This document shows positions 1-64,000 of a DNA stretch of 64,000 bases, in pieces; position 1 is the stretch's first letter; every line of letters begins with the position of its first letter. This stretch comes from a virus. The position numbers and the translations under genes are program-made. The DNA lies in IMG/VR virus record IMGVR_UViG_3300044974_000943. One strand, written 5' to 3'. Below the pieces are notes generated by a model, which saw only the letters and a list, made by a program, of their open reading frames with translations, had not been told where the DNA came from and made no database searches.

Positions 1-293
1 GCAATCCAGATTATATTTCCACCGTTGAGGTAGCGATGCCAAACTTGCACATGATTAACTTGAAAACGCTCGTAAGCGCCACAGTCTTCGAGAGTGCATT
101 CTGATAATGGAGGTGTGATTCTAGTCATGTTAGTTTTCCCAAGGTCTTTTCATAGTTGCGAAATCCCCTTTTATGGGGCGGTCAATGTAATTGCGTAGAC
201 TGTTTAAAACTTTTTTGTGATATTCGATTGGGTCAGGCGCTGAAGCGGCAATCAGCGCCATTAATTTATCGTAGTTAGGTGTTGAGTTGTGTG

Positions 294-773
294 TCATGGT
301 TTTTTAAAATATTTAACTCGGTTGGAAGGGTAAGTCTTCAGTGTGTAACCGTTACCTAAAAGTAGCTCTGCAATTTCTTCTTTTGACCAGTTTAAGCTGG
401 GTATTGCTTTCTTGACATCTGCCGTAGTGAATAATCTGTTGAAACTATAGGCAACATTTAAAATACCTTGAGTCTCTATTTCGGCTGGTACAAAATCAAT
501 TGGGGTAGGGAAAACTTCTTCTTGGTAAGTAAGCAATTCTTGCAATACATGAACATTATAGACAAACCACTCACCAGAGACTCTAGAGCCAGCCAACCTT
601 TGATGCAATAATTTCTCATCTTCAATACCACCTTTGAAAGTAAAAAGTAAGTCCAGTCGGTCAGTAGTCCCACATTGCAAAGTTGCCAAACGTTTTAATG
701 GGTCAGTTGCATATCCAATCTTGACCTCGTTTTTATTAGGGCAGTGAATAGCATAAATGAATGTCTGTGCCAT
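294..773 (-). CDS. T5orf172/MUG113-type GIY-YIG protein with C-terminal wHTH-like tail
   Basis: FIYAI..KIGYAT.P..RL..LQ...E..LH..LA..RVSGEWF motif; start moved to MAQTF at 773 because paralog 34087..34626 starts identically. Confidence 0.8.
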   Translation of the reverse strand: MAQTFIYAIHCPNKNEVKIGYATDPLKRLATLQCGTTDRLDLLFTFKGGIEDEKLLHQRLAGSRVSGEWFVYNVHVLQELLTYQEEVFPTPIDFVPAEIETQGILNVAYSFNRLFTTADVKKAIPSLNWSKEEIAELLLGNGYTLKTYPSNRVKYFKKP

Positions 774-774
774 G

Positions 775-1467
775 TTATTTAATTTTCTCAAAAAATATAA
801 CTCTAGAAGCATCGGTCTTTTGCTCGTAGCCTAAATCTTGCATTACATCCTTAATAACTTTGGGAGTAATTTCTGGACAGTCTTCACAAGCAGCTTTCAA
901 GTTCTTAAAATAGATTCTTGTACGCTTTTTAGTTTTAGTGTTGGCTAAAGTCTCTTCACAGTAATCTTCTAGGAAATCTCGAATAGCGAAGTTCTGTTTT
1001 TTCTTGATTGCAAAGTAACGCTTGATACCACTGAGAAGTACAGAAAAAGGAATGTGATTAGTCCCAAAGTATTCCTCAAGACTCAGAGATAAAAATGCAA
1101 TTTCTTCAGAGTCAGCTTCTAGGGGCAATTCTTTAAAAGTGATGGACTTTTTTTCAAAATCGTAGTCAAAGTTAACAAGTAGGTGGGGCGCAGTAGTAAA
1201 AAATCTAGCTAGCTTAGTCTCAGAGATTTTCTTGTCGGTAGATAACTCTACCAAGAGCTTTTGTGTTTCTTTTTGCTGTTTGTTAACTTCATCGAGGGTG
1301 TTTTGAAGTCCTTGAAGCATATCTACAGTCTGAGCGTGTTGTTTTGCAAGTAACAAGGCACTGATTTTGTAATTGTCTGGGGTAAACAACTCTGCAATCT
1401 CATAAGGCTCTAGCGGTCGTTCTGCTAGCTTTAATTTTAGTAAGTCTTCGGGGTTTGCTGATTTCAT
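775..1467 (-). CDS. Putative DNA-binding protein: coiled coil, VirE-N-like helical region, C-terminal wHTH-like domain; no ATPase
   Basis: Paralog of 34632..35330; FAIRDFLE and ITPKVIKDVMQDLGYEQK..RVIFF resemble the segments flanking the ATPase of VirE-type proteins (recalled). Confidence 0.45.
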   Translation of the reverse strand: MKSANPEDLLKLKLAERPLEPYEIAELFTPDNYKISALLLAKQHAQTVDMLQGLQNTLDEVNKQQKETQKLLVELSTDKKISETKLARFFTTAPHLLVNFDYDFEKKSITFKELPLEADSEEIAFLSLSLEEYFGTNHIPFSVLLSGIKRYFAIKKKQNFAIRDFLEDYCEETLANTKTKKRTRIYFKNLKAACEDCPEITPKVIKDVMQDLGYEQKTDASRVIFFEKIK

Positions 1468-1489
1468 GTACTTTAATAGTCTTTTTATT

Positions 1490-1500
1490 ATAATAGCACA
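1490..1500 (-). promoter_or_regulatory. Extended -10 promoter TGTGC-TATTAT
   Basis: Similar motifs TGTGCTATAGT (27422-27432) and TATGCTATAGT (35366-35376) lie upstream of other minus-strand genes. Confidence 0.55.
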
Positions 1501-1518
1501 CTATTTTTGCATCACTTT

Positions 1519-1629
1519 TGCTAGGTTATCTATGCAGACTATTTGCAGGGTTTCTCGGCTTGTAATTATTACTTACCGTTTTACTGCTAGGTTATTTTAG
1601 TGATTTGCTAAAAATATTTGCAGACTATT
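1519..1629. repeat. Short direct repeats TGCTAGGTTAT x2 and TGCAGACTATT x2 (iteron-like)
   Basis: 1519-1529 and 1585-1595; 1533-1543 and 1619-1629; AT-rich noncoding gap. Confidence 0.7.
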
Positions 1630-1714
1630 AGAGGCTTGAAACAACGTAGTCTCGTAGAAAGTAATAGCAAAAGTACCCTTCCTAATACTTCTAATCCTCC
1701 TCCTAGAACAATCT

Positions 1715-1746
1715 CCTCTTCACAGCCCTTCGGCGACTGAGAATAC
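1715..1746. repeat. Dispersed conserved ~31-bp motif, copy 1
   Basis: cctcttcacagcccttcggcgactgagaatac vs cctcttcacagcccatcggcgcatgagatac at 35567-35597. Confidence 0.85.
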
Positions 1747-1777
1747 AAGAAACCCCCAGTCATTACAACCAGAGGTT
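1747..1777 (-). terminator. Possible intrinsic terminator after 1807..2328
   Basis: Minus strand aacctctggtt-gtaat-gactgggggtt hairpin (G-U rich) followed by a weak U-tract. Confidence 0.4.
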
Positions 1778-1806
1778 ACACATCGAGCATACAAACTAGC
1801 GATTAA

Positions 1807-2328
1807 CTACACTGCAAACTCTTCTTCAGTAATAGTCTCCTCATCATCTTCACCTTCTTCATCTTCGTACTCGACATCCTCACCATAAAGTGACTCGTAC
1901 AAGTCCTCAACGTACAATTCGACAAGCTCCTCATCATATTCAGCATCAGGGGGTGTAAACTCGATGCCATAAGTATATGTAGCACCTTCTTCAGAGACAA
2001 CAGTACGAGAGACTGTAATCGACGTATCGGACGACGTAACTTCAGCATTTTCGTATTCTTCACGTAATGCTTCGGCTGCTTCAACAAATTTAGAGATTGG
2101 GTAGGTCATATTGGTTGTTTTGGGTAATGTTGTGGGAAATTCAGCAGGTGCAATCTTAAAAGTTTCAGCTTTCACATAATCGTAAATAGCTTCGCCAGTC
2201 AAACCTAGTTCGAGAGCTTCTTTTCCGAATCTTTCAATATCGGAGTTCAAAGAGTAGTCAGCAAAGAACTGAGAGCCACTATCGGAAGTGACTTTCAGCA
2301 TTAGACCAGAGTTGTAAGGTAATGGCAT
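1807..2328 (-). CDS. Highly acidic hypothetical protein; C-terminal half paralogous to 26290..26565
   Basis: ITVSRTVVSEEGATYTYGIEFTP vs IRLTRKVRTTDGKTYNLQITYTP; poly-E/D tail. Confidence 0.75.
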   Translation of the reverse strand: MPLPYNSGLMLKVTSDSGSQFFADYSLNSDIERFGKEALELGLTGEAIYDYVKAETFKIAPAEFPTTLPKTTNMTYPISKFVEAAEALREEYENAEVTSSDTSITVSRTVVSEEGATYTYGIEFTPPDAEYDEELVELYVEDLYESLYGEDVEYEDEEGEDDEETITEEEFAV

Positions 2329-2353
2329 AACTTATTGATGTATGTTTAGGTTG

Positions 2354-2770
2354 TTAGATTCCGAGAAATTTACCGTAGTGATGCTCAACAAGCAAGCACA
2401 AGTATTCTAAGAGATTGTCGAGCGTGTCTTTAGAGTCTTTTTTCAGTAACTCTTTAAACCCGACTGAACACCAGATTGGGTTATCAGCAATATCTGTCTT
2501 GTGAGCCAGACCTTTTATAGTCAGAATTTCTTCTGCTGTAACGTGAAACCACTCGTTGAAGTAAGGAAACAGTGCTGCAATTTCCTCTGGTGTACCAAAA
2601 ATCTTCTGATAAAAGACAATTTCAGCTTTGTTGGGTTCAGTACGAGGTTGGGCATGGAACTCCATCAATTGTGGACGGTCGAGCCTTACAATGACAGATT
2701 TGTTAGCTTCACTAATCTCTACGTGGAGGTAATATGGTCTAGTTGTTTTGTGTGGCATATATAGTGGCAT
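2354..2770 (-). CDS. Hypothetical protein
   Basis: ORF; ATG at 2770 lies downstream of a TGTGT-TATTAT -10-like box. Confidence 0.65.
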   Translation of the reverse strand: MPLYMPHKTTRPYYLHVEISEANKSVIVRLDRPQLMEFHAQPRTEPNKAEIVFYQKIFGTPEEIAALFPYFNEWFHVTAEEILTIKGLAHKTDIADNPIWCSVGFKELLKKDSKDTLDNLLEYLCLLVEHHYGKFLGI

Positions 2771-2851
2771 AATAGTTGCATATACATAATAACACAACTC
2801 GCTGTCGCTCGTTTGGCAGAAAAGAAATCTGAGACAAGGTATAATAATGAG

Positions 2852-3022
2852 ATGACTCAAGACATCAACTACACCGAGGCGCTAGCCGCTATCAAGCAAG
2901 GGCTGCAAAACGTGGTTCCGCGAGTCGTCCAAGAAGGAAATCGGGTAAAACTCACACAAGGTAGTGAGACGTTCACTTTCAATATAGCTACGCCTGTAAC
3001 AAACACAACGGTTATGAAATAA
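2852..3022 (+). CDS. Small hypothetical protein, probably leaderless; first gene of a structural operon
   Basis: AGG-TATAAT(2840-2845)-N6-ATG(2852). Confidence 0.65.
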   Translation: MTQDINYTEALAAIKQGLQNVVPRVVQEGNRVKLTQGSETFTFNIATPVTNTTVMK

Positions 3023-3026
3023 AACT

Positions 3027-3572
3027 ATGCAACACTTCGCAGACTTTGGGTACGTTAGACAAGCTAATAAACAACTGAAGCGATTGTACGATTTACAAGG
3101 CACAAAGATAGCGATACCTGATAAATCGAGACTAAACCCTGCCACTTTAGAAACAGGATTAGGAAATATCTCTGGCAATCTAACAAAAGATTTTGATAAA
3201 GGTCTTATAAATACAATCCCAAAAAATACCTTAAACCAAGTTAATCTGCAATTAGAAGAAAAATTAAGTAGGAAAAGAGCTATTAGACAATCAGGATTAG
3301 ATAAACAAGACCCTTTAAGTAGACCTATTAGACATAGCTACAACGAATACGATGCACCAGCCGTACTCCCTAAAACTGGTTGGTCTGATATTCGTAAAAC
3401 TGATGACCGAGCAGCTAGTCCTACGGGATATCTTGGATTCCGTACCGACCCTTACAAGGGATATGGAGGTATGATGGAAGAGCCTATACCTAAACCAGAC
3501 TTATATCCTGATGGTATGCCTCAGACTGTTAAAAAATACGCCAGCAGACTGAGCAGAAAAGAGGTTAATTAA
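3027..3572 (+). CDS. Hypothetical basic protein with MQHFADF N-terminal tag (candidate internal virion protein)
   Basis: N-terminus nearly identical to 53987..54370 (MQHFANF). Confidence 0.7.
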   Translation: MQHFADFGYVRQANKQLKRLYDLQGTKIAIPDKSRLNPATLETGLGNISGNLTKDFDKGLINTIPKNTLNQVNLQLEEKLSRKRAIRQSGLDKQDPLSRPIRHSYNEYDAPAVLPKTGWSDIRKTDDRAASPTGYLGFRTDPYKGYGGMMEEPIPKPDLYPDGMPQTVKKYASRLSRKEVN

Positions 3573-5182
3573 TGAAGACAACCTACGCAGCGTCAAAAAC
3601 CCTACCTGTACCAACCATCACTACTACATCTGGTGGGAGCATCTCAGCAAACACGTACTACTTTTTTTTAGTTAGGCGAAATCGCGCTGGGTATACTAAC
3701 CCGTCACCCGTAAAATCTCTCGCAGTGAGCGCAAGCGGTAGTGTAACAATCGACGCAAGCAACTTTAACACACTCAGCTACGAAGACATTCATGAAACCC
3801 TCATCTCTGTATCAACTACAAACTCATACACCTCTTCTCGAATCATCTACCGCTTTAATCACTTTGCCGCAGACTACATAACCCCAATCACTCCAGCTAA
3901 CGTAGTAATCACGGCTAACGCCACTTTAAACAGTCCGACGAGCTATTCTAACCCCGCAGACATCAGCGCCCTCACAGGTCTATTAACTGGCTTTAGGGTA
4001 CTTCTCAACGGGTCGGGTTTTGTGTACGAATTTATTAGCGGTTCAGTATCTCCCGTAGACAATATTACCGTGTTAGCGCACAATAGCGGTCGCTGGTTCA
4101 AAACTAGAGAAGCAAGCCTATACGAAACCACTGCGTTAGCCGAAATTGACGTAATTAGCGCTGACCAAGACACATTACTTGTTGCCCCACTCGAAAACAT
4201 CAATTCCATTCCAGTCCCTATCAAATACTGGATTGTGAACGACACTGGCGGTACTTTGACGGGTTTACGTCTCAATCTAAGCGAATACACCTCTGACCCA
4301 GCTATACGGCTCGTCTTTGGTGTCAAGATTATTGGATACTTAAACCTCACCTCTTTCGCCTTGGATACAACTGGTATCGACAACCTTGGAGTGGTGCAAG
4401 AGTACCCCACGCTTGATATTGCGTTCAACAAGGGCATCCCCGATGGTTCGGCTGTAGTCCTAGAAGTGTCGCCTACGTCTCAACTTCTAGATGGTATTTC
4501 GGCTAAGACCTTCATCAGTATCTACCCCAAGCTGGTCAATTACGCGCTTCTACAAGACCTTCTTTTCTGGGACGCGCCAGTGGACAACATTGCGGCGCTC
4601 AAGAGCTTGAACTCAGTTCAATATAAATCTGGTCAAGTGCGTTTGGTTGAATCGGTCAATAGACCTTACAAGTACGATGCTGCATCCACTGCGTCCGACA
4701 ACGGTGACACAGTTCTGATTCCTAATACCAATCCTGCAACTGGGAGGTGGGTCGTTTTTAATCCTGCACTGCCCGACGGAAGCGTTGGACTGGCAAAGCT
4801 ATCTAACGAAGTGATAACGGCTCTTGGCGACCAAATAAAGACCAACACCGTGATAATATCCTCACCGACAAACTACACAATTGACCTTGATGCTGATTAC
4901 GACTACTTAATATTAAAAACTCCAGTTGCAGATATAAGCAACACCATCACTAACATTAACTTTACCGCTACACTTGCTAATAATCAAACTAAAGCACTCA
5001 TTGTTGAATTGGTACAGAATACAGGTGCGGTAGCTTTTGACAACAGCATACTATTTCCTAGTGGGACAACTCCAGTTTTGTCGGGAAATGGCAAATCTGA
5101 CATCATACTTTTTTCAGCCCGTAAGGATAGTGTTGGAGTGGTAAAGAAGCGTGGTAAGATTGCTACTACTGATGCAGGGTAG
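3572..5182 (+). CDS. Tail fibre or virion structural protein with two ..GRW modules
   Basis: T/S/N-rich beta protein; YKYDAASTASDNGDTVLIP..GRW; C-terminal beta-sandwich. Confidence 0.65.
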   Translation: MKTTYAASKTLPVPTITTTSGGSISANTYYFFLVRRNRAGYTNPSPVKSLAVSASGSVTIDASNFNTLSYEDIHETLISVSTTNSYTSSRIIYRFNHFAADYITPITPANVVITANATLNSPTSYSNPADISALTGLLTGFRVLLNGSGFVYEFISGSVSPVDNITVLAHNSGRWFKTREASLYETTALAEIDVISADQDTLLVAPLENINSIPVPIKYWIVNDTGGTLTGLRLNLSEYTSDPAIRLVFGVKIIGYLNLTSFALDTTGIDNLGVVQEYPTLDIAFNKGIPDGSAVVLEVSPTSQLLDGISAKTFISIYPKLVNYALLQDLLFWDAPVDNIAALKSLNSVQYKSGQVRLVESVNRPYKYDAASTASDNGDTVLIPNTNPATGRWVVFNPALPDGSVGLAKLSNEVITALGDQIKTNTVIISSPTNYTIDLDADYDYLILKTPVADISNTITNINFTATLANNQTKALIVELVQNTGAVAFDNSILFPSGTTPVLSGNGKSDIILFSARKDSVGVVKKRGKIATTDAG

Positions 5183-5237
5183 CTCACTGGCGTTCGTAGA
5201 CAGAAAGAAATGAGCGTAAGCGAATAAAAGGAAGGTA

Positions 5238-8200
5238 ATGGAAGGAAAGACTCTAGCAAAATACCTAGCAAGCGCTGATGCCACGAACTCTGTGGTCGAG
5301 GACGTATATTTCAATGACGTTATCTTGCTCATTTCAGGAAGCGCAAGCGATAACAGTCGAGGTCTACCATTTAGCCGCGATTATTCACGTTTTCAGCGCC
5401 ATGTCAAAAATTTCACTGGAACAAGCATCGATTCCGCAATAAATTACCCAACCACAGGAATACCGACTCTTGCAGGTGTCAGTTCATGTCTACGCATCCC
5501 AAACGCAATAAATCGTATCAGTAGGGCTGCGGAACTTAATCTAGGGCAAGGTGAATCGTTAGTCAAGCCAAGCTACTGTGATGTGCAACTAAGTGGATAT
5601 TCTGAGGGGTTTAGTTTAGGTACGGATAATTTCACTATTGACTTGTCTTTTTATGTAGACACAATTTACCCAGTTCAAACTGTTTTTGGTATGGGGGCTT
5701 GTATACAAATCAATGCAGGTGATTACAGGCAAACACCAAGTATTTCAAGCTCCAACAACAGTACGAACGGCTACGGACTATTTTTACTGAACACAGACCT
5801 TTATTTCTACTCTAAAGGTGCGACCTTCAAAATAAACACCTCACCAATAGCCGTCAATCAGTTTTACACAGTCGCAATTGTCAGGGAAGCTAATCAACTA
5901 AAAACTTACATCAATTTCACACAAACAAACAGCTACACTTTTTCCTACAACTTAACTTTCAATGCTGCTGACAACGCTGACACTGCGCTAACAAGGCTTT
6001 CTTTGGGAGCGCCACTTCTTGCTGACTCACTGATTGGCTTTATCTCAACCAATATGATTGATGCAAGTTTTAGTGGCGGCATCTCCAACTTCAGAATCAC
6101 CAAAACTGTCTCAAGATACTCCTCTTCTTTCTACAATTACACCCTACCACTGCCAAAAAACGCTGTAGCCAATAGGATTGATGCTAGTTACGCAGCTACG
6201 CTCTTCAATTTCCCTCTACAGTTTGATGCCTATAACTATGCACCAAATTTCAAGCGACTTAGTAATGCAGAGCTACGCAAAAAAGTACCAAACTTCAATA
6301 GCGGCTTCTTAGAACTTGAAGGCAACACCACTTACACCTCTGAGCAGATTACGACCAATTTATCTACTTCCCGATGGACTATGGAGCTTTATCTTGGTCT
6401 TTTTGAGAATAATGCTGGTCTTTTGCAGAACAAAACTTTAGAAGAATGGCTAAGTCTCAATATTTCAGATACAGATGGTGTTGAGAAGGTTAATCTGCTG
6501 TCGCTCACCTCTAATAACAAACTAGTTGCCAGCATTGACTTTAGCTTTTACTCTGACTTACAATATATTCACAGAAGGCTTGGGGCATATCTCAGCTTTA
6601 GTTGCAGCGAAGATGGCATTAATTGGAAGACTTTTAGCTCTGAAACTGGCAACTTAGTAACTCGATGGGGCGGTACTTTGACCGATTACGTTTTACCTAG
6701 CACAGACATTCTTTTCTACAACAATGGCTCCATCAACTCCAATATCACTACCAGCACAGTAAAAATTGCATCGGTTTTTGGCGAACCTAACACTCATTTA
6801 GCTGTTTCAAGGGAAGACGGCTTTTTGTACTTCTATATCAACGGAGTTAATGTAAAAACGGTTGCCTACGCTGGCACTCTGTATCAAGAGACAAACAAAC
6901 TCGAACTTAAATTTGGCAGTCTGTATCAGCCTTGGGTATCATCTAGTGGAGGGGCTACAAGAACTTTAGGTGTTAAGGGTTTGCGCGTCACCAATGCCAA
7001 CCGCTTTGTAAGTTCGACCGTCCCTAACGACTATTTCTATAATCACTGCCTACAACCTCTACCTTTGACAACTAACGTGCTAACTCACCCCAAAGCACGA
7101 ATTTTGGCTATTGTTACTGTCGTCACTACCCCATCTATTAGCACCAGCACTTGTCAGTGGTATGTTTACCTTGCACAAGCAGTTGATAACTTGGTTCTTG
7201 CGGATTTTAGCCTTTCTCAGATAGAAGGTGTAGCTGGCGCGGCACTGACTACCATTGTCAAAAATAACGAGCTTGAGTACGTTGTTACAGCCACAACTGG
7301 AACTGGTAATGGCAAACTAGGCTTAAATTTTGTAGATAGGAGAACGGTCAGATATAAAGGCATCTCAACACTTATATCGAATTACACAGGTGAGTTAAGC
7401 TTTGAAGGTCAATCGTATGTCATCAACAAAAATGCGCCTGTACCCACCATAACAAGCGGTTCAAGCCCTTACATTAACGAAGCTTTCAGTTGCACAATTA
7501 CTTGGGATGCAGCTATCACTACGTTCGACATTAGCAAAATAGGTGTTTCAAATGGCGTTTTGTCCAACCTAAATTTGATTGACGAGTTGAAGCAGACTTA
7601 CCAATTCAACATAACTCCCGAAAAACAAGGTGTGGTGTATGTTCAGGCGCTAGAAGGTGCTGGTATAACGGACTCTAACATTAGCTCATCAAAAAGTAAC
7701 TTGCTTGCACGGATTTATGCTGAATCTTTCCCAATTTTGCAACTACCTTTTCAGTTATCAACCACAATCAATGATGTTTCACCAAACCAATATCAACTAG
7801 CTGAAATAGTCACCAACAACACGTTATTTTCTTCTACGGTATTTCCTATAGGTACAGATAGTTCTTTGGCGGTAGTGCCTCAATTAGAGCAGTCTGGATT
7901 GACTTATGATAATTTTGAAGCCATTGGTCAAAGTTCATCGTTAGTGCTTACTGGGGATTGGACTATTGAATTTCACTATCGCGGCAACACTTTTAGCCCT
8001 CAGAATACAGCTCATCTCTTTTCTGTCGAGAAGTCTGGTTTTGGTTTTGCAGTTCTAGCGGTTAATGGCAACATAGTCATGGCTCGAAGCATCGACTTAC
8101 CTACTAGCTTGTTCTCTGGGGTTACTTTAGCTGAGACAGACGTATTTTCAGGTAACAATCCAGTTTATCCAGCATACGAGAATGGAGCATACACCTTACA

Positions 8201-10172
8201 GCAGAAATTCCCTCATTTTGCAATTACGAAAAAGGGCAATGTCTATCGGTTTTATCGTAATGGGGTGCGGATTGGGCTTGTGCAGTCAGGTAATGTTATC
8301 AACATCTCTAGTGGCGACCTAAAAATTGGCTACTACAAAAATCGCGTCACTCAAGCACCGTACTTTTTGTCGAACTTACGCCTCACAGTTGGAAAAGCTC
8401 TCTACACAGCTTACCAACACGATGTACCTCTAATCCCATACCCACTTGTTACAAATATCCTCGATGTAACAGAATTGCTCGACTACATTTCATTGGTATC
8501 GGACAACTACGTGTCAAATAAGGCTGTCAATGGCAATACACTGTCGCTGACCTTCAATAGCATCATCGCGCTTACTAATTTGCCTGTAGTGACGATTTTA
8601 GGGCAATCTGCTGACGTTGTGAATACTCAGTACAACACTTATGTTGCAACGCTATTATTGGAAAACGAAGTAACTGACCAGAAAGTGTACTTCAACATAG
8701 CAATTCACAATGAGCCAAGCTTACCAAACAAGGATTTCAGCGCAACTACCAACAATACAGCCGTTTTTGTAGAGAATAGTCCTTTCACTATTGTTTTTGC
8801 CACTACTCAGCCTAACGATAACAGCTACAAGCTATATGCGACAGTTACTCTCAACAAAGATGCTCCAGCCTTCAGTTTGGCGGCTCTGACACTGACTAAT
8901 TGTATTGTGGGTGGTCTTCTCAAGGCAAGTAACAACAATAGCTACTCGTTTGAAATTCAGGCGCTCACAAGTGGTACTTTTTCAGTCTCAGTGGCGGCAA
9001 ATACGGTCGCATCGGCAATTGGCACTTTGAATCAAGCATCGAACACACTTACTAGGATTGCTGTGGTTCCCGCCTACTTACCCGACCCGTACTACAACCA
9101 AACATTGCTGCTGCTTCAACCCACTGGAACGAATATCGTTGACGAGAGCCAGTATGAGGTCACACTTGCAGTAAATAATGTCGATGTAGTCGGAGATGAG
9201 TATCCTACTGGCTTGTTAAAGTCTATGCGGTTTAATGGTCAGGGTTCGAGCATTGTGGCAACGCTTCAGCAGCCTCTGAGCGCCAACCAAGACTATTGCA
9301 TCGAGTTCTACATCTATTTGTCCTCATTGACCACATTCTCTCTTTCTGCCCCTATTGCAAGCCCTGCGTCCGATGTAACACCGACTTCATTCAATATTAG
9401 TTGGAGTGATATTGTTGGAGCTACTGATTATGTTGTTGATATATCAAATACGAGTGATTTTTCAAGGAAAGTAGATGGATTTGACAATAAATTGGTTGGC
9501 GATGTTAATAGCGTTTCGGTTACTAGTGATTCAGCGATTGAATCTCCAGAAGTGGCAGAAAATAGAGTTAAGGGAGCTAATGGGTTTGTTGCGGAGTGGT
9601 CAAAAATGGCTAATGCTCTTGGATATAAAGTCTACACCTCATTGTCAAGTACTTTTAACACAAGTATTCAAGCTGTTTCGGGACTATTCACTCGTAGTAA
9701 CAATTTGGTGATTGGAAGTGCAGTAGATGCAGTTGAGTATGCACCAGAGCCTATAGTAGGTGATGTGACCTCTTTATCAGGTTCATATTCGTCGAACAGT
9801 ATCTTGCAAGGCATTCTCTCATCGGGAAATACCTCGCCAAAAATATTCGCATTCAATGACGAGGCGACACTTCGCATCTACAAGAGCAACCCAAATTACA
9901 CTCAACCTGCTATAGCTGAAGATTTAGAGGTGCGGAAGTGGTTTCACGTTGCTCTAACTAATTCTGCTAGTACAAAATCCACTAAGCTGTATATTGATGG
10001 TGAGCTTCGCGACAAAACTAAGAATAGTGATATGAGTTGGGATGCAGATTTACATATAGGAGCAGCTATTACGAATTTCTCAGGTTACATTCAATCATTT
10101 AGAATAACCTACGGCACTACTAGATATAATTCAGATTTTACTCCGCCAAATTTACCATTAGCAAAAAATTAA
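5238..10172 (+). CDS. Large receptor-binding or tail protein with several LamG/ConA-like domains plus Ig-like and FN3 domains
   Basis: Repeated (NF/DW)TIE..HLA..R..Y.NG..RIT..RY..FTPP LamG signatures; FTITW..FD....VSNG Ig-like segments; SFNISW..V.GATDYVVD FN3 segment; AAGGAAGG SD. Confidence 0.8.
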   Translation: MEGKTLAKYLASADATNSVVEDVYFNDVILLISGSASDNSRGLPFSRDYSRFQRHVKNFTGTSIDSAINYPTTGIPTLAGVSSCLRIPNAINRISRAAELNLGQGESLVKPSYCDVQLSGYSEGFSLGTDNFTIDLSFYVDTIYPVQTVFGMGACIQINAGDYRQTPSISSSNNSTNGYGLFLLNTDLYFYSKGATFKINTSPIAVNQFYTVAIVREANQLKTYINFTQTNSYTFSYNLTFNAADNADTALTRLSLGAPLLADSLIGFISTNMIDASFSGGISNFRITKTVSRYSSSFYNYTLPLPKNAVANRIDASYAATLFNFPLQFDAYNYAPNFKRLSNAELRKKVPNFNSGFLELEGNTTYTSEQITTNLSTSRWTMELYLGLFENNAGLLQNKTLEEWLSLNISDTDGVEKVNLLSLTSNNKLVASIDFSFYSDLQYIHRRLGAYLSFSCSEDGINWKTFSSETGNLVTRWGGTLTDYVLPSTDILFYNNGSINSNITTSTVKIASVFGEPNTHLAVSREDGFLYFYINGVNVKTVAYAGTLYQETNKLELKFGSLYQPWVSSSGGATRTLGVKGLRVTNANRFVSSTVPNDYFYNHCLQPLPLTTNVLTHPKARILAIVTVVTTPSISTSTCQWYVYLAQAVDNLVLADFSLSQIEGVAGAALTTIVKNNELEYVVTATTGTGNGKLGLNFVDRRTVRYKGISTLISNYTGELSFEGQSYVINKNAPVPTITSGSSPYINEAFSCTITWDAAITTFDISKIGVSNGVLSNLNLIDELKQTYQFNITPEKQGVVYVQALEGAGITDSNISSSKSNLLARIYAESFPILQLPFQLSTTINDVSPNQYQLAEIVTNNTLFSSTVFPIGTDSSLAVVPQLEQSGLTYDNFEAIGQSSSLVLTGDWTIEFHYRGNTFSPQNTAHLFSVEKSGFGFAVLAVNGNIVMARSIDLPTSLFSGVTLAETDVFSGNNPVYPAYENGAYTLQQKFPHFAITKKGNVYRFYRNGVRIGLVQSGNVINISSGDLKIGYYKNRVTQAPYFLSNLRLTVGKALYTAYQHDVPLIPYPLVTNILDVTELLDYISLVSDNYVSNKAVNGNTLSLTFNSIIALTNLPVVTILGQSADVVNTQYNTYVATLLLENEVTDQKVYFNIAIHNEPSLPNKDFSATTNNTAVFVENSPFTIVFATTQPNDNSYKLYATVTLNKDAPAFSLAALTLTNCIVGGLLKASNNNSYSFEIQALTSGTFSVSVAANTVASAIGTLNQASNTLTRIAVVPAYLPDPYYNQTLLLLQPTGTNIVDESQYEVTLAVNNVDVVGDEYPTGLLKSMRFNGQGSSIVATLQQPLSANQDYCIEFYIYLSSLTTFSLSAPIASPASDVTPTSFNISWSDIVGATDYVVDISNTSDFSRKVDGFDNKLVGDVNSVSVTSDSAIESPEVAENRVKGANGFVAEWSKMANALGYKVYTSLSSTFNTSIQAVSGLFTRSNNLVIGSAVDAVEYAPEPIVGDVTSLSGSYSSNSILQGILSSGNTSPKIFAFNDEATLRIYKSNPNYTQPAIAEDLEVRKWFHVALTNSASTKSTKLYIDGELRDKTKNSDMSWDADLHIGAAITNFSGYIQSFRITYGTTRYNSDFTPPNLPLAKN

Positions 10173-10177
10173 CTGAG

Positions 10178-12112
10178 ATGGGAAGATTTATCAAACGTGA
10201 TTCTACAGGAAAAATTTATCTTCGCGAAAATCAGACGAATGAATGGTTACTAATTTCCAATCAATCTGTCGTAGAAACGAGAACGCAAAAACGAACCCAA
10301 CAAAGAAAATCGACAGAATCACTTTTTAAATTAGTCACGGTCAGACGGCTCGACCAACTTTCCATCGATACCGTCACATCTCGGTTGCGTATAGCTCAAG
10401 CCAACTTAGAGCGAAGCGCTGTGCTAGCCCAATTCCCTCTGCCAGCGCCAGTTAAGTTCCCAGAGACAGAAGAAGACCTCATCAACTACTTCTCAGTTTT
10501 CGTCGATGAAGACCTGTACGGCGTTAACGAACCAATCTTCACTTTTTTCTGTGATAGCTACCAGACCCAGATAAAAGCGTTTGTTACAGCCAACTCTAAA
10601 AACCGAGAAGGCTGGAGCGTACATCTTGCCTATGTTAAATCTGTTGTTACTAGGCAATATGGCTTAAAAGATGTGGACTGGCGTTTGGTTACTATCGACA
10701 ATGCAGACATATCACCAGCTAATGATGGAATAGTTGTTACAGAAAAGACAGTATATGAGCTTAACCTTGATGATACTGGAGTTCCTAGCTGTTTCAAGGA
10801 GAATTTCTCTCTGGAGTCGCTTAAGTACTTGGGGGGAGGTATTTGGGGCGCTTTAGCCATCGACTCAGACGACAAAATTCCTGTATACGGGTTTGCGCCA
10901 AGAGATGATAGCAGATATAAGCAAATCAGTAATGGTAAGTCCAGATTAGGCGTTACGGTTGTTTCCTACAGTGTTACACCAACATATTCATTTACTTGGT
11001 GCAGAGGGCAGTCAGTACTTAGGAAACGCAGTAGAAATGCCTCCGTGCAATTTGACCAACAAGCTTTTGACGAAACTTCGGTACTTGTGCAGAAAAGAAA
11101 CTCGAACTATGCCCTTGATTTGTGTTTGCGTCCTGAAATGTCAGCTAATTACCTGACTCAAAAAACAATCACTGAAACCTGCAACTCCCAAGCCACTTAC
11201 GTCGGAAATACCAACTATCGGCTTGCATCTAAGCGAAAAGACCCTGACTACGGGACTGATGAAGCTAGATTCAGTTTACACAAATATAAGCAAGAATCAA
11301 ATGTGTTGCGACCTAATCCTTTTGGAGTACTAGCGGCTTCTAAGGAAGGTGTAAATATGCTGCGACTTGATATGGGTATGGCAGAAGGAAAAATTGAGCA
11401 ACCTTATGACATTAAGTACGCGCAAGGTGAAAGGGGTGTCAGCTATTCATGGGGATATCAGTATTGGTGGACTTATGGCAAAATTTTAGATGTTTACCCA
11501 ACAGTTAAAAATCAGTTCACGTATTTTGGCGATAGATTAAGCTCCACTGGAGGTACTTTTAAATCTGCACTATTTGTTGATGGCGCAAATCCTTATGGCG
11601 CACTTATAAAAACCGATATACCTAATAGAGCTATGACTACTTGGGGTACGCCTATTAACCCTGAGAGTGGCTTTTGGGCTGTTAGGCAAGGTATTTTTGA
11701 GTTTGTGTTGAAATACTCGATGCCGCCACTATTTTCGCACGATGGCTGTTACTACTATCAAGTCAATCCTCGCAGAGTTGTCAGTAATTCGTCCTCTGGC
11801 GATAGATATTACGATAGCTCAGTTACAATACCTCAGTCGGGTTTTGCGGCTGTGTCGGGCTTCTATCCGCCAAATGCACTTAATAGCCAGAATGCTTACA
11901 TAAACGTCTACAATCAGATATTAGGGAGCTTTGGTGCTGGAGGAATTAGTACTTACAATATTGGGTACAGACCTATTGCTGCAAATGACTCGGAATCGCT
12001 TCTGGTGTTTGCGCCAAACCCTGAACAGCAAGCAGAGCTAGGGGAACAGCCGTCGCTCTTCCCAAGCGGCTTTGTGGGTGATGTAAGGGAGAACATTGAA
12101 ATTAAGGATTAA
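10178..12112 (+). CDS. Hypothetical protein, likely virion-associated
   Basis: 644-aa ORF co-oriented with the structural operon; no motif recognised. Confidence 0.7.
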   Translation: MGRFIKRDSTGKIYLRENQTNEWLLISNQSVVETRTQKRTQQRKSTESLFKLVTVRRLDQLSIDTVTSRLRIAQANLERSAVLAQFPLPAPVKFPETEEDLINYFSVFVDEDLYGVNEPIFTFFCDSYQTQIKAFVTANSKNREGWSVHLAYVKSVVTRQYGLKDVDWRLVTIDNADISPANDGIVVTEKTVYELNLDDTGVPSCFKENFSLESLKYLGGGIWGALAIDSDDKIPVYGFAPRDDSRYKQISNGKSRLGVTVVSYSVTPTYSFTWCRGQSVLRKRSRNASVQFDQQAFDETSVLVQKRNSNYALDLCLRPEMSANYLTQKTITETCNSQATYVGNTNYRLASKRKDPDYGTDEARFSLHKYKQESNVLRPNPFGVLAASKEGVNMLRLDMGMAEGKIEQPYDIKYAQGERGVSYSWGYQYWWTYGKILDVYPTVKNQFTYFGDRLSSTGGTFKSALFVDGANPYGALIKTDIPNRAMTTWGTPINPESGFWAVRQGIFEFVLKYSMPPLFSHDGCYYYQVNPRRVVSNSSSGDRYYDSSVTIPQSGFAAVSGFYPPNALNSQNAYINVYNQILGSFGAGGISTYNIGYRPIAANDSESLLVFAPNPEQQAELGEQPSLFPSGFVGDVRENIEIKD

Positions 12113-12183
12113 GCCCAAAGTCAGATTCGGACTGACGACCTTTGGTTTACAAAACCACTGCTCTCCCACTGAGCTAATAACCC
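12112..12183 (-). tRNA. tRNA-Thr(UGU)-like gene with unpaired acceptor stem (possible pseudo-tRNA)
   Basis: D arm GCTC/GAGC, anticodon loop TTTGTAA, T arm GTCAG-TCCGAAT-CTGAC; acceptor GGGTTAT/TTTGGGC pairs poorly. Confidence 0.7.
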
Positions 12184-12186
12184 AGA

Positions 12187-12259
12187 CTCCTCCACTTGGA
12201 CTCGAACCAAGGACATTCGCGTTAACAGCGCGACGCTCTACCAACTGAGCTATAGAGGA
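12187..12259 (-). tRNA. trnN: tRNA-Asn(GUU)
   Basis: Canonical cloverleaf: TCCTCTA/TGGAGGA, anticodon arm TCGCG-CTGTTAA-CGCGA, T loop TTCGAGT. Confidence 0.95.
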
Positions 12260-12262
12260 TTA

Positions 12263-12336
12263 AGCGAAACGAGAGACTTGAACTCTTAACCTTTCCCTTG
12301 GAAGGGGCTGGCTCTACCAAATTGAGCTAGTTCCGC
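12263..12336 (-). tRNA. trnG: tRNA-Gly(UCC)
   Basis: Acceptor GCGGAAC/GTTTCGC, U73, loop CTTCCAA; two mismatches at top of anticodon stem and one in T stem. Confidence 0.85.
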
Positions 12337-12340
12337 GTAT

Positions 12341-12417
12341 TGGAGGCAGAGTTCAGATTCGCACTGAATGATGTCCAACTTATGAGGATGGCAAGCCGCT
12401 ATTGCTTCATCTCTGCA
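12341..12417 (-). tRNA. Atypical tRNA-Met(CAU), initiator-like, with encoded CCA
   Basis: T1xC72 mismatch, GCAGAG/CTCTGC, D stem AAGC/GCTT, loop CTCATAA, T loop TGCGAAT, 3' CCA. Confidence 0.75.
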
Positions 12418-12423
12418 ATTTTT

Positions 12424-12434
12424 AATATAACACA
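12424..12434 (-). promoter_or_regulatory. Extended -10 promoter of the tRNA cluster
   Basis: TGTGT-TATATT, then 6 nt to the first tRNA nucleotide (12417). Confidence 0.65.
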
Positions 12435-12520
12435 AACTAAACTTATGTATATCTATCTTAAGAGGTATTATCTCCAAGGTACAAATTTGATAAGTTGCCA
12501 AACAGCCAAAATCCAAGTAA

Positions 12521-12715
12521 TCATTTCTTTTGTCCTTCTTTCCAACGTTTTTCTAGTTTAGCAGCCACACAAGCTGGAAGCACTAAAGTTTCAGTTGTAG
12601 GAGTGTCTCTAAGCATATTTGCAGTGTCTAACAGGTCTTGCCAAGGATTGATAGACTCTGGCGGCAAAGTCCAAGATGATTTATTTTTCATCTCTTTATC
12701 TAACCATAAAAACAA
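12521..12715 (-). CDS. Small hypothetical protein
   Basis: ORF overlapping the end of 12700..13446. Confidence 0.45.
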   Translation of the reverse strand: MFLWLDKEMKNKSSWTLPPESINPWQDLLDTANMLRDTPTTETLVLPACVAAKLEKRWKEGQKK

Positions 12716-13446
12716 GAAACATTATATGTAACCAAAGAGGTATCTTGTTGTTCAGGTCGAAAATTGCGGTCTTCGCTGTAAGTTTGCAAATATTGCACAT
12801 CACTGCCAAAAATTGAGTAAATGTCAGCAGTGAAAATGGATTGTCGTTCAGGAAGTTGCTGCCAGTCAGAATCGGTAGCTGTAGGGTAGGCTTTAGTGGC
12901 TTTAAGGCATCTCCAGTAATAGTTGGAGTATTTGACGAGACTACCTCTTGGAAACGCCTCTAGGACGCTAGAAGTGGCTTTACCGATGTCTATAGCTTGC
13001 TCTGCTGGTCTTTGAATTGTGTTGGTGATGAACTTTTTATCGATAATTAAGGAATATCGAGGGTCGAGCTTAGGTATTAGGAACTCTCTGTAATAGATTG
13101 TATTCAGAATAAGCCCTTTATTACCTAATGTGGGATGTACCTGTTCTTTGCGACCGTATTCTCGCCTATTGATTTTGTCTTTATAGACTATTGGGGTTAG
13201 TGAGCCTGTTAGTTTTTTTTCAGTTCCTGTGGCGCTGATAAGGTTGATGCTGGGTCGATAATTAGTCGATGCTCCTTGGATATTGGTCAAGATATACAAA
13301 GGAAAAAATTTATCATACGTGCCGTTAAGTTTCTGGTGAAGCGAATTGTCCTCTGCGGCAAAGATTGTCTCAAAAGGTATGCCTACACTGTTTCTTGGAG
13401 ATAAGAACTCAAAACCATCAATTTTCGGGAATGTGAAGTCTGGCAT
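12700..13446 (-). CDS. Hypothetical protein with a CBM5/12-like aromatic module
   Basis: FPRGSLVKYSNYYWRCLKATKAYPTATDSDWQQL. Confidence 0.6.
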   Translation of the reverse strand: MPDFTFPKIDGFEFLSPRNSVGIPFETIFAAEDNSLHQKLNGTYDKFFPLYILTNIQGASTNYRPSINLISATGTEKKLTGSLTPIVYKDKINRREYGRKEQVHPTLGNKGLILNTIYYREFLIPKLDPRYSLIIDKKFITNTIQRPAEQAIDIGKATSSVLEAFPRGSLVKYSNYYWRCLKATKAYPTATDSDWQQLPERQSIFTADIYSIFGSDVQYLQTYSEDRNFRPEQQDTSLVTYNVSCFYG

Positions 13447-13637
13447 TATTTTACTGCTGTATCAGGTAAGGAGTCAATCCAGTCCTCAAAAACAGATGTC
13501 ATTTTTTTCTCACGCGAATCAGCGTAATTTTTTAGCTTATCCATGCGTTTTTCAGATATGACCGCATTAAATCTTTTACTTTTATCGATATTGCTCATTG
13601 TTTATGTTTTTTATATGTTATACTGTATTTATTATAC

Positions 13638-14483
13638 ATGAAAGGACGAGTATACGCAATGGTTGAGACTTGGATTTTATATCAAACTACGAACGTTTGC
13701 AATGGCAAAATTTATGTTGGGGTACATAAATTAGCTAACACTAAAAGGTCTAAGAATTATCTTGGAAGTGGTTATGCTTTGAAACCAGCTATCGAAAAAT
13801 ACGGCATAGAAAATTTTACCAGAGTAACTTTAGCAGAATTCAATTGCCCCGAAAATGCCTACGATGCTGAAGCTAAGGTAGTTACAGCAGATTTTATTCT
13901 ACGTGAAGATACCTACAATATTAGATTGGGTGGTAAAGGGTGTTGGGGTTTGAAACATTCAGAGGAAACTAAAAAGAAGATGTCTGTTACCAAGAAAGGT
14001 ACGGTTGTGAATCCTGAAACTAGGATGAAACTCAGTACTGCACTAAAAGGTAAACCCAAAACGGAAGAAACTAAAAGAAAGATGAGCGCTAGTCAAAAAG
14101 GTAAAAAAATTAGCGAAGAACATAGAGCCAGTATTAAAATTTCCCATAACACACCTGAAGCTAAAGCTAATATGAGTGCTGCTCAAAAGGGCAAAAAACT
14201 GAGTGAAGAGCATAAATTAAAAATCAGTGTGGCTAAAAGTGGGGTAAATAACCATAATTTTGGCAAACCTTGTCCTGACGCAATTAAAGCGAAAATTAGT
14301 GCAGCTTGTAGTGTACCTGTAATAGTATGTGGAGAATACTATAAATCTATTGACAAAGCTTCAAAAACTAAAGAAGTTACCTATAAGACAGTATTCTACA
14401 GAGTTAAATCTGACAATCCGAAATGGTCAGAATGGCGCTTAGCTACCGATGCAGAAAAATTGTCTCATCTGAGTGAGTTATAA
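13638..14483 (+). CDS. Free-standing GIY-YIG homing endonuclease with NUMOD3 repeats (Seg-like)
   Basis: ILYQTTN..NGKIYVGVH..YLGSG..AIEKYG.ENF; repeated HSEETKKKMS/SEEHKLKIS. Confidence 0.9.
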   Translation: MKGRVYAMVETWILYQTTNVCNGKIYVGVHKLANTKRSKNYLGSGYALKPAIEKYGIENFTRVTLAEFNCPENAYDAEAKVVTADFILREDTYNIRLGGKGCWGLKHSEETKKKMSVTKKGTVVNPETRMKLSTALKGKPKTEETKRKMSASQKGKKISEEHRASIKISHNTPEAKANMSAAQKGKKLSEEHKLKISVAKSGVNNHNFGKPCPDAIKAKISAACSVPVIVCGEYYKSIDKASKTKEVTYKTVFYRVKSDNPKWSEWRLATDAEKLSHLSEL

Positions 14484-14486
14484 TGA

Positions 14487-16046
14487 ATGCAATCAATAAA
14501 ACTTTTTATTATCCCTATGCCGATGTTCGAGGAAGCAACCCAGTTAAGCCTATTAGAAGACCTAGACGATTCTTTGTTGTTTGCTGGGACTCCTACGCCT
14601 ATGGCAGCACTTCAACAAGGGATGTACTCAGTAGAAATTCAGTCGTTAACGGCAGATGCACAAGCCGAAATAAATCATCCAAACGAAACTGAGCGCCCCA
14701 GCATAAAACAGTTAAGTGAGCTAGGTAATCGCGACCCCGTAGCCAAACAGTGCTTAAGTTTCAAAGCGTTAAGATGTACAAGCTCATTTGGCGAATACTC
14801 CCACAGCAAGCGCGAGATAGAAGAATTTGTAAACTCAAATTTAAGAACATTACCAAAAAGCTTTAAAAAAATTATATTTCAGATTTTTACCTCAGCTATT
14901 CTCTATGGGATAGGTCTTGCTGAGTTCACTAAATCGTCTAAAATAAGGGGGTATCGTGGTCAATGGCGTATAGGTAATATTCACGTTTTAAATCCTGAGC
15001 AAATCATATCTTTCGGAAAATCCTCTAAAAGTTCTGGGAAAATTGAGTGGGTACTTTACGATAATGGAAATGGGAAGCAAGTAAAAATTCCATATCAGAA
15101 GCTCTTGCATATCACAAACACAAGCGGGGCAGCCTTTGATAAGACCGCGATTTGGGGTGTAGGCGACGGTGCAGCCGCAAATTCGTACTACAAATTAAAA
15201 AAAGTAGTACTCACACACCTAGCACTCCGCATCAAAAACGATAGCGAAGGTCTACTCTGGGCAAAAACACCCAACAACGGTACGACCACAATGGTTGACA
15301 CCCAAGGTAACGTTAAAAAAGACAACAAGGGCAAGCCACTCCAACTAACAAAACAAGCTGCTCTTTCGCACCAACTAAAAGACATTCAAAAGCGAGGATT
15401 CATCGTCACCGATAACGACGTAGAACTCAGCCGCATCCAAATACAAAACACCAGCGAAAATCACTTCAAAGCGTTAGAATACATCGATAGAGGCATTCAA
15501 TCCAGTTTTGCCATACCTTCAGGCATCTTTGACGTTAATAGCGGCTCAGGAACGACAAATCTAGGTAATAACGGCTTTGGTCAAAATTTCAAGATGACCT
15601 TTGACTCAACCATCTTCGCACTAACTACCACACTCAAGCACGAAATTATCCACAAAATGATTCGTGGCTTATTACACGACAACTTCCCTTCAAGTTGGTT
15701 CAGCGAAGATTGGGGCGAGTTTGTATTCGATGTCGAAGAAGACCAAGCAACAGTTAATGGTCGTCTCAGCACTATTACTTCACTTATTGCATCTGGCATC
15801 ATTCCTGCCGATGACGTTGAGGTACTTAGCCTTATCCGTAAGAACCTTGGATTACCTTCACTCGATGAAGACGAAAAAGCCAAGAAACAAGAAGATGCAC
15901 TTAAAGCTGAGATACAAAAAGAATTACAAAAACAAAGTGAAGTATTGGCTCTACAGGCTCAAATCCAGCAAATGCAGATGCCTCCTGCCCCACCAGAAGG
16001 ACAACCTGAGCAATATCCTCTTCAAGAGGGAGCGCCGCAAGCATAG
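14487..16046 (+). CDS. Portal protein (DUF935/Mu gp29-like)
   Basis: 519 aa; AILYGIGLAE, KIPYQKLLH, WGVG, ALEYIDRGI..F.IP, IIHKMIRGLLHDNF, IRKNLGLP. Confidence 0.75.
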   Translation: MQSIKLFIIPMPMFEEATQLSLLEDLDDSLLFAGTPTPMAALQQGMYSVEIQSLTADAQAEINHPNETERPSIKQLSELGNRDPVAKQCLSFKALRCTSSFGEYSHSKREIEEFVNSNLRTLPKSFKKIIFQIFTSAILYGIGLAEFTKSSKIRGYRGQWRIGNIHVLNPEQIISFGKSSKSSGKIEWVLYDNGNGKQVKIPYQKLLHITNTSGAAFDKTAIWGVGDGAAANSYYKLKKVVLTHLALRIKNDSEGLLWAKTPNNGTTTMVDTQGNVKKDNKGKPLQLTKQAALSHQLKDIQKRGFIVTDNDVELSRIQIQNTSENHFKALEYIDRGIQSSFAIPSGIFDVNSGSGTTNLGNNGFGQNFKMTFDSTIFALTTTLKHEIIHKMIRGLLHDNFPSSWFSEDWGEFVFDVEEDQATVNGRLSTITSLIASGIIPADDVEVLSLIRKNLGLPSLDEDEKAKKQEDALKAEIQKELQKQSEVLALQAQIQQMQMPPAPPEGQPEQYPLQEGAPQA

Positions 16047-16052
16047 TAGTTA

Positions 16053-16061
16053 TGTTATACT
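16053..16061 (+). promoter_or_regulatory. Extended -10 promoter (TGT-TATACT) for the downstream structured RNA
   Basis: Same spacing as other promoters here predicts +1 at G16068. Confidence 0.6.
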
Positions 16062-16067
16062 AAAAAA

Positions 16068-16293
16068 GTCCTAGAGGGATTCGTAGGCATTACGAAATTA
16101 CTGATTTCTAGAGTCGGTGGTTGAACCTGTCAAAAACCGTAGGCATCACGGGACTCTTAACTGAGGCGCAAAAGTTAAGAGTCAAAACTGCCTGATATCT
16201 ACAGGCTCTGAAAGGCTACTAACAGTCCTCAAACTTCGGAGCGAAACAGCAGACTAAGCCTCTCACTGAAGCTGAAACTAGTCTGCGCCCTCT
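16068..16293 (+). ncRNA. Unidentified multi-hairpin structured RNA (~225 nt)
   Basis: Closing stem 16073-78/16288-93; perfect 11-bp stem 16152-62/16173-83; 8-bp stem 16249-56/16279-86; G-U-rich stem 16097-16121; two CGTAGGCATYACG hairpins; no listed ORF spans it. Confidence 0.7.
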
Positions 16294-16467
16294 TTATTCT
16301 TTTTCATCTGACGAAGTTGCCGCTTGCTCCTTCTTTTTTCTGACGTATTTTTTAGTTTCTTTTTCTACAACAGGACTAATCAAATTTTGTAGCCCTGTTT
16401 GATAAATATTTGCAAAGTTAGCGCCCGACGAATGAGCCTTAGCGAAATGAGTGAAGTGTTTCATCAT
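16294..16467 (-). CDS. Small basic protein with MKHFTHF..ANF N-terminus
   Basis: Start moved to MMKHF, 4 nt after the stop of 16472..19171. Confidence 0.6.
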   Translation of the reverse strand: MMKHFTHFAKAHSSGANFANIYQTGLQNLISPVVEKETKKYVRKKKEQAATSSDEKE

Positions 16468-16471
16468 ATTT

Positions 16472-19171
16472 TTATGGGGTAGTATCGATTGTTGTGGTTC
16501 CAGAGTAAGCGCTGATTTTGGTGCTATTGAAAGCATACAACCTAGCATAATATACAGTCGTTCCACTCAATCCGAAGATTAAGAATTTGTTATCAGCAGA
16601 CCTAGTAACACTAAGCTCTTCGAGAATTGTGAAAGTACTTGCACGACTAATCTCCAACTTATAATCGGTAGCATTACTTACTTGAGCGAACGTAATCTCA
16701 ACTTGACTTTCATCAAGTATATTGACATTAGTAATACTTGGCGCTGAAGATATAGCTAACGCTGTATATAGCTCTGCTGGTGTATTGATGGTAAGTGTAG
16801 TTGATGGCGAAGCTGTGCGATTAGTACCGTTATACCCATAAGCACGTAAATAATATGTGCGATTAGGTTTGAGTAAAAGCTCGATATTATTGGAACTGCT
16901 CTCAAAATAGGTATTGTCGAGTGTGAATGCACTATCTCGCGCCAAATTGACTAGATACTTAGAATAGCCAGTTAACACTACGTTTGCTCGGTCAAAATCA
17001 GCACTTCCACTAAGAGTTACTGTAGGAACCGTAAGAGATGCAGTACTAGGTTCTTCTGTATCACTAAACAAATTAGTTTTGAATAGGTATGGAGTAGAAA
17101 CATTTGAATTGGAGTCATATACAATTACCTGATATTGTGTGTCAGCAGAAAGAGATTCAAATGTGTAGCTATTAACGTCACCAACATTTTTTGGGAACGT
17201 GAAGCCACTTACAGGCACATAGTTGCCAGTATCTAGCACTTTTAGTTGGACACTGTATGAAGTAGCTCCAGCACTGCGCTTCCAGATGGCAGAAAAGGAA
17301 GTTTTGCCAACGATGCCCTTGTAGACCGCCAAAGCTGATGTACTGACCACATTGGAGTAAATGCCGCCGTTAAAGTTGCCGCGAATATAGTAATTGTTGT
17401 TGGAATCGAGCAAATTCTCTATATTGAAGCTGCCATTGTTTGCTACGCTTCTTGGATACCCTCTAAGCAAGAACTTGAAGTCAGAATCAGTGCTAACTTC
17501 AAGATTGTTGAGATTGTATGTCCAAGTTAGGAGGTTTTTGGCTAGTTGCAGTATAGGTGCAGCCGCTTTGGTCGAAAATGTCTGTATTGCAGTTGTTTTT
17601 GTGTCGCCAGATGCTGTTTTTCCAGTGATTGTGTAGCTGTAGTTTCTACTTGGCTCTAAGAATAGGTCAATTGTATGTGTGTTGGTGTTGCCGAGGCTCT
17701 TGTTGCGGTAGAAGTTGACCCCTAAGTAAGCATTTGACTCTGTTTTCCATACTGACAGCAAATAATTGGTGTAGCTGCCATTCAAAGTCCACCCAATAAC
17801 TGCCGAAGTATCGGTAATGCTAGTTGTAGTGATTCCAGTGATGCTTGTAAGGGCTGCTGAAGTTGTTGTAGTAACTGCATTGGAGTAATCTGAGGACTGA
17901 CTAGAATTGAGCGCCCTAATACGTGAATAATAGATTGTTGCAGGGCTAATGCCTTCATCCAACAACAAAGACCCGACATTCCCTACGATAGTAGAATAAG
18001 CAACCGAAGCAAATACGGATGAAGTACTTAACTCAAACAAATATCGAGTTGCATAACTGCGTAGAACCCATTGAAATAAGATACTACGAGAAGTGATTGT
18101 TGTCGGTGTGAGCAGTTGAGGGGGATTGAGAGAAGTATTAAGTGAAAGAGTAGTTACAACTTGTGTAGCGGAATATGCAGTCGTTTGCCATACAGAAATT
18201 GCCCGTACTCGCACATAGTAAACAGTTGCCGTAGTTAGTCCCGTAAAGCTGACCGACGTATTCTTGGTTGCAATAGTTTGCAAGATGCTGCTGAAATCTG
18301 ATGTAGCTGAAATTTGGACGCTATAGCTATCCGCCAAAGCCACTGCGTTCCAAGATACAGAAAAAGAAGTGAGGTAAATATCACTGATGTTGCTAATACT
18401 AGGAGTTGTGAGGTTCTGAAATTGTTCGTCATAAGTCTCTACGTCTCGAAGCGTCGTAAAAATAACCACATTGCTGCTAGATGAAGTTGTCGTGCCATCT
18501 GAAGCCCTTACACGATAGTAATATTGGTTTTCAGCCGTAAGTGACCCTACATCGCGAAAACCGACATCCCCAGCGTTGACGTTGTTTAGTATTAAAGAAG
18601 TAAACGCAGTGTCGGTTGCCAAATCTACAAAATAGGTGGTCGCGCCAGTTACTTTGCCCCAGTTAAGCTTTGCAGATATAGCCGTCAGGCTGGTTGTTCC
18701 TAGAGCATCAGGGATAGGAAAATTTGTCGTTGTTGAGAGTGAAGCTGAAGTCCACGCCGATAAACCAGTTTCATTTGAGAAGCGTAAGCGGTAGTAGTAT
18801 AGAGTTGAAGCCGCTAAGCCGCCAATAGTAAGTGCAAGAGTTTCTTTTTCTGTCGCAACTACGTTAGTGTCGAGTAAGAATGTCAAATTAGAATAAAGTG
18901 GTGCGCTAAAATCAGCGTTTACCGATACGTCAAGTTTTAGCTCTTTTATGTACTCGTTAGGTGCAGTTTTTTGTAGTTCTACTCTAATAGAGTTACTATC
19001 TTTTTTTGTCGCTACTATTATGGGTTGAGATGGTGATGGAGGAGTAACGCCGATGTTACTTGATGATGCAGGAGTAGTTACTGAGACTATATTTGAGTAG
19101 GCAGATTCACCATCAAGATTGACAGCTTTGGTGCGGTAGTAATATGTGGTAGATGGTTTGATTACAGTCAT
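16472..19171 (-). CDS. Multi-FN3-repeat virion surface protein
   Basis: About 8-9 repeats of W..V..A..Y.V..S....F...L...T.YY.RVRA..S..SN.V..TT. Confidence 0.85.
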   Translation of the reverse strand: MTVIKPSTTYYYRTKAVNLDGESAYSNIVSVTTPASSSNIGVTPPSPSQPIIVATKKDSNSIRVELQKTAPNEYIKELKLDVSVNADFSAPLYSNLTFLLDTNVVATEKETLALTIGGLAASTLYYYRLRFSNETGLSAWTSASLSTTTNFPIPDALGTTSLTAISAKLNWGKVTGATTYFVDLATDTAFTSLILNNVNAGDVGFRDVGSLTAENQYYYRVRASDGTTTSSSSNVVIFTTLRDVETYDEQFQNLTTPSISNISDIYLTSFSVSWNAVALADSYSVQISATSDFSSILQTIATKNTSVSFTGLTTATVYYVRVRAISVWQTTAYSATQVVTTLSLNTSLNPPQLLTPTTITSRSILFQWVLRSYATRYLFELSTSSVFASVAYSTIVGNVGSLLLDEGISPATIYYSRIRALNSSQSSDYSNAVTTTTSAALTSITGITTTSITDTSAVIGWTLNGSYTNYLLSVWKTESNAYLGVNFYRNKSLGNTNTHTIDLFLEPSRNYSYTITGKTASGDTKTTAIQTFSTKAAAPILQLAKNLLTWTYNLNNLEVSTDSDFKFLLRGYPRSVANNGSFNIENLLDSNNNYYIRGNFNGGIYSNVVSTSALAVYKGIVGKTSFSAIWKRSAGATSYSVQLKVLDTGNYVPVSGFTFPKNVGDVNSYTFESLSADTQYQVIVYDSNSNVSTPYLFKTNLFSDTEEPSTASLTVPTVTLSGSADFDRANVVLTGYSKYLVNLARDSAFTLDNTYFESSSNNIELLLKPNRTYYLRAYGYNGTNRTASPSTTLTINTPAELYTALAISSAPSITNVNILDESQVEITFAQVSNATDYKLEISRASTFTILEELSVTRSADNKFLIFGLSGTTVYYARLYAFNSTKISAYSGTTTIDTTP

Positions 19172-19920
19172 TATCTTAAATAAGTATCTGTTTCAGGGTT
19201 GAAATTAGTAGTGTACCTAGCTACACCTTTTGTCACTCTAGCTCCCTTCATATAACCCTGAAACAGGCTAGAGAAACCAGCCCCACTAATTACGCTGCCA
19301 AGAGTGAATTTAGGATTAGCAATATTGTTTAGCTCCACTGTTCCGCTAGTTCCCTCAATTCCATTTACCCAAATACGAGCTGTTGTGCCGACTTTGGTTG
19401 CGGCGACATGATACCAAGTATTCAAGGCGATTGTCGTTGAGAAAAATGCACCATTTAAAGTTACCCAATTTCTAAATCTAAATTCATTAGCGCTGGCACA
19501 CAAGAATATACCAGCATCACCCCATGAAAAGCCTTGAGCATTGCCCATAATGGCTGTTGTTACACCTATACTTGTAAAGCGCACCCATACCTCGAAAGTG
19601 AGGTCGCCAGAGCCAAATGTAAGTCCACTATCCGTGAGAGTTTCTAAGTAATTAGTGCCGCCAGTTGCAGGAAAGAACAGGGAACTTGTCCCATATTTGA
19701 TTTGGTCGGTTGAAGTTACTACATTACCAATTCTTGTAATAAACCTACTTCTACTGCTACTATCTGTAATTACAGTCCCATTATTAACTCCCTCACCTTG
19801 CAATAGTAATTCTACTAAATTAAAGTAAGGTTCTGGAAATTTATAAGAGGGCAAATCAAAACCAAATAATCCAGAACTTAGTCCTAATCCTCTAGGAAAT
19901 CCATGAGTACCAAAATTCAC
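19171..19920 (-). CDS. LamG/ConA-like tail fibre head
   Basis: LLLQGEG.N..TVITDSS, DLTFEVWVR, NTWYHVAATK.G...IWVNG, RVTKGVARYTTNF.P. Confidence 0.85.
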   Translation of the reverse strand: MNFGTHGFPRGLGLSSGLFGFDLPSYKFPEPYFNLVELLLQGEGVNNGTVITDSSSRSRFITRIGNVVTSTDQIKYGTSSLFFPATGGTNYLETLTDSGLTFGSGDLTFEVWVRFTSIGVTTAIMGNAQGFSWGDAGIFLCASANEFRFRNWVTLNGAFFSTTIALNTWYHVAATKVGTTARIWVNGIEGTSGTVELNNIANPKFTLGSVISGAGFSSLFQGYMKGARVTKGVARYTTNFNPETDTYLR

Positions 19921-20300
19921 TAAAAATCCCCTCCTTCAGCAATTATTCTAAAACTTTCTGCATTATTAGTGGATACTCTAATACTTTTACTATTTGACAG
20001 AATAAAAGAAAGGCTACCTAATTGTGAATAAAATGATTCTACTGTGGCACTAGGAGTTATAGCATTTACACTAACCTCTAACCATAAATCAGTATTTGTA
20101 CCATCAAATAAATAAAATCTAATCATTCCAGCCGTAGTTGTTCCAGTAGCACAAATAGTAATTCGCTCTACCCTGCTACCATTAGCTCCAGCAGTAAATA
20201 AGTTGACAATAGTGCCAGTACCATCCCGATTAGTATTAGCCGCAGATATTGTTGCTCTTTCTGTCCTTGGTATTGCTGTATATGCTGGTGATGTTGCCAT
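19920..20300 (-). CDS. Small beta-sandwich fibre adaptor-like protein
   Basis: TAGANGSRVERI..GGDF; TAGTG overlap with the downstream LamG gene. Confidence 0.65.
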   Translation of the reverse strand: MATSPAYTAIPRTERATISAANTNRDGTGTIVNLFTAGANGSRVERITICATGTTTAGMIRFYLFDGTNTDLWLEVSVNAITPSATVESFYSQLGSLSFILSNSKSIRVSTNNAESFRIIAEGGDF

Positions 20301-20306
20301 TTGTGT

Positions 20307-21164
20307 TTAAATTAGGTTAAAAAATTCGTAAAGTCCTGCTTTGTTACCTTCTATTGTAACAGTCACATCGCTTCCAGTATTTGAGGCTACTACACCATTA
20401 CCCACAAAATTAAGACTTGTCGCCGCAGAAGTCAATGTTATACCCTCATCTCTAATTTCTACGTTAGTGCCAGAACTTCCAGCAGTAGAATTAATAGTCA
20501 AAGTACCTGCGGTGTCATTGTAGTTTAAAGAAATATTTGTACCAGCAACTAAAGTATTAGCTATCTCATCTTGAATTGATTCAGTGCCATTAGCAGCACT
20601 TGTCACTCTTCCTTTAGCATCCACAGTGATATTTGCATTCGTATAACTTCCTGCGGTTACACCAGAATTAGTAAGTGTTAGAGTAATGCTTGTTGCCCCA
20701 CTTCCAGTTGCATCCCCAGACACAGTAATATTTTGATTTGCTGAAAGTTTACTTGCTAGGTCGCTCGTTAAATTTGTTATTTTTGCTTGGCTAAGACTAC
20801 TAACCTGCGTATCGCCAATACTCGCGCCGACCACAGAAAAAGTAAGTGTATTAGCAGTGTCATTATAACTAGCACTAATTGTCGAGCTATTTTGTATAAG
20901 CGAAGCAACTCGGTCATCTACTGCTTCGCTAAAATTAAGTACATCAGTCGCAGCTACGTCAGCTTTGAGCTTGAACCATCGTCCTGTACCCGAAGCTGGC
21001 AATAATATCGACACATCATCAGCAGTAGCCGTAGAGGCGGAATTATAGCTAAACCACGCATTGACAGACCTACACAGTCGCGCATAGCCATTTGTAAGCA
21101 AAGCAGTCGGGAGTGACTTGATTGCTGAAATATCGCTGATGGAATATCCAATTTTTACTGTCAT
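20307..21164 (-). CDS. Tail fibre protein with N-terminal ..GRWF module and fibre repeats
   Basis: EAVDDRVASL, YNDTANTLT, GVTAGSYTNANITVDAKGRVTSAANG. Confidence 0.75.
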   Translation of the reverse strand: MTVKIGYSISDISAIKSLPTALLTNGYARLCRSVNAWFSYNSASTATADDVSILLPASGTGRWFKLKADVAATDVLNFSEAVDDRVASLIQNSSTISASYNDTANTLTFSVVGASIGDTQVSSLSQAKITNLTSDLASKLSANQNITVSGDATGSGATSITLTLTNSGVTAGSYTNANITVDAKGRVTSAANGTESIQDEIANTLVAGTNISLNYNDTAGTLTINSTAGSSGTNVEIRDEGITLTSAATSLNFVGNGVVASNTGSDVTVTIEGNKAGLYEFFNLI

Positions 21165-21213
21165 ATTTTAATAGTATACAATAGAAGTAGAAAATTAATA
21201 AATTGGTAAGCGG

Positions 21214-22356
21214 ATGTCGCTCACAGATAAATTAACGGCAGAGAAAGCTGGGCTAGAGTCGTATTTAGATTCTGAGCGTGGGGCTAAGCTTGAGCAAAGT
21301 CAAATAGATAGGCTAGATACGTTAAATAGTCTGCTAGGTATAGGTTCTGGTGGCGTTGCTGATACAACTGCAACAGGTACAATTACCACTCAAAATCTAG
21401 TTCCCACTGGTGCTGCAACGGCTGGCTCCACTGTATCTATAGACCTTGATAGCAAAGGTACAGTTACGATTCAAGTAACTGGAACTTATACAGGCGCTCT
21501 ATCAGCACAAATCACCACCGATGGGACTAATTGGGTTACTCCTACGAATGCCGTATTTAAAAATATGGTCACAGGTACGAATAGTGCTACTATTCCAAGC
21601 GCGTCTGTGGGGATTTGGCAGATTGAAGTTATAGGACACGCAAAATTTAGATTGAGCGCTCTTGCAGCCGTCACAGGTACAGCTACAGTAGCTTTAAGAG
21701 CGGCGGCAAATACTTCACAAGTAAGCGTTGCGGGTGTATCTACAGCAGCGAATCAAACAACTGGAAATGCTTCTCTTACTTCTATAGATAGTAAGACACC
21801 AGCCCTAGGACAAGCCTTAGCCGCTAGTTCAGTACCTGTAGTCCTCCCTGCTGCACAACTATCAGCACTTACCCCTTTTACCCCAAAAGTAAAAGAACTA
21901 ACATCAGCCCTAATCACTCGCACCTCTGGTCTTGCACAATACTCAATAGGGGATAGTTATGGTGGTAGAGGTGTATTTGCTAATGTAGGGGCTGTTGGAG
22001 AATCATTATTTATAAATGATTTTCAAGTGATTATTGATATCACCGCTATCCCTACAAATATGGCGCTTTCAGTACGTTTTTTTACAACTGAAGCTGATAC
22101 CCAAGTAACGGGCGCATCAGTATCTGATAATTCACTGCTCACAGCTACACTCCCTAATACTGCTACTCCTGCTGATGGGTATCCACTGATTATTACTGTG
22201 ATTGGAGATAAGGTGTTTGCGGTTGCCAAAAACATCAAATTTATCACTCCTCTAGAAGCTACTAGCCTATGGTTTTACTTGCGCTGTAATGCAGCTTTTA
22301 CCCCTGCTGCCAACTCTGAAACAATGACAGCAAAAGCTAGTTGTGAGGTGTACTGA
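21214..22356 (+). CDS. Tail fibre or structural protein
   Basis: T/A/G-rich; STAANQTTGNASLTSIDSKTPALGQA fibre repeat. Confidence 0.65.
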   Translation: MSLTDKLTAEKAGLESYLDSERGAKLEQSQIDRLDTLNSLLGIGSGGVADTTATGTITTQNLVPTGAATAGSTVSIDLDSKGTVTIQVTGTYTGALSAQITTDGTNWVTPTNAVFKNMVTGTNSATIPSASVGIWQIEVIGHAKFRLSALAAVTGTATVALRAAANTSQVSVAGVSTAANQTTGNASLTSIDSKTPALGQALAASSVPVVLPAAQLSALTPFTPKVKELTSALITRTSGLAQYSIGDSYGGRGVFANVGAVGESLFINDFQVIIDITAIPTNMALSVRFFTTEADTQVTGASVSDNSLLTATLPNTATPADGYPLIITVIGDKVFAVAKNIKFITPLEATSLWFYLRCNAAFTPAANSETMTAKASCEVY

Positions 22357-23648
22357 TGTTTGCTAAAAGATTATTGAGGGATAGTGAGCAACAAACAACA
22401 AAATGGGCTGTAAAACAAGCTGCTTATAGGCGTATTGATTTTTTAATGATTGGTGATAGCAATCAACTTTTAGGTGGACACGGATGGGATGAGGGTTTTC
22501 AAGATGCGCTCTCAAATCAATTTGGGTTGTACGCAACAGGATGGATAAGCGCGAACAACAACAATGGGAACGGTACTGGACAGGGCTATTTTTATAGCTC
22601 TTTGAATGGCGGCAACAATAACATCAATGGACAAACAACAGGTGCGCCTAGCTTTTTTGCAGATAGTTGGGCTTTGCCTATGGGTACTCAGCAGTATGCG
22701 TACATCCCCCCCTCTGGAGTAAACGCATTTAGGGGTAGTAATGGCATCGTCTTGGACAAAACTGGTACATGGGATATCAATGGCGCATTTAAGGGGCATT
22801 ACTGCTTTGGGTTGTTTGCTACAAATGGTGGGGCTATTAATGGCGCTCAATTTAGGAGTGAGGAGTCGCCATTTTATAATTTAGGCGCTATTGCGAGTTT
22901 TTCTTGTGTAGGAGCTTCTGATTCATTAGCTTATGGGGTAATTGATATTCCGTCAGGACGAACGACTAGCACTATGAATCGAAATACATCTTGCAGATGG
23001 TGGCTACCAAGTCAAGCTACTTCTACTGGCGCTGTTTTTGCTTTGTATAATCGCATTGAAATTAATAATAGGATAAGGGGCTGTAGTGTCCATACTATGC
23101 ATGGGGTAGGGGGGCAATCTTTAAGAGGTATGGCTGCGGGATTCCAGTCAACCCCAGATGCTACTATCATTACTTGCTTTAAAGAAGCAAGAAGATTGCA
23201 AGAAGCTCAAGGTTTAGTTCCTATTGTTGTAATCTGGGTCAGTAGTGGTTTGAACGACCGCAATGAGGTGCTTGCAAGTGTAGGTAGTAAAGCTATTAGT
23301 GATGGGAGCAGCGCTTCAGCTTTTGCGGACAACTTGGATGCTTTAGTAACTCGATTTGAGGCAGTTTGGCTTTCTCAAGGGTGGGCTATTGAGCAATTAT
23401 TTTGGTTAGTCGTCCCATCTCATCCAGTGAGTACTCCTGATGATTCTAAATTAATAAACTACAGGAATGCATCCAAGGATTATGTTTCAAACAATCCTCG
23501 GATGAGCGTGGTAGATATTACAGAATTGACAAACGCCTCGGAGATGACATCTCAAAATTGGTATCTGTCTGGCACAGATAAAAGCCATTTATCTCTTGCT
23601 GGCTACTATAATTTGGCTGGGCGGATTGTTAGTTCTCTTTTAAATTAA
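22356..23648 (+). CDS. SGNH/GDSL hydrolase-domain protein (receptor esterase-like)
   Basis: IGDSN (block I), HGVGG (II), GLND (III), DKSH (V). Confidence 0.8.
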   Translation: MFAKRLLRDSEQQTTKWAVKQAAYRRIDFLMIGDSNQLLGGHGWDEGFQDALSNQFGLYATGWISANNNNGNGTGQGYFYSSLNGGNNNINGQTTGAPSFFADSWALPMGTQQYAYIPPSGVNAFRGSNGIVLDKTGTWDINGAFKGHYCFGLFATNGGAINGAQFRSEESPFYNLGAIASFSCVGASDSLAYGVIDIPSGRTTSTMNRNTSCRWWLPSQATSTGAVFALYNRIEINNRIRGCSVHTMHGVGGQSLRGMAAGFQSTPDATIITCFKEARRLQEAQGLVPIVVIWVSSGLNDRNEVLASVGSKAISDGSSASAFADNLDALVTRFEAVWLSQGWAIEQLFWLVVPSHPVSTPDDSKLINYRNASKDYVSNNPRMSVVDITELTNASEMTSQNWYLSGTDKSHLSLAGYYNLAGRIVSSLLN

Positions 23649-23671
23649 ATAGTATGGAAATAACAACATAA

Positions 23672-24112
23672 ATGAACAAACGACAGTGGATTCTTTCTCA
23701 ATCTGAAGCCCTAAACATCACAAATCCCAATGATTTGTGGAGTTATCTGTTAGCAACTGAAGTGGAAGTTGTTAACACAGTACCTAGGCTTGACGTGCCA
23801 AAACTAATTGATATTAGAGAGGCTTTCACACTTATCCCTGACAATGAAAAGCTCCCTATTAGCGAGAGCTTAACCTACAGGCAAGGCTTGATTCCTGCCC
23901 TTCAAAATGGAGATATTGGATTTATTCAGGATAACATCACCACCCTTGTTGTTGGTGGTATGATGTCGCCTCAAACTGCTCAAGCTTTAGGTGCATTAAT
24001 GGCACAAACTGAACCTGACCCTAACTGGCAACCAACAGTAAAAGTGCCTATGTACGTGGCTGCTGGTTTTGATTCTTTGAGTCTACAGGATACAATAGAT
24101 ACATTACTTTAG
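23672..24112 (+). CDS. Hypothetical protein, possibly a fibre assembly factor
   Basis: 146-aa ORF directly after the SGNH gene. Confidence 0.6.
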   Translation: MNKRQWILSQSEALNITNPNDLWSYLLATEVEVVNTVPRLDVPKLIDIREAFTLIPDNEKLPISESLTYRQGLIPALQNGDIGFIQDNITTLVVGGMMSPQTAQALGALMAQTEPDPNWQPTVKVPMYVAAGFDSLSLQDTIDTLL

Positions 24113-24130
24113 CAATTTACTGCCTAAAAC

Positions 24131-24886
24131 ATGAGAATTTCAGCATACGCAAGAGCAACTAAATATAAAAATGCAAATTTTGCACCTTTTGATTGGGCAG
24201 GATTAGCTGGCAAAGCATTATCTACTTCTGGTGGTGCGGCTAAAATTGGTGCTGGCATCGGTGCAGGTGTTGGTGCTATTAATTATCTTGGCAGTGATGA
24301 CAAATCAATTGGCAATCTTGCTGGTCAAGTGGCTGGAGGTGCAGCATTAGGTGGAGCTGCTGGTTATGGTGGTGCAAGCCTAAGAAATGCTTGGCAAGCA
24401 CGTAAAGCTGGTCAAGTTGGTAATCAGGCTCTTTTACCTGCTACTACAAATGCTTCAGCTACAAATGTAACCCAGACACCGATTAACAATCAGCCATTTA
24501 CTCCAAACGCGCCTAAACCACAAGCTCAGTTACCTGCGGCTCAGCCAGTTCAAAGACCACAACCTACTCAGAACGGTGTAATAACAACACCTCCCCCTGC
24601 AAGTCAACAAACTATTGATACTACAGCTATCACTGTCCCTAACGCTAGTGGACAAACTCAATCTGGCAATTCTCAACCATACCCTTTAGCTAATCGCACT
24701 ACTCAAGGTGTTGGGCAAGAACAAATTGGGACTCTTTCACAAAAACGTAGAAAGGTGCAGTTAAGAAATGCTCCAGCAGGAACATATCAAACTAATGGTT
24801 TACCTCCTACTGTAAGTAATAATAATAAAGCTGAATCTCCTTTCGCTAATTTCAAAGTGCGCCGTTACAACGGATTCATATACTAA
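24131..24886 (+). CDS. Gly/Ala-rich low-complexity protein with ANF motifs (candidate internal or ejection protein)
   Basis: KNANFAPF at N-terminus, glycine-zipper segments GAGIGAGVGA and GAALGGAAG, PFANF near C-terminus. Confidence 0.65.
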   Translation: MRISAYARATKYKNANFAPFDWAGLAGKALSTSGGAAKIGAGIGAGVGAINYLGSDDKSIGNLAGQVAGGAALGGAAGYGGASLRNAWQARKAGQVGNQALLPATTNASATNVTQTPINNQPFTPNAPKPQAQLPAAQPVQRPQPTQNGVITTPPPASQQTIDTTAITVPNASGQTQSGNSQPYPLANRTTQGVGQEQIGTLSQKRRKVQLRNAPAGTYQTNGLPPTVSNNNKAESPFANFKVRRYNGFIY

Positions 24887-24889
24887 AAA

Positions 24890-25795
24890 TTAACCAAGAT
24901 TATTCCAAAGATTTTCAGATAAATTGTTCCACTGGGAATCTTCTAAATTATCCCAAACATAAGTTGCAAGCACAATTAAATTACTATCGAAACCTAAAGC
25001 GCTATTTGTCTCTAGGTTTTTTATTTTTAGGGGCAGATTGTACACGATTCGGGGTGCAGAAAGAAGTGAGGTCGCCAATTCTAGTTCACTCTCAGTTGTC
25101 AGCAGCAGCTTGTCAAATTTTAGCTCTGATTGCGGAATATAGTCCGATACTCGTCGTCCAAGCTCCAAAAGATGCACATTATCGATAGCTGGCACAAAAA
25201 GCAAGAAATTAAGCAGCTCACCGCCAAATCCTTCGCCTAAAACAAATGACGACAAGTTTGGTAACATATATCCAGCATCAAGTTTGGTGTTTTGTTGAAA
25301 ATCAGCTAAATTTATCGATGTATTTGTCACTCCAGTAACAACATCATGCGAAAGTAGGCAGACTTGAGTAGTTTCGAGGTCGCCAAGAGTCAATTCTCGG
25401 TCAGAAACGTTGAGTCGTGAGTAATTCTGTGCAAAATTCGTAGTAGTGTAGTCAATTTCGAGCAGTTTGGGTAGATTTGGGTTGGTTTTGCCAACTTTTA
25501 GTAATGAATTAGCTGAATTTTTAGATACGACAAGTAAAGAGTAGCCAGAAGCGCCAGAAATGATGTCTGAGACGCGAGGAGATAATTTCTGGGTAGAAGT
25601 AAACGTTATCCCTTCAACACCTCGTTGCGGAAAGTTTAGTGCGCCTGTAGAGATAAAGTCGTAATCTGTGTTGCCAATTAAATTTAGCTGAGTGAAAGTT
25701 GACCCACTCACGCTACTATATGCAACATTAGTGAAGTCAAGATAACTGCGGCATGGAAGTGCGTTGTCTGCGATATAATCGAGCGATAGTGTCAT
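24890..25795 (-). CDS. Structural protein, divergent ConA-like
   Basis: FVLGEGFGGEL; C-terminal WDNL..WNNL..WNNL repeat also seen at the end of 36043..37440. Confidence 0.55.
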   Translation of the reverse strand: MTLSLDYIADNALPCRSYLDFTNVAYSSVSGSTFTQLNLIGNTDYDFISTGALNFPQRGVEGITFTSTQKLSPRVSDIISGASGYSLLVVSKNSANSLLKVGKTNPNLPKLLEIDYTTTNFAQNYSRLNVSDRELTLGDLETTQVCLLSHDVVTGVTNTSINLADFQQNTKLDAGYMLPNLSSFVLGEGFGGELLNFLLFVPAIDNVHLLELGRRVSDYIPQSELKFDKLLLTTESELELATSLLSAPRIVYNLPLKIKNLETNSALGFDSNLIVLATYVWDNLEDSQWNNLSENLWNNLG

Positions 25796-25829
25796 GTGTT
25801 AGGCTTGTTATTATTTATATTTTACTATT

Positions 25830-26315
25830 ATGACCATTTTGCTTTCTTGTGACATAGGATACCGCAATCTCGGATTTTCTGTAATAGAGGCAGAAAAAGA
25901 AAATCTGAAGTTATTGTATGCTGAAAATTTTGTCACAACTGGCAAAACTATCTCTGAGAATCTTAGTGAAATAGCGACACATTTCAAGCAACTAGTTAAA
26001 CAATATAAACCAAACACTTACATTTTTGAAGACCCTGTAATGAAAGGCGCGACTGGGGCAAAGTTGAATCAAGTAATTGGGGTACTTAGGTATTTGTCGT
26101 ATAAATATGAATTAGCTGAGTTTTGTTATAAGCCTACCGAAGTAAAAAAAGCAGTTACATCGGGGGGTGGAGCAGATAAGCAGCAGGTGATTGATGCAGT
26201 TGAAAAAGTATTTCCAGAACGTAAGTTCCCTTTAAGAGACAACCACTGCGCGGATAGTACGGCAGTGGCGCTTTGTCACATTTACAAAACTAAAATTCAG
26301 ATTGCGGATTCATAA
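25830..26315 (+). CDS. ruvC: RuvC-like Holliday junction resolvase
   Basis: LSCDIGYRNLGFSV, FED, YKPTEVKKAVTSGGGADKQQV, DNHCADSTAVA. Confidence 0.9.
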   Translation: MTILLSCDIGYRNLGFSVIEAEKENLKLLYAENFVTTGKTISENLSEIATHFKQLVKQYKPNTYIFEDPVMKGATGAKLNQVIGVLRYLSYKYELAEFCYKPTEVKKAVTSGGGADKQQVIDAVEKVFPERKFPLRDNHCADSTAVALCHIYKTKIQIADS

Positions 26316-26565
26316 GTTTGTAGAGTAATCTACCAACATTCATATCAACGCTACTTTGCATCTTTTTGCGGTCTGGTTTTGTGGAAAACTCTTCAGGAGT
26401 ATAAGTTATTTGCAAGTTGTAGGTCTTGCCATCAGTAGTACGCACTTTACGAGTAAGGCGTATAGCTTCAGGCGATTTTACAATTTCACAAGAAACATCT
26501 TTCCGTTCACCAACAACTCCTAAACAACTTTTTAAATACATGTCAAGAATTACTGAATTTTTCAT
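26290..26565 (-). CDS. Small basic hypothetical protein, paralog of the C-half of 1807..2328
   Basis: Shared TR.V.T.DG.TY...I.(Y/F)TP pattern. Confidence 0.65.
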   Translation of the reverse strand: MKNSVILDMYLKSCLGVVGERKDVSCEIVKSPEAIRLTRKVRTTDGKTYNLQITYTPEEFSTKPDRKKMQSSVDMNVGRLLYKLMNPQSEF

Positions 26566-26568
26566 AAT

Positions 26569-27390
26569 CTAAGCCATAACCTTATTTAAAGCAACTTGCA
26601 AAATAGGAAAATGAATCTCAGAATACACAGACACATTATATTTTTTCTTGCCAGCGACAATGCAATGGCGTTTTTCAGGGTCATCTTTAACCAAAGAGCG
26701 ATATGTTTCAGCAACAATGCTTGCAAGTCGTCTGAATAGTGGTCGAGGAAGAGTCAAACCATCTTTTTTGTAATATAACCAAGCTTCAAGAGACATCTTG
26801 CCATCTGTAAATAAACCATCATGGGCGCTGGGCAGCATACCAGAATTGTCTTCCAATAAATTTAACAACTCATCTGTGCCAGTCATGTATGTTGAAGTCT
26901 TTTCACGAATTGCGGTGTATCGTTTTGAAACTTCTTTAAGACCGCGAACTTCAGAGAGAATTTCTTGCACAGTAGCAAGCAACCTAGAATCGTTTCTATC
27001 TTCAATACTGTTAGTTGCCTCTTTAATCCACTGGTGCAGACCTTTTTGTGCAAATTTTCTATATGCAAATAGCGCCTGAGAATCTTGTTTCTCAAAAGCA
27101 TAGTAAAAAATAAGAGCTTCGCAAGTTTTAGCAGGAACAATCTTAGCACCATTTACTCCAGCAAGCACGGTGCTAAAAGCCTTACCAGCAAAGGGTTCTA
27201 AGGTTTTTGGTAGGGGTTTTGCACGGTCTTCATCTGACTTGTCAATATTAGACAAAATTCTTGTACGCAGACTAGCTTCAGTCTTACCAATAAACCGAGC
27301 TAATGCACTGATGGACATTCCTGATTCTTGCCCGTCGGCACTTACATATAACTCAATATCTTCGACAATGACAGGACTTACTGTTTCCAT
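26569..27390 (-). CDS. KilA-N-like DNA-binding protein, cyanobacterial-type
   Basis: ELYVSADGQESGMSISALARF..IFYYAFE..YRKFAQKG...WI; own TGTGCTATAGT promoter. Confidence 0.55.
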   Translation of the reverse strand: METVSPVIVEDIELYVSADGQESGMSISALARFIGKTEASLRTRILSNIDKSDEDRAKPLPKTLEPFAGKAFSTVLAGVNGAKIVPAKTCEALIFYYAFEKQDSQALFAYRKFAQKGLHQWIKEATNSIEDRNDSRLLATVQEILSEVRGLKEVSKRYTAIREKTSTYMTGTDELLNLLEDNSGMLPSAHDGLFTDGKMSLEAWLYYKKDGLTLPRPLFRRLASIVAETYRSLVKDDPEKRHCIVAGKKKYNVSVYSEIHFPILQVALNKVMA

Positions 27391-27530
27391 ATTAATTAGT
27401 AGGTAATTTTTACTTGTACCCACTATAGCACATAAAAATACTAATCCCACACCTAATAAAATATTTTTACTAATAGATGACTTTGTATTTTACGGTATGA
27501 TATCTACATATAGATGAGTAAATATAAAAA

Positions 27531-27884
27531 ATGGCTGATTCTTTCCAGAAAATAATCTTAAGTGGAAGCACAAATGGAATTGGTATTCCTATCAACGCCA
27601 CTACATCAGGTTCGGCTAACACGATTCATACGAGTCATCCGACAAATTTGCACGAATGTTGGGTCGCATTTTGCAATAATAGTGCGAATGATGTGCTTGT
27701 AACTCTTGCAATTGGCGGAACTGGCTCTACTAATTTAATTCCTCTTACAATTCCTGCTGGCAGAGGTCTTGTGCCTGTGATAAATGGCTTAGTTTATACA
27801 GGTTCGGTAGTTATAAAAGCTTGGGCTGCAACTACTGGAGCTATTGTTGCGTATGGATTTGTTAATGAGATTGTAACTATCTAA
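27531..27884 (+). CDS. Small beta-sandwich fibre adaptor-like protein
   Basis: LSGSTNG..I..T...IHT..ECW..N..GFVN; TAATG coupling to the next gene. Confidence 0.65.
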   Translation: MADSFQKIILSGSTNGIGIPINATTSGSANTIHTSHPTNLHECWVAFCNNSANDVLVTLAIGGTGSTNLIPLTIPAGRGLVPVINGLVYTGSVVIKAWAATTGAIVAYGFVNEIVTI

Positions 27885-30800
27885 TGTTTCCTAGACATAC
27901 CTTTTCTCCTGAACCACTTCAACTTACCGAAACAGAGCAGAACTATCTACCTACTCCTCTGGACGTATACGATAGCAGCACGATTTCGTATACCACTTCG
28001 TCAACAAGCTATTCATCCGTTACAAACAAATACGATTTTTCCTTTTTTGGGCAATTTTATCCCTCTGGAGTTATAAATCAAACTTTATTCACTGTAGCGG
28101 ATGAATTTACTTTTACAATCATCTCTGATGTGCTAGTAATTAAGCGTCAGATAGCTTCGGCAGTGTTTGAGACTATAAGTACTGGGCTAACCTTTACTAC
28201 GCTTACATGGTCACTGCTGCGCGTTGTCAGAAAAGGAAATGTGCTGAGTATCAAGATAAATGAGTTGGCGGCTACTCTCGTCTTCAACTACAAGATTCAG
28301 TCTGGCACTTTTAAAATAGGCAACTTCACTGGTGATGTTAAAAATATTGGCTACAAGAATGTGGCAATTCCTTGGCTTTTATCAATAAGTGCAGAGGTTT
28401 TCGATAGCGCCTTGGTTGACTATGAGCCGAGCGACAATCAAATCTGCTATCTAAAATATGCTGACGAAATTGGCAACTTTACAAAATTGACTGACACGAC
28501 CACAAATGACTATAAAACACAAACGAAGCTAATAACGCCCAATTCCCTTATCATACAAAGCGCCCGACTTCTCACATCAAGTTTTACAGTCGAGCTACGA
28601 TTTCTTTCTGCCAACATCGGTGCAAATGTAGAGCTACTAAGCTACTGGGACTCGCCCAACCTTAGTTTTTTTGTAAGGAAACTGGACAACCTATTCAAAT
28701 TTGGAAGACTCAACTCAAATACCATCAATCTACAAGACATTGGCACTTTTGACCCCTCAGAGCCTGTTCAAGTGCTTCGGCTAGAGTTTAGCCAGTATGC
28801 AGTTAAAGTGTGGCTCAACGGCGTACTAAAGCTTACTACAACGTTACAAATCAAACTACCGAGCTACAAGTTCTGGTTCAATTCAAGCAAATATCAAGCA
28901 CCTACAGGAAACTTCAGCCTAATTTCTTTTTCTGTCTGGGAGAGCGTGACCAACCTCGACCAATATTTTCCTCAAGTCGCTACGCTCCTGCCTCAAGCCA
29001 AGGTCGAGCAATTTTACCCAATTAAGTTCAGGAACAAAACGTCTTCAAATTTTCAGGGGATTTTTTCTAGGCGAATTTTTTCCGTTGCTGGCGCAACTTC
29101 TGTCGCTCCTAATTCAACCACCACATACACAATTACCCAAACTGGCTCGTACTCAGATTCCACAACCTACTTCGTAAGCTTACTAATCCCCAATAATTCT
29201 GACTGGCAAACAAATGAAGCGACTCTAAATGTTAGTACTGTATCTGTAGCGCCCAATTCACTGACAGCAACTTTCCAGTTAGTTTTAAGTAATTTTGCAG
29301 TACGACCAGCCCGAACACCAATTACCATAAGAATTTCAAACAGCACTTACTATCAAGATTATGAAGTGAGTCTTAATGAGTCACGTACTTTCGGCATCAC
29401 AAACATATCTGGATATCTTGACGGCTACTTTGCTAAATCAAGCGTAACTAGCGGCACAATACCTAATCTCACATCAACAGCTAATGCAACAACTAGTTCG
29501 ACACTGGAAACTTCGCTTTTATATGGCAAGACATACAACATCGCAAGCTCAGGGCAGAAAATAAATCTTGCTTCGCAGGTGGTCGGTGTTCGTACCTTGT
29601 TTTTTGTGTATCGAGAGTTGGCGGCTAAATCATATCGCAAATATGTTGGCTCAAGTTCAGGCTACACCTTCAATGGCGGCTCAGGCACTCAGTTGGTAGG
29701 CGCACTTCAGTTTAATGAAGGTGATTTTGTAAAAGTATCCACGCAGTCGGGTCGCTTTAGTAAAGTGGCAATTTCTGAGGATGAAAGTAATCTTGTTTAC
29801 ATTGACGATTTGGCGAACACAGTCAAAGTAGTGCGACGAATTTCTGGTATTTGGGCGTTCGGGTCTGCGGTAACTTTGCCACTGACTTCAGGTGACGCTG
29901 CTGCTTTAGCTAACGCCTCGCTTCAAATAAATAGCACTGGCGACTTGATTTGTATTGGTGTTAAAAATAGCAACTTAGGAGAAGGGCGCGTACTTCATTT
30001 CACTCGGACTGGCGTAGCTACTTGGACATCTACACTCAACTTAGGTCAAACTAGTCCTGTACCTTATATAGATGGCTTCGGTCTGGCGGCACTTGTAAAG
30101 GATGACAATACGGCACTTTTGGCTTCAGTTCAAGGCAGTAATAACATTTACAAGTTCACTTCTACTGCTGGAATCTACAATACGACCCCTAGTAACGTCT
30201 TCAACTTTTTCGGGAAAAAAATTCTGGGCAATTCTTCTTTGTCGCGATGGGCGGCGCAAGACAACTCAGGAAATGTTCGGGTTTTCGACTCAGACACGCT
30301 CACGCAAACAATTACAGGCGCTACGCTTGATTTTGCGCTAAAGGGCGATTACTTGGCGACCGCTAACTTTGCTAACGAGGTAAAAATTTGGAAATACGAA
30401 ACTGGCGCTTGGACAGTCATCAAAACCATCACAAGCGCGACCACTAATTTCGGATACTCGTTGTCATTTAATGCCAACTATGACTTGCTAGTGGGAAGCC
30501 CGAACGAATCAACTTCTTTTCTGTACTTTTTTTCTGATAACTGGACTACACCGAAAAGCTTCATAAGCACTGGACTATATGGGTACGCTAACGCTCTAGC
30601 GGCTTATAGTGTCCTGATAAGCAACTACACAGACCAGTTAGAATTTTATAGTAGTGATGGAGCCAGCATTTCCCAGATAATTACAGATGTACGGCAAAAA
30701 AAAGCGTCAACACCGCTAGACTCTAATCTAGACAGCACTGACGCTCAGGTATTGGTATTTAGTTCAAGTAGCGCGTTGACAGTCGATTCGATTGCAAGTG

Positions 30801-30925
30801 ACGTGAATGGACTTTTCTTGGGCTGTCTACTTTACAACAGACAGCTTACTACGGCTGAGATTCAGTCAATTGAGACAAACATCTACGAGTATCTTGGACT
30901 GGCTGAGAGGTCGCTTTACTCGTAA
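27884..30925 (+). CDS. Large receptor-binding or tail protein with ConA-like domains and a beta-propeller-like region
   Basis: FTVELRF, VWLNGVL, FGYSLSF..LLVGSP (FG-GAP-like), LLYNRQLTTAEIQSIE. Confidence 0.7.
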   Translation: MFPRHTFSPEPLQLTETEQNYLPTPLDVYDSSTISYTTSSTSYSSVTNKYDFSFFGQFYPSGVINQTLFTVADEFTFTIISDVLVIKRQIASAVFETISTGLTFTTLTWSLLRVVRKGNVLSIKINELAATLVFNYKIQSGTFKIGNFTGDVKNIGYKNVAIPWLLSISAEVFDSALVDYEPSDNQICYLKYADEIGNFTKLTDTTTNDYKTQTKLITPNSLIIQSARLLTSSFTVELRFLSANIGANVELLSYWDSPNLSFFVRKLDNLFKFGRLNSNTINLQDIGTFDPSEPVQVLRLEFSQYAVKVWLNGVLKLTTTLQIKLPSYKFWFNSSKYQAPTGNFSLISFSVWESVTNLDQYFPQVATLLPQAKVEQFYPIKFRNKTSSNFQGIFSRRIFSVAGATSVAPNSTTTYTITQTGSYSDSTTYFVSLLIPNNSDWQTNEATLNVSTVSVAPNSLTATFQLVLSNFAVRPARTPITIRISNSTYYQDYEVSLNESRTFGITNISGYLDGYFAKSSVTSGTIPNLTSTANATTSSTLETSLLYGKTYNIASSGQKINLASQVVGVRTLFFVYRELAAKSYRKYVGSSSGYTFNGGSGTQLVGALQFNEGDFVKVSTQSGRFSKVAISEDESNLVYIDDLANTVKVVRRISGIWAFGSAVTLPLTSGDAAALANASLQINSTGDLICIGVKNSNLGEGRVLHFTRTGVATWTSTLNLGQTSPVPYIDGFGLAALVKDDNTALLASVQGSNNIYKFTSTAGIYNTTPSNVFNFFGKKILGNSSLSRWAAQDNSGNVRVFDSDTLTQTITGATLDFALKGDYLATANFANEVKIWKYETGAWTVIKTITSATTNFGYSLSFNANYDLLVGSPNESTSFLYFFSDNWTTPKSFISTGLYGYANALAAYSVLISNYTDQLEFYSSDGASISQIITDVRQKKASTPLDSNLDSTDAQVLVFSSSSALTVDSIASDVNGLFLGCLLYNRQLTTAEIQSIETNIYEYLGLAERSLYS

Positions 30926-31374
30926 TCCTTGAAAATACCTTCTACAAGCTCTTCAAACTTAGCTTCGTCGAAATCTTGCTTACTTTCAAAATAAGTCTCT
31001 AAGGTGCGGTTAACTTCTTCGATAAAAGAGGGATGCCACTTGTCACTCAGTCTGGTGTCAGCATCAACAGAAAAAGAAATTCTCTTGACCTGTACGCCCT
31101 TACCGAAAGCTTTCTCGAAGTGCAAGTCGTGAAGTCCATCTTTTGTGGTTGGGAATGATACTAAATAAAGTTGCTTGTATGGGTTAGGGTTTTCACCTGT
31201 CTTCAAGTAGTTGCAAACTTTTCTAACATAATCTTCCTCGTTAGGTAGATAGATAAATCCGATTCGGTCATTGGCACGAAGCTCGATGTAGTCGTATTCA
31301 CTGACTTTAAGGCGGATTGGAAAGTCTTGTTGTGAGATGATTGCTTCGATTTCAGATTGTGTTGTAATTGTCAT
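30916..31374 (-). CDS. Hypothetical protein
   Basis: ORF; start moved to MTITTQ. Confidence 0.6.
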   Translation of the reverse strand: MTITTQSEIEAIISQQDFPIRLKVSEYDYIELRANDRIGFIYLPNEEDYVRKVCNYLKTGENPNPYKQLYLVSFPTTKDGLHDLHFEKAFGKGVQVKRISFSVDADTRLSDKWHPSFIEEVNRTLETYFESKQDFDEAKFEELVEGIFKDYE

Positions 31375-31378
31375 GTTT

Positions 31379-31666
31379 TTATCCGTAACTATTAGGGTCA
31401 AGGTCTTCAGCAGTAATTTCTCTGCATCCGATGTAGCAGATGCGAATGTCATCTTTACTTATCACAGTCTCACCCATGACATCAAGTTTTGAGTCTCTCA
31501 GTACATCAGCGACGAAAAGTATTCTACCCATGTTGATTGCATCTTGCTCGGTTTCATCTGGTTCATCGAGCAGAACTGTGTAGATATTGTTGTACGTGTC
31601 CTCGCTATTTCTAATTTCAGCGTAGACTGCAACAACGTAAATTCTGTTTTTAGGTTCCATAGTCAT
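31379..31666 (-). CDS. Hypothetical protein
   Basis: ORF in a coupled minus-strand run. Confidence 0.6.
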   Translation of the reverse strand: MTMEPKNRIYVVAVYAEIRNSEDTYNNIYTVLLDEPDETEQDAINMGRILFVADVLRDSKLDVMGETVISKDDIRICYIGCREITAEDLDPNSYG

Positions 31667-32016
31667 TTACTGTACCAAAACGTTGCATTAATTTGCCACC
31701 AAATAAATCTGGCAGTGAAATAACAAAAACTCTCGTTATTACTTAACTTCTTACCGTTGATAGTGAATCGAGGCTGAACTTTGAACTGAAATAAAGGAAT
31801 AAAAATTACTCCTCCTAGCTTCCAAGGTTTTTCCCAGACTACGCTACGCTCAACTCCATCACGGAATTTATGTTTTCCGCGAATAAAGTTTACTGGGAAT
31901 ACTGTAACTAATCGATGCTTAATGCGGGGGTCACGTTTATTCATAACATTTTTCCAACTCAGATATTGCTGCGGAACTACCATCATCAAAAATAATAGTT
32001 CCACTACCGTCCTCAT
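31663..32016 (-). CDS. Hypothetical basic/aromatic protein (true start possibly 31944)
   Basis: ORF; ATGA coupling to 31379..31666. Confidence 0.5.
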   Translation of the reverse strand: MRTVVELLFLMMVVPQQYLSWKNVMNKRDPRIKHRLVTVFPVNFIRGKHKFRDGVERSVVWEKPWKLGGVIFIPLFQFKVQPRFTINGKKLSNNESFCYFTARFIWWQINATFWYSK

Positions 32017-32073
32017 TATCCTCTAGTTTTACAGCTACCTTATTCAGAACTACCCAATCAATTTTATATGAAA

Positions 32074-32295
32074 TCATGCGTCCTCACGGTTCATTGGTGC
32101 AATTTCGGGGTCAATCTCGAAACAGTCAAACTTAGCTAGGTAGTAACCCAAACGAAGCATTATTTGGGATTGTTCGGTTGCAATAACGTCTACTCTTGCA
32201 GATGAGGGGTCTTTAGAAACAATTACCCCGAAAAACCACTCTGTAGTAGCTACACGCTCCTTCTTAAAAGCTGAGCCGTAACAATAGGCTTTCAT
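32074..32295 (-). CDS. Hypothetical protein
   Basis: ORF. Confidence 0.55.
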   Translation of the reverse strand: MKAYCYGSAFKKERVATTEWFFGVIVSKDPSSARVDVIATEQSQIMLRLGYYLAKFDCFEIDPEIAPMNREDA

Positions 32296-32297
32296 AG

Positions 32298-32777
32298 CTA
32301 CACCTTAATCGCAACTTCGTATACAGCTTCGGGTTCAGGCAATGCAGCAACACGTTGTTTGAAGTCAAACTCCATCATCAAGATTTCATCACTGATTTTC
32401 AGTGCTAGAATCTGTTGTTGCAAAGCTTCGATTTGCTCTTTCAGCTTTAGAATTTCACCTTCGTTGGATGCAATGTGGTCTGTGATTGCATCATCGATAG
32501 TTTCTCTCAGTTGAATTAGCTCATCGGTCAACACGACTTTGCCAGCTTTGCGCTTGACTTGAATGCTTGATTTACCAAGCTTCGCGATTGTGCCAGTTTT
32601 TGCGGTATCAAAGCGTTTTGTGAACAGTTCGGTCACTTTTATCTTCACGTCCTTCAACTCGGCTTGGACGCTCTTTTCTTGACTGCTCAAGTTGATTGCA
32701 GAAAGGAGTAACTCGTTCTCTTCGGGCGAGAGTTCGGTAGTGGCGTTAGATACGGCGAGAAGTGGTTGTGTGGTCAT
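32298..32777 (-). CDS. Coiled-coil hypothetical protein
   Basis: GGAG SD before ATG 32777; heptad-rich. Confidence 0.7.
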   Translation of the reverse strand: MTTQPLLAVSNATTELSPEENELLLSAINLSSQEKSVQAELKDVKIKVTELFTKRFDTAKTGTIAKLGKSSIQVKRKAGKVVLTDELIQLRETIDDAITDHIASNEGEILKLKEQIEALQQQILALKISDEILMMEFDFKQRVAALPEPEAVYEVAIKV

Positions 32778-33105
32778 GTTAATCTCCAAAATATAATCTA
32801 AGTGCAATGTATGCAAAAAGTGTAGGAATACTGAGTGCCAATGTTAATGGCAGAATTAGATGTAGGAACATTAGTTATAAAGCTTGGCAACAAGAGCGCC
32901 AATAATAAATCCAATAATGAAATAAGTCATTAACGTATAAACCTCTCTACTAAACCATCGACAATTAAAGACAGAAAAAACAAAATAAGACAAATTGCAA
33001 TAACTGCAATAAGAGATAGTAAAAGAAAAGTGACTAAATCGACCATCAGTACCTCGAATCACAACAAACTAATACTAAGCGCCAATCCTCTTTTCTGCAT
33101 CTATC

Positions 33106-33333
33106 TTAAGATGGATGAGTATCGTAAATAGTTACCCCAATTTCTGCTGTAGGGAATGTAGATATATAATCAACAATCAGAGAATTATTAGTATCTTTAA
33201 GTAAATTTGCCATATATTGAATAGGGTCTTCAGTGTGGTCAATATAGCCACGTAAAGACTTATCGAAGGTTAAATGACTTAGTGCTGTCTGGGGTTGTCT
33301 AGAGATGCTTGTGATGCGAATTGTGTAGGTCAT
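33106..33333 (-). CDS. Hypothetical protein
   Basis: ATGA-coupled ORF. Confidence 0.55.
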   Translation of the reverse strand: MTYTIRITSISRQPQTALSHLTFDKSLRGYIDHTEDPIQYMANLLKDTNNSLIVDYISTFPTAEIGVTIYDTHPS

Positions 33334-33764
33334 GCTCGTTTATTCCTTGCTTTTTCAAGTATTTGCTTAATTTGCAAATATCTACCTAATTTTGTGAGGT
33401 TTTGCTTATCCCAGAAACAGTTCGCAGATACAGGCTCATCCCCTTCATATTTTAATGTGCAACTTTGTTCGTAAATGAGTTCGCAGTGGGGCTTCCCTGA
33501 CGAAGGTATCTGAGGAAACTTGTCAATCTTATTCCAGACAAAACCTTGCATCACACAAGACTGTTCTGTACTTGTAGATTCTAGGAGTTCGCTTCTCTTA
33601 TTGCGTAGAAGATGTTCTCTGCATTGACCTACACGTTCACCATCACAGACTCCTCCGACCACGTAAGTCTCGTAAGTAGTAGATTCATAAGGAACAGCAA
33701 AAGTAACACCTCCAGCATCAAAATAAGTGTAGTCTGTGGTTGTATGTGGGATTGTAGTTAGCAT
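33330..33764 (-). CDS. Hypothetical protein
   Basis: ORF. Confidence 0.6.
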   Translation of the reverse strand: MLTTIPHTTTDYTYFDAGGVTFAVPYESTTYETYVVGGVCDGERVGQCREHLLRNKRSELLESTSTEQSCVMQGFVWNKIDKFPQIPSSGKPHCELIYEQSCTLKYEGDEPVSANCFWDKQNLTKLGRYLQIKQILEKARNKRA

Positions 33765-34084
33765 AGTAATCCTACTTTGTCCAATGACTCCATTAAGGTT
33801 TGAGGTTCTTCAAGCAATTGCCTTAGAGATTCTTCGTGTTTTGGGGCAAAATCAATCGATTCCATGTAAGTTTTTTGACTGTCATCTGCAAATACAAAAT
33901 AGAACCTAGTTAACGCTTTATAAGGCTCCCCAATGTTAGTGTTGACCATTTGCCGAGGCATAATTTGGCGCACAACACCTTCACTGATGAGATATACTTT
34001 GTCGTCGATTTTGAAGAGAGATTGTGGGTCGTCGTAGCGAAGTGAGGGATGGTCGCGGAAGTTTGTAAGTACTTTGTTGTTCAT
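33758..34084 (-). CDS. Hypothetical protein
   Basis: ORF. Confidence 0.6.
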   Translation of the reverse strand: MNNKVLTNFRDHPSLRYDDPQSLFKIDDKVYLISEGVVRQIMPRQMVNTNIGEPYKALTRFYFVFADDSQKTYMESIDFAPKHEESLRQLLEEPQTLMESLDKVGLLC

Positions 34085-34086
34085 GG

Positions 34087-34626
34087 TTAATTGTCCCTGT
34101 TGATTAATTCAGAATATTTTTGCAAAACTGCCACAAATTCAGAATCAGTTAATTCACTAAACACTTCAGGAACATTCAACATACCTGAAACTAGATGCCT
34201 ACAATCTGAAAAAGATTCTTTCATAAGCTCTTGCACTTCTTTAATCGTGTTAAGACGCTCTAGACGTTCTTGAAGCAATTCATCAATATATTCTAAACTT
34301 AGAGCCAGCCGCCTTTCAAGTTGCCTTACTACTTTAGGATTGGCGGTAGTTCTAGTAATAGGGAATTGGTTCGCCATTGCATCAATCAAGACAGAGAAAA
34401 CTTCTGGAGAGTATTTGAACCATTCACCAGAGATTTTATGTTTGGCAAGAGCCTTGTGTATCTCTTTTTCCTCTGCAAGACCACCTGCAAATGTTATTAA
34501 GAGGTCAAGTCTATCTGTAGTGCCAACCTGAAGCTGTGAAAGTCTACTAGTCGGATTAGTTGCATAACCAATTTTGATTTCATTCTTATTGGGGCAATGG
34601 ATAGCGTAGATAAATGTTTGTGCCAT
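34087..34626 (-). CDS. T5orf172/MUG113-type GIY-YIG protein with coiled-coil C-terminus
   Basis: MAQTFIYAIHCPNKNEIKIGYATNP..RL..LQ.GTTDRLDLL..SGEWF, near-identical to 294..773. Confidence 0.8.
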   Translation of the reverse strand: MAQTFIYAIHCPNKNEIKIGYATNPTSRLSQLQVGTTDRLDLLITFAGGLAEEKEIHKALAKHKISGEWFKYSPEVFSVLIDAMANQFPITRTTANPKVVRQLERRLALSLEYIDELLQERLERLNTIKEVQELMKESFSDCRHLVSGMLNVPEVFSELTDSEFVAVLQKYSELINRDN

Positions 34627-34631
34627 GTTTT

Positions 34632-35330
34632 TTAGTGTTTTGGTTTAAAAAATTTAGTGGGGCAGGTTCCTGATGTTGTATATTCCCAACCAGCATTGAG
34701 AAGAATATCTTGAATCTCTTTTGTAGTAAGGTCTACAGAATCGATTGTCCTTTTTAGTTCAGGGATAGTGATGTTTTTTCTATTCCCTCTAGAGTAAAAA
34801 AGAGCGTAGGCTTTTTCAACTACAAGAGCATCAGCAATATTGCAGTCAATGAAGTCTTTGTCGTACTCAAGGTAGTTCTTAGCTTGCATGATGGCTCTAG
34901 AGATAGTTCTGTTGTCAAATTCTCTATACCCCACAAATCTAGCCAACTCAAGACGTAAATAGTCGTAGGCTTTGTAGACTGTTACTGTATCCGACTTACC
35001 TTTGTAATGAATTTTTAGGTTCTCGCCATCTTCATCTGCAACAACATCAAAATCGTTTAGTAGATAAGTATTTTGGCGCAAAAGCAAAGCAAGTTTGTTC
35101 GGTTTGATTGTTTTCCCTTCTCTGGTATTTTCGTTAGCAGCTATCAGTTTAGCTACCTCGGACAAGAAGCTTTGCGATAGTAGCTCTACTACTTGAGTTA
35201 CTTTGGTAAGGCTAGGCTCTTCATCAACACCAGTAAGCTCTGAAATAATTCGTCTGGTAGTCTCGAAGTCTGGAGGAGTTCTTCGTACTTCTATTTGTAA
35301 GTTACTCACTAATTTCGGCTCTATACTCAT
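34632..35330 (-). CDS. Putative DNA-binding protein (VirE-N-like plus wHTH-like), paralog of 775..1467
   Basis: KLA......LL.DFD, L.L..F.G, KEIQDILLNAGWEY..KFFKP. Confidence 0.45.
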   Translation of the reverse strand: MSIEPKLVSNLQIEVRRTPPDFETTRRIISELTGVDEEPSLTKVTQVVELLSQSFLSEVAKLIAANENTREGKTIKPNKLALLLRQNTYLLNDFDVVADEDGENLKIHYKGKSDTVTVYKAYDYLRLELARFVGYREFDNRTISRAIMQAKNYLEYDKDFIDCNIADALVVEKAYALFYSRGNRKNITIPELKRTIDSVDLTTKEIQDILLNAGWEYTTSGTCPTKFFKPKH

Positions 35331-35566
35331 TTATAATGTTATACCATATTTTCAACGTTATAACCACTATAGCATACTATTTTTACTTAGCTTATAAACA
35401 AAAATATAATTTATAAGTTACAAGGTCTTTTATAGTGATTAAGGCTATAAGTACACATAAAAACGTCTAGAAGAAATTATTTTAGCTGTCTATAAACCTT
35501 TACTGTACCGTCCAGACATTATAAATATAAACATTACGATTAATCAGCATCATCATTCAAGACCCC

Positions 35567-35597
35567 CCTCTTCACAGCCCATCGGCGCATGAGATAC
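35567..35597. repeat. Dispersed conserved ~31-bp motif, copy 2
   Basis: Matches 1715-1746 and lies at the same position relative to the paralogous cassette. Confidence 0.85.
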
Positions 35598-35968
35598 TAC
35601 CACCTTCGATTTGGTATATCGATATTATGTAAATTATCTCGTACCCACTCAGAGTAATACTCCTCATGATAGCTAGACACCGAACGTAAGGCTTCATGTA
35701 TTGAATTGTACCCACGCTCACACACAATACCAGTAGATTTTTGAACTACATACCATTTAGTACAATCAAACTCTGGAAGAGAGTACTTTTCGTGCCTAGG
35801 CACAGTATTGTAGTTTTTAGCTACATATCTTTCTGCCATCCTACTCGGTAAATTGGATAGGTATGCTTCTTTATGTTCTTCTAAGGTCAAGCAATGAGAT
35901 TCTCGCTCTACCCAAGATTCGGTAGCTTCGTATAGACCTTCAATCCAATTACGTAATAATTTTCTCAC
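35597..35968 (-). CDS. Hypothetical protein
   Basis: AAGGAGG SD, GTG start. Confidence 0.7.
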   Translation of the reverse strand: MRKLLRNWIEGLYEATESWVERESHCLTLEEHKEAYLSNLPSRMAERYVAKNYNTVPRHEKYSLPEFDCTKWYVVQKSTGIVCERGYNSIHEALRSVSSYHEEYYSEWVRDNLHNIDIPNRRW

Positions 35969-36042
35969 TTTTACCTCCTTAAGTAAAGCTAAATTACCAC
36001 AACCTCACCCGCATTACAATATTCCGATGGTAAGATATAACA

Positions 36043-37440
36043 ATGACTACACTCTTCAGCACTTGCGTTGACATCACAGAAAAAGTAATTAAGCGGCAGA
36101 CCATCGCAGCAGCTTCTTTGCCGATTCTAGCCACTCTGCATGATACAAGCGGAGCGAATATCACCAACACCCTATTCGGCATCTCAGCGCTCAATTTAGA
36201 CGCAAGCTATTGGGACGTAACAGGCAACACCGTACAAAATCAACTTGACATCAATTTCGGAGAGGGACTAATCGACTATGCAGACCCCATTTTCCTCCGC
36301 CTTACTACCTCTGACGGCATTATCGTTGCTAATGCTGCACTTTCTGATGTCACCATAGAAACTGGCTCAGAACTTATTCTCTACTCTGGCACAGGCGTAA
36401 CGCTGACACTAGATTTCGGCACAGCCAAGCTAAGCAATTCAATACTCAATCTACTTTTCAGAGGAACAAACACTTTTCCCAGCGCACTGAGCGCCAAGTA
36501 TTACGACAACAGCAACACTTTACAAACCACAATCGCACTGACACCGAGCAAATGGTCAGAAAAAGGAGTTGGAGTACTTGGAGAGATATTTTTTGAGTAT
36601 GGCGAAACGCAGTCTCTCTCAACTATCAACAGCACAATAAATCTTGCGAGAATTACAGATGCAAGTAACAACATTTGGTTCGAGGCGGATATTTCGATTC
36701 CCACGACGCTAAAGCCAAATTCTATCGTTTATTCTAATAGTCTCGTTTTGAGGATTCCAGACGTTGCAGTAGATTTAATGTCATATGTATCCCCAAGTAA
36801 TAATTCGAGCCTCCTACACTTAGATTTTAATGGGCGGCTGAGTGACCAGAGCAGCAATTCAAAAATAGCTTCGATGTCGGGAATTGAGTATGAGTCAGAA
36901 AAGAAATTATTTGGTACGGAGTGCCTTATAGCTTCTGCGGGTACGTCAATCTCTTACGAAGGAGTAGTTTTTCCTAATGAGTTCACACTAAATACTTTTG
37001 TTTATTTTACGAGTCCTGTCGCGGGTCGTCTGACGACGCTGACAGAAAAAAATGGTGTATTCAAGTTAGTCAAAAACGCAGCTAACAGCCTCGAAGTTTC
37101 GATAAATGGGTCAGTGGTCATAACTACGCCTTGGAGTCCAGTGACGGGGCAGTGGCAACATATTTGGATACAAAAAACCGCTACTCAACTGAAACTAAGA
37201 GTGAATAGCGGAGATATAAATATTGTGCAAAGTTACACGACAACAATAGCAAGTAATACCAACCCGTTCGTAGTTTGCTCAGGCATTTTAGGGTTGTGCA
37301 ACGGAATATACCTTGAAAGTGGTGCAAGTGCCTTCAACTTAATGTCCCAACCACTACCCAAGAGAGTTTATAGCTGGGACGATGTTGGCTTTTGGAATTG
37401 GCTCAATTTAGAATTTCCTCAGTTGAAGAAATTTTTCTAA
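36043..37440 (+). CDS. Virion structural protein with C-terminal LamG domain, probably leaderless
   Basis: SLLHLDFNG, FTLNTFVY, GQWQHIWI; TGG-TAAGAT-N6-ATG. Confidence 0.75.
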   Translation: MTTLFSTCVDITEKVIKRQTIAAASLPILATLHDTSGANITNTLFGISALNLDASYWDVTGNTVQNQLDINFGEGLIDYADPIFLRLTTSDGIIVANAALSDVTIETGSELILYSGTGVTLTLDFGTAKLSNSILNLLFRGTNTFPSALSAKYYDNSNTLQTTIALTPSKWSEKGVGVLGEIFFEYGETQSLSTINSTINLARITDASNNIWFEADISIPTTLKPNSIVYSNSLVLRIPDVAVDLMSYVSPSNNSSLLHLDFNGRLSDQSSNSKIASMSGIEYESEKKLFGTECLIASAGTSISYEGVVFPNEFTLNTFVYFTSPVAGRLTTLTEKNGVFKLVKNAANSLEVSINGSVVITTPWSPVTGQWQHIWIQKTATQLKLRVNSGDINIVQSYTTTIASNTNPFVVCSGILGLCNGIYLESGASAFNLMSQPLPKRVYSWDDVGFWNWLNLEFPQLKKFF

Positions 37441-37441
37441 A

Positions 37442-38069
37442 TTATTTTTCAAACTTCACGTAAATAATAGTACGACCCTTGAGATTCTGCAATACCTCTT
37501 GAGCAGCCTCATTTAGCTTAGGAAACTTATTGCCCAGCACAACATATTTGACGTACTCTAGCTCCACTGCGTCAGGATGTATACCAGAATCAGTCTCGTA
37601 AATTTCTGCGGGGTCAGAGGCTAAGGAAAGGGCGAATGTAGATTTACCTAAAGCACTATCGCCAGAGAAGACGTAGAGACGGTCTTCAAGTACTCGACAA
37701 GGATTGAAAAGTGCAAGCAAAGTTGGTTTCGGTTCTGCGCTTCCGCAAGGGTAGTAATTATCGCCGCCAAATTCATCGACATCGAAATTTTCTTGGAACT
37801 CGTCTATATCTTCGTAAAATAAAGGAGGGTTAGCCATGTATTCGAGAGGGGGGGATTTTAGCAATCTCCTCTTTTCTGAAGTAGCCCCAAGTTGCGGTCG
37901 AATAACCTGAACCACATTCACCAGCTTGAGTAATAGACGAGATTTTTAAAAGTTTGAAACCAGTACTTGCAAAGAAGTCGTAAATTACATCGGGAAAAGG
38001 TGCGTGGGATGAAAAATTATTTGGGTGAAGTTCAGTGCGCTTGTTGTAGCCAAAAATAGTAAGTGTCAT
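37442..38069 (-). CDS. P-loop-containing phage protein split by a +1 frameshift at a C7 run (fusion of ORFs 37830..38069 and 37442..37921)
   Basis: GECGSGY.TATWG in one frame; GGDNYYPCG, GDSALGKS and YETD in the +1 frame; junction ATCCCCCCCTCTC (G7 at 37848-37854). Confidence 0.65.
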
Positions 38070-38128
38070 GTAAATCTCCAAGTGATACAATCAGTAAAAC
38101 ATTATTAGCTCAGCGCTACAATATTTCA

Positions 38129-38362
38129 ATGGATATAGATTTCACGAAATTAACCGAAAATCAAATAAAAATCGCGGAAAAGGCTCAGGGTCTAGCTTTA
38201 GTAGATTTGAGCGAGAAGAATAGCGAACTAGTCTCGGAACATCTTGGCTTACTGTTTTCACTGCTGGAAATGAGCGAGGTGTTCTGGGATGAAGATGATG
38301 ATGACGAGGACGAGCCTGTTAAAGAACCAACTCCGCAACCAGAAGATAGCAAGAAATACTAA
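38129..38362 (+). CDS. Small acidic protein, probably leaderless
   Basis: CGC-TACAAT-N6-ATG(38129); poly-D/E tail. Confidence 0.65.
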   Translation: MDIDFTKLTENQIKIAEKAQGLALVDLSEKNSELVSEHLGLLFSLLEMSEVFWDEDDDDEDEPVKEPTPQPEDSKKY

Positions 38363-38508
38363 GAACGTTTGTAACGCCTTTTTAGTCCTCTGAACGGGTC
38401 AATAACTTCTAAGTCTTCAGTTTTAGGGATTCGGAAGTCACGTTCAAAGTTTATCCAGTGTTTTTCCCATCTTTTTATTTGTTCTAGTTCTTCAGTGGTC
38501 ATAGTCAT
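38359..38508 (-). CDS. Small hypothetical protein (49 aa)
   Basis: MTMTTEELEQIKRWEKHW..; read by hand; stop overlaps the stop of 38129..38362. Confidence 0.45.
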   Translation of the reverse strand: MTMTTEELEQIKRWEKHWINFERDFRIPKTEDLEVIDPFRGLKRRYKRS

Positions 38509-38577
38509 AGGTGTTATTTTGATGTTGTTAAGCTAGTGTACATGAAAACCCCCTAACTAAGCAAGTTTTTGAGTGGG

Positions 38578-39282
38578 TTAGTTACTCTGCTGCCTTAGTT
38601 CATGCTCCGCCATTAAAAATCTACGAACTAGACCGCTACGAACGACATCCTGAATCTGAAAGTCAACTCTTTTGAAGTCCTCCTCCATCAAATCAATTAC
38701 CCGCAAGAACTGCAAAACCCCATCTTTTTCATCTGAGTATTTCAGGTCGCTCTGAAAAAAATCTCCGCTTAGAATCAATCTTGCAGAATCCCCAAATCTC
38801 GTTAAAACTGACGATAATTCGTGGTACGACATATTCTGAAATTCATCTAAAATTGCAATACAATTATCTAGATTATTACCTCTAATGAAACTAGTACTGA
38901 CGAACTCGATAGTTTTCTCTTTTTTCATCACATCGTAGGCGTTAGGGACTGATGGTAAGAGTTTGTTGACAAGATATTTGTAGGGCTGTTCAAAAATCTC
39001 CTCTTTTTCTGCCTGTGAGCCTTTCAGGAAGCCAATGTTACGTGTTGGAACAATCGAACGGACAATTACAATCCTCTCGTATTTTCTCAATAAGAAAGAC
39101 TTGAGCGCCAGATACAGAGCGAGGTAGGTCTTCCCAGTTCCCTGAAAACCACTGAGTACGAGATTGTAGTTCTCTCCCCAGAGGTCGAACGCTTTCTGTT
39201 GGTTCGTTGTTTTTGCTTCTACCTTGAGTAGCTTTGAGATATCGAATAAAGCAGTGGATGATTGATTTCTTTGCTTAGCCAA
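38578..39282 (-). CDS. phoH: PhoH-family ATPase
   Basis: GFQGTGKT, IGFLKG, FIRG, ILDEFQN, LTRFG, GDFFQSD, DVVRSGLV. Confidence 0.95.
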   Translation of the reverse strand: MAKQRNQSSTALFDISKLLKVEAKTTNQQKAFDLWGENYNLVLSGFQGTGKTYLALYLALKSFLLRKYERIVIVRSIVPTRNIGFLKGSQAEKEEIFEQPYKYLVNKLLPSVPNAYDVMKKEKTIEFVSTSFIRGNNLDNCIAILDEFQNMSYHELSSVLTRFGDSARLILSGDFFQSDLKYSDEKDGVLQFLRVIDLMEEDFKRVDFQIQDVVRSGLVRRFLMAEHELRQQSN

Positions 39283-39657
39283 AATCGTCGCTCTTTGCTA
39301 GGTTTTAATGATTATAGCTTAAGATACTTCTCCATGCTTCCTCTTCTGTCTCAAAATAATCAAGACAAAGAATATTCGTATGTATATTCATAACAACATA
39401 CCCAACCACCATAAAAACATCATCTTTTATAAAATGTCCTTGGAGTACATTGAAAGTAGAAAGAATAAGTAACTCTCTTTTTCTGCCATCAGCCTAGAGA
39501 TATATTAAACAGCTTCATAATCTCAAAATCGAACGTCTCCGCGTACTGAGACTCAAATCAACTCTGTTGTTTTTTGCTTACGCCAACGCATTCTGACATA
39601 CATTTTTAGTAAAATCATCCTCCTTAGTGCGTATCTTTTATTTGGTACAATAAACTA

Positions 39658-41430
39658 ATGTCAAGACCTCCCCGTAACGGATACACGATAAACAGCGACA
39701 GCGAACTTTCAGCTCTCGATACTGCTATCTTACCTGAAAATACACCCCTAATTAACTTCGACCGTAAGTGTTGGGGCATCCATACAGGCTCGTCTGATAG
39801 CCTCGCTGTATCGTCTGGTTTCGAGTACATACCTCAGAACCAAATTGACGCTTACACCCTGACCTCGATTACAATCTCGACCGACACATACTCACTTGAC
39901 CTCGCTACCGTTACTCAGTACCTCAGCATCACTCTAACAGCCAACACAACGCTCACAATTCTCAATGCTGGCAAGTACACGAAATATTTCATCGAACTTG
40001 TCCCAAATGGTCACATAATCAAGAATTTCACTGATATCTTCGCGCTACCTAAACAATACAGTCTAGCTACGCTTTTAACAGCTTACTTCGGCAAGCAAGT
40101 TCTCGAATTGCAATATGTCAATAAACTTTACGCGAATATAGACTATTCTGACAACATCACTAAGACAGGGGCTGTCGCTTATGCAGAAAAAATAAATTGG
40201 GAAGCTCCCTCAGACGAAGTTTTGTATCTGGCATTCTCATCTTCAACAACTGCATATACTGGTGCTGGCATCTCGGCTATCACAGCCACTGTAGGGACTC
40301 CGAGCATCAGTAAGTCGCGCCTCCTTCTTGGCTCTACTGGGAGACTGGAAGCAACCAAGGCTGTCTCGTTAGATTTTGATGAAACTGACTTTACTATTTC
40401 CTTCTTTTCTGCCAAAACGAGCGTAGGCGAGTATGGATGTATCGTGGGTAGCCATCGCTCTTCCAGTATTGGCTTTTATGTGGGTGTAGCGACTGATAGT
40501 ACCTTGTTTGCTGTCTTTGGTGGCGTTTCACTTTCTTGTGCCTTACCAGACGATATCAAGGAGCATAGCCTCATCATTAATCGAATAGGGCGAGTCTACA
40601 AAATATTTATCGATGGTGTCTTGAGCGCTTATTTTAAGGCTGTTAATAATTTCAACAATAACTCAACCGAGCCACTGTGTATTGGTAGTCTAAAAAATGC
40701 CACTGGGACACCTTCATGGACATCACAAAGTTGGCAAGGATATTTGCGCCAACTTACTATCAACACCAGCGCCAGCATCCCTTTTTCTGCCAATGACGTT
40801 CCGCCTAAAGATACCGCAACGGCGAACACAGTCTTACTACTTAAATTCAATGTGGGTGAGACGGATTTTGCCCAGCACAGCCTTACAAGAAGTTTTACGT
40901 CGAATGTTACAGTTCAACCTCTTATCGCGTCAGGAAGGCTCAACAAGTACTCTCATATAGGATATACCGATAGCAACTTAGAAATAACTGGCAATGTGAC
41001 GCTTGAAGCCAAGATATTCAATCCTTCTGGTAATACGCGAGGTGCGATTATCGATGTTGAGGGTGGATTTACGTGGGGCATCTATGACCTCAAGCTCAGG
41101 ATTGCCTTCGGCTCTTTCACGCTCGATGGTATAACTGATATTCCTGACAGCGTAGCAGTCGATGTAGCTTTTGTTAAATCTGGCACAAGCTGTTCTCTAT
41201 TCTTGAATGGCGAACTCGAATCAACTACAACAACAAGCGAAGTGATGAATGCAGCCTCGTCAAGCTCGGAATTTAGTATCAAGCGGTTATATAGCCAAGA
41301 TAGCTCAGTAGCAAGCCTTAACACCTCATTATTCCGTAGCAGAAGTTGGATTGAAATTTCACAGCTACGAGTTACCAAATCTGCACGTTACACTGGAGAC
41401 TATATTCCCGATATTTTTTATGGTTCGTAA
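39658..41430 (+). CDS. Tail fibre or receptor-binding protein with two LamG domains, probably leaderless
   Basis: DFTISF, IFIDGV, TVLLLKFN, LRVTKSARYTGDYIP; TGG-TACAAT-N6-ATG. Confidence 0.8.
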   Translation: MSRPPRNGYTINSDSELSALDTAILPENTPLINFDRKCWGIHTGSSDSLAVSSGFEYIPQNQIDAYTLTSITISTDTYSLDLATVTQYLSITLTANTTLTILNAGKYTKYFIELVPNGHIIKNFTDIFALPKQYSLATLLTAYFGKQVLELQYVNKLYANIDYSDNITKTGAVAYAEKINWEAPSDEVLYLAFSSSTTAYTGAGISAITATVGTPSISKSRLLLGSTGRLEATKAVSLDFDETDFTISFFSAKTSVGEYGCIVGSHRSSSIGFYVGVATDSTLFAVFGGVSLSCALPDDIKEHSLIINRIGRVYKIFIDGVLSAYFKAVNNFNNNSTEPLCIGSLKNATGTPSWTSQSWQGYLRQLTINTSASIPFSANDVPPKDTATANTVLLLKFNVGETDFAQHSLTRSFTSNVTVQPLIASGRLNKYSHIGYTDSNLEITGNVTLEAKIFNPSGNTRGAIIDVEGGFTWGIYDLKLRIAFGSFTLDGITDIPDSVAVDVAFVKSGTSCSLFLNGELESTTTTSEVMNAASSSSEFSIKRLYSQDSSVASLNTSLFRSRSWIEISQLRVTKSARYTGDYIPDIFYGS

Positions 41431-41939
41431 GAATTTTCTACTAGCGAGTCTAGACGTATCTCGTTACTTTTAAGCCATGCTTCGGTTTCAAGCACTTTAG
41501 TATAAAGACCTCGCATTTCAGGAGATTCTCTGTACCACGCATAGTAGTTGTCTTCTGCATTTCTTTTCCATGACATTTCATGGTCAGACTTCGCTGCTAG
41601 TTCTGCATAAATCGATTGGCTAGGTGTGGGTGGTTTTTCTCCAGAATCTTTTGCGGTTTTTGCCAGTTTCCTAAAATTAGAAATTTCTTCAGATTCTTGT
41701 AGTGGGGCAAATTTATAAATTCCCATCTTAGCTGCCAATTCAGCACTGATTAGTCTAGGGGAAAGTCCTGACGAAGCATCGTAATCCCACCTTTCGGTAT
41801 TAATGTAAACCCAGCCTTCACTTTCCATTTTAGTAACATACAGAGATGTAACTAATTGTTTCTGTTGTCTAGCGCTTTCTATAGCTTTATCTAGTAAGGC
41901 TATTTGATTTTGATACCAATCTAAGTTGATTTTTTCCAT
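41418..41939 (-). CDS. Hypothetical protein
   Basis: ORF; start moved to MEKINL. Confidence 0.65.
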   Translation of the reverse strand: MEKINLDWYQNQIALLDKAIESARQQKQLVTSLYVTKMESEGWVYINTERWDYDASSGLSPRLISAELAAKMGIYKFAPLQESEEISNFRKLAKTAKDSGEKPPTPSQSIYAELAAKSDHEMSWKRNAEDNYYAWYRESPEMRGLYTKVLETEAWLKSNEIRLDSLVENSYEP

Positions 41940-41956
41940 GATGTTAAAATAAATAA

Positions 41957-42466
41957 ATGGCTCATCCAATCAGTTTCGATACACTTACTGAAGTTCTCAA
42001 TCTCGATGTCAGCGCACTTCCACAAGGTTTTGCGGTTGTCTGTATTGAACTCAAGTCTTGGCTAATATACGATGCCACAGCTTCCGATGCAACTGTCTCA
42101 GGGCAGATATTTGCTCCGACTGCTGGTGCTGGTCGATGGTTTAGGTCAAATAATACTGCAAACAAACTAAATATACCCACTAGCGTAACAACCACCACAT
42201 CAACCACTGAAGCTGATTTTACGAGCGTCGAGCAAATTAGGGTAGTATTTACACAAAACAGCACCATTAATCTACAGACAACTCTGAGAAATGGTGCTGG
42301 TAGCTTATTGTTGGATAGAAATAGTGGTAGCTGGACGATTACGGGCTTTGACTCCCGCTTTCGCTGGGGTAGCAACAGCGTCTTTGCATTTACAAGCAAC
42401 TTCGCAATTATTGAGTTTACTTGTATCAACAACTTGATTTATGTGAAATCGGTTACAAACTATTAA
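41957..42466 (+). CDS. Small virion protein with ..GRWF module and beta-sandwich, probably leaderless
   Basis: WLIYDATAS..IFAPTAGAGRWFR; TGT-TAAAAT-N6-ATG. Confidence 0.7.
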   Translation: MAHPISFDTLTEVLNLDVSALPQGFAVVCIELKSWLIYDATASDATVSGQIFAPTAGAGRWFRSNNTANKLNIPTSVTTTTSTTEADFTSVEQIRVVFTQNSTINLQTTLRNGAGSLLLDRNSGSWTITGFDSRFRWGSNSVFAFTSNFAIIEFTCINNLIYVKSVTNY

Positions 42467-42705
42467 GTGAAGTCTGACAATCCCATTTGATATTTATGGT
42501 AATCGTCTGCCTCCTTTTCCTTTTCAAGTTCTTTCTGTTTTTCAACGTACTCTTTCAACATAATAATCCCTTCTTGTTGAGAAATGGTCATTGTAACAAG
42601 ATGTTCTAGAATTTCTTCGAGCTTGGTAGGGTCTTCCAGATTACGGGTTCTCCAATAGGTCTGGAAGTTTTTAAGCTCTTGCAAAGTATCGACGTTAGGT
42701 TCCAT
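42463..42705 (-). CDS. Hypothetical protein
   Basis: ORF. Confidence 0.6.
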   Translation of the reverse strand: MEPNVDTLQELKNFQTYWRTRNLEDPTKLEEILEHLVTMTISQQEGIIMLKEYVEKQKELEKEKEADDYHKYQMGLSDFT

Positions 42706-42707
42706 AG

Positions 42708-43844
42708 TTATTTTTTACTGTCGTAGTAGGGATTCATGACCTTGACCGACAAATCATTTGAGTAAACGGTGCGAACAACAATACCCTCAATCACACTACC
42801 GCTTTCTTTCTCTTTTTTGAAAATATCAGCAGCAAGCGAAATTAGCTCGTCGTAGTTTTTAGGTGTTGTTGGGAAATCTGCGGGGCAAAGATAATTAAGT
42901 TCAAGTTCTTCACAAATAGCATCGAGATTATGCTCTTCACTATAATTGATTCGAGTTGCAAAGCCACTTGCCAAGTTATCCACACCAAAGAGATATAACC
43001 CTTGTTTGCATTGAGCATGAGGATTGAGTTTGTTACCGCTACCTTTCAAGCCTTGACCGTAGATTTCACCACGAAATGCCAATTCGACGTTGTGCTTTTT
43101 GCAGTATTCCATGCCTTTCTCGTATAGACCAGAAGACTTAGCCAGCTTGACCCAACTATCGGCAGTGTCGTCAGTAATTTTCTTTTCTAACGAGCGAGAG
43201 CAAACGCCAGTGTACCAATTACCTTCGGAGTCCTTCTTGAAAAACTCGGTGAACGAGCTACCGTCAATTTTGATAGTGTACGCAACTTCTGCTCCGCTTG
43301 CAAGAACACGATTAATGTGGGACTTGAGGTTCGCGCAGTTGACTTCATCCGTAGCATACAGAAAAGAAGGTAGTGTGCCTCTGGTTAGCCCTGTAGCGCC
43401 TCTCTCTGGCTCTTCCCACTTAACGATACCTAGTGTTGCTGCGAGGTCTTCAGCCGTCAGTAACTCGATAGGTAACTCATTTGTATTGAGCAAGATACCT
43501 ACAGAATAGATTGGGTCACTTTTACCTTCAAAGCTAAAATTAAACTTGAGCGCTCTAATGCGATTGTTTTTGCCGAGTCGAGACTTGTTGGGGTCGCCAT
43601 TAGGAGCCGTAAAACTGGCGAACAGAGGAGAATCGGGTAAGCAGTAGTCAGGTTGAATGTAAACAGCCTTGGAACCTACTTGATAGATACCTTTTTGTGA
43701 AATGACGTTATAGCCGCATTCATCACCATTGGCAAAGTTGAAGTTCACAACTTGGATAGCAGAGGCTTCTTCGCCATTTTTATAGATAGGGATAATACGC
43801 GAGATTGTAACGATTTCGACGGGAGCAATAGAGGTGTTAGTCAT
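42708..43844 (-). CDS. ATP-dependent RNA ligase (DRB0094/Rnl5-like)
   Basis: N-terminal KG.YQVG..AVYIQPD..LP; motif I KIDGSS; RGEIYG; EGIV; KV.N..Y. Confidence 0.85.
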   Translation of the reverse strand: MTNTSIAPVEIVTISRIIPIYKNGEEASAIQVVNFNFANGDECGYNVISQKGIYQVGSKAVYIQPDYCLPDSPLFASFTAPNGDPNKSRLGKNNRIRALKFNFSFEGKSDPIYSVGILLNTNELPIELLTAEDLAATLGIVKWEEPERGATGLTRGTLPSFLYATDEVNCANLKSHINRVLASGAEVAYTIKIDGSSFTEFFKKDSEGNWYTGVCSRSLEKKITDDTADSWVKLAKSSGLYEKGMEYCKKHNVELAFRGEIYGQGLKGSGNKLNPHAQCKQGLYLFGVDNLASGFATRINYSEEHNLDAICEELELNYLCPADFPTTPKNYDELISLAADIFKKEKESGSVIEGIVVRTVYSNDLSVKVMNPYYDSKK

Positions 43845-44083
43845 AGTTCTTTTACTAATTTAATTTCATCGGGAATTTTAGATTGTTTTTCATGCTCAAG
43901 CAATTGGTTGATATAAGTTTCAGCTTCTTCAAGTGTTGCGTAACGAATTACTTCCATTGCATCATAACCAACATCTCTTCTTTCTGCTATATACCAAAAG
44001 AGGTAAAACCGTTGATATACGAGATAATAGTCCTCTGAAACATTGTGGAAAATTTTGAATCTTGGTGGCAGTTTAAATTTCAT
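43841..44083 (-). CDS. Hypothetical protein
   Basis: Start moved to MKFKL; YQRFYLFW..ATLEEAE. Confidence 0.55.
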   Translation of the reverse strand: MKFKLPPRFKIFHNVSEDYYLVYQRFYLFWYIAERRDVGYDAMEVIRYATLEEAETYINQLLEHEKQSKIPDEIKLVKEL

Positions 44084-44262
44084 AGATTCTATCCCAATCA
44101 AAAGTGACAGAAAAAGTGGGCGGCATGATGGTGTAGTAGTTTTCGCCTTTATCAGTCTTCCATTTCCAATCCCAAAAATCAATAGTAAAGAATACGAAAG
44201 TAATATAAACAGAAAAGATGGATAGGACAATTATATCGGCGCATCCCCACGAAGGGAGTAAT

Positions 44263-44544
44263 TTAATTTTCATACTCGTATTCCTCAAGTTGTTGATGTG
44301 CTTGTTGTAGCGCTTCTCGACGGTCGCTTCGCTTAGCTGCACGTTTGAATGGTGTCCAGTTGTATTTGGTGTCTACACGTTGATTGTCTCCCCAGTTAGA
44401 GCCTCCATACTGTCTGCTGACTCTACGACGTACTTTAGCCCAGCGAGATGCGCGAGGATGTGTGAATGGACTACCAATGGCTTTAATGATTCGGTGCAAG
44501 AAGCGAAGGAAGAATAGGTCTTTGTGCTTTTTTGTTCGTGACAT
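44263..44544 (-). CDS. Small Arg/Lys-rich protein
   Basis: AGGAG SD; MSRTKKHK..RRRVSR..KRAAKRSDRR. Confidence 0.65.
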   Translation of the reverse strand: MSRTKKHKDLFFLRFLHRIIKAIGSPFTHPRASRWAKVRRRVSRQYGGSNWGDNQRVDTKYNWTPFKRAAKRSDRREALQQAHQQLEEYEYEN

Positions 44545-44602
44545 TGTATTGCTCCTGAGTAACTATTGGGAGTATGACAGAAAAAGAGTATGTTGTCAAC
44601 TA

Positions 44603-45007
44603 CTAAAACCAGCCTAAGAGTATTTTTTCTTGTTCTACTAGGGCATCACGTAGTTTACGCTCAGCTTGTCGTTCTATCGTAAACAGCCTTTCTTTTTCTG
44701 CCTCTACAGTTAAGTGTTTTTCAACTTCATCAGACAAAAATAGTGAGTCGTAGTAAGAAAGTAGTTTGTAGTAGTATTCATAAAGCCTAATACAGTATTC
44801 AATTTTAGACTCCTCATCTGCTATAGATAGATTCTCAAAAACAAAATCTAAATTAGTAGATATCCTTATAATTTCTTTAGCAAGTAGTGGAGCAGTTGTA
44901 TCTTTATACTGCTGAAGAATGTTGTGGGTATCTATATAAAGTTTGTTTAGTTTATCTGGGATAGGGATTATCCTAGATTCTTGTGGATTAGGAAGACTTC
45001 CTAGCAT
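44603..45007 (-). CDS. Hypothetical protein
   Basis: ORF. Confidence 0.6.
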   Translation of the reverse strand: MLGSLPNPQESRIIPIPDKLNKLYIDTHNILQQYKDTTAPLLAKEIIRISTNLDFVFENLSIADEESKIEYCIRLYEYYYKLLSYYDSLFLSDEVEKHLTVEAEKERLFTIERQAERKLRDALVEQEKILLGWF

Positions 45008-45009
45008 CG

Positions 45010-45537
45010 CTATTCATAAAGGTAGATTTCGTGTTCGGGCATACAATCAGCAAACTGCTCGACAATTTTCCTCACGTCAGCCCACTCAAGACCGCCAAGC
45101 CCACAGCCAAGTTTAGGTATGTGAATATTACGTGTTTGTTTGCGCCACTGAACGTAACCATGATAGTCGGAATTACAAGATACAGCCAATTCGACAAGAC
45201 CCTGCTTAATCCAGTCGAGTTGCGAAGGTTTGCGCCAATCATCTTTAGTGGGGAAAAGCACTATTAATCCAGAACCGCCCCAATTGGCAGGTATACTACA
45301 AGCGGCAGAAGGGAAAGCATAGTGACCGCCCAGAATTAAAGGCAATCCAGTTTTCAAATGCCCACCACCACAAAAAAGTGCGTACTCCTTGAAATAGCTT
45401 GGATACATTTTCTTGAAATCAAGCGCCAAACCTTTCCCCATCACTCCAACTGTGTTCACAGGGATAAAAATGGAGTTCTCAGGATTAGTGAGGTCAACGT
45501 CGAGAATGTTAGCGCCTTGGGGCATTGTATTAAGCAT
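45010..45537 (-). CDS. DarG/TARG1-like macrodomain ADP-ribosylhydrolase
   Basis: PVNTVGVMGKGLA..FK..YP, LFPTK.DWR.PS, IPKLGCGLGGLEW. Confidence 0.9.
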   Translation of the reverse strand: MLNTMPQGANILDVDLTNPENSIFIPVNTVGVMGKGLALDFKKMYPSYFKEYALFCGGGHLKTGLPLILGGHYAFPSAACSIPANWGGSGLIVLFPTKDDWRKPSQLDWIKQGLVELAVSCNSDYHGYVQWRKQTRNIHIPKLGCGLGGLEWADVRKIVEQFADCMPEHEIYLYE

Positions 45538-46207
45538 CTTGTGCGTTCTCCAAAATAATGTTGCCAAACAAGCTCTTCTTGATGAAGTCAAGTGCCACTG
45601 GGTCAGGCTTATTAAGTGCCTTGTCAATAGTTTTGTCCCACTCAACTGCAAATTCCCACGAACGGTTTTCAAATCCTTCTTTAGGTTGAAATGGGGCTAC
45701 TTCTTTTTCTGCATCTGAGACGTAGCCGAACATACTTTCACCCATAGATTCTGCCATTTTCCTGAGGTGTTCCGATGCTGCCTTTTCTACTTTTTCGACC
45801 ACATCGCCAATCTTTTCCAAAGGGGTTTTCTCCGAAGTTTCGTACTCAAAATCGTTGATGTGAAACTCTGGGTAGCGAATTTCAGGATATTGCTTGACTG
45901 CCTTACCATTAAAGAACAATGAGCGATATTCTCCACCACATTCACCATCACTAACAGATAAGCAAAAACAAGTATCGCGAAAATTATTGAATATAGGCAA
46001 CAAGTCATTAATATACATCCAACTGAAAGGGTCATCTGGAGTATGTAAAAATTCAACCCCCAAATCTAAATCCTCAGTGTTCTGCAACACAAAGTTTTCT
46101 GGTTGCACAGTTAGTACTTTTTGAGCAATAACAATAGCGATTTCGTGTAAAGACTTGTCTGAGTAGTTTTCTAGAATTGAGATACTGTAGCGGCGAGGGT
46201 TACTCAT
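45530..46207 (-). CDS. Hypothetical protein
   Basis: 225-aa ORF. Confidence 0.65.
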   Translation of the reverse strand: MSNPRRYSISILENYSDKSLHEIAIVIAQKVLTVQPENFVLQNTEDLDLGVEFLHTPDDPFSWMYINDLLPIFNNFRDTCFCLSVSDGECGGEYRSLFFNGKAVKQYPEIRYPEFHINDFEYETSEKTPLEKIGDVVEKVEKAASEHLRKMAESMGESMFGYVSDAEKEVAPFQPKEGFENRSWEFAVEWDKTIDKALNKPDPVALDFIKKSLFGNIILENAQDA

Positions 46208-46437
46208 AAATAATAAGGCTCCGTCAAAGTGCGAACAAAAATAAGCATAATCTGCAATCCAAACACAGTCAATACTACTATCAACAGATATTCGAGCATC
46301 AGTTTATAGAGTTGGTCAAAATCAAACATAGCTTCGCTCCTCTAAATATGGAAAAGGGACACCGCAGCGTCCCCCTATAAATTTGTTGCTTTACTCGCTC
46401 AATAAATATAGGTAGGAGTAAAGCGTGTAGCTCGTCT

Positions 46438-46911
46438 CTACTTCGATTCAGTGAGTTTACCGACAAATACCGCTTCATTCTTGCTTCGTGACTCCACTGG
46501 AACTCGGATATCAAGTACACCACCTTCATAACTCAACACAGGTGCTGAAGTGGCGACTAGGTAGCTAGGAATCTTGCTAGAGAATTTCCCTTTACCCGCA
46601 CGTTCAGTCCAAGTGAGTTCGAGCTTGTTGTCTTTGGTTATTGTGGCAGTAGCGGAAGTTTTATCGAGGTTGAAGATACCAAGGGAGACGATAAATTCGT
46701 GCTTACCATTGTTAGCATCGTAGATATACCCGTTCTCGAAAACAGCTGTAGGTGAGAGAAGTTGTTCGCGTTCGGCAGTAGATGCTTTAGCGTAGAGAGA
46801 GTCCTCTTTTATTTTTCGCTCTTGAGCAGCCACTACATTTTCAGGTGTAGAAAGCAAGTCGATTAAATCGTCTAAATAAAAACTTCCAAAAGGTAGTGTT
46901 CTGTATGTCAT
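46438..46911 (-). CDS. Hsp20/alpha-crystallin small heat-shock-like protein
   Basis: GKFSSKIP..LSYEGGVLDIRVP and C-terminal V-x-V. Confidence 0.65.
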   Translation of the reverse strand: MTYRTLPFGSFYLDDLIDLLSTPENVVAAQERKIKEDSLYAKASTAEREQLLSPTAVFENGYIYDANNGKHEFIVSLGIFNLDKTSATATITKDNKLELTWTERAGKGKFSSKIPSYLVATSAPVLSYEGGVLDIRVPVESRSKNEAVFVGKLTESK

Positions 46912-46920
46912 AGTTGTTAG

Positions 46921-47328
46921 TTATTCAGGAAATGTTGTAAAATCGTCGTGTACAAGATTGATATTTTCAGTATCGCTTACAGTTGGTTCTGGTGCAATAC
47001 TTCTTTGGGTAGGTGTTACCGCTTTTTTGGTTGCGGCTTTCCGAACATTCTTGACAACAGGTACAGGAGCTTCTTGTACAGGCTCTGGTGAAGCTTCCAA
47101 GGCACGGAAGGCTTGTAATGACTGTTGCGCCACATTCAAACGATTCAGTAGCCCAAATTCTCTACTTTTAGCTTCCTCTACTTTGCGAAGTTCAGAGTTG
47201 AGGAAATTAATTTCAGTTTCCAGTATCGACAGGATATCTACCGATAAGTCTTGTTGAGCTTTCTCATTCACAAGTTCGGGTAACGAGGATGGTCGCGTGT
47301 AGCGCTTGTTATTTTGTAGTAGTGGCAT
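46921..47328 (-). CDS. Hypothetical coiled-coil protein
   Basis: ORF. Confidence 0.6.
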   Translation of the reverse strand: MPLLQNNKRYTRPSSLPELVNEKAQQDLSVDILSILETEINFLNSELRKVEEAKSREFGLLNRLNVAQQSLQAFRALEASPEPVQEAPVPVVKNVRKAATKKAVTPTQRSIAPEPTVSDTENINLVHDDFTTFPE

Positions 47329-47929
47329 CTTTAGGTTTAGTTTTGCGAGGTGTACTGGTGCGTCGAGGAGTGGCTTCCTCGTAGGGGTTTTTGATTTTTG
47401 CGTCTTCTTGTTCAGCTAGGGCTTCGTTAAGCCATTGATATTTTTCATCATCGCTGTCAAGGTCTTCGTCATCATTATAGTGCGAGTAGTCGAGGAAGTT
47501 GTAGCCCTTGCCATTTTTTAGGTCGAAGCTAACCCAAAATTCGTCTAGCGACTCGGCAGAAAAGAATGTTGTAGGTGAAAGCAAGATAGCGCTATGATGG
47601 TCAAGCTCAAAGTCTTGGCGAAACTTTGCCCCCTTCCTAGACTGAATAAATTCTTTGACAGCTTGATACTCTAACCACCCAAAGGTGAAATATATAGCTA
47701 CCTTACGACCGTAGATTTGTAAGATGGTGTTATAACAAGCAAGTTCTTCCCAAGTTGTTGCTTCGTTGAGGTCGAATCGGTCGCGTTTAAATTTCTCAAC
47801 AGCTTTGGGTAAATTTGCGTTGCACCAAGTACGAAGTAGGTCGATGTCGAGGCGCTTGAGGCGGATTTGCGGGTAGTCTAGTTGTCGAATGAGGCTGCTG
47901 ACTCGAAGGCGAATGTCATGTTTTACCAT
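47309..47929 (-). CDS. Hypothetical protein
   Basis: 206-aa ORF. Confidence 0.7.
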   Translation of the reverse strand: MVKHDIRLRVSSLIRQLDYPQIRLKRLDIDLLRTWCNANLPKAVEKFKRDRFDLNEATTWEELACYNTILQIYGRKVAIYFTFGWLEYQAVKEFIQSRKGAKFRQDFELDHHSAILLSPTTFFSAESLDEFWVSFDLKNGKGYNFLDYSHYNDDEDLDSDDEKYQWLNEALAEQEDAKIKNPYEEATPRRTSTPRKTKPKDATTTK

Positions 47930-48022
47930 TAAGACTTGTTGCTCCCGTCAGTACCTACAAGCCAGATAATCAACTGGCATACAGCTACAGTGCCAAATGT
48001 AGCGATGAGAAATACTATGAAA

Positions 48023-48322
48023 CTAAGCATATTTTGTCTTTTCCTGATTATTTATTTTTAAAATTTCACTTCCAGCACTATCATCTAGTACTGTAAAAAG
48101 AGTCTCCTCTGCGACTTCAGATTCTTTGCTGATAAGTAGTCTGGGGGTAGTTGTGTCTAAAGATGTTTGCTGAGTATGGGAATAAACCGTAGCGTCAGCA
48201 GATTGAATACGATAACCAAAAAGACTCTCATCGAAAACTTTCTTACTGAAAATCTCAATGATAGTACCAAAAATTACGTTAGCTTTGTAAATGATAGCAA
48301 CTTTGTCGCCTAATACACGCAT
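48023..48322 (-). CDS. Hypothetical protein
   Basis: ORF. Confidence 0.6.
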   Translation of the reverse strand: MRVLGDKVAIIYKANVIFGTIIEIFSKKVFDESLFGYRIQSADATVYSHTQQTSLDTTTPRLLISKESEVAEETLFTVLDDSAGSEILKINNQEKTKYA

Positions 48323-48324
48323 AG

Positions 48325-48370
48325 AAAAAATTACAGAGTGGTTTACTGTTTTAAAGCTACCACTATGTAA
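48325..48370 (-). terminator. Probable intrinsic terminator after thyX
   Basis: ttacatagtggt..accactctgtaa (11 of 12 bp) followed by TTTTTT on the minus strand. Confidence 0.55.
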
Positions 48371-48387
48371 TTGAGGATTGTATCTAT

Positions 48388-49155
48388 CTAAAGAAATAGA
48401 TTGTCTTCGACGGTAGATTCTAGTCCGAATGCCTTTAAAGTATATTGAAACGGTTTGTCAGGGATATTTTCTATAAGATACAACATTGTGTTGGCTATAG
48501 ATTTTATTTCACGTTGAGCATGAGGCGAATTACGAAGTTTTTGAATATTGACAAAGCTACGAAAATTCATCTGCCAATCAAAGTTGAGTTGAGTATTGTA
48601 GCCGAGGAAATATCTCGCAGATTCTTTTGCACGTTTACGACCTAAAGGTTTCGAGATGTCTTTGACGGCTTGATGGTACAGTTTGAAGTGACGCTCAGAC
48701 TCATGTTTTAGTACGTCTGTCCAATACTGCCCTGATTCGTAACCAATTTCACCATTATCTTCGAGAAAATCTTCTTGCAAAGTCAAACCAGTCCAATCTT
48801 CAGGGATATAAAAGCGGTCAGCCACAAACTCCTTATACCTTGCAGATTCCGAATTGATTTGGGAAATACGATGTTTTAACGCATGTATGTGGCTTGCAAT
48901 ATCCCCTGTAATCTGGAAATCTAGTATACCCTTTTCCATAGGGGTGTGATGTCCCTCGCTGGCAAGGAAATCAAGTAATTCCCAAGGGGATTTCTTCTTA
49001 GTCTTAGCAATTGCCTCGAAGATAGCATCTACACGGTCGGGGATTGACTCTGGAAGCTTGATGCCAAGTTCTTCGGTAGTAGATTGCCAAGCGGAAATGC
49101 AAGAGCGCTTGTCGCCGCCATAATAGCCAATTAATTCAACTTTATTTTGCGTCAT
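48388..49155 (-). CDS. thyX: Flavin-dependent thymidylate synthase
   Basis: GHHTPME, KHRISQINSESARY (variant of RHRxxSxxxxSxR), ESARYFL, NFRSF..LR..HAQREI. Confidence 0.93.
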   Translation of the reverse strand: MTQNKVELIGYYGGDKRSCISAWQSTTEELGIKLPESIPDRVDAIFEAIAKTKKKSPWELLDFLASEGHHTPMEKGILDFQITGDIASHIHALKHRISQINSESARYKEFVADRFYIPEDWTGLTLQEDFLEDNGEIGYESGQYWTDVLKHESERHFKLYHQAVKDISKPLGRKRAKESARYFLGYNTQLNFDWQMNFRSFVNIQKLRNSPHAQREIKSIANTMLYLIENIPDKPFQYTLKAFGLESTVEDNLFL

Positions 49156-49310
49156 GGTTTTGCTTCTCGTTCTTGGATAGTGTGGTCTAAGTCGTAGTCT
49201 TCTTTTTTCTCTTTTACATAAGCTTCGGCTGATGGTCGAGACAGGAAAATTTCTTCTAATTGGGAATCTTCGTCACCGTAAATCCGCCGCCAAACTATAT
49301 AAACTGTCAT
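49152..49310 (-). CDS. 52-aa protein, paralog B
   Basis: MTVYIVWR..EIFLSRPSAEAYVKRKKE; read by hand; ATGA-coupled. Confidence 0.65.
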   Translation of the reverse strand: MTVYIVWRRIYGDEDSQLEEIFLSRPSAEAYVKEKKEDYDLDHTIQEREAKP

Positions 49311-49561
49311 GCTGCGTCTCTCCAACTTATGTCGTAGTGACCATCAGGATTTGCGTCAACCCATTTCACTGCGTAACCTAAATCTTGCAACCTAATTTTG
49401 GTAGCTTCTGAGATATCTTCTTTTTCTGCCCATAATAATTTGGCATGGTCAAGTCCTTCTTTCTGCTCTGTTACACAAAATGCAATCAGATATTCAAGGT
49501 CATCGTACATATTGTCATGTACTTGTAGATTTCTAACCGCATTCGCTGATAAGATTTGCAT
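49307..49561 (-). CDS. Hypothetical protein
   Basis: L.DLGY.V....Y.ISW small phage protein pattern. Confidence 0.65.
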   Translation of the reverse strand: MQILSANAVRNLQVHDNMYDDLEYLIAFCVTEQKEGLDHAKLLWAEKEDISEATKIRLQDLGYAVKWVDANPDGHYDISWRDAA

Positions 49562-49719
49562 CAGTTTCTTACCTTAAATTCTTTGATGGTGTGTTCTAAG
49601 TGGTACTGTTCTTTCTTCCTTTTTACATATTTTTCTGCTGCACTCAGAGAAGAAAAAATTTCTACCAATTCATCATTCTCTGATTCTTCCCAATATCTCC
49701 AAACTGTATAAACTGTCAT
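49561..49719 (-). CDS. 52-aa protein, paralog A
   Basis: MTVYTVWR..EIFSSLSAAEKYVKRKKE; read by hand. Confidence 0.65.
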   Translation of the reverse strand: MTVYTVWRYWEESENDELVEIFSSLSAAEKYVKRKKEQYHLEHTIKEFKVRN

Positions 49720-49739
49720 GCTGTATTTTCTCTCCGTTG

Positions 49740-50195
49740 TTATAATAGTGTACGTCTTGCTTCAAGGTGATTCAGAAGCCATCGATATTTTGTACTCTCG
49801 TCAACTACATTACCCTCAGCATCTACGTGGTAGTACAGAAAAGGAAGTGTCGATTCAGTAAACTCTTCTTGCCAGTACTCACTCCATTTCAATTTTTGGT
49901 CGAGCGCTTTTTTGATTTTTTCTTGAAGCTCGGCTGCGGGTAGTTGCTGCTTTTTAGGCAACGCTGTAAGTTGGGTAGCAAGAAGTTCAGTTTCCCAACC
50001 GTACACACGGCTCAGGCGGCTGTCTTCTTTGCTGCACAAACTATACCAGTAAGCAGCCACACATAGGAATCGTCCTTCAGGAGTATTTAATTCGCAGAGA
50101 GTACGAGGGGCGAGAAATTTGCCGATAAAAGTTGCTGCCTTAGAGTCAATCCTGATATGAGTTTTGCCGTCGAGGGTTGGGTCAATATTAGACAT
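49740..50195 (-). CDS. Divergent phage NADAR-like protein
   Basis: DGKTHIRIDSKAAT.IGKFL..EGRF.CVAAYWYSL..LPF.YYH resembles the recalled large-phage pattern DG.DHINI.SK..T.LG..L..G.F.SVEG.WYWL. Confidence 0.45.
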   Translation of the reverse strand: MSNIDPTLDGKTHIRIDSKAATFIGKFLAPRTLCELNTPEGRFLCVAAYWYSLCSKEDSRLSRVYGWETELLATQLTALPKKQQLPAAELQEKIKKALDQKLKWSEYWQEEFTESTLPFLYYHVDAEGNVVDESTKYRWLLNHLEARRTLL

Positions 50196-50483
50196 AATTC
50201 ACCTTGATTCCTTTTTCTGCACAATATGATTGAAATCCTGCGCCAGTCTTCAGCTTCTTGGCTAAGCGGATGTTGTTGGGATACTTGCCATTGACTTCGT
50301 AGTATTTCTCTACGTGCTTCTTGAGGTCTTCTAGTGTTAGTTCCATATTATTTCGCCCTCCTAAAATTCTGCTCGAAGTGTTTCATTCTCTTTTTGTAGG
50401 CTTTTTTCAATTTTTTGATTTGTTGTGCATCTAGTCCTCGCAAATCATCAATCTCACGATAACCTTCTAATTTTTTGACCACG

Positions 50484-50873
50484 TTATTTACCCATTAAGC
50501 GTTTAATATTCTCGATAGCTTCCTCAGTTTTTACACCTCCACTTGACCATTTACTGATACCTTTGGTGATATCTGCAACAGAAAAACCCGCATCTCTGCA
50601 CACTTGCCAGTGGGGAAGTAGACGACCCGCGAAGTCTTCATCAAACTCGCAGTTTACAAAATTAAAATGAAGTGATAGTCGCCAATTACCAACTCGAAGT
50701 CGTACTTGGTTATAGTCAGGAAAACATTCTGGGTGATGTTGTCCAAAATCAATGCGAGTACCAAAATCGATGAACGGAAGTCCTTGTTGCTTCCAATCAG
50801 TCATTGTGTACGGGTTCCAATTAGCTTTGGAGATGCCGTGAATTTGATGGAAGCGGTAGTTGAAGAATCTCAT
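50484..50873 (-). CDS. Hypothetical protein
   Basis: ORF. Confidence 0.6.
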   Translation of the reverse strand: MRFFNYRFHQIHGISKANWNPYTMTDWKQQGLPFIDFGTRIDFGQHHPECFPDYNQVRLRVGNWRLSLHFNFVNCEFDEDFAGRLLPHWQVCRDAGFSVADITKGISKWSSGGVKTEEAIENIKRLMGK

Positions 50874-50888
50874 GTTGTCAATATAAAT

Positions 50889-50913
50889 AAAAAGAGGGAC
50901 AATAGCATCCCTC
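50889..50913 (-). terminator. Intrinsic terminator after nrdB
   Basis: GAGGGA-tgctattg-TCCCTC-TTTTT on the minus strand. Confidence 0.7.
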
Positions 50914-50941
50914 CTAAGATGTAACTATGTCAAAGCTAGGC

Positions 50942-51679
50942 TCAAACGTAGTTAGCTGTGTTTCTGTTGTCCAACTCGAAGAAAGCTGGCATTCTACTTC
51001 TACGTGTTTCAGCCAACTCAGGGGCTACTCCACGATATAGGAGGGAATCTGATTGACGAATCCAGAAGTCCTTACTTGCATGATTAGGGTTGGCTGCTGC
51101 GGTCACTTCACCAACCTTATCTACCATCCAAGCGACAGTAGTTTTGCGTAAGCGGTCAAGATTAGTGGTCAGTTCGATTCCCATATCTTTGCAGAAAAGA
51201 GAATTGGTGACAACATGAATCTGCTCGTCCATTGAGATGTCACTAGAAACGGTTCTAAGGGCGCTATTACCTAGAAAACGTAAGATAGGGAGCAACACAA
51301 AGAATACAGAGCGCTCAAGCACCATAGCCTTAAGTACAGTATGTTCGGGTGCGTTTACCCAAGCGTTGACGATTGCGCTAGCTTCTTTGTCGTAGTTGTG
51401 CAACCGATTTCCAAATGAGTCAGCAGCGTATTGCAGAGCTTGGTCGTGACGAATCTCATCGACAATGTTGCTTTCGAGAAGTTCGAGGCTAGTTGCAGGT
51501 ATTTCCTTCTTAGTAGCAGCTTCGATAAAGTTACCGACAGGGATTTCGAGCGCTCTTAAGGCTAATGCTCTGGCAAGAACATCTTCAGCACCAGAAACTA
51601 CAGGTTCGTAGGTAGGGCGAACAGGTGTCCATTTTCTTTTTTTTGTGAGTAGGTCGGTGTAATTGGAAGTAGAAGTCAT
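50942..51679 (-). CDS. nrdB: Ribonucleotide reductase beta subunit, cyanophage-type class I
   Basis: Y..LL.KKRKWTPV, LEIPVG, DEIRHD, LERSVFF, DEQIHV ferritin-like ExxH pairs. Confidence 0.85.
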   Translation of the reverse strand: MTSTSNYTDLLTKKRKWTPVRPTYEPVVSGAEDVLARALALRALEIPVGNFIEAATKKEIPATSLELLESNIVDEIRHDQALQYAADSFGNRLHNYDKEASAIVNAWVNAPEHTVLKAMVLERSVFFVLLPILRFLGNSALRTVSSDISMDEQIHVVTNSLFCKDMGIELTTNLDRLRKTTVAWMVDKVGEVTAAANPNHASKDFWIRQSDSLLYRGVAPELAETRRSRMPAFFELDNRNTANYV

Positions 51680-51683
51680 GGCA

Positions 51684-53489
51684 TTATTCCGAGCAAGATG
51701 TGCAATGTATACGAGAAGATTCGGCTTGAGGTTCAAACCCGAAGATAGAAAAGTCAATAATTTCGCCACTAGGAACGGTAAAAGTTGACTTATCTTGTGT
51801 GTTGGGCTTGACGGGCAAGCTGTAGTATAGCGATTTAATTGGGCTATCGAGGAAGTCTTGAATGAATTTCTGGTCAGCGTAAATCATATCGCTCCACCAG
51901 TTCATGCTGATTGAGTGACCAAGACCTGTTGAATCCATCAAGCGTTGGAAATAAGAGTTCAGCTTGAAGAAGGTTTCCCAGCCCACTTCAGCAGCGATTT
52001 CAGTCTTGGGGTGGTAATCATAACTCTTGACACCAAAAGTAGCAGAGTCGCGTTCGATTGAGCGATTAATTGGAGGTGCGATTTCGGGTGCAGTTGTGTA
52101 TCCTTCGCGGTCTACGTGATTGTACGAGCAAGTTGCTGTTGGTGCGATGGTGAATGCTCTTTCCATCCCGTACTTTTTCGCAATTTCCGCACCCTTACGG
52201 TATCCAAAAATGAGCGAGTCAACAATATCTAAAGCTTTCTGACTATATTTTGTTGTAATAGGGTACTTACCATCCTTGAAGGCTAGTGATAAAGCCTGAA
52301 CTAACTCAAGATAAGTCACACCTTCAATAGCTAGCAAATTAGCTAATCCAAGTAAGCCGTAACCAACTTGACGGTCTTCTTCGGGCTTACGGTAGATACC
52401 AGAATCTCCCACACCTGTAATTGCGTGAAGTTGGCATAGAATTTCTACGCCTTCAGCCATTACTTGAGGAATTTCTTCGATAGTGCAAGCGCCAAGATTA
52501 CCGTGCATTAATAAACAAGTTGCTCTATGTTTAATAGCAATTTCAAGGCAGACTTGTAAATAGATGCGTTCGCCCTTAGCGTCGTATAGCTTCTTAACAA
52601 GCCAAACGTCACCGCCTTGCATTTTCTCGATTAGGTCAGCGAGAATTTCGGGATGAGAGATAATTAAATGCTCGTCCACATTAAGAGCGCGTTTAGCCCA
52701 AGAGACTTGTTCGCGAGTCATGTTTAGGAACTCGGAGACGTTTGGGTAGTCGTAGTCATAGTGGAGTGTGATTGCGCCATTTTTGAAGATGCCTCCACGA
52801 CGAAGTACTTGATTTAGAGTACTGTAGACACCAGAGAGGGTAGTGAGTGAAGTGTCGGAAATGTAAGCGTATAGTGCAGTATAAATTGCTTTGAAGCTGC
52901 TTGCACCAGATGCTGTTAGACCTTGTGAGTTTGTGGTTCCTTTGGTACGGAGACGGCTTAAATCTACTACGAGTGGACGAGTACCTGTGTAGTTAAGAAA
53001 CGCCAGCCAAGAGTTCTCAATAGACATTGCAAGAGATTCACTTTCTTCCATTGAATCAGCTACAGAAATCACATATTCATGGGTTTCAGGCTCCATGAAT
53101 ATTTCAGGTAAAACCGTACCATATTCATCTTCGCAGTTTTCACCTAGATAGACTCGCCACTCAAAGCTACGATTGATTGGTTTAATGTTTTCAGGTAAAT
53201 GAATCGCCACACCTGCTGCATTGCGTAATGCTTTCGATGTGAAAATAAAGCTTTCGTCGATATTGTTATCGTCACACACAAATACTGTACAGCTAACTGG
53301 TAAGCGTGAGCCGCTATTCTTCATCCAGTCCTTGATTCTGCCTGTTACAGCTTGTTTTCCCCATGTCGGGAATTTAGTAATGTCTAAAGTCACGTTTGAT
53401 TTTCTCGTTTGAAGTTTTATTATTTTAGCATCGAAGCTTTCTTTTCTGCAAGCATTTATGCAGATTCTTTCTTTAATTGTAGGAACCAA
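51684..53489 (-). CDS. nrdA: Ribonucleotide reductase alpha subunit, cyanophage P60/P-SSP7-like (true start possibly GTG at 53393)
   Basis: TGRIKDW..RLPVSCTVF, LRRGG.FKNGA, QVCLE, TCLL.H.NLG, RAFTIAPTATCSY, SLYY, C-terminal CTSCSE. Confidence 0.9.
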   Translation of the reverse strand: MVPTIKERICINACRKESFDAKIIKLQTRKSNVTLDITKFPTWGKQAVTGRIKDWMKNSGSRLPVSCTVFVCDDNNIDESFIFTSKALRNAAGVAIHLPENIKPINRSFEWRVYLGENCEDEYGTVLPEIFMEPETHEYVISVADSMEESESLAMSIENSWLAFLNYTGTRPLVVDLSRLRTKGTTNSQGLTASGASSFKAIYTALYAYISDTSLTTLSGVYSTLNQVLRRGGIFKNGAITLHYDYDYPNVSEFLNMTREQVSWAKRALNVDEHLIISHPEILADLIEKMQGGDVWLVKKLYDAKGERIYLQVCLEIAIKHRATCLLMHGNLGACTIEEIPQVMAEGVEILCQLHAITGVGDSGIYRKPEEDRQVGYGLLGLANLLAIEGVTYLELVQALSLAFKDGKYPITTKYSQKALDIVDSLIFGYRKGAEIAKKYGMERAFTIAPTATCSYNHVDREGYTTAPEIAPPINRSIERDSATFGVKSYDYHPKTEIAAEVGWETFFKLNSYFQRLMDSTGLGHSISMNWWSDMIYADQKFIQDFLDSPIKSLYYSLPVKPNTQDKSTFTVPSGEIIDFSIFGFEPQAESSRIHCTSCSE

Positions 53490-53668
53490 TCACCCAAGAT
53501 TTTGAACAGTTTGCGCTCTTGCTCAGATGTCAACTGCGTTTTAGTTTCAATTTCTACACGATTGTATGGATAGTTTGCATCTGGAGGAAACAGTCGAACG
53601 CCAATTGGTAGTCCGACTGTCGATTTCATCGGTGTGCCTCGATATGAGCAGATTATTTTATAGCTCAT
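53456..53668 (-). CDS. Small hypothetical protein
   Basis: ORF; start moved to MSYKII. Confidence 0.5.
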   Translation of the reverse strand: MSYKIICSYRGTPMKSTVGLPIGVRLFPPDANYPYNRVEIETKTQLTSEQERKLFKILGDWFLQLKKESA

Positions 53669-53933
53669 TAGGCTTAGGAGGTGCAATTTTAGCGGCTGTA
53701 ACAAGGAATCCAACAAGAAGACCAGATAACTCCTCTACAAACTTAGGGTTTTGCAACATCTGATAGATTTGAGGTGTGTTCAGAATAGGGATAATTGTAT
53801 TGTCGATAAATGCTTGAGCAAGTTTCTTTGTGGACATTGGAGCATCTGCGTCTTTGACTTCGGCAATGCGCTTGTTGAGTAGAGATAAATCGAAATTGTG
53901 GATAGGCTCGTCGGCTGGTGGTTCTAATAACAT
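53658..53933 (-). CDS. Hypothetical protein
   Basis: ORF; start moved to MLLEPP. Confidence 0.55.
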   Translation of the reverse strand: MLLEPPADEPIHNFDLSLLNKRIAEVKDADAPMSTKKLAQAFIDNTIIPILNTPQIYQMLQNPKFVEELSGLLVGFLVTAAKIAPPKPNEL

Positions 53934-53986
53934 ATGTTTGTAGATGGTAGAATTGTTGATAAAGATAATAGCACGAATATACAAAA

Positions 53987-54370
53987 ATGCAACACTTCGC
54001 TAACTTTGCTCTTGGAGATACGGAATTAGGTAATCTTAATCGTCAAGCATATGAAAAAGCTAAAAAAACTGGAGACTGGACTCAGTACAAACAAATGCAA
54101 GCTCAACAGAAGCAAACATTTGATAGTAACAGAATAAATACCGCCACACAGAATGCACAAGCAGCTACACAGGCTAAGAGAACAGCAGCAGCAGAAGCGA
54201 AAAGAGTTGCAGGTCTTGGTGTAGGCGGAAAAGTTAAGCACTATGGAGGAAAGGCGCTAGGTGCGGCTGGGAAATTAGGCGGAGTAGCATTAACGGCTAG
54301 TTACGTTCTTCCAAGCCTTATGAGCTTGATGCCACAGAAGCCTCAGCCTGAACAAGAGCCTCCCTACTAG
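53987..54370 (+). CDS. Ala/Gly/Gln-rich protein with MQHFANF tag (candidate internal virion protein)
   Basis: First 14 nt identical to ORF 3027; isolated + strand gene; TGG-TAGAAT upstream. Confidence 0.7.
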   Translation: MQHFANFALGDTELGNLNRQAYEKAKKTGDWTQYKQMQAQQKQTFDSNRINTATQNAQAATQAKRTAAAEAKRVAGLGVGGKVKHYGGKALGAAGKLGGVALTASYVLPSLMSLMPQKPQPEQEPPY

Positions 54371-54606
54371 CGCTTAAATTGCTTAAGAATTAGTCCGACA
54401 CTTTTTTGTAGTGCCTGAGCTTCTTCTACCGTAAATGAGATTGTTTGTTGAGTCTTATAAGGCTCTTCTACACTTGCGCGTTCCTCAAAGTCGATAGTGA
54501 CACCGTTAGTACCTACATCGCGGAGTTCACCAACAACTGCATAACGGTATAAGTCCTCGCAGCCTTCAGGGTAAATGTAAAACACTTGGATGACTTCAGG
54601 TTCCAT
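54367..54606 (-). CDS. Hypothetical protein
   Basis: TAATG-coupled ORF. Confidence 0.6.
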   Translation of the reverse strand: MEPEVIQVFYIYPEGCEDLYRYAVVGELRDVGTNGVTIDFEERASVEEPYKTQQTISFTVEEAQALQKSVGLILKQFKR

Positions 54607-55505
54607 TATGCGCTTGTCTCATTATCGTAAGGATAGTCAGGTTCGTTGAGTCCGTCGTTGGCAATTTTGCTATTGAAGAACTCAGTTTCTTCTGGCGTTT
54701 CAAATGCTGAGTCGTTACCCCAGCGATTTGTTAAGCGGTCGCCTTCTTTCAAGTACGTAAGGTCAACGTTCGTAAGGCTGTCAATAGCCAGATAGCCGAT
54801 ACCCCAATTCACAATACGTTTCCACTCGTCAAACTCATTGAAACTAGGAGGTACAGTCAACAGCTTGCGTTCCATAATAGCTTGTTCTACTTTAGTTCTA
54901 TCCCCTAGAGCAAGTTTTGCCTCTATAATGTCTGGAAATTCAGATTGCAGCAAGCGAAGAATAGCTGCACCGTTAGCTTGTGGAACAATCCCTACTTTAG
55001 CTTCAGGGTATTTTGATGCAAAGTTACGGATTTCCTGTAGCTGTCCAATAATTTCGAGCTTGTCGCGAATGTAATCCAAGATACGGTAAGAATCCCCTTC
55101 CTTGGCAAGTACGACACCTACAGAATATACTGTGTTCGAGAATCCTGAATCCCACACAATGATTGAGTTGGAGATAGTTGTCACCACCCCATTTTCAAAC
55201 TTGTTTACTGGGGAGGCTGCTGAGTTGCCTTGAGTGCCTTTCGCTACTACGCGAAAATAAGTTGTGTCAGGTGCTTCGACGAAATCAGGGCAATCTTCGT
55301 CTGTAATACCATAAAAAATAGCGTCGAGATGTTCAGTGAACGCTTCCACTTCGGTGTGCATTTCGGGATATTTCTTTTCGATGTCTCGGAGGGTAGAGAG
55401 AAAATACTGATGCTGAATCTCATTTGCTACCCACTCTAGATTTTCGCGAGTGAGTTTGAGGAATGTCTTAATTGGTGCAATGAATTGGTTGTTCATGTAA
55501 GTCAC
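54606..55505 (-). CDS. Protein with a degenerate terminase-large-subunit RNase H-like domain and no ATPase
   Basis: VWDSGF...YSVGVV....YRILDYIR.K....YP....IVPQANGAAI..LQ matches the recalled Terminase_6C pattern; no Walker A. Confidence 0.55.
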   Translation of the reverse strand: MTYMNNQFIAPIKTFLKLTRENLEWVANEIQHQYFLSTLRDIEKKYPEMHTEVEAFTEHLDAIFYGITDEDCPDFVEAPDTTYFRVVAKGTQGNSAASPVNKFENGVVTTISNSIIVWDSGFSNTVYSVGVVLAKEGDSYRILDYIRDKLEIIGQLQEIRNFASKYPEAKVGIVPQANGAAILRLLQSEFPDIIEAKLALGDRTKVEQAIMERKLLTVPPSFNEFDEWKRIVNWGIGYLAIDSLTNVDLTYLKEGDRLTNRWGNDSAFETPEETEFFNSKIANDGLNEPDYPYDNETSA

Positions 55506-55564
55506 TTAGTTGATGTGGGTATTATGTCGGGGATTGGGGTGAGTGTCATCCGTCGAGGGAGGTA

Positions 55565-56053
55565 TTACCAGACATAATCTTTGGAGATACTAGTCCACAA
55601 CCTTCTCTGCTTAATTGACCTCACAAGATTGTAATAGTAACCCATGTCACGAACTTTGGATGGTTTCAGACCTTGTTGAAGTAGTTCACAAATCTCAATA
55701 ACAATTTTTTCAGTTGTCTTACATCTGGCATTGCTTTCACCAATAGCAGAACGTTTTTCATTGTCGTAGCTGTACTTGATGTTGTTGCCGTGAGTCATCC
55801 ATTCCAAGTTTTCAACTCTGTTGTTACGCCTATCGCAATCGATATGGTTGACATCCGAGTAGTTATTAGGGTTGTCAAGAAATGCTTCGGCTACTAATCT
55901 GTGAACTGCTTTAGATGTATACTTACCATCTAGGATAAGAGAAACAATTAAATATCCTCTTCCGTTATCGTGTTGCGATAAAGGTTGACCCCTTCTACCT
56001 AACACAACACCTTCTTTATTAACCTGATAACCATTGTAAATTTCTTTAAACAT
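55565..56053 (-). CDS. HNH homing endonuclease
   Basis: VHRLVAEAFL.NP....VNHIDCDRRNNRVENLEWMT..NN. Confidence 0.92.
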   Translation of the reverse strand: MFKEIYNGYQVNKEGVVLGRRGQPLSQHDNGRGYLIVSLILDGKYTSKAVHRLVAEAFLDNPNNYSDVNHIDCDRRNNRVENLEWMTHGNNIKYSYDNEKRSAIGESNARCKTTEKIVIEICELLQQGLKPSKVRDMGYYYNLVRSIKQRRLWTSISKDYVW

Positions 56054-56057
56054 ATAT

Positions 56058-58628
56058 TTAATGGCATTTTGCCCAATTATAATTAACCATAATTTCAGTC
56101 TGCAAATGAACACTTAGCTTAAGAAGTTTTTCAGTTTTTAATATAGCATCGGATATAGCTCTAGAGATATCGTTCGGAAGGACTATATACCAATTTTTGT
56201 CGTGCATTAAAGGAGAGATTTGTTCACCTTTCCAATTTTCCACAAACTGACGACCTTCTTCTTCACTAGTAAACTTTTTGATTTGTACCATGTGTTTTTT
56301 GATGCGGAGAGCTTGTTCATCGTGCATATGAATCATCTCAGCTACATCAGGTTCAGCTACAAAACAATCAATACAATACCCTTTTTCCTCCAAAATTTGC
56401 ATTGACAAAACATTAGTATATTTGGCACAAATAATGCCTGTAGACTGAAACAAAAAATTAAGTAGAGAGTGCTTAGAACGTGTATTAATTTTTCTACCGT
56501 CGATTGTTCTTATCCAAGTTTTACCATTTTTGTTCCAATGTTTTTCCAAGTTGTCGCGCAACTCTTTTAGTGCAGGAACAGCTTGCCAATACTCATCGTA
56601 AATTCTTTGTCCCTCTTTTAAAGAGACAGACAACATTTTTGCAACTTTGGCAGGTTGACAACCATAAATTAAGGCATACTGAAGAGATTTTGCATCGCTT
56701 CTGGGTATTCCTAATTTAATGCTGTTTTTGGTGTGAATGTCATTGGGTTTGACAGCAACCAAATCTTTTGCCAACTCTTCCCCATTCGTGTATTTTAAAC
56801 ACCACAAAGCCATCACCATCGCTTCTAAAGATGAAAAGTCATAGGAGAATTGAAAAGCCCCAGAGCCACACCCAAAAAGCTCTCGCATTTGAAAACCGTA
56901 AGTGCTGGTAACTCTGGGTATGTTAGTGATGCCGATATGTCGATAACGATGACTTGCGGCTCCAATTTCGATGGCTGGTGCAGGTATTCTTCCATCAACC
57001 TGACGATATTGGTTTAAATATCCTGAGTTTGGCGGATTATCCTCGTTAAACTCCCACTCTTCATCGTCAACACCACCTGCAATCGAATTTTTGCGGTGTT
57101 TATAGGTAAGATACAGAGCGAAATCTTTGGCAAACGCAACTTTTTCTCCAATTTTAATAAGAGACGGGCAAAGCTCTTTCTCAACCCCGACCCGTATACA
57201 AGGAGAAGTGGGGACTACCACTGGTCGATTCCCTTTAATTTTCTCTGCTAGAGTAGGAAACAGATTTTCTTCGTTCAGTTCAAGAATCTCTAATCTTTGC
57301 TCTTTATACTTACCATCTTCGATAGTTTCTTTTACATAGCGTCGCAAAGCTGCCAAACGTTTTTCGTAAGGTATCGATTGTTTTTTAGAGTCGCAGATGA
57401 GGTTCCTAACCCGAAATTCGGTGGGTTGCCAATTTTTTGAAATAAGGACAGACTTCACCCAGTCGATATCGTCAATATCTGCTTTAATATGGCTCTCTAG
57501 CGGTTCATTATAAGGCAAGAGATACATTTGCCCCTTATAAAATAGAAGCCACTCCTCGTCGATTTTTTCGATAGTAGCACCAACTCTTTCAGTAAAACGT
57601 AGCATCACATCGCTAGGTTCAGTAAACTCAGGAACTAGAGCTTCGTAGTAAGGCAATTGAAAAGTCTGACCACCAAAAATGAAACTAAAATCTCCTTCGG
57701 TATACTCAATTTCTTCTTGGTTGGTTAAGAACTTAACAACCGCAGACGAAAGTTTACCGTCTTTCTTGATTTGTACTTTAGGAAGATAGACAGCTTTATG
57801 AATTTTTAATTGATTAACGGGAGGAGTGACTTCTGCAAGTTCCCCTTTATTACGAGGTTTTGGAGGAAGAATTGGATTAATGGCATCCGCAATCGCTTTC
57901 ATTTTCTCTTGGAGGTCAGCAACCGCAATTTTCGCTTTTTCAACGTCAAATGCGAAACCAAGGTGTTCTCGTCTTACTCCAAGGTCACACAACTTCGCCT
58001 CCATCTTAAAAGCTTGATGCCAGCCCGAATATTCCAAGTACTCAGCCCACAAGCGCTGAAACAGTTTGCAAGTAACTACTGTATCTTGCTGACAATAATC
58101 AAGCAAAAGGGGTGTCCAATTTAGGAACTGTTCGCCTTTGGGGGAATTTTTTTCAATATAACCCGCAGCAATACAAGCAGCACGATAATCTGACTTCTCT
58201 GTTCCCAACCGTTGACCCCAAACTTCGAGCGAATGTCCCATGCCTTCAGGGGTATAGCGGTCAGGACTTAGCAAGCGAGATAAGAGCAACGTATCAACAA
58301 TTTGGCAAGATTGCCCAAACACTATATCGGGCTGGTCAAGATATCCAATTCTGTAATCAAGAATACCAAATAGCTTCAACGCTGGAAAGTCGAACGAGAT
58401 GCCATTATGAGCTACCAAGTGTGTGCAACCATGCAAAACAGTTCTGAGCCAGTGCTTAGTAATTTCCTCCTTCTCGGCTGAGTGCGTCTCTCCTGTTTCC
58501 ACGTTTCTTACAACAACACAGTGCAACTTCGCGCTAGGAAGTAACTTGTAGGGAAAACCAGAATAGTCCAACATACCTGAAAGGAGGTTATTAGTTTCAA
58601 TGTCAATCGCCAAAATTCTATCTAACAC
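56058..58628 (-). CDS. polA: Family A DNA polymerase, T7-like, with 3'-5' exonuclease
   Basis: DIET, HNGISFD, YCQQD; motif A DFSSLE; motif B AKSLQYALIYG; motif C HDE. Confidence 0.95.
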   Translation of the reverse strand: MLDRILAIDIETNNLLSGMLDYSGFPYKLLPSAKLHCVVVRNVETGETHSAEKEEITKHWLRTVLHGCTHLVAHNGISFDFPALKLFGILDYRIGYLDQPDIVFGQSCQIVDTLLLSRLLSPDRYTPEGMGHSLEVWGQRLGTEKSDYRAACIAAGYIEKNSPKGEQFLNWTPLLLDYCQQDTVVTCKLFQRLWAEYLEYSGWHQAFKMEAKLCDLGVRREHLGFAFDVEKAKIAVADLQEKMKAIADAINPILPPKPRNKGELAEVTPPVNQLKIHKAVYLPKVQIKKDGKLSSAVVKFLTNQEEIEYTEGDFSFIFGGQTFQLPYYEALVPEFTEPSDVMLRFTERVGATIEKIDEEWLLFYKGQMYLLPYNEPLESHIKADIDDIDWVKSVLISKNWQPTEFRVRNLICDSKKQSIPYEKRLAALRRYVKETIEDGKYKEQRLEILELNEENLFPTLAEKIKGNRPVVVPTSPCIRVGVEKELCPSLIKIGEKVAFAKDFALYLTYKHRKNSIAGGVDDEEWEFNEDNPPNSGYLNQYRQVDGRIPAPAIEIGAASHRYRHIGITNIPRVTSTYGFQMRELFGCGSGAFQFSYDFSSLEAMVMALWCLKYTNGEELAKDLVAVKPNDIHTKNSIKLGIPRSDAKSLQYALIYGCQPAKVAKMLSVSLKEGQRIYDEYWQAVPALKELRDNLEKHWNKNGKTWIRTIDGRKINTRSKHSLLNFLFQSTGIICAKYTNVLSMQILEEKGYCIDCFVAEPDVAEMIHMHDEQALRIKKHMVQIKKFTSEEEGRQFVENWKGEQISPLMHDKNWYIVLPNDISRAISDAILKTEKLLKLSVHLQTEIMVNYNWAKCH

Positions 58629-58752
58629 TCAATTTCTCCTTTAACTCGTTTATCTCTTTCTGCTGTTTGCATACTATCTCTTTCAATTTGGCTACTTCAA
58701 GCACAGTAACTCGTAAATATTCTGCTATAGTCTGAATTTGTTTTTCCATTCT

Positions 58753-59403
58753 TTAACTCTCCAAATAATTGACTACAAACTTCACAAAATCATCAAAATG
58801 AGAATGATTATCAAAATCATTATTATCGAGCCAGTAGTCAGGTATCTCTACCTTGTTGTAAAAATCCCACTGCAACAACTCACTCTCTGGCGGGTGATGC
58901 TCATAATTTTCTCCAAATTGTGCAGACTCACGATGACACTGTAAAACAGCAGCTTTTTCATTGTGAATATACACAACTTTTCCACCCTGAGAACGTACCC
59001 AATCTAGCTCATTTTGATAACGTAAATCTGAAATGAGTAAAATACTTTCAGAAGAATTGTATCTTCTGTCAAGAGCATTAATAAAAACATCTTCGCCAAG
59101 TTCTTCGCGGAGCAATTGCCCTACTCTTTTCTGCACATCTCTCGAAGACCACTTAGACTCGATGCCAGAGCGATTATAGCCAAATACAAAACGCTTCTCT
59201 TCTTTCAAACTGCGGTCTTGCAGTTCCTTGCCACTGATGCCAAGAATAGGTGTTACAGCTTCATTTAACGAGTCTGCGAAGCGGCAACGCACCGTAGACA
59301 TAGTGTAGCGGTGCTGATATATCAATCGAGACTGCAAGCGATTCATTATGAAGTCTTTACCAGAGTTTATTGAACCGCAGCAACAGATAATTTTCCTAGA
59401 CAT
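58753..59403 (-). CDS. Deoxynucleoside monophosphate kinase (T4 gp1/T5-like)
   Basis: GSINSGKD, FADSL, SRDVQKRVG, ISDLRYQNE. Confidence 0.85.
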   Translation of the reverse strand: MSRKIICCCGSINSGKDFIMNRLQSRLIYQHRYTMSTVRCRFADSLNEAVTPILGISGKELQDRSLKEEKRFVFGYNRSGIESKWSSRDVQKRVGQLLREELGEDVFINALDRRYNSSESILLISDLRYQNELDWVRSQGGKVVYIHNEKAAVLQCHRESAQFGENYEHHPPESELLQWDFYNKVEIPDYWLDNNDFDNHSHFDDFVKFVVNYLES

Positions 59404-59596
59404 TTTTCCTTACCTTCTCACCGATAACAACGATACCTATACTAGAACCAAAAAACACAGCAAACTGAGTCAAGTAACCTTTTGCATCTTTAGGGTAGAT
59501 GGCAGTAAGTATTAGTGCAGATAGACTTGCACCAAATAAGACTGCTGTAGTTTGCAAATAGTACCGCAGAAATAGCCTATTAAAACTCATCCTCAA
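59396..59596 (-). CDS. Small two-helix membrane protein
   Basis: Two hydrophobic stretches and a basic C-terminus. Confidence 0.55.
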   Translation of the reverse strand: MRMSFNRLFLRYYLQTTAVLFGASLSALILTAIYPKDAKGYLTQFAVFFGSSIGIVVIGEKVRKNV

Positions 59597-61232
59597 TAAT
59601 CTCCTCAGTTACAACTGAACTCACATTACCAGCAATACCATCAATTAGCATCTCCTCTAGGACATACCCTGTGCCAGCTTCATCTACTACTGTGTAGGTA
59701 ACGTCACGCAAACTTGCCTTTTCGCTTCTTGCGGTAACAGTGAAATCTTCGCCATTATGTGAAACTACATCACCAACTTGATACAAGAATGAGGTCGTCA
59801 ATTGCTTCAGTCGCTCACGCTCCTCGTCAGAAAAGAGAAGTTTGAGGGCAGCTTTGCGGCGGTCAGCAGTCCAATCGTGTGTCAAGTCATACAGAGCGCG
59901 TTTGTCGCGTAGTTGCATCATGTTATGGGCATCTAGGACGGCAGGGCTATATTCTTTAGCAGCTTTCTCTGGCTCAATCATCCAAAGTGACTCAGACGGC
60001 ATCGCATAGACGTTAGTAGTACCGTTGTGCTTCTGAATAATACTCTGATTATCGACAAGGCATAGCAGACTTTGTTTCAACTCAAAACTAGAGCCTAGAT
60101 TACTGAGGTCTTTCAACGTAAACTCTTTATCAGGATTAGTCGAGAAAAATCGAAGTAGCTTACCAGTTAAGTTGTCGTCAAGGGTTTGAGACTCGGATAG
60201 CACCTCAAGACCCCACAGACCATCTTCTTGCGTAATTTGGCGATACTCGATAGTGATTGGCTTGCCTTGGCGCGGAAGTGTCGTTAAAGTGATTGGTAAG
60301 TTGTTATCAGAGCTATACTCGTCCTCTTTTTTCTTAAAGATTCCGATGATACCCGATGAGTTCGAGGCGATACTAGTCGAACCAGACAAAGCAGCTACCA
60401 GATTGCCCTTTTTACCATCCTTAGCACCTTGTTTGCTGAAGTGGTGAATGAGAATACCGCAAGTATCGGTCTGAACGAATACTGCCTGAATTTTAGCGAT
60501 GATTTTACCAAATTCCGACGTATTTTCTGAGTGTTCGCTGTTACTTGTGGAGGCGCGAAGCGAGTCGATGATAACTAATGTAGGTTGATGCTTGATAATC
60601 TGCTGCTGAAGGTATGGGATATCGATAGTAGCGTCGAATAAGCGCTCGAATACCAAACAGTCGGGGTCAAAGTTGACTTGCAAACTGACTTCGTTGTTGT
60701 TTTTAGCGCCAAAACCAGTCATATGCGCCCTTTCAGCGATAGTTCTGCGGTCTTCTTCCAACTGAAAGTAGAGAACCTTACCTTTGCGAACGGGCATACC
60801 CAAAAATCTTCCTGAGATGATAAAAGAATAGGCGAGATGATAGCCCATCAAACTTTTACCAGTCTTAGGGGCAGCACCGAAAATGTAAAGCCCTGAAGTG
60901 CGGAGAAAATTAGGAATAAGCCAGTTGTCAGTCGGGTCATAGCTTGCGAGAACGTCACGAATATTAACACTGCGCTCGAATGTTGGTTTAGGTGCAACAA
61001 TATCTTCGATGTCGTGATTGATTACTTTGGAATCGAAGCCCAAAATTGGATACCACTTCTTTTCAAGGCAAGACATAAGGTAGCGCTTGACCAGCTTTTT
61101 GTTCTGCAAATCTTTGTCGCTCAGTGTATCGATATAGTTTCGCAAATCTTGTTGGTACTCTGCGAAAATTTGTACTTTATTTTCAAGTGTGAAGTCAATT
61201 TTCTCTAAACCGAGGCTTTCTGTGTATTGCAT
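59580..61232 (-). CDS. SF4/RepA-like (AAA_25) helicase
   Basis: GAAPKTGKS, VLYFQLEE, LVIIDSL, ILIHH..K, LSGSTSI. Confidence 0.88.
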   Translation of the reverse strand: MQYTESLGLEKIDFTLENKVQIFAEYQQDLRNYIDTLSDKDLQNKKLVKRYLMSCLEKKWYPILGFDSKVINHDIEDIVAPKPTFERSVNIRDVLASYDPTDNWLIPNFLRTSGLYIFGAAPKTGKSLMGYHLAYSFIISGRFLGMPVRKGKVLYFQLEEDRRTIAERAHMTGFGAKNNNEVSLQVNFDPDCLVFERLFDATIDIPYLQQQIIKHQPTLVIIDSLRASTSNSEHSENTSEFGKIIAKIQAVFVQTDTCGILIHHFSKQGAKDGKKGNLVAALSGSTSIASNSSGIIGIFKKKEDEYSSDNNLPITLTTLPRQGKPITIEYRQITQEDGLWGLEVLSESQTLDDNLTGKLLRFFSTNPDKEFTLKDLSNLGSSFELKQSLLCLVDNQSIIQKHNGTTNVYAMPSESLWMIEPEKAAKEYSPAVLDAHNMMQLRDKRALYDLTHDWTADRRKAALKLLFSDEERERLKQLTTSFLYQVGDVVSHNGEDFTVTARSEKASLRDVTYTVVDEAGTGYVLEEMLIDGIAGNVSSVVTEEIIEDEF

Positions 61233-62167
61233 CCTTTTAATAATCCTAATAATTCTTCTCTAGTACAAATTTCCCACGAATCGATTGCGTCAGCCGCATC
61301 ATAATTTTTTTCTGACTCTTTGCCGAGCAGTTCAGCAATATTGTAGCTCGATGCGTTTATGCCAGACTTCCATGCTTCATGTAAGAACTTTTGTGCTTTA
61401 GCTTCGCCTACTTCGTCATTATCGGTTAAATAGACGATATTACGCACCTTGTAACTCAAGCACCTCATGAACTTGGCTAGATAGCTTTGTTGATATACGA
61501 AACTTGGAAAGCTCAGTGCTGCGATTCCTATTTGCTGAAGCGCCGCCGCGCATTTTTCTCCTTCAACGAAAATAACAGATGATTGAGCATACTTTGATAA
61601 GTAGATTGGGACGTTTCGGAAGGTTGTAGGAACTTCATTTACCCATTCTCCATTGTCTTTTTTAATACGAAAGTAGAAGAACTTTTTCTCGCCGCTATTG
61701 GGTGCGGGGTCGATGCGATTAACGGTGAAATCGTCATATTTGTAGATTGTTAATTTTTTACCGTCCTCAAAGAAGGTGTGCCAAGGTTTTTCATAGGGCA
61801 AAGAGGAATAGAATTGAGTGACATCGATTTTAGTGAGGTTTAGTGGTAGCGGTTTTATGATATCAAATGTCAAAGGTAGACGCATCTTCCTTGAGTTGTA
61901 TTTACTTCGAGGAGGTTTAAATTCTCCTTTAGTTAAGTATTCTCTAATTGGGTTTGGATTAATACGTTGACAATCATTTGTATAGCAAGAATAAGCACCA
62001 CTTTTAGTTCCTGAACTAACAATTTTAAGGATTCCACCGCAAGCTGGACATTTTGCTTTAATCCAACTGGAGTGATGCTCAAGTTTTTCTAAATCATCCA
62101 ATTTTTGCAGGTAATTCAATATTAGAAACACTATTCTCCGACTCCGTTTGTGCTGAGTACTGTTCAA
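61205..62167 (-). CDS. Toprim primase with N-terminal Zn finger
   Basis: CPAC..CYTNDC; VIFVEGEKCA; YLTDNDEVG; YDAAD. Confidence 0.85.
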   Translation of the reverse strand: MNSTQHKRSRRIVFLILNYLQKLDDLEKLEHHSSWIKAKCPACGGILKIVSSGTKSGAYSCYTNDCQRINPNPIREYLTKGEFKPPRSKYNSRKMRLPLTFDIIKPLPLNLTKIDVTQFYSSLPYEKPWHTFFEDGKKLTIYKYDDFTVNRIDPAPNSGEKKFFYFRIKKDNGEWVNEVPTTFRNVPIYLSKYAQSSVIFVEGEKCAAALQQIGIAALSFPSFVYQQSYLAKFMRCLSYKVRNIVYLTDNDEVGEAKAQKFLHEAWKSGINASSYNIAELLGKESEKNYDAADAIDSWEICTREELLGLLKGCNTQKASV

Positions 62168-63131
62168 TTATCTGTTGTAAAGGCAAGTCTATACTAAAGC
62201 ATTCTTGCATACCATTAAACTTTATTTCAGGTAAGTATTTATAAAACTTGTATTTCCTTTTTAATTCGACTTCTAAATCAAATATAATTTTAGGATTCGT
62301 ATCTATAACCTCATGTATCACAGTAGTACTATAAGGTATATGGCTGGCTCGGTATGAGGTTTTTAAATATGTCCTACCTATTTTGTAAAAATGTTCGCTG
62401 CCATTGGTTAGAGAGAGTATATATAGTTTAAAACTATCGAAATACTTAGATATTTCCGCACTTTTAACCCAATTACTTAACCCCCAACCAGTAGGATTTT
62501 CAGCATGATATTTTAAATTAGTTTCGTACCCACACTTATAACATCCATGACCAGTTAAATGACCAGCAGGACTTTGTAAGTAACTCCCATGTTCTCTACA
62601 AACTATCTCGACAGGAATTTTAGCTGTTTCATAAATAGTTTTTGAGTAATCATATTTACTTCCGTGTATTTTTCTTGCTTTTTCTTCAAAAGTTTGTCTT
62701 GCAAGTTCCTTTACTGGCTCCAATCGATTGAGTGTACCACATTTTCTACAACCTGCACCAAATAAATGTGCATTTGCGGATTGCAGGTAATCCCCATGAA
62801 TACTGCAAATTATAATGCTTTTTGTTCTAGATGTTTTATAGATAAATTTTTCATAACTATAAACATTATTGTGAACTTCTTTTGCCTTTTCAACAAACAT
62901 CTGTCTTGCATTTTCGGTTCTAGCTTTACCTTTCATAACTATTGCACATTGCCTACAACCTACGCCTTGTAAATGACTTTGGGCGGTCTGTTGAAAGTCT
63001 CCGTGAGAAGCGCAAGTGACAGTTATTTTATTGTCTCCCCCTATATAAATACTATTTGTATAATCGTATTTATCTCCATGAACTTGTTTAGCTCTAGTTA
63101 TAAACTCTTGAGTTGTTAATCTTCTAGACAT
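62094..63131 (-). CDS. Putative homing endonuclease with three Zn-ribbon repeats and a GIY-YIG-like C-terminus
   Basis: 3x HG..YDY...Y....I.C..HG...Q....HL.G.GC..C; LYIL..FYKIGRT..G..ECF. Confidence 0.75.
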   Translation of the reverse strand: MSRRLTTQEFITRAKQVHGDKYDYTNSIYIGGDNKITVTCASHGDFQQTAQSHLQGVGCRQCAIVMKGKARTENARQMFVEKAKEVHNNVYSYEKFIYKTSRTKSIIICSIHGDYLQSANAHLFGAGCRKCGTLNRLEPVKELARQTFEEKARKIHGSKYDYSKTIYETAKIPVEIVCREHGSYLQSPAGHLTGHGCYKCGYETNLKYHAENPTGWGLSNWVKSAEISKYFDSFKLYILSLTNGSEHFYKIGRTYLKTSYRASHIPYSTTVIHEVIDTNPKIIFDLEVELKRKYKFYKYLPEIKFNGMQECFSIDLPLQQIIEQYSAQTESENSVSNIELPAKIG

Positions 63132-63137
63132 AATAAG

Positions 63138-63995
63138 TTAGCGTATTAATGTAATTTCTTTAGGGATATTGTTTTCCCATTCACAAGTATCGTAATTGTA
63201 CCTACCATTTGCATGAGACACCATTTGCCGCCAAGATTTTTCTAGTTTTTTTACACCATAAAAGTCTCGAAGGATTTCTTTAAAAACCTTAAAATAATAG
63301 TTCAAATCTTTACGATTTAAGTAGCAAATTTTGCAGTCCTCTTCATTGACGTATACCAATGTTGCACCGACAATTCCTGCACCATAAATATCTTTGAAAT
63401 TTGTCTGTTTGGTCAACGCAGCCGCATAGAACGACAATTGGAGACAGTTCTTAAACATCATATCTACTACGTCTGTGCGTGGCAAGCTTTTTTTCTTGAT
63501 TTTTCCAGTCTTAGGGTTTTTTTGGTACGAGCGTTTTGTCTTGAGGTCGGCAATAATAAATTGAGGCTCATCTAAAATTTCTCCGTTTTTGAATTGAAAT
63601 ACGTTTGCTGGAAGACAAAGGAGTTGGTCGTACCTGCCAGCTAACATTAGTGGTTCAGGATTTTTCGTCTCTAGCAAAGCGTTGTAGAAGAGGGGCATTT
63701 CGGCATTTGCAAATTCGGGTTCCACGTAACTATAAAAATTATCTATAGCAACAGCAGCTATTTTTTCTTCTACAAGATTGCCGAGACAATATACACCTTG
63801 CAATATATATTCCTCTACTAGAGAGTGGGCGGCAGTACCCACTCTTGCACTCTCAGCAGAAATCTCATCAGGGTCTTCACCCAAACTCCTCATCTTATCG
63901 CCCCACACCTCCAAAATATCTTCACCCTTATCATTCGTTAAATCTTCGTATTGACTTAACACAGTCGTTGTGCTGGCACATTTTAACCCGCACAC
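63138..63995 (-). CDS. PD-(D/E)xK (Cas4/MGME1-like) exonuclease, probably 5'-truncated by the window edge
   Basis: STTTVLS, SARVGTAAH..VE, AE, AGRYD, IIADLKT, LQLSFYA. Confidence 0.8.
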   Translation of the reverse strand: MCGLKCASTTTVLSQYEDLTNDKGEDILEVWGDKMRSLGEDPDEISAESARVGTAAHSLVEEYILQGVYCLGNLVEEKIAAVAIDNFYSYVEPEFANAEMPLFYNALLETKNPEPLMLAGRYDQLLCLPANVFQFKNGEILDEPQFIIADLKTKRSYQKNPKTGKIKKKSLPRTDVVDMMFKNCLQLSFYAAALTKQTNFKDIYGAGIVGATLVYVNEEDCKICYLNRKDLNYYFKVFKEILRDFYGVKKLEKSWRQMVSHANGRYNYDTCEWENNIPKEITLIR

Positions 63996-64000
63996 AGACT

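Follow-up and report, generated by a model that had tools for sequence, protein, structure and literature searches.

AbiF/AbiD proteins are widespread abortive-infection RNases that have been proposed as ancestors of Cas13 and were shown to be of type III only in 2025. The abiF RNA motif was reportedly described by Weinberg et al. in 2017, and Blower et al. are said to have found in 2012 that the Pectobacterium phage PhiTE carries a pseudo-ToxI, which mimics ToxI and allows the phage to escape ToxIN. [quoted passage not shown] In PbAbiF from Prevotellaceae, the RNA AbiFr blocks the HEPN site (PDB 8VZ6; PMC12737573, also PMC13064643), with one RNA bound per monomer of the HEPN dimer and a single-stranded bulge blocking the active site (PMC12737573, PMC13064643). 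Two observations concern phages directly: an abiF sRNA has been annotated in cyanophage S-CREM1, where a decoy mechanism was not proposed (PMC9964418), and phage 712 is protected from AbiF by a hairpin that lactococcal phage sk1 carries at its cos site (Rince et al. 2000, as given in PMC13064643). The abiF motif, the type III nature of AbiF, the bare annotation of abiF in a cyanophage (PMC9964418) and the mimicry of a ToxIN antitoxin are thus already known. In the literature searched, the coverage of which was incomplete, we found no proposal of phage abiF RNAs as anti-AbiF decoys.

The locus described here was found in a window of 64,000 nucleotides (64 kb, the whole stretch of DNA that was analysed), the source record of which is a 142-kb IMG/VR phage rated 98% complete by CheckV. 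Since the nucleotide identity of its portal region to the Pseudanabaena phages Pam2 and PA-SR01 amounts to 77-81%, Pseudanabaena was taken as the probable host group of this uncultured phage. The portal gene (14487-16046, Portal_Mu/Phage_portal) ends with the stop codon TAG at 16044-16046, and the 240 nt between this stop and the genes converging from the far side are occupied by a multi-hairpin element, which does not contain any + strand ORF of at least 30 aa and is present once in the 142-kb genome. The convergent genes are a 90-aa ORF, the stop codon of which (16294-16296) is overlapped by the 3' end of the RNA, and an fn3-rich tail-fibre-like gene. No + strand gene lies downstream of the RNA; the 3' ends of the convergent genes come next. 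An extended -10 element, TGTTATACT (16053-16061, + strand), begins 6 nt past the portal stop, and its TGnTATAyT sequence is kept at the same position after the portal stop in most relatives. Within the window, where 0.24 occurrences are expected, the longer 12-nt motif TTRTGNTATAYT is found two times; one copy resides after the portal gene and the other ahead of the tRNA operon, and the sequences downstream of the two sites are alike, too. A full sigma-70 site was not detected by a simple -35/-10 scan. We infer from the sequence that the element constitutes a gene for a phage RNA, read rightward from the extended -10 element after the portal stop. The predicted transcript of about 230 nt would start about 7 nt past the -10 element and end in the U-rich tail (16068-16304).

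All parts of the element lie on the + strand. A closing stem, present in the minimum free energy (MFE) as well as in the centroid structure, is formed by AGAGGG (16073-16078) and CCCUCU (16288-16293); the latter arm continues into the U-rich tail UUAUUCUUUUU (16288-16304), the likely end of the transcript, where termination would take place. The 5' half consists of two tandem units, here designated X units, which are 56 nt apart and are each composed of a small hairpin with the invariant sequence CGUAGGCAUYACG, a long hairpin and an A-rich tail. In X unit 1 (16080-16136) these are the hairpin TTCGTA-ggcat-TACGAA (16080-16096, loop GGCAU), a 12-bp hairpin with five G-U pairs (16096-16122) and a tail ending with CCUGUCAAAAA. 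X unit 2 (16137-16189) comprises the hairpin CCGU-AGGCAUC-ACGG (16137-16151), a hairpin at 16152-16183 with a perfect 11-bp stem (16152-16162/16173-16183) and the tail AAAACU. Hairpin E, GCCUG-AUAUCUA-CAGGC (16190-16206), shares 2 nt with the start of unit C (16205-16242), which is built from the outer stem GCUCUGA/UCGGAGC, an A, the inner stem AGG/CCU, an 11-nt loop and the 3' bulge CAAACU. The linker GAAACA (16243-16248) leads to unit D (16249-16286) with the outer stem GCAGACU/AGUCUGC, again an A, the inner stem AGC/GCU, an 11-nt loop and the 3' bulge GAAACU.

Folding of the + strand yielded an MFE of -77.5 kcal/mol (z = -4.33), a value equalled by none of 200 shuffled sequences, while z was -2.14 for the - strand. 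Because of its five G-U pairs, the 12-bp stem at 16096-16122 forms on the + strand only. The sequence CGTAGGCATYACG is present in two copies, 56 nt apart, AGGC occurs five times and CTGA six times. An earlier note on this DNA had described an almost fully pairable gap lacking an ORF, a G-U-rich stem working on one strand only, the same repeat counts including CGTAGGCATYACG as a hairpin twice, and a promoter belonging to the element. Our analyses bear out these points, the promoter being supported by its conservation in relatives, and all of the stems that it listed are present within 16053-16293. The loop UAGGCA of X unit 2 is complementary to UGCCUG at 16188-16193, just past the long hairpin, and the MFE structure favours this pairing; a pseudoknot is therefore possible. 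The complementarity of the loop GAGGCGCA to GCCTC or TGCGCC (5-6 nt) is of the size expected by chance; in one relative, L014, the loop differs from GAGGCGCA and hairpin D is missing.

At the element, all Rfam families stay below their gathering scores, and neither ARAGORN nor Rfam provided support for a tRNA, a tmRNA or any Rfam family other than abiF; the tRNA and tmRNA searches were silent at 16053-16300, just as the earlier note had anticipated. A permissive Rfam scan of 15900-16500 revealed a full-length match of unit D to abiF (RF03085) with 18.6 bits (E = 1.5 in this 601-nt search), to be compared with a gathering score of 37 bits. Unit C was not reported by the Rfam model; it follows the same plan as the abiF consensus with the inner stem swapped (AGG/CCU for AGC/GCU). 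We also used a covariance model, R1, which was constructed from 15 hairpins only, all of them residing just upstream of cyanobacterial Abi_2 genes. In an unfiltered search of both strands of the window, unit D ranked first (31.8 bits, E 3e-7) and unit C second (18.1 bits, E 0.0045), both over the full length of the model and on the + strand. A third match at 3356-3384 (15.2 bits) was discarded as a plain hairpin that lacks the motif. When the whole phage genome was searched with R1, unit D reached only 17.3 bits (model positions 3-40), apparently through clipping of the first-look candidate, and we rely on the window search; the whole-genome search did not yield any other abiF-type copy in the phage. 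The description of the RNA as unrecognised thus holds at the level of gathering scores, the outcome of the Rfam scan that the earlier note had recommended; it does not hold below that level, where unit D is matched over its full length and R1 finds C and D.

The host side was approached via a Pseudanabaena MAG that was obtained in a 16S-primer scan. Strong matches to Abi_2 (E 1e-45 to 1e-60) are encoded in ten of the 71 genomes of its order, and strong Abi_2 genes were found in 16 of 401 genomes of a phylum-wide sample. One of the Abi_2 proteins from the host order is identified as AbiD by PADLOC (E = 6.5e-76). In nine of the ten order genomes (the exception is G022), a promoter-driven hairpin is located about 22 nt before the Abi_2 start codon, and most Abi_2 loci in the phylum-wide sample have such a hairpin at the same distance. 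The leader hairpin has the form stem-AAGGCU...CCUCAAACU-stem. In the Pseudanabaenales it reads ACCCGCC-AAGGCUAUGCGAAAGUAUCCUCAAACUG-(U)GCGGGU, and a U-rich run comes next, while other cyanobacteria have variants at this position, among them the canonical AAGCCUCU...GCUCAAAUC type. In each of the 19 AbiF-linked host loci in which a hairpin was located, the toxin gene begins about 22-50 nt further downstream, on the strand that carries the hairpin. The AbiF-linked hairpins of the Pseudanabaenales that were reported with the Rfam model score 24.4 and 22.9 bits, i.e., below threshold; this group is a divergent branch of abiF that is under-detected by the curated Rfam model.

The reciprocal search was performed with model R2, built from seven phage units only. 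Among the 71 Pseudanabaenales genomes (about 310 Mb), the 13 best R2 matches are exactly the places found with R1, and nine of them adjoin Abi_2 genes, lying directly upstream. The remaining places are orphan host copies, two of which are followed by truncated AbiF N-termini. A D-type orphan host copy passes the Rfam threshold with 44.6 bits, has a GAAACU bulge like the phage D units and precedes a DUF29 gene. The E-values of R1 and R2 stem from a quick calibration and are rough, and it is the ranks and the reciprocity that are robust. Judged by these models, units C and D are abiF-type units, the kind of RNA that serves the AbiF/AbiD HEPN toxin as its antitoxin. The exact unit C core had no match in 185,579 species genomes, so that the phage unit is no literal copy from a host. 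Among 50,697 cultured phage records, BLAST searches with units C and D did not yield a match either.

Twelve IMG/VR loci have portals 77-85% identical to that of the window. The full 225-nt version of the element is found in L008 (100% identical) and L010 (97%), with a weakened stem of hairpin E in the latter, and the closing stem AGAGGG/CCCUCU is restricted to this variant of the window, L008 and L010. L014 has one X unit, which shares the stem of X unit 2 but differs in the loop, plus unit C. L012 and L013 have an unrelated 5' leader followed by C and D, and L012 contains a GCCU...AGGC equivalent of hairpin E; L005 and L006 have the L012-type leader on contigs that end inside D, and L011 combines this leader with D alone. 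In L016, yet another leader precedes units C and D with different stems. The linker is kept as GAAACA or AAAACA in L010, L012 and L016, and GCGCCCU(A/C)U followed by a U-rich run is kept in all RNA-bearing relatives. With R1, units scoring 18-45 bits were detected in L010-L014 and L016; the D units reach 45 bits at most, and the C units have 18-32 bits (20.1-32.3 bits for the C counterparts). The Rfam abiF model assigns 21.0 bits to the D unit of L012, which is below 37. No R1 units are present in L001, L002, L007 and L009, and whole-genome R1 searches returned nothing for Pam2, PA-SR01 and the complete genome behind L009. At the post-portal site L007 has no hairpin and nothing else, and L009 (a 100% complete genome), Pam2, PA-SR01 and L160 have other genes or a plain terminator there: an ORF with a T5orf172 domain is inserted in Pam2, and L002, L009 and L160 hold a plain bidirectional terminator hairpin. 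A scan of metagenomes with the portal protein retrieved only two loci, neither with the RNA. Scans of viral contigs returned the same phage lineage, a chance match (L162) and 60 chance matches to a B1 15-mer inside coding sequences.

Every RNA-bearing variant thus contains at least one abiF-type unit, while the 5' modules come and go, and the outer stems of the units differ among variants via compensatory changes. The cassette is modular and patchy with swappable modules, as is the case for accessory anti-defence genes. Between the window and L008, identity is 100% from 16087 to 16286, as compared with 61-96% per 100 nt in the portal DNA next to it. This complete identity beside a diverged portal gene suggests that the cassette was exchanged recently or is very strongly constrained.

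The earlier note had also advised collecting homologs downstream of related portals and examining them for covariation. Several of these relatives contain abiF units, and a MAFFT alignment of seven phage and 11 host units was evaluated for ten proposed pairs. Standard pairs are present in all 180 cells (18 units), and changes on both sides, i.e., compensatory changes, occur at eight of the ten pairs. Double changes were counted in 44 cells as compared with 11.3 +/- 2.8 in shuffles, and when the 3' partners were slid as a control, pairing dropped to 25-48%. The unpaired letters AAG.CU on the 5' side and.CU.AAA in the 3' bulge are invariant across phage and host units (invariant columns A9 G10 C12 T13 ... 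C T. A A A). Varying stems combined with fixed single-stranded letters are the pattern that a protein-recognised hairpin should exhibit.

Folded as single sequences, units C and D both show the outer stem, the A, the 3-bp inner stem, the apical loop and the 6-nt 3' bulge. They share with abiF/AbiFr the outer stem of 6-7 bp, the A, a 3-bp AGS/SCU stem, a loop and the 6-nt 3' bulge (C/G)AAAYY, and the invariant AAGSCU ... SCU-AAA is common to both. The inner stem and the bulge of unit C are those of the AbiF leaders from the Pseudanabaenales, and the apical sequence of unit C in L016 equals that of the Pseudanabaenales hairpins save one compensatory change in the inner stem. In contrast to abiF/AbiFr, the phage RNA is not accompanied by a toxin gene, stays below the Rfam threshold, has other outer stems, and contains about 130 nt of unrelated hairpins joined to its units. 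The nearly invariant host outer stem ACCCGCC/GGCGGGU is replaced in every phage unit, and the phage units could therefore bind AbiF poorly if AbiF reads the outer stem. One AbiF-linked host hairpin, L234, has a phage-type stem (GCAGACC/GGUCUGC).

Each of the described systems resembles the phage RNA in part. RCd22 likewise has two motifs per RNA, albeit with a spacer of 19 nt between the units as opposed to 6 nt in the phage RNA, and a U-rich run after the last unit is shared with the host leaders. The RNA of S-CREM1 is also an abiF-type RNA in a cyanophage, and phage copies are on record, with three phage genomes in Rfam. However, the S-CREM1 copy passes the Rfam threshold (51.6 bits), is a single unit and belongs to a T4-like Synechococcus phage, whereas the RNA in the window is a divergent two-unit array from another phage group. 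Pseudo-ToxI, too, is carried by a phage, lacks a toxin gene and copies a host type III antitoxin in more than one unit, and the mechanism that we propose, neutralization of the toxin in trans, is the same. It differs in its target, ToxN, and in its 36-nt pseudoknot repeats, as opposed to hairpins presumably directed at a HEPN AbiF in the present case. The sk1 hairpin is likewise phage-borne and counteracts AbiF, a function that we propose for the phage RNA. It has been reported to be unlike the AbiF ncRNA and is situated at the cos site, not in a promoter-driven RNA gene.

A toxin-less phage RNA thus resembles the antitoxin of a defence system that occurs in the host group, as assigned via portal-region identity. 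The RNA does not reside in cis, upstream of an Abi_2 gene on the same strand, and is an orphan copy; no match to Abi_2 (PF07751) was obtained in the 142-kb phage genome at E <= 1. Because the phage has no AbiF gene, mimicry is the most likely function, and our analysis suggests that the RNA is probably an orphan AbiF-antitoxin decoy that disarms host AbiF in the style of the PhiTE pseudo-ToxI. In this mechanism, infection would stop host transcription and the labile antitoxin RNA of the host would decay. The phage RNA would then supply antitoxin hairpins in trans, AbiF would stay inactive and abortive infection would be prevented. An AbiF homodimer that takes up two RNA hairpins would fit two units per RNA. 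Alternatively, the two units, one of the Pseudanabaenales type (AGG/CCU) and one canonical (AGC/GCU), may cover two AbiF variants. The earlier proposal of a protein sponge or anti-defence RNA is supported in this sense, although on the basis of the abiF hairpins C and D and not of the AGGC loops from which it had been derived. The cultured relatives Pam2 and PA-SR01 manage without the RNA.

More than half of the RNA, 16080-16204, falls outside the explanation offered by the abiF model. When the 5' half was compared by BLAST with the 71 Pseudanabaenales genomes, matches were at chance level only; a recurrent 19-nt host match lies inside a conserved host coding sequence, forms no hairpin and was rejected. 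The 13-mer CGTAGGCATYACG had 12 matches in the host genomes as compared with ten for a backwards control. The 5' half shows no similarity to the leaders of a second, shorter Abi_2 subfamily, and counterparts of the X units were not found in other viruses. ToxN (PF13958) had no match in the host order, and the control genomes were likewise silent. The 5' half may serve as a second decoy, as a scaffold that lends stability or as a set of terminators for the convergent operon. An extension of the first of these options, which we regard as unlikely, is that the element is a composite, exchangeable anti-defence cassette, in which the X units, in addition to the two AbiF-antitoxin decoys, would be decoys for a second, as yet undescribed RNA-binding defence protein. 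A single transcript would in this case act against several systems, and the modules would be shuffled between phages by recombination.

It is quite unlikely that the hairpins are a transcript-end array that terminates or stabilises transcripts between convergent units, with the abiF-like units being a captured host fragment devoid of any anti-defence role. The element does sit exactly between the portal operon (+) and the tail-fibre operon (-), RNA-less L002, L009 and L160 hold a bidirectional terminator hairpin at this very site, and the U-rich runs following the host abiF hairpins are attenuator-like. Hairpins B1 and E are terminator-like on the - strand, but two such hairpins are at chance level (1.0 +/- 1.1 expected), and L007 makes do without any hairpin at this site. 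Moreover, the conserved promoter points into the element, the stem at 16096-16122 is confined to the + strand, and the fixing of the abiF loop and bulge letters while the stems covary would be needless for a terminator.

We attach a small probability to a role of the entire RNA as a sponge or scaffold for another host factor that binds via the X units, with the abiF-like hairpins serving as stable 3' ends only. Such a role would agree with the 100% conservation of the 5' half in L008, its repeated invariant loop motif and its stem confined to the + strand. However, the X units are known in two variant types only, that of the window, L008 and L010 and that of L014, and a host counterpart of the X units was not found, while it is the abiF units that form the common core, with at least one in every RNA-bearing relative.

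As AbiF systems are found in prophages (C. difficile phi027 region, PMC12373285) and many ORFs of the phage have no family assignment, the RNA might also be the antitoxin of a phage-borne toxin missed by the Pfam Abi_2 model, the two forming a type III TA system of the phage's own that serves, e.g., to exclude rival phages. We consider this very improbable, since not even a weak Abi_2 match exists across the whole genome, the place that the toxin gene takes in the 19 host loci is occupied by the 3' ends of convergent genes, and the RNA is gained and lost among relatives without a linked gene change. Finally, a portal-linked packaging or assembly RNA, as the earlier note had considered, of the kind of the phi29 pRNA has nothing but adjacency to the portal gene in its favour and a practically negligible likelihood, because an essential assembly RNA is not expected to be missing from close relatives with homologous portals (L007, L009, Pam2, PA-SR01), RNA content varies among relatives, and Rfam gave the weak abiF match alone and none to pRNA.

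The AbiF-antitoxin decoy therefore remains our preferred reading of the phage RNA. The 5' modules could lead to further RNA decoys. If AbiF is indeed neutralized, the phage RNA, compact and defined in sequence, would represent an inhibitor of a Cas13-like nuclease. The same function would explain the occurrence of abiF-type RNAs in phage genomes and would offer a handle for predicting which cyanobacteria are open to a given cyanophage.

The phage RNA is 100% identical between the window (16087-16286) and L008 (3188-3387), an IMG/VR relative with a similar portal, whereas the portal DNA of the two is merely 61-96% identical per 100 nt. Judged by this contrast, a mosaic boundary surrounds the RNA cassette. 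The site behind the portal gene is a hot spot for swaps among related phages. Pam2 carries a post-portal ORF with a T5orf172 domain here (L001 3194-3802) and PA-SR01 a 273-aa ORF on the opposite strand plus a terminator hairpin (L002 3207-4028), while both promoter and RNA are absent behind the portal gene of another relative (L007, about 4551).

Immediately 5' of the portal gene resides an endonuclease ORF with a NUMOD3 motif (13638-14483, +), preceded by TGTTATACT at 13616-13624 (+). Since Pam2 and PA-SR01 lack a gene at the matching position, this ORF looks like a homing-endonuclease insertion. The proteins encoded at 16472-19920 (-) contain fn3 and Laminin_G_3 (ConA-like lectin) domains, which are typical for tail fibres. 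Their Pam2 homologues (L001 4075-7031) are labelled 'receptor protein tyrosine phosphatase delta' and 'botulinum neurotoxin type A' in GenBank, apparently through annotation artefacts.

The extended -10 motif of the phage RNA recurs as TTGTGTTATATT at 12424-12435 (-), ahead of a tRNA operon that spans 12120-12435 (-) including promoter and leader. The leader of about 85 nt (12337-12420, -) separates this promoter from the first tRNA. Besides tRNA-Gly and tRNA-Asn, the operon includes a third gene that resembles a tRNA (12176-12120, -); it was detected by Rfam only (41.5 bits, model 8-63) and was not called by ARAGORN.

The host order has a second Abi_2 subfamily at loci L153-L155, with shorter proteins (~230 aa, E about 1e-6). 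Its leader is conserved but different (CUUAAGACAUUGGG...GGGGUCUAC, about 1380-1460), is duplicated in L153, showed no similarity to the phage RNA and may represent another antitoxin RNA type. Pseudanabaenales genomes also contain orphan abiF hairpins (L257 1501-1792; L266 1501-1799; L267 1568-2107, -). Truncated AbiF N-termini follow two of these, and a DUF29 gene follows one orphan hairpin of Rfam grade (44.6 bits). The hosts have therefore retained antitoxin RNAs after toxin loss.
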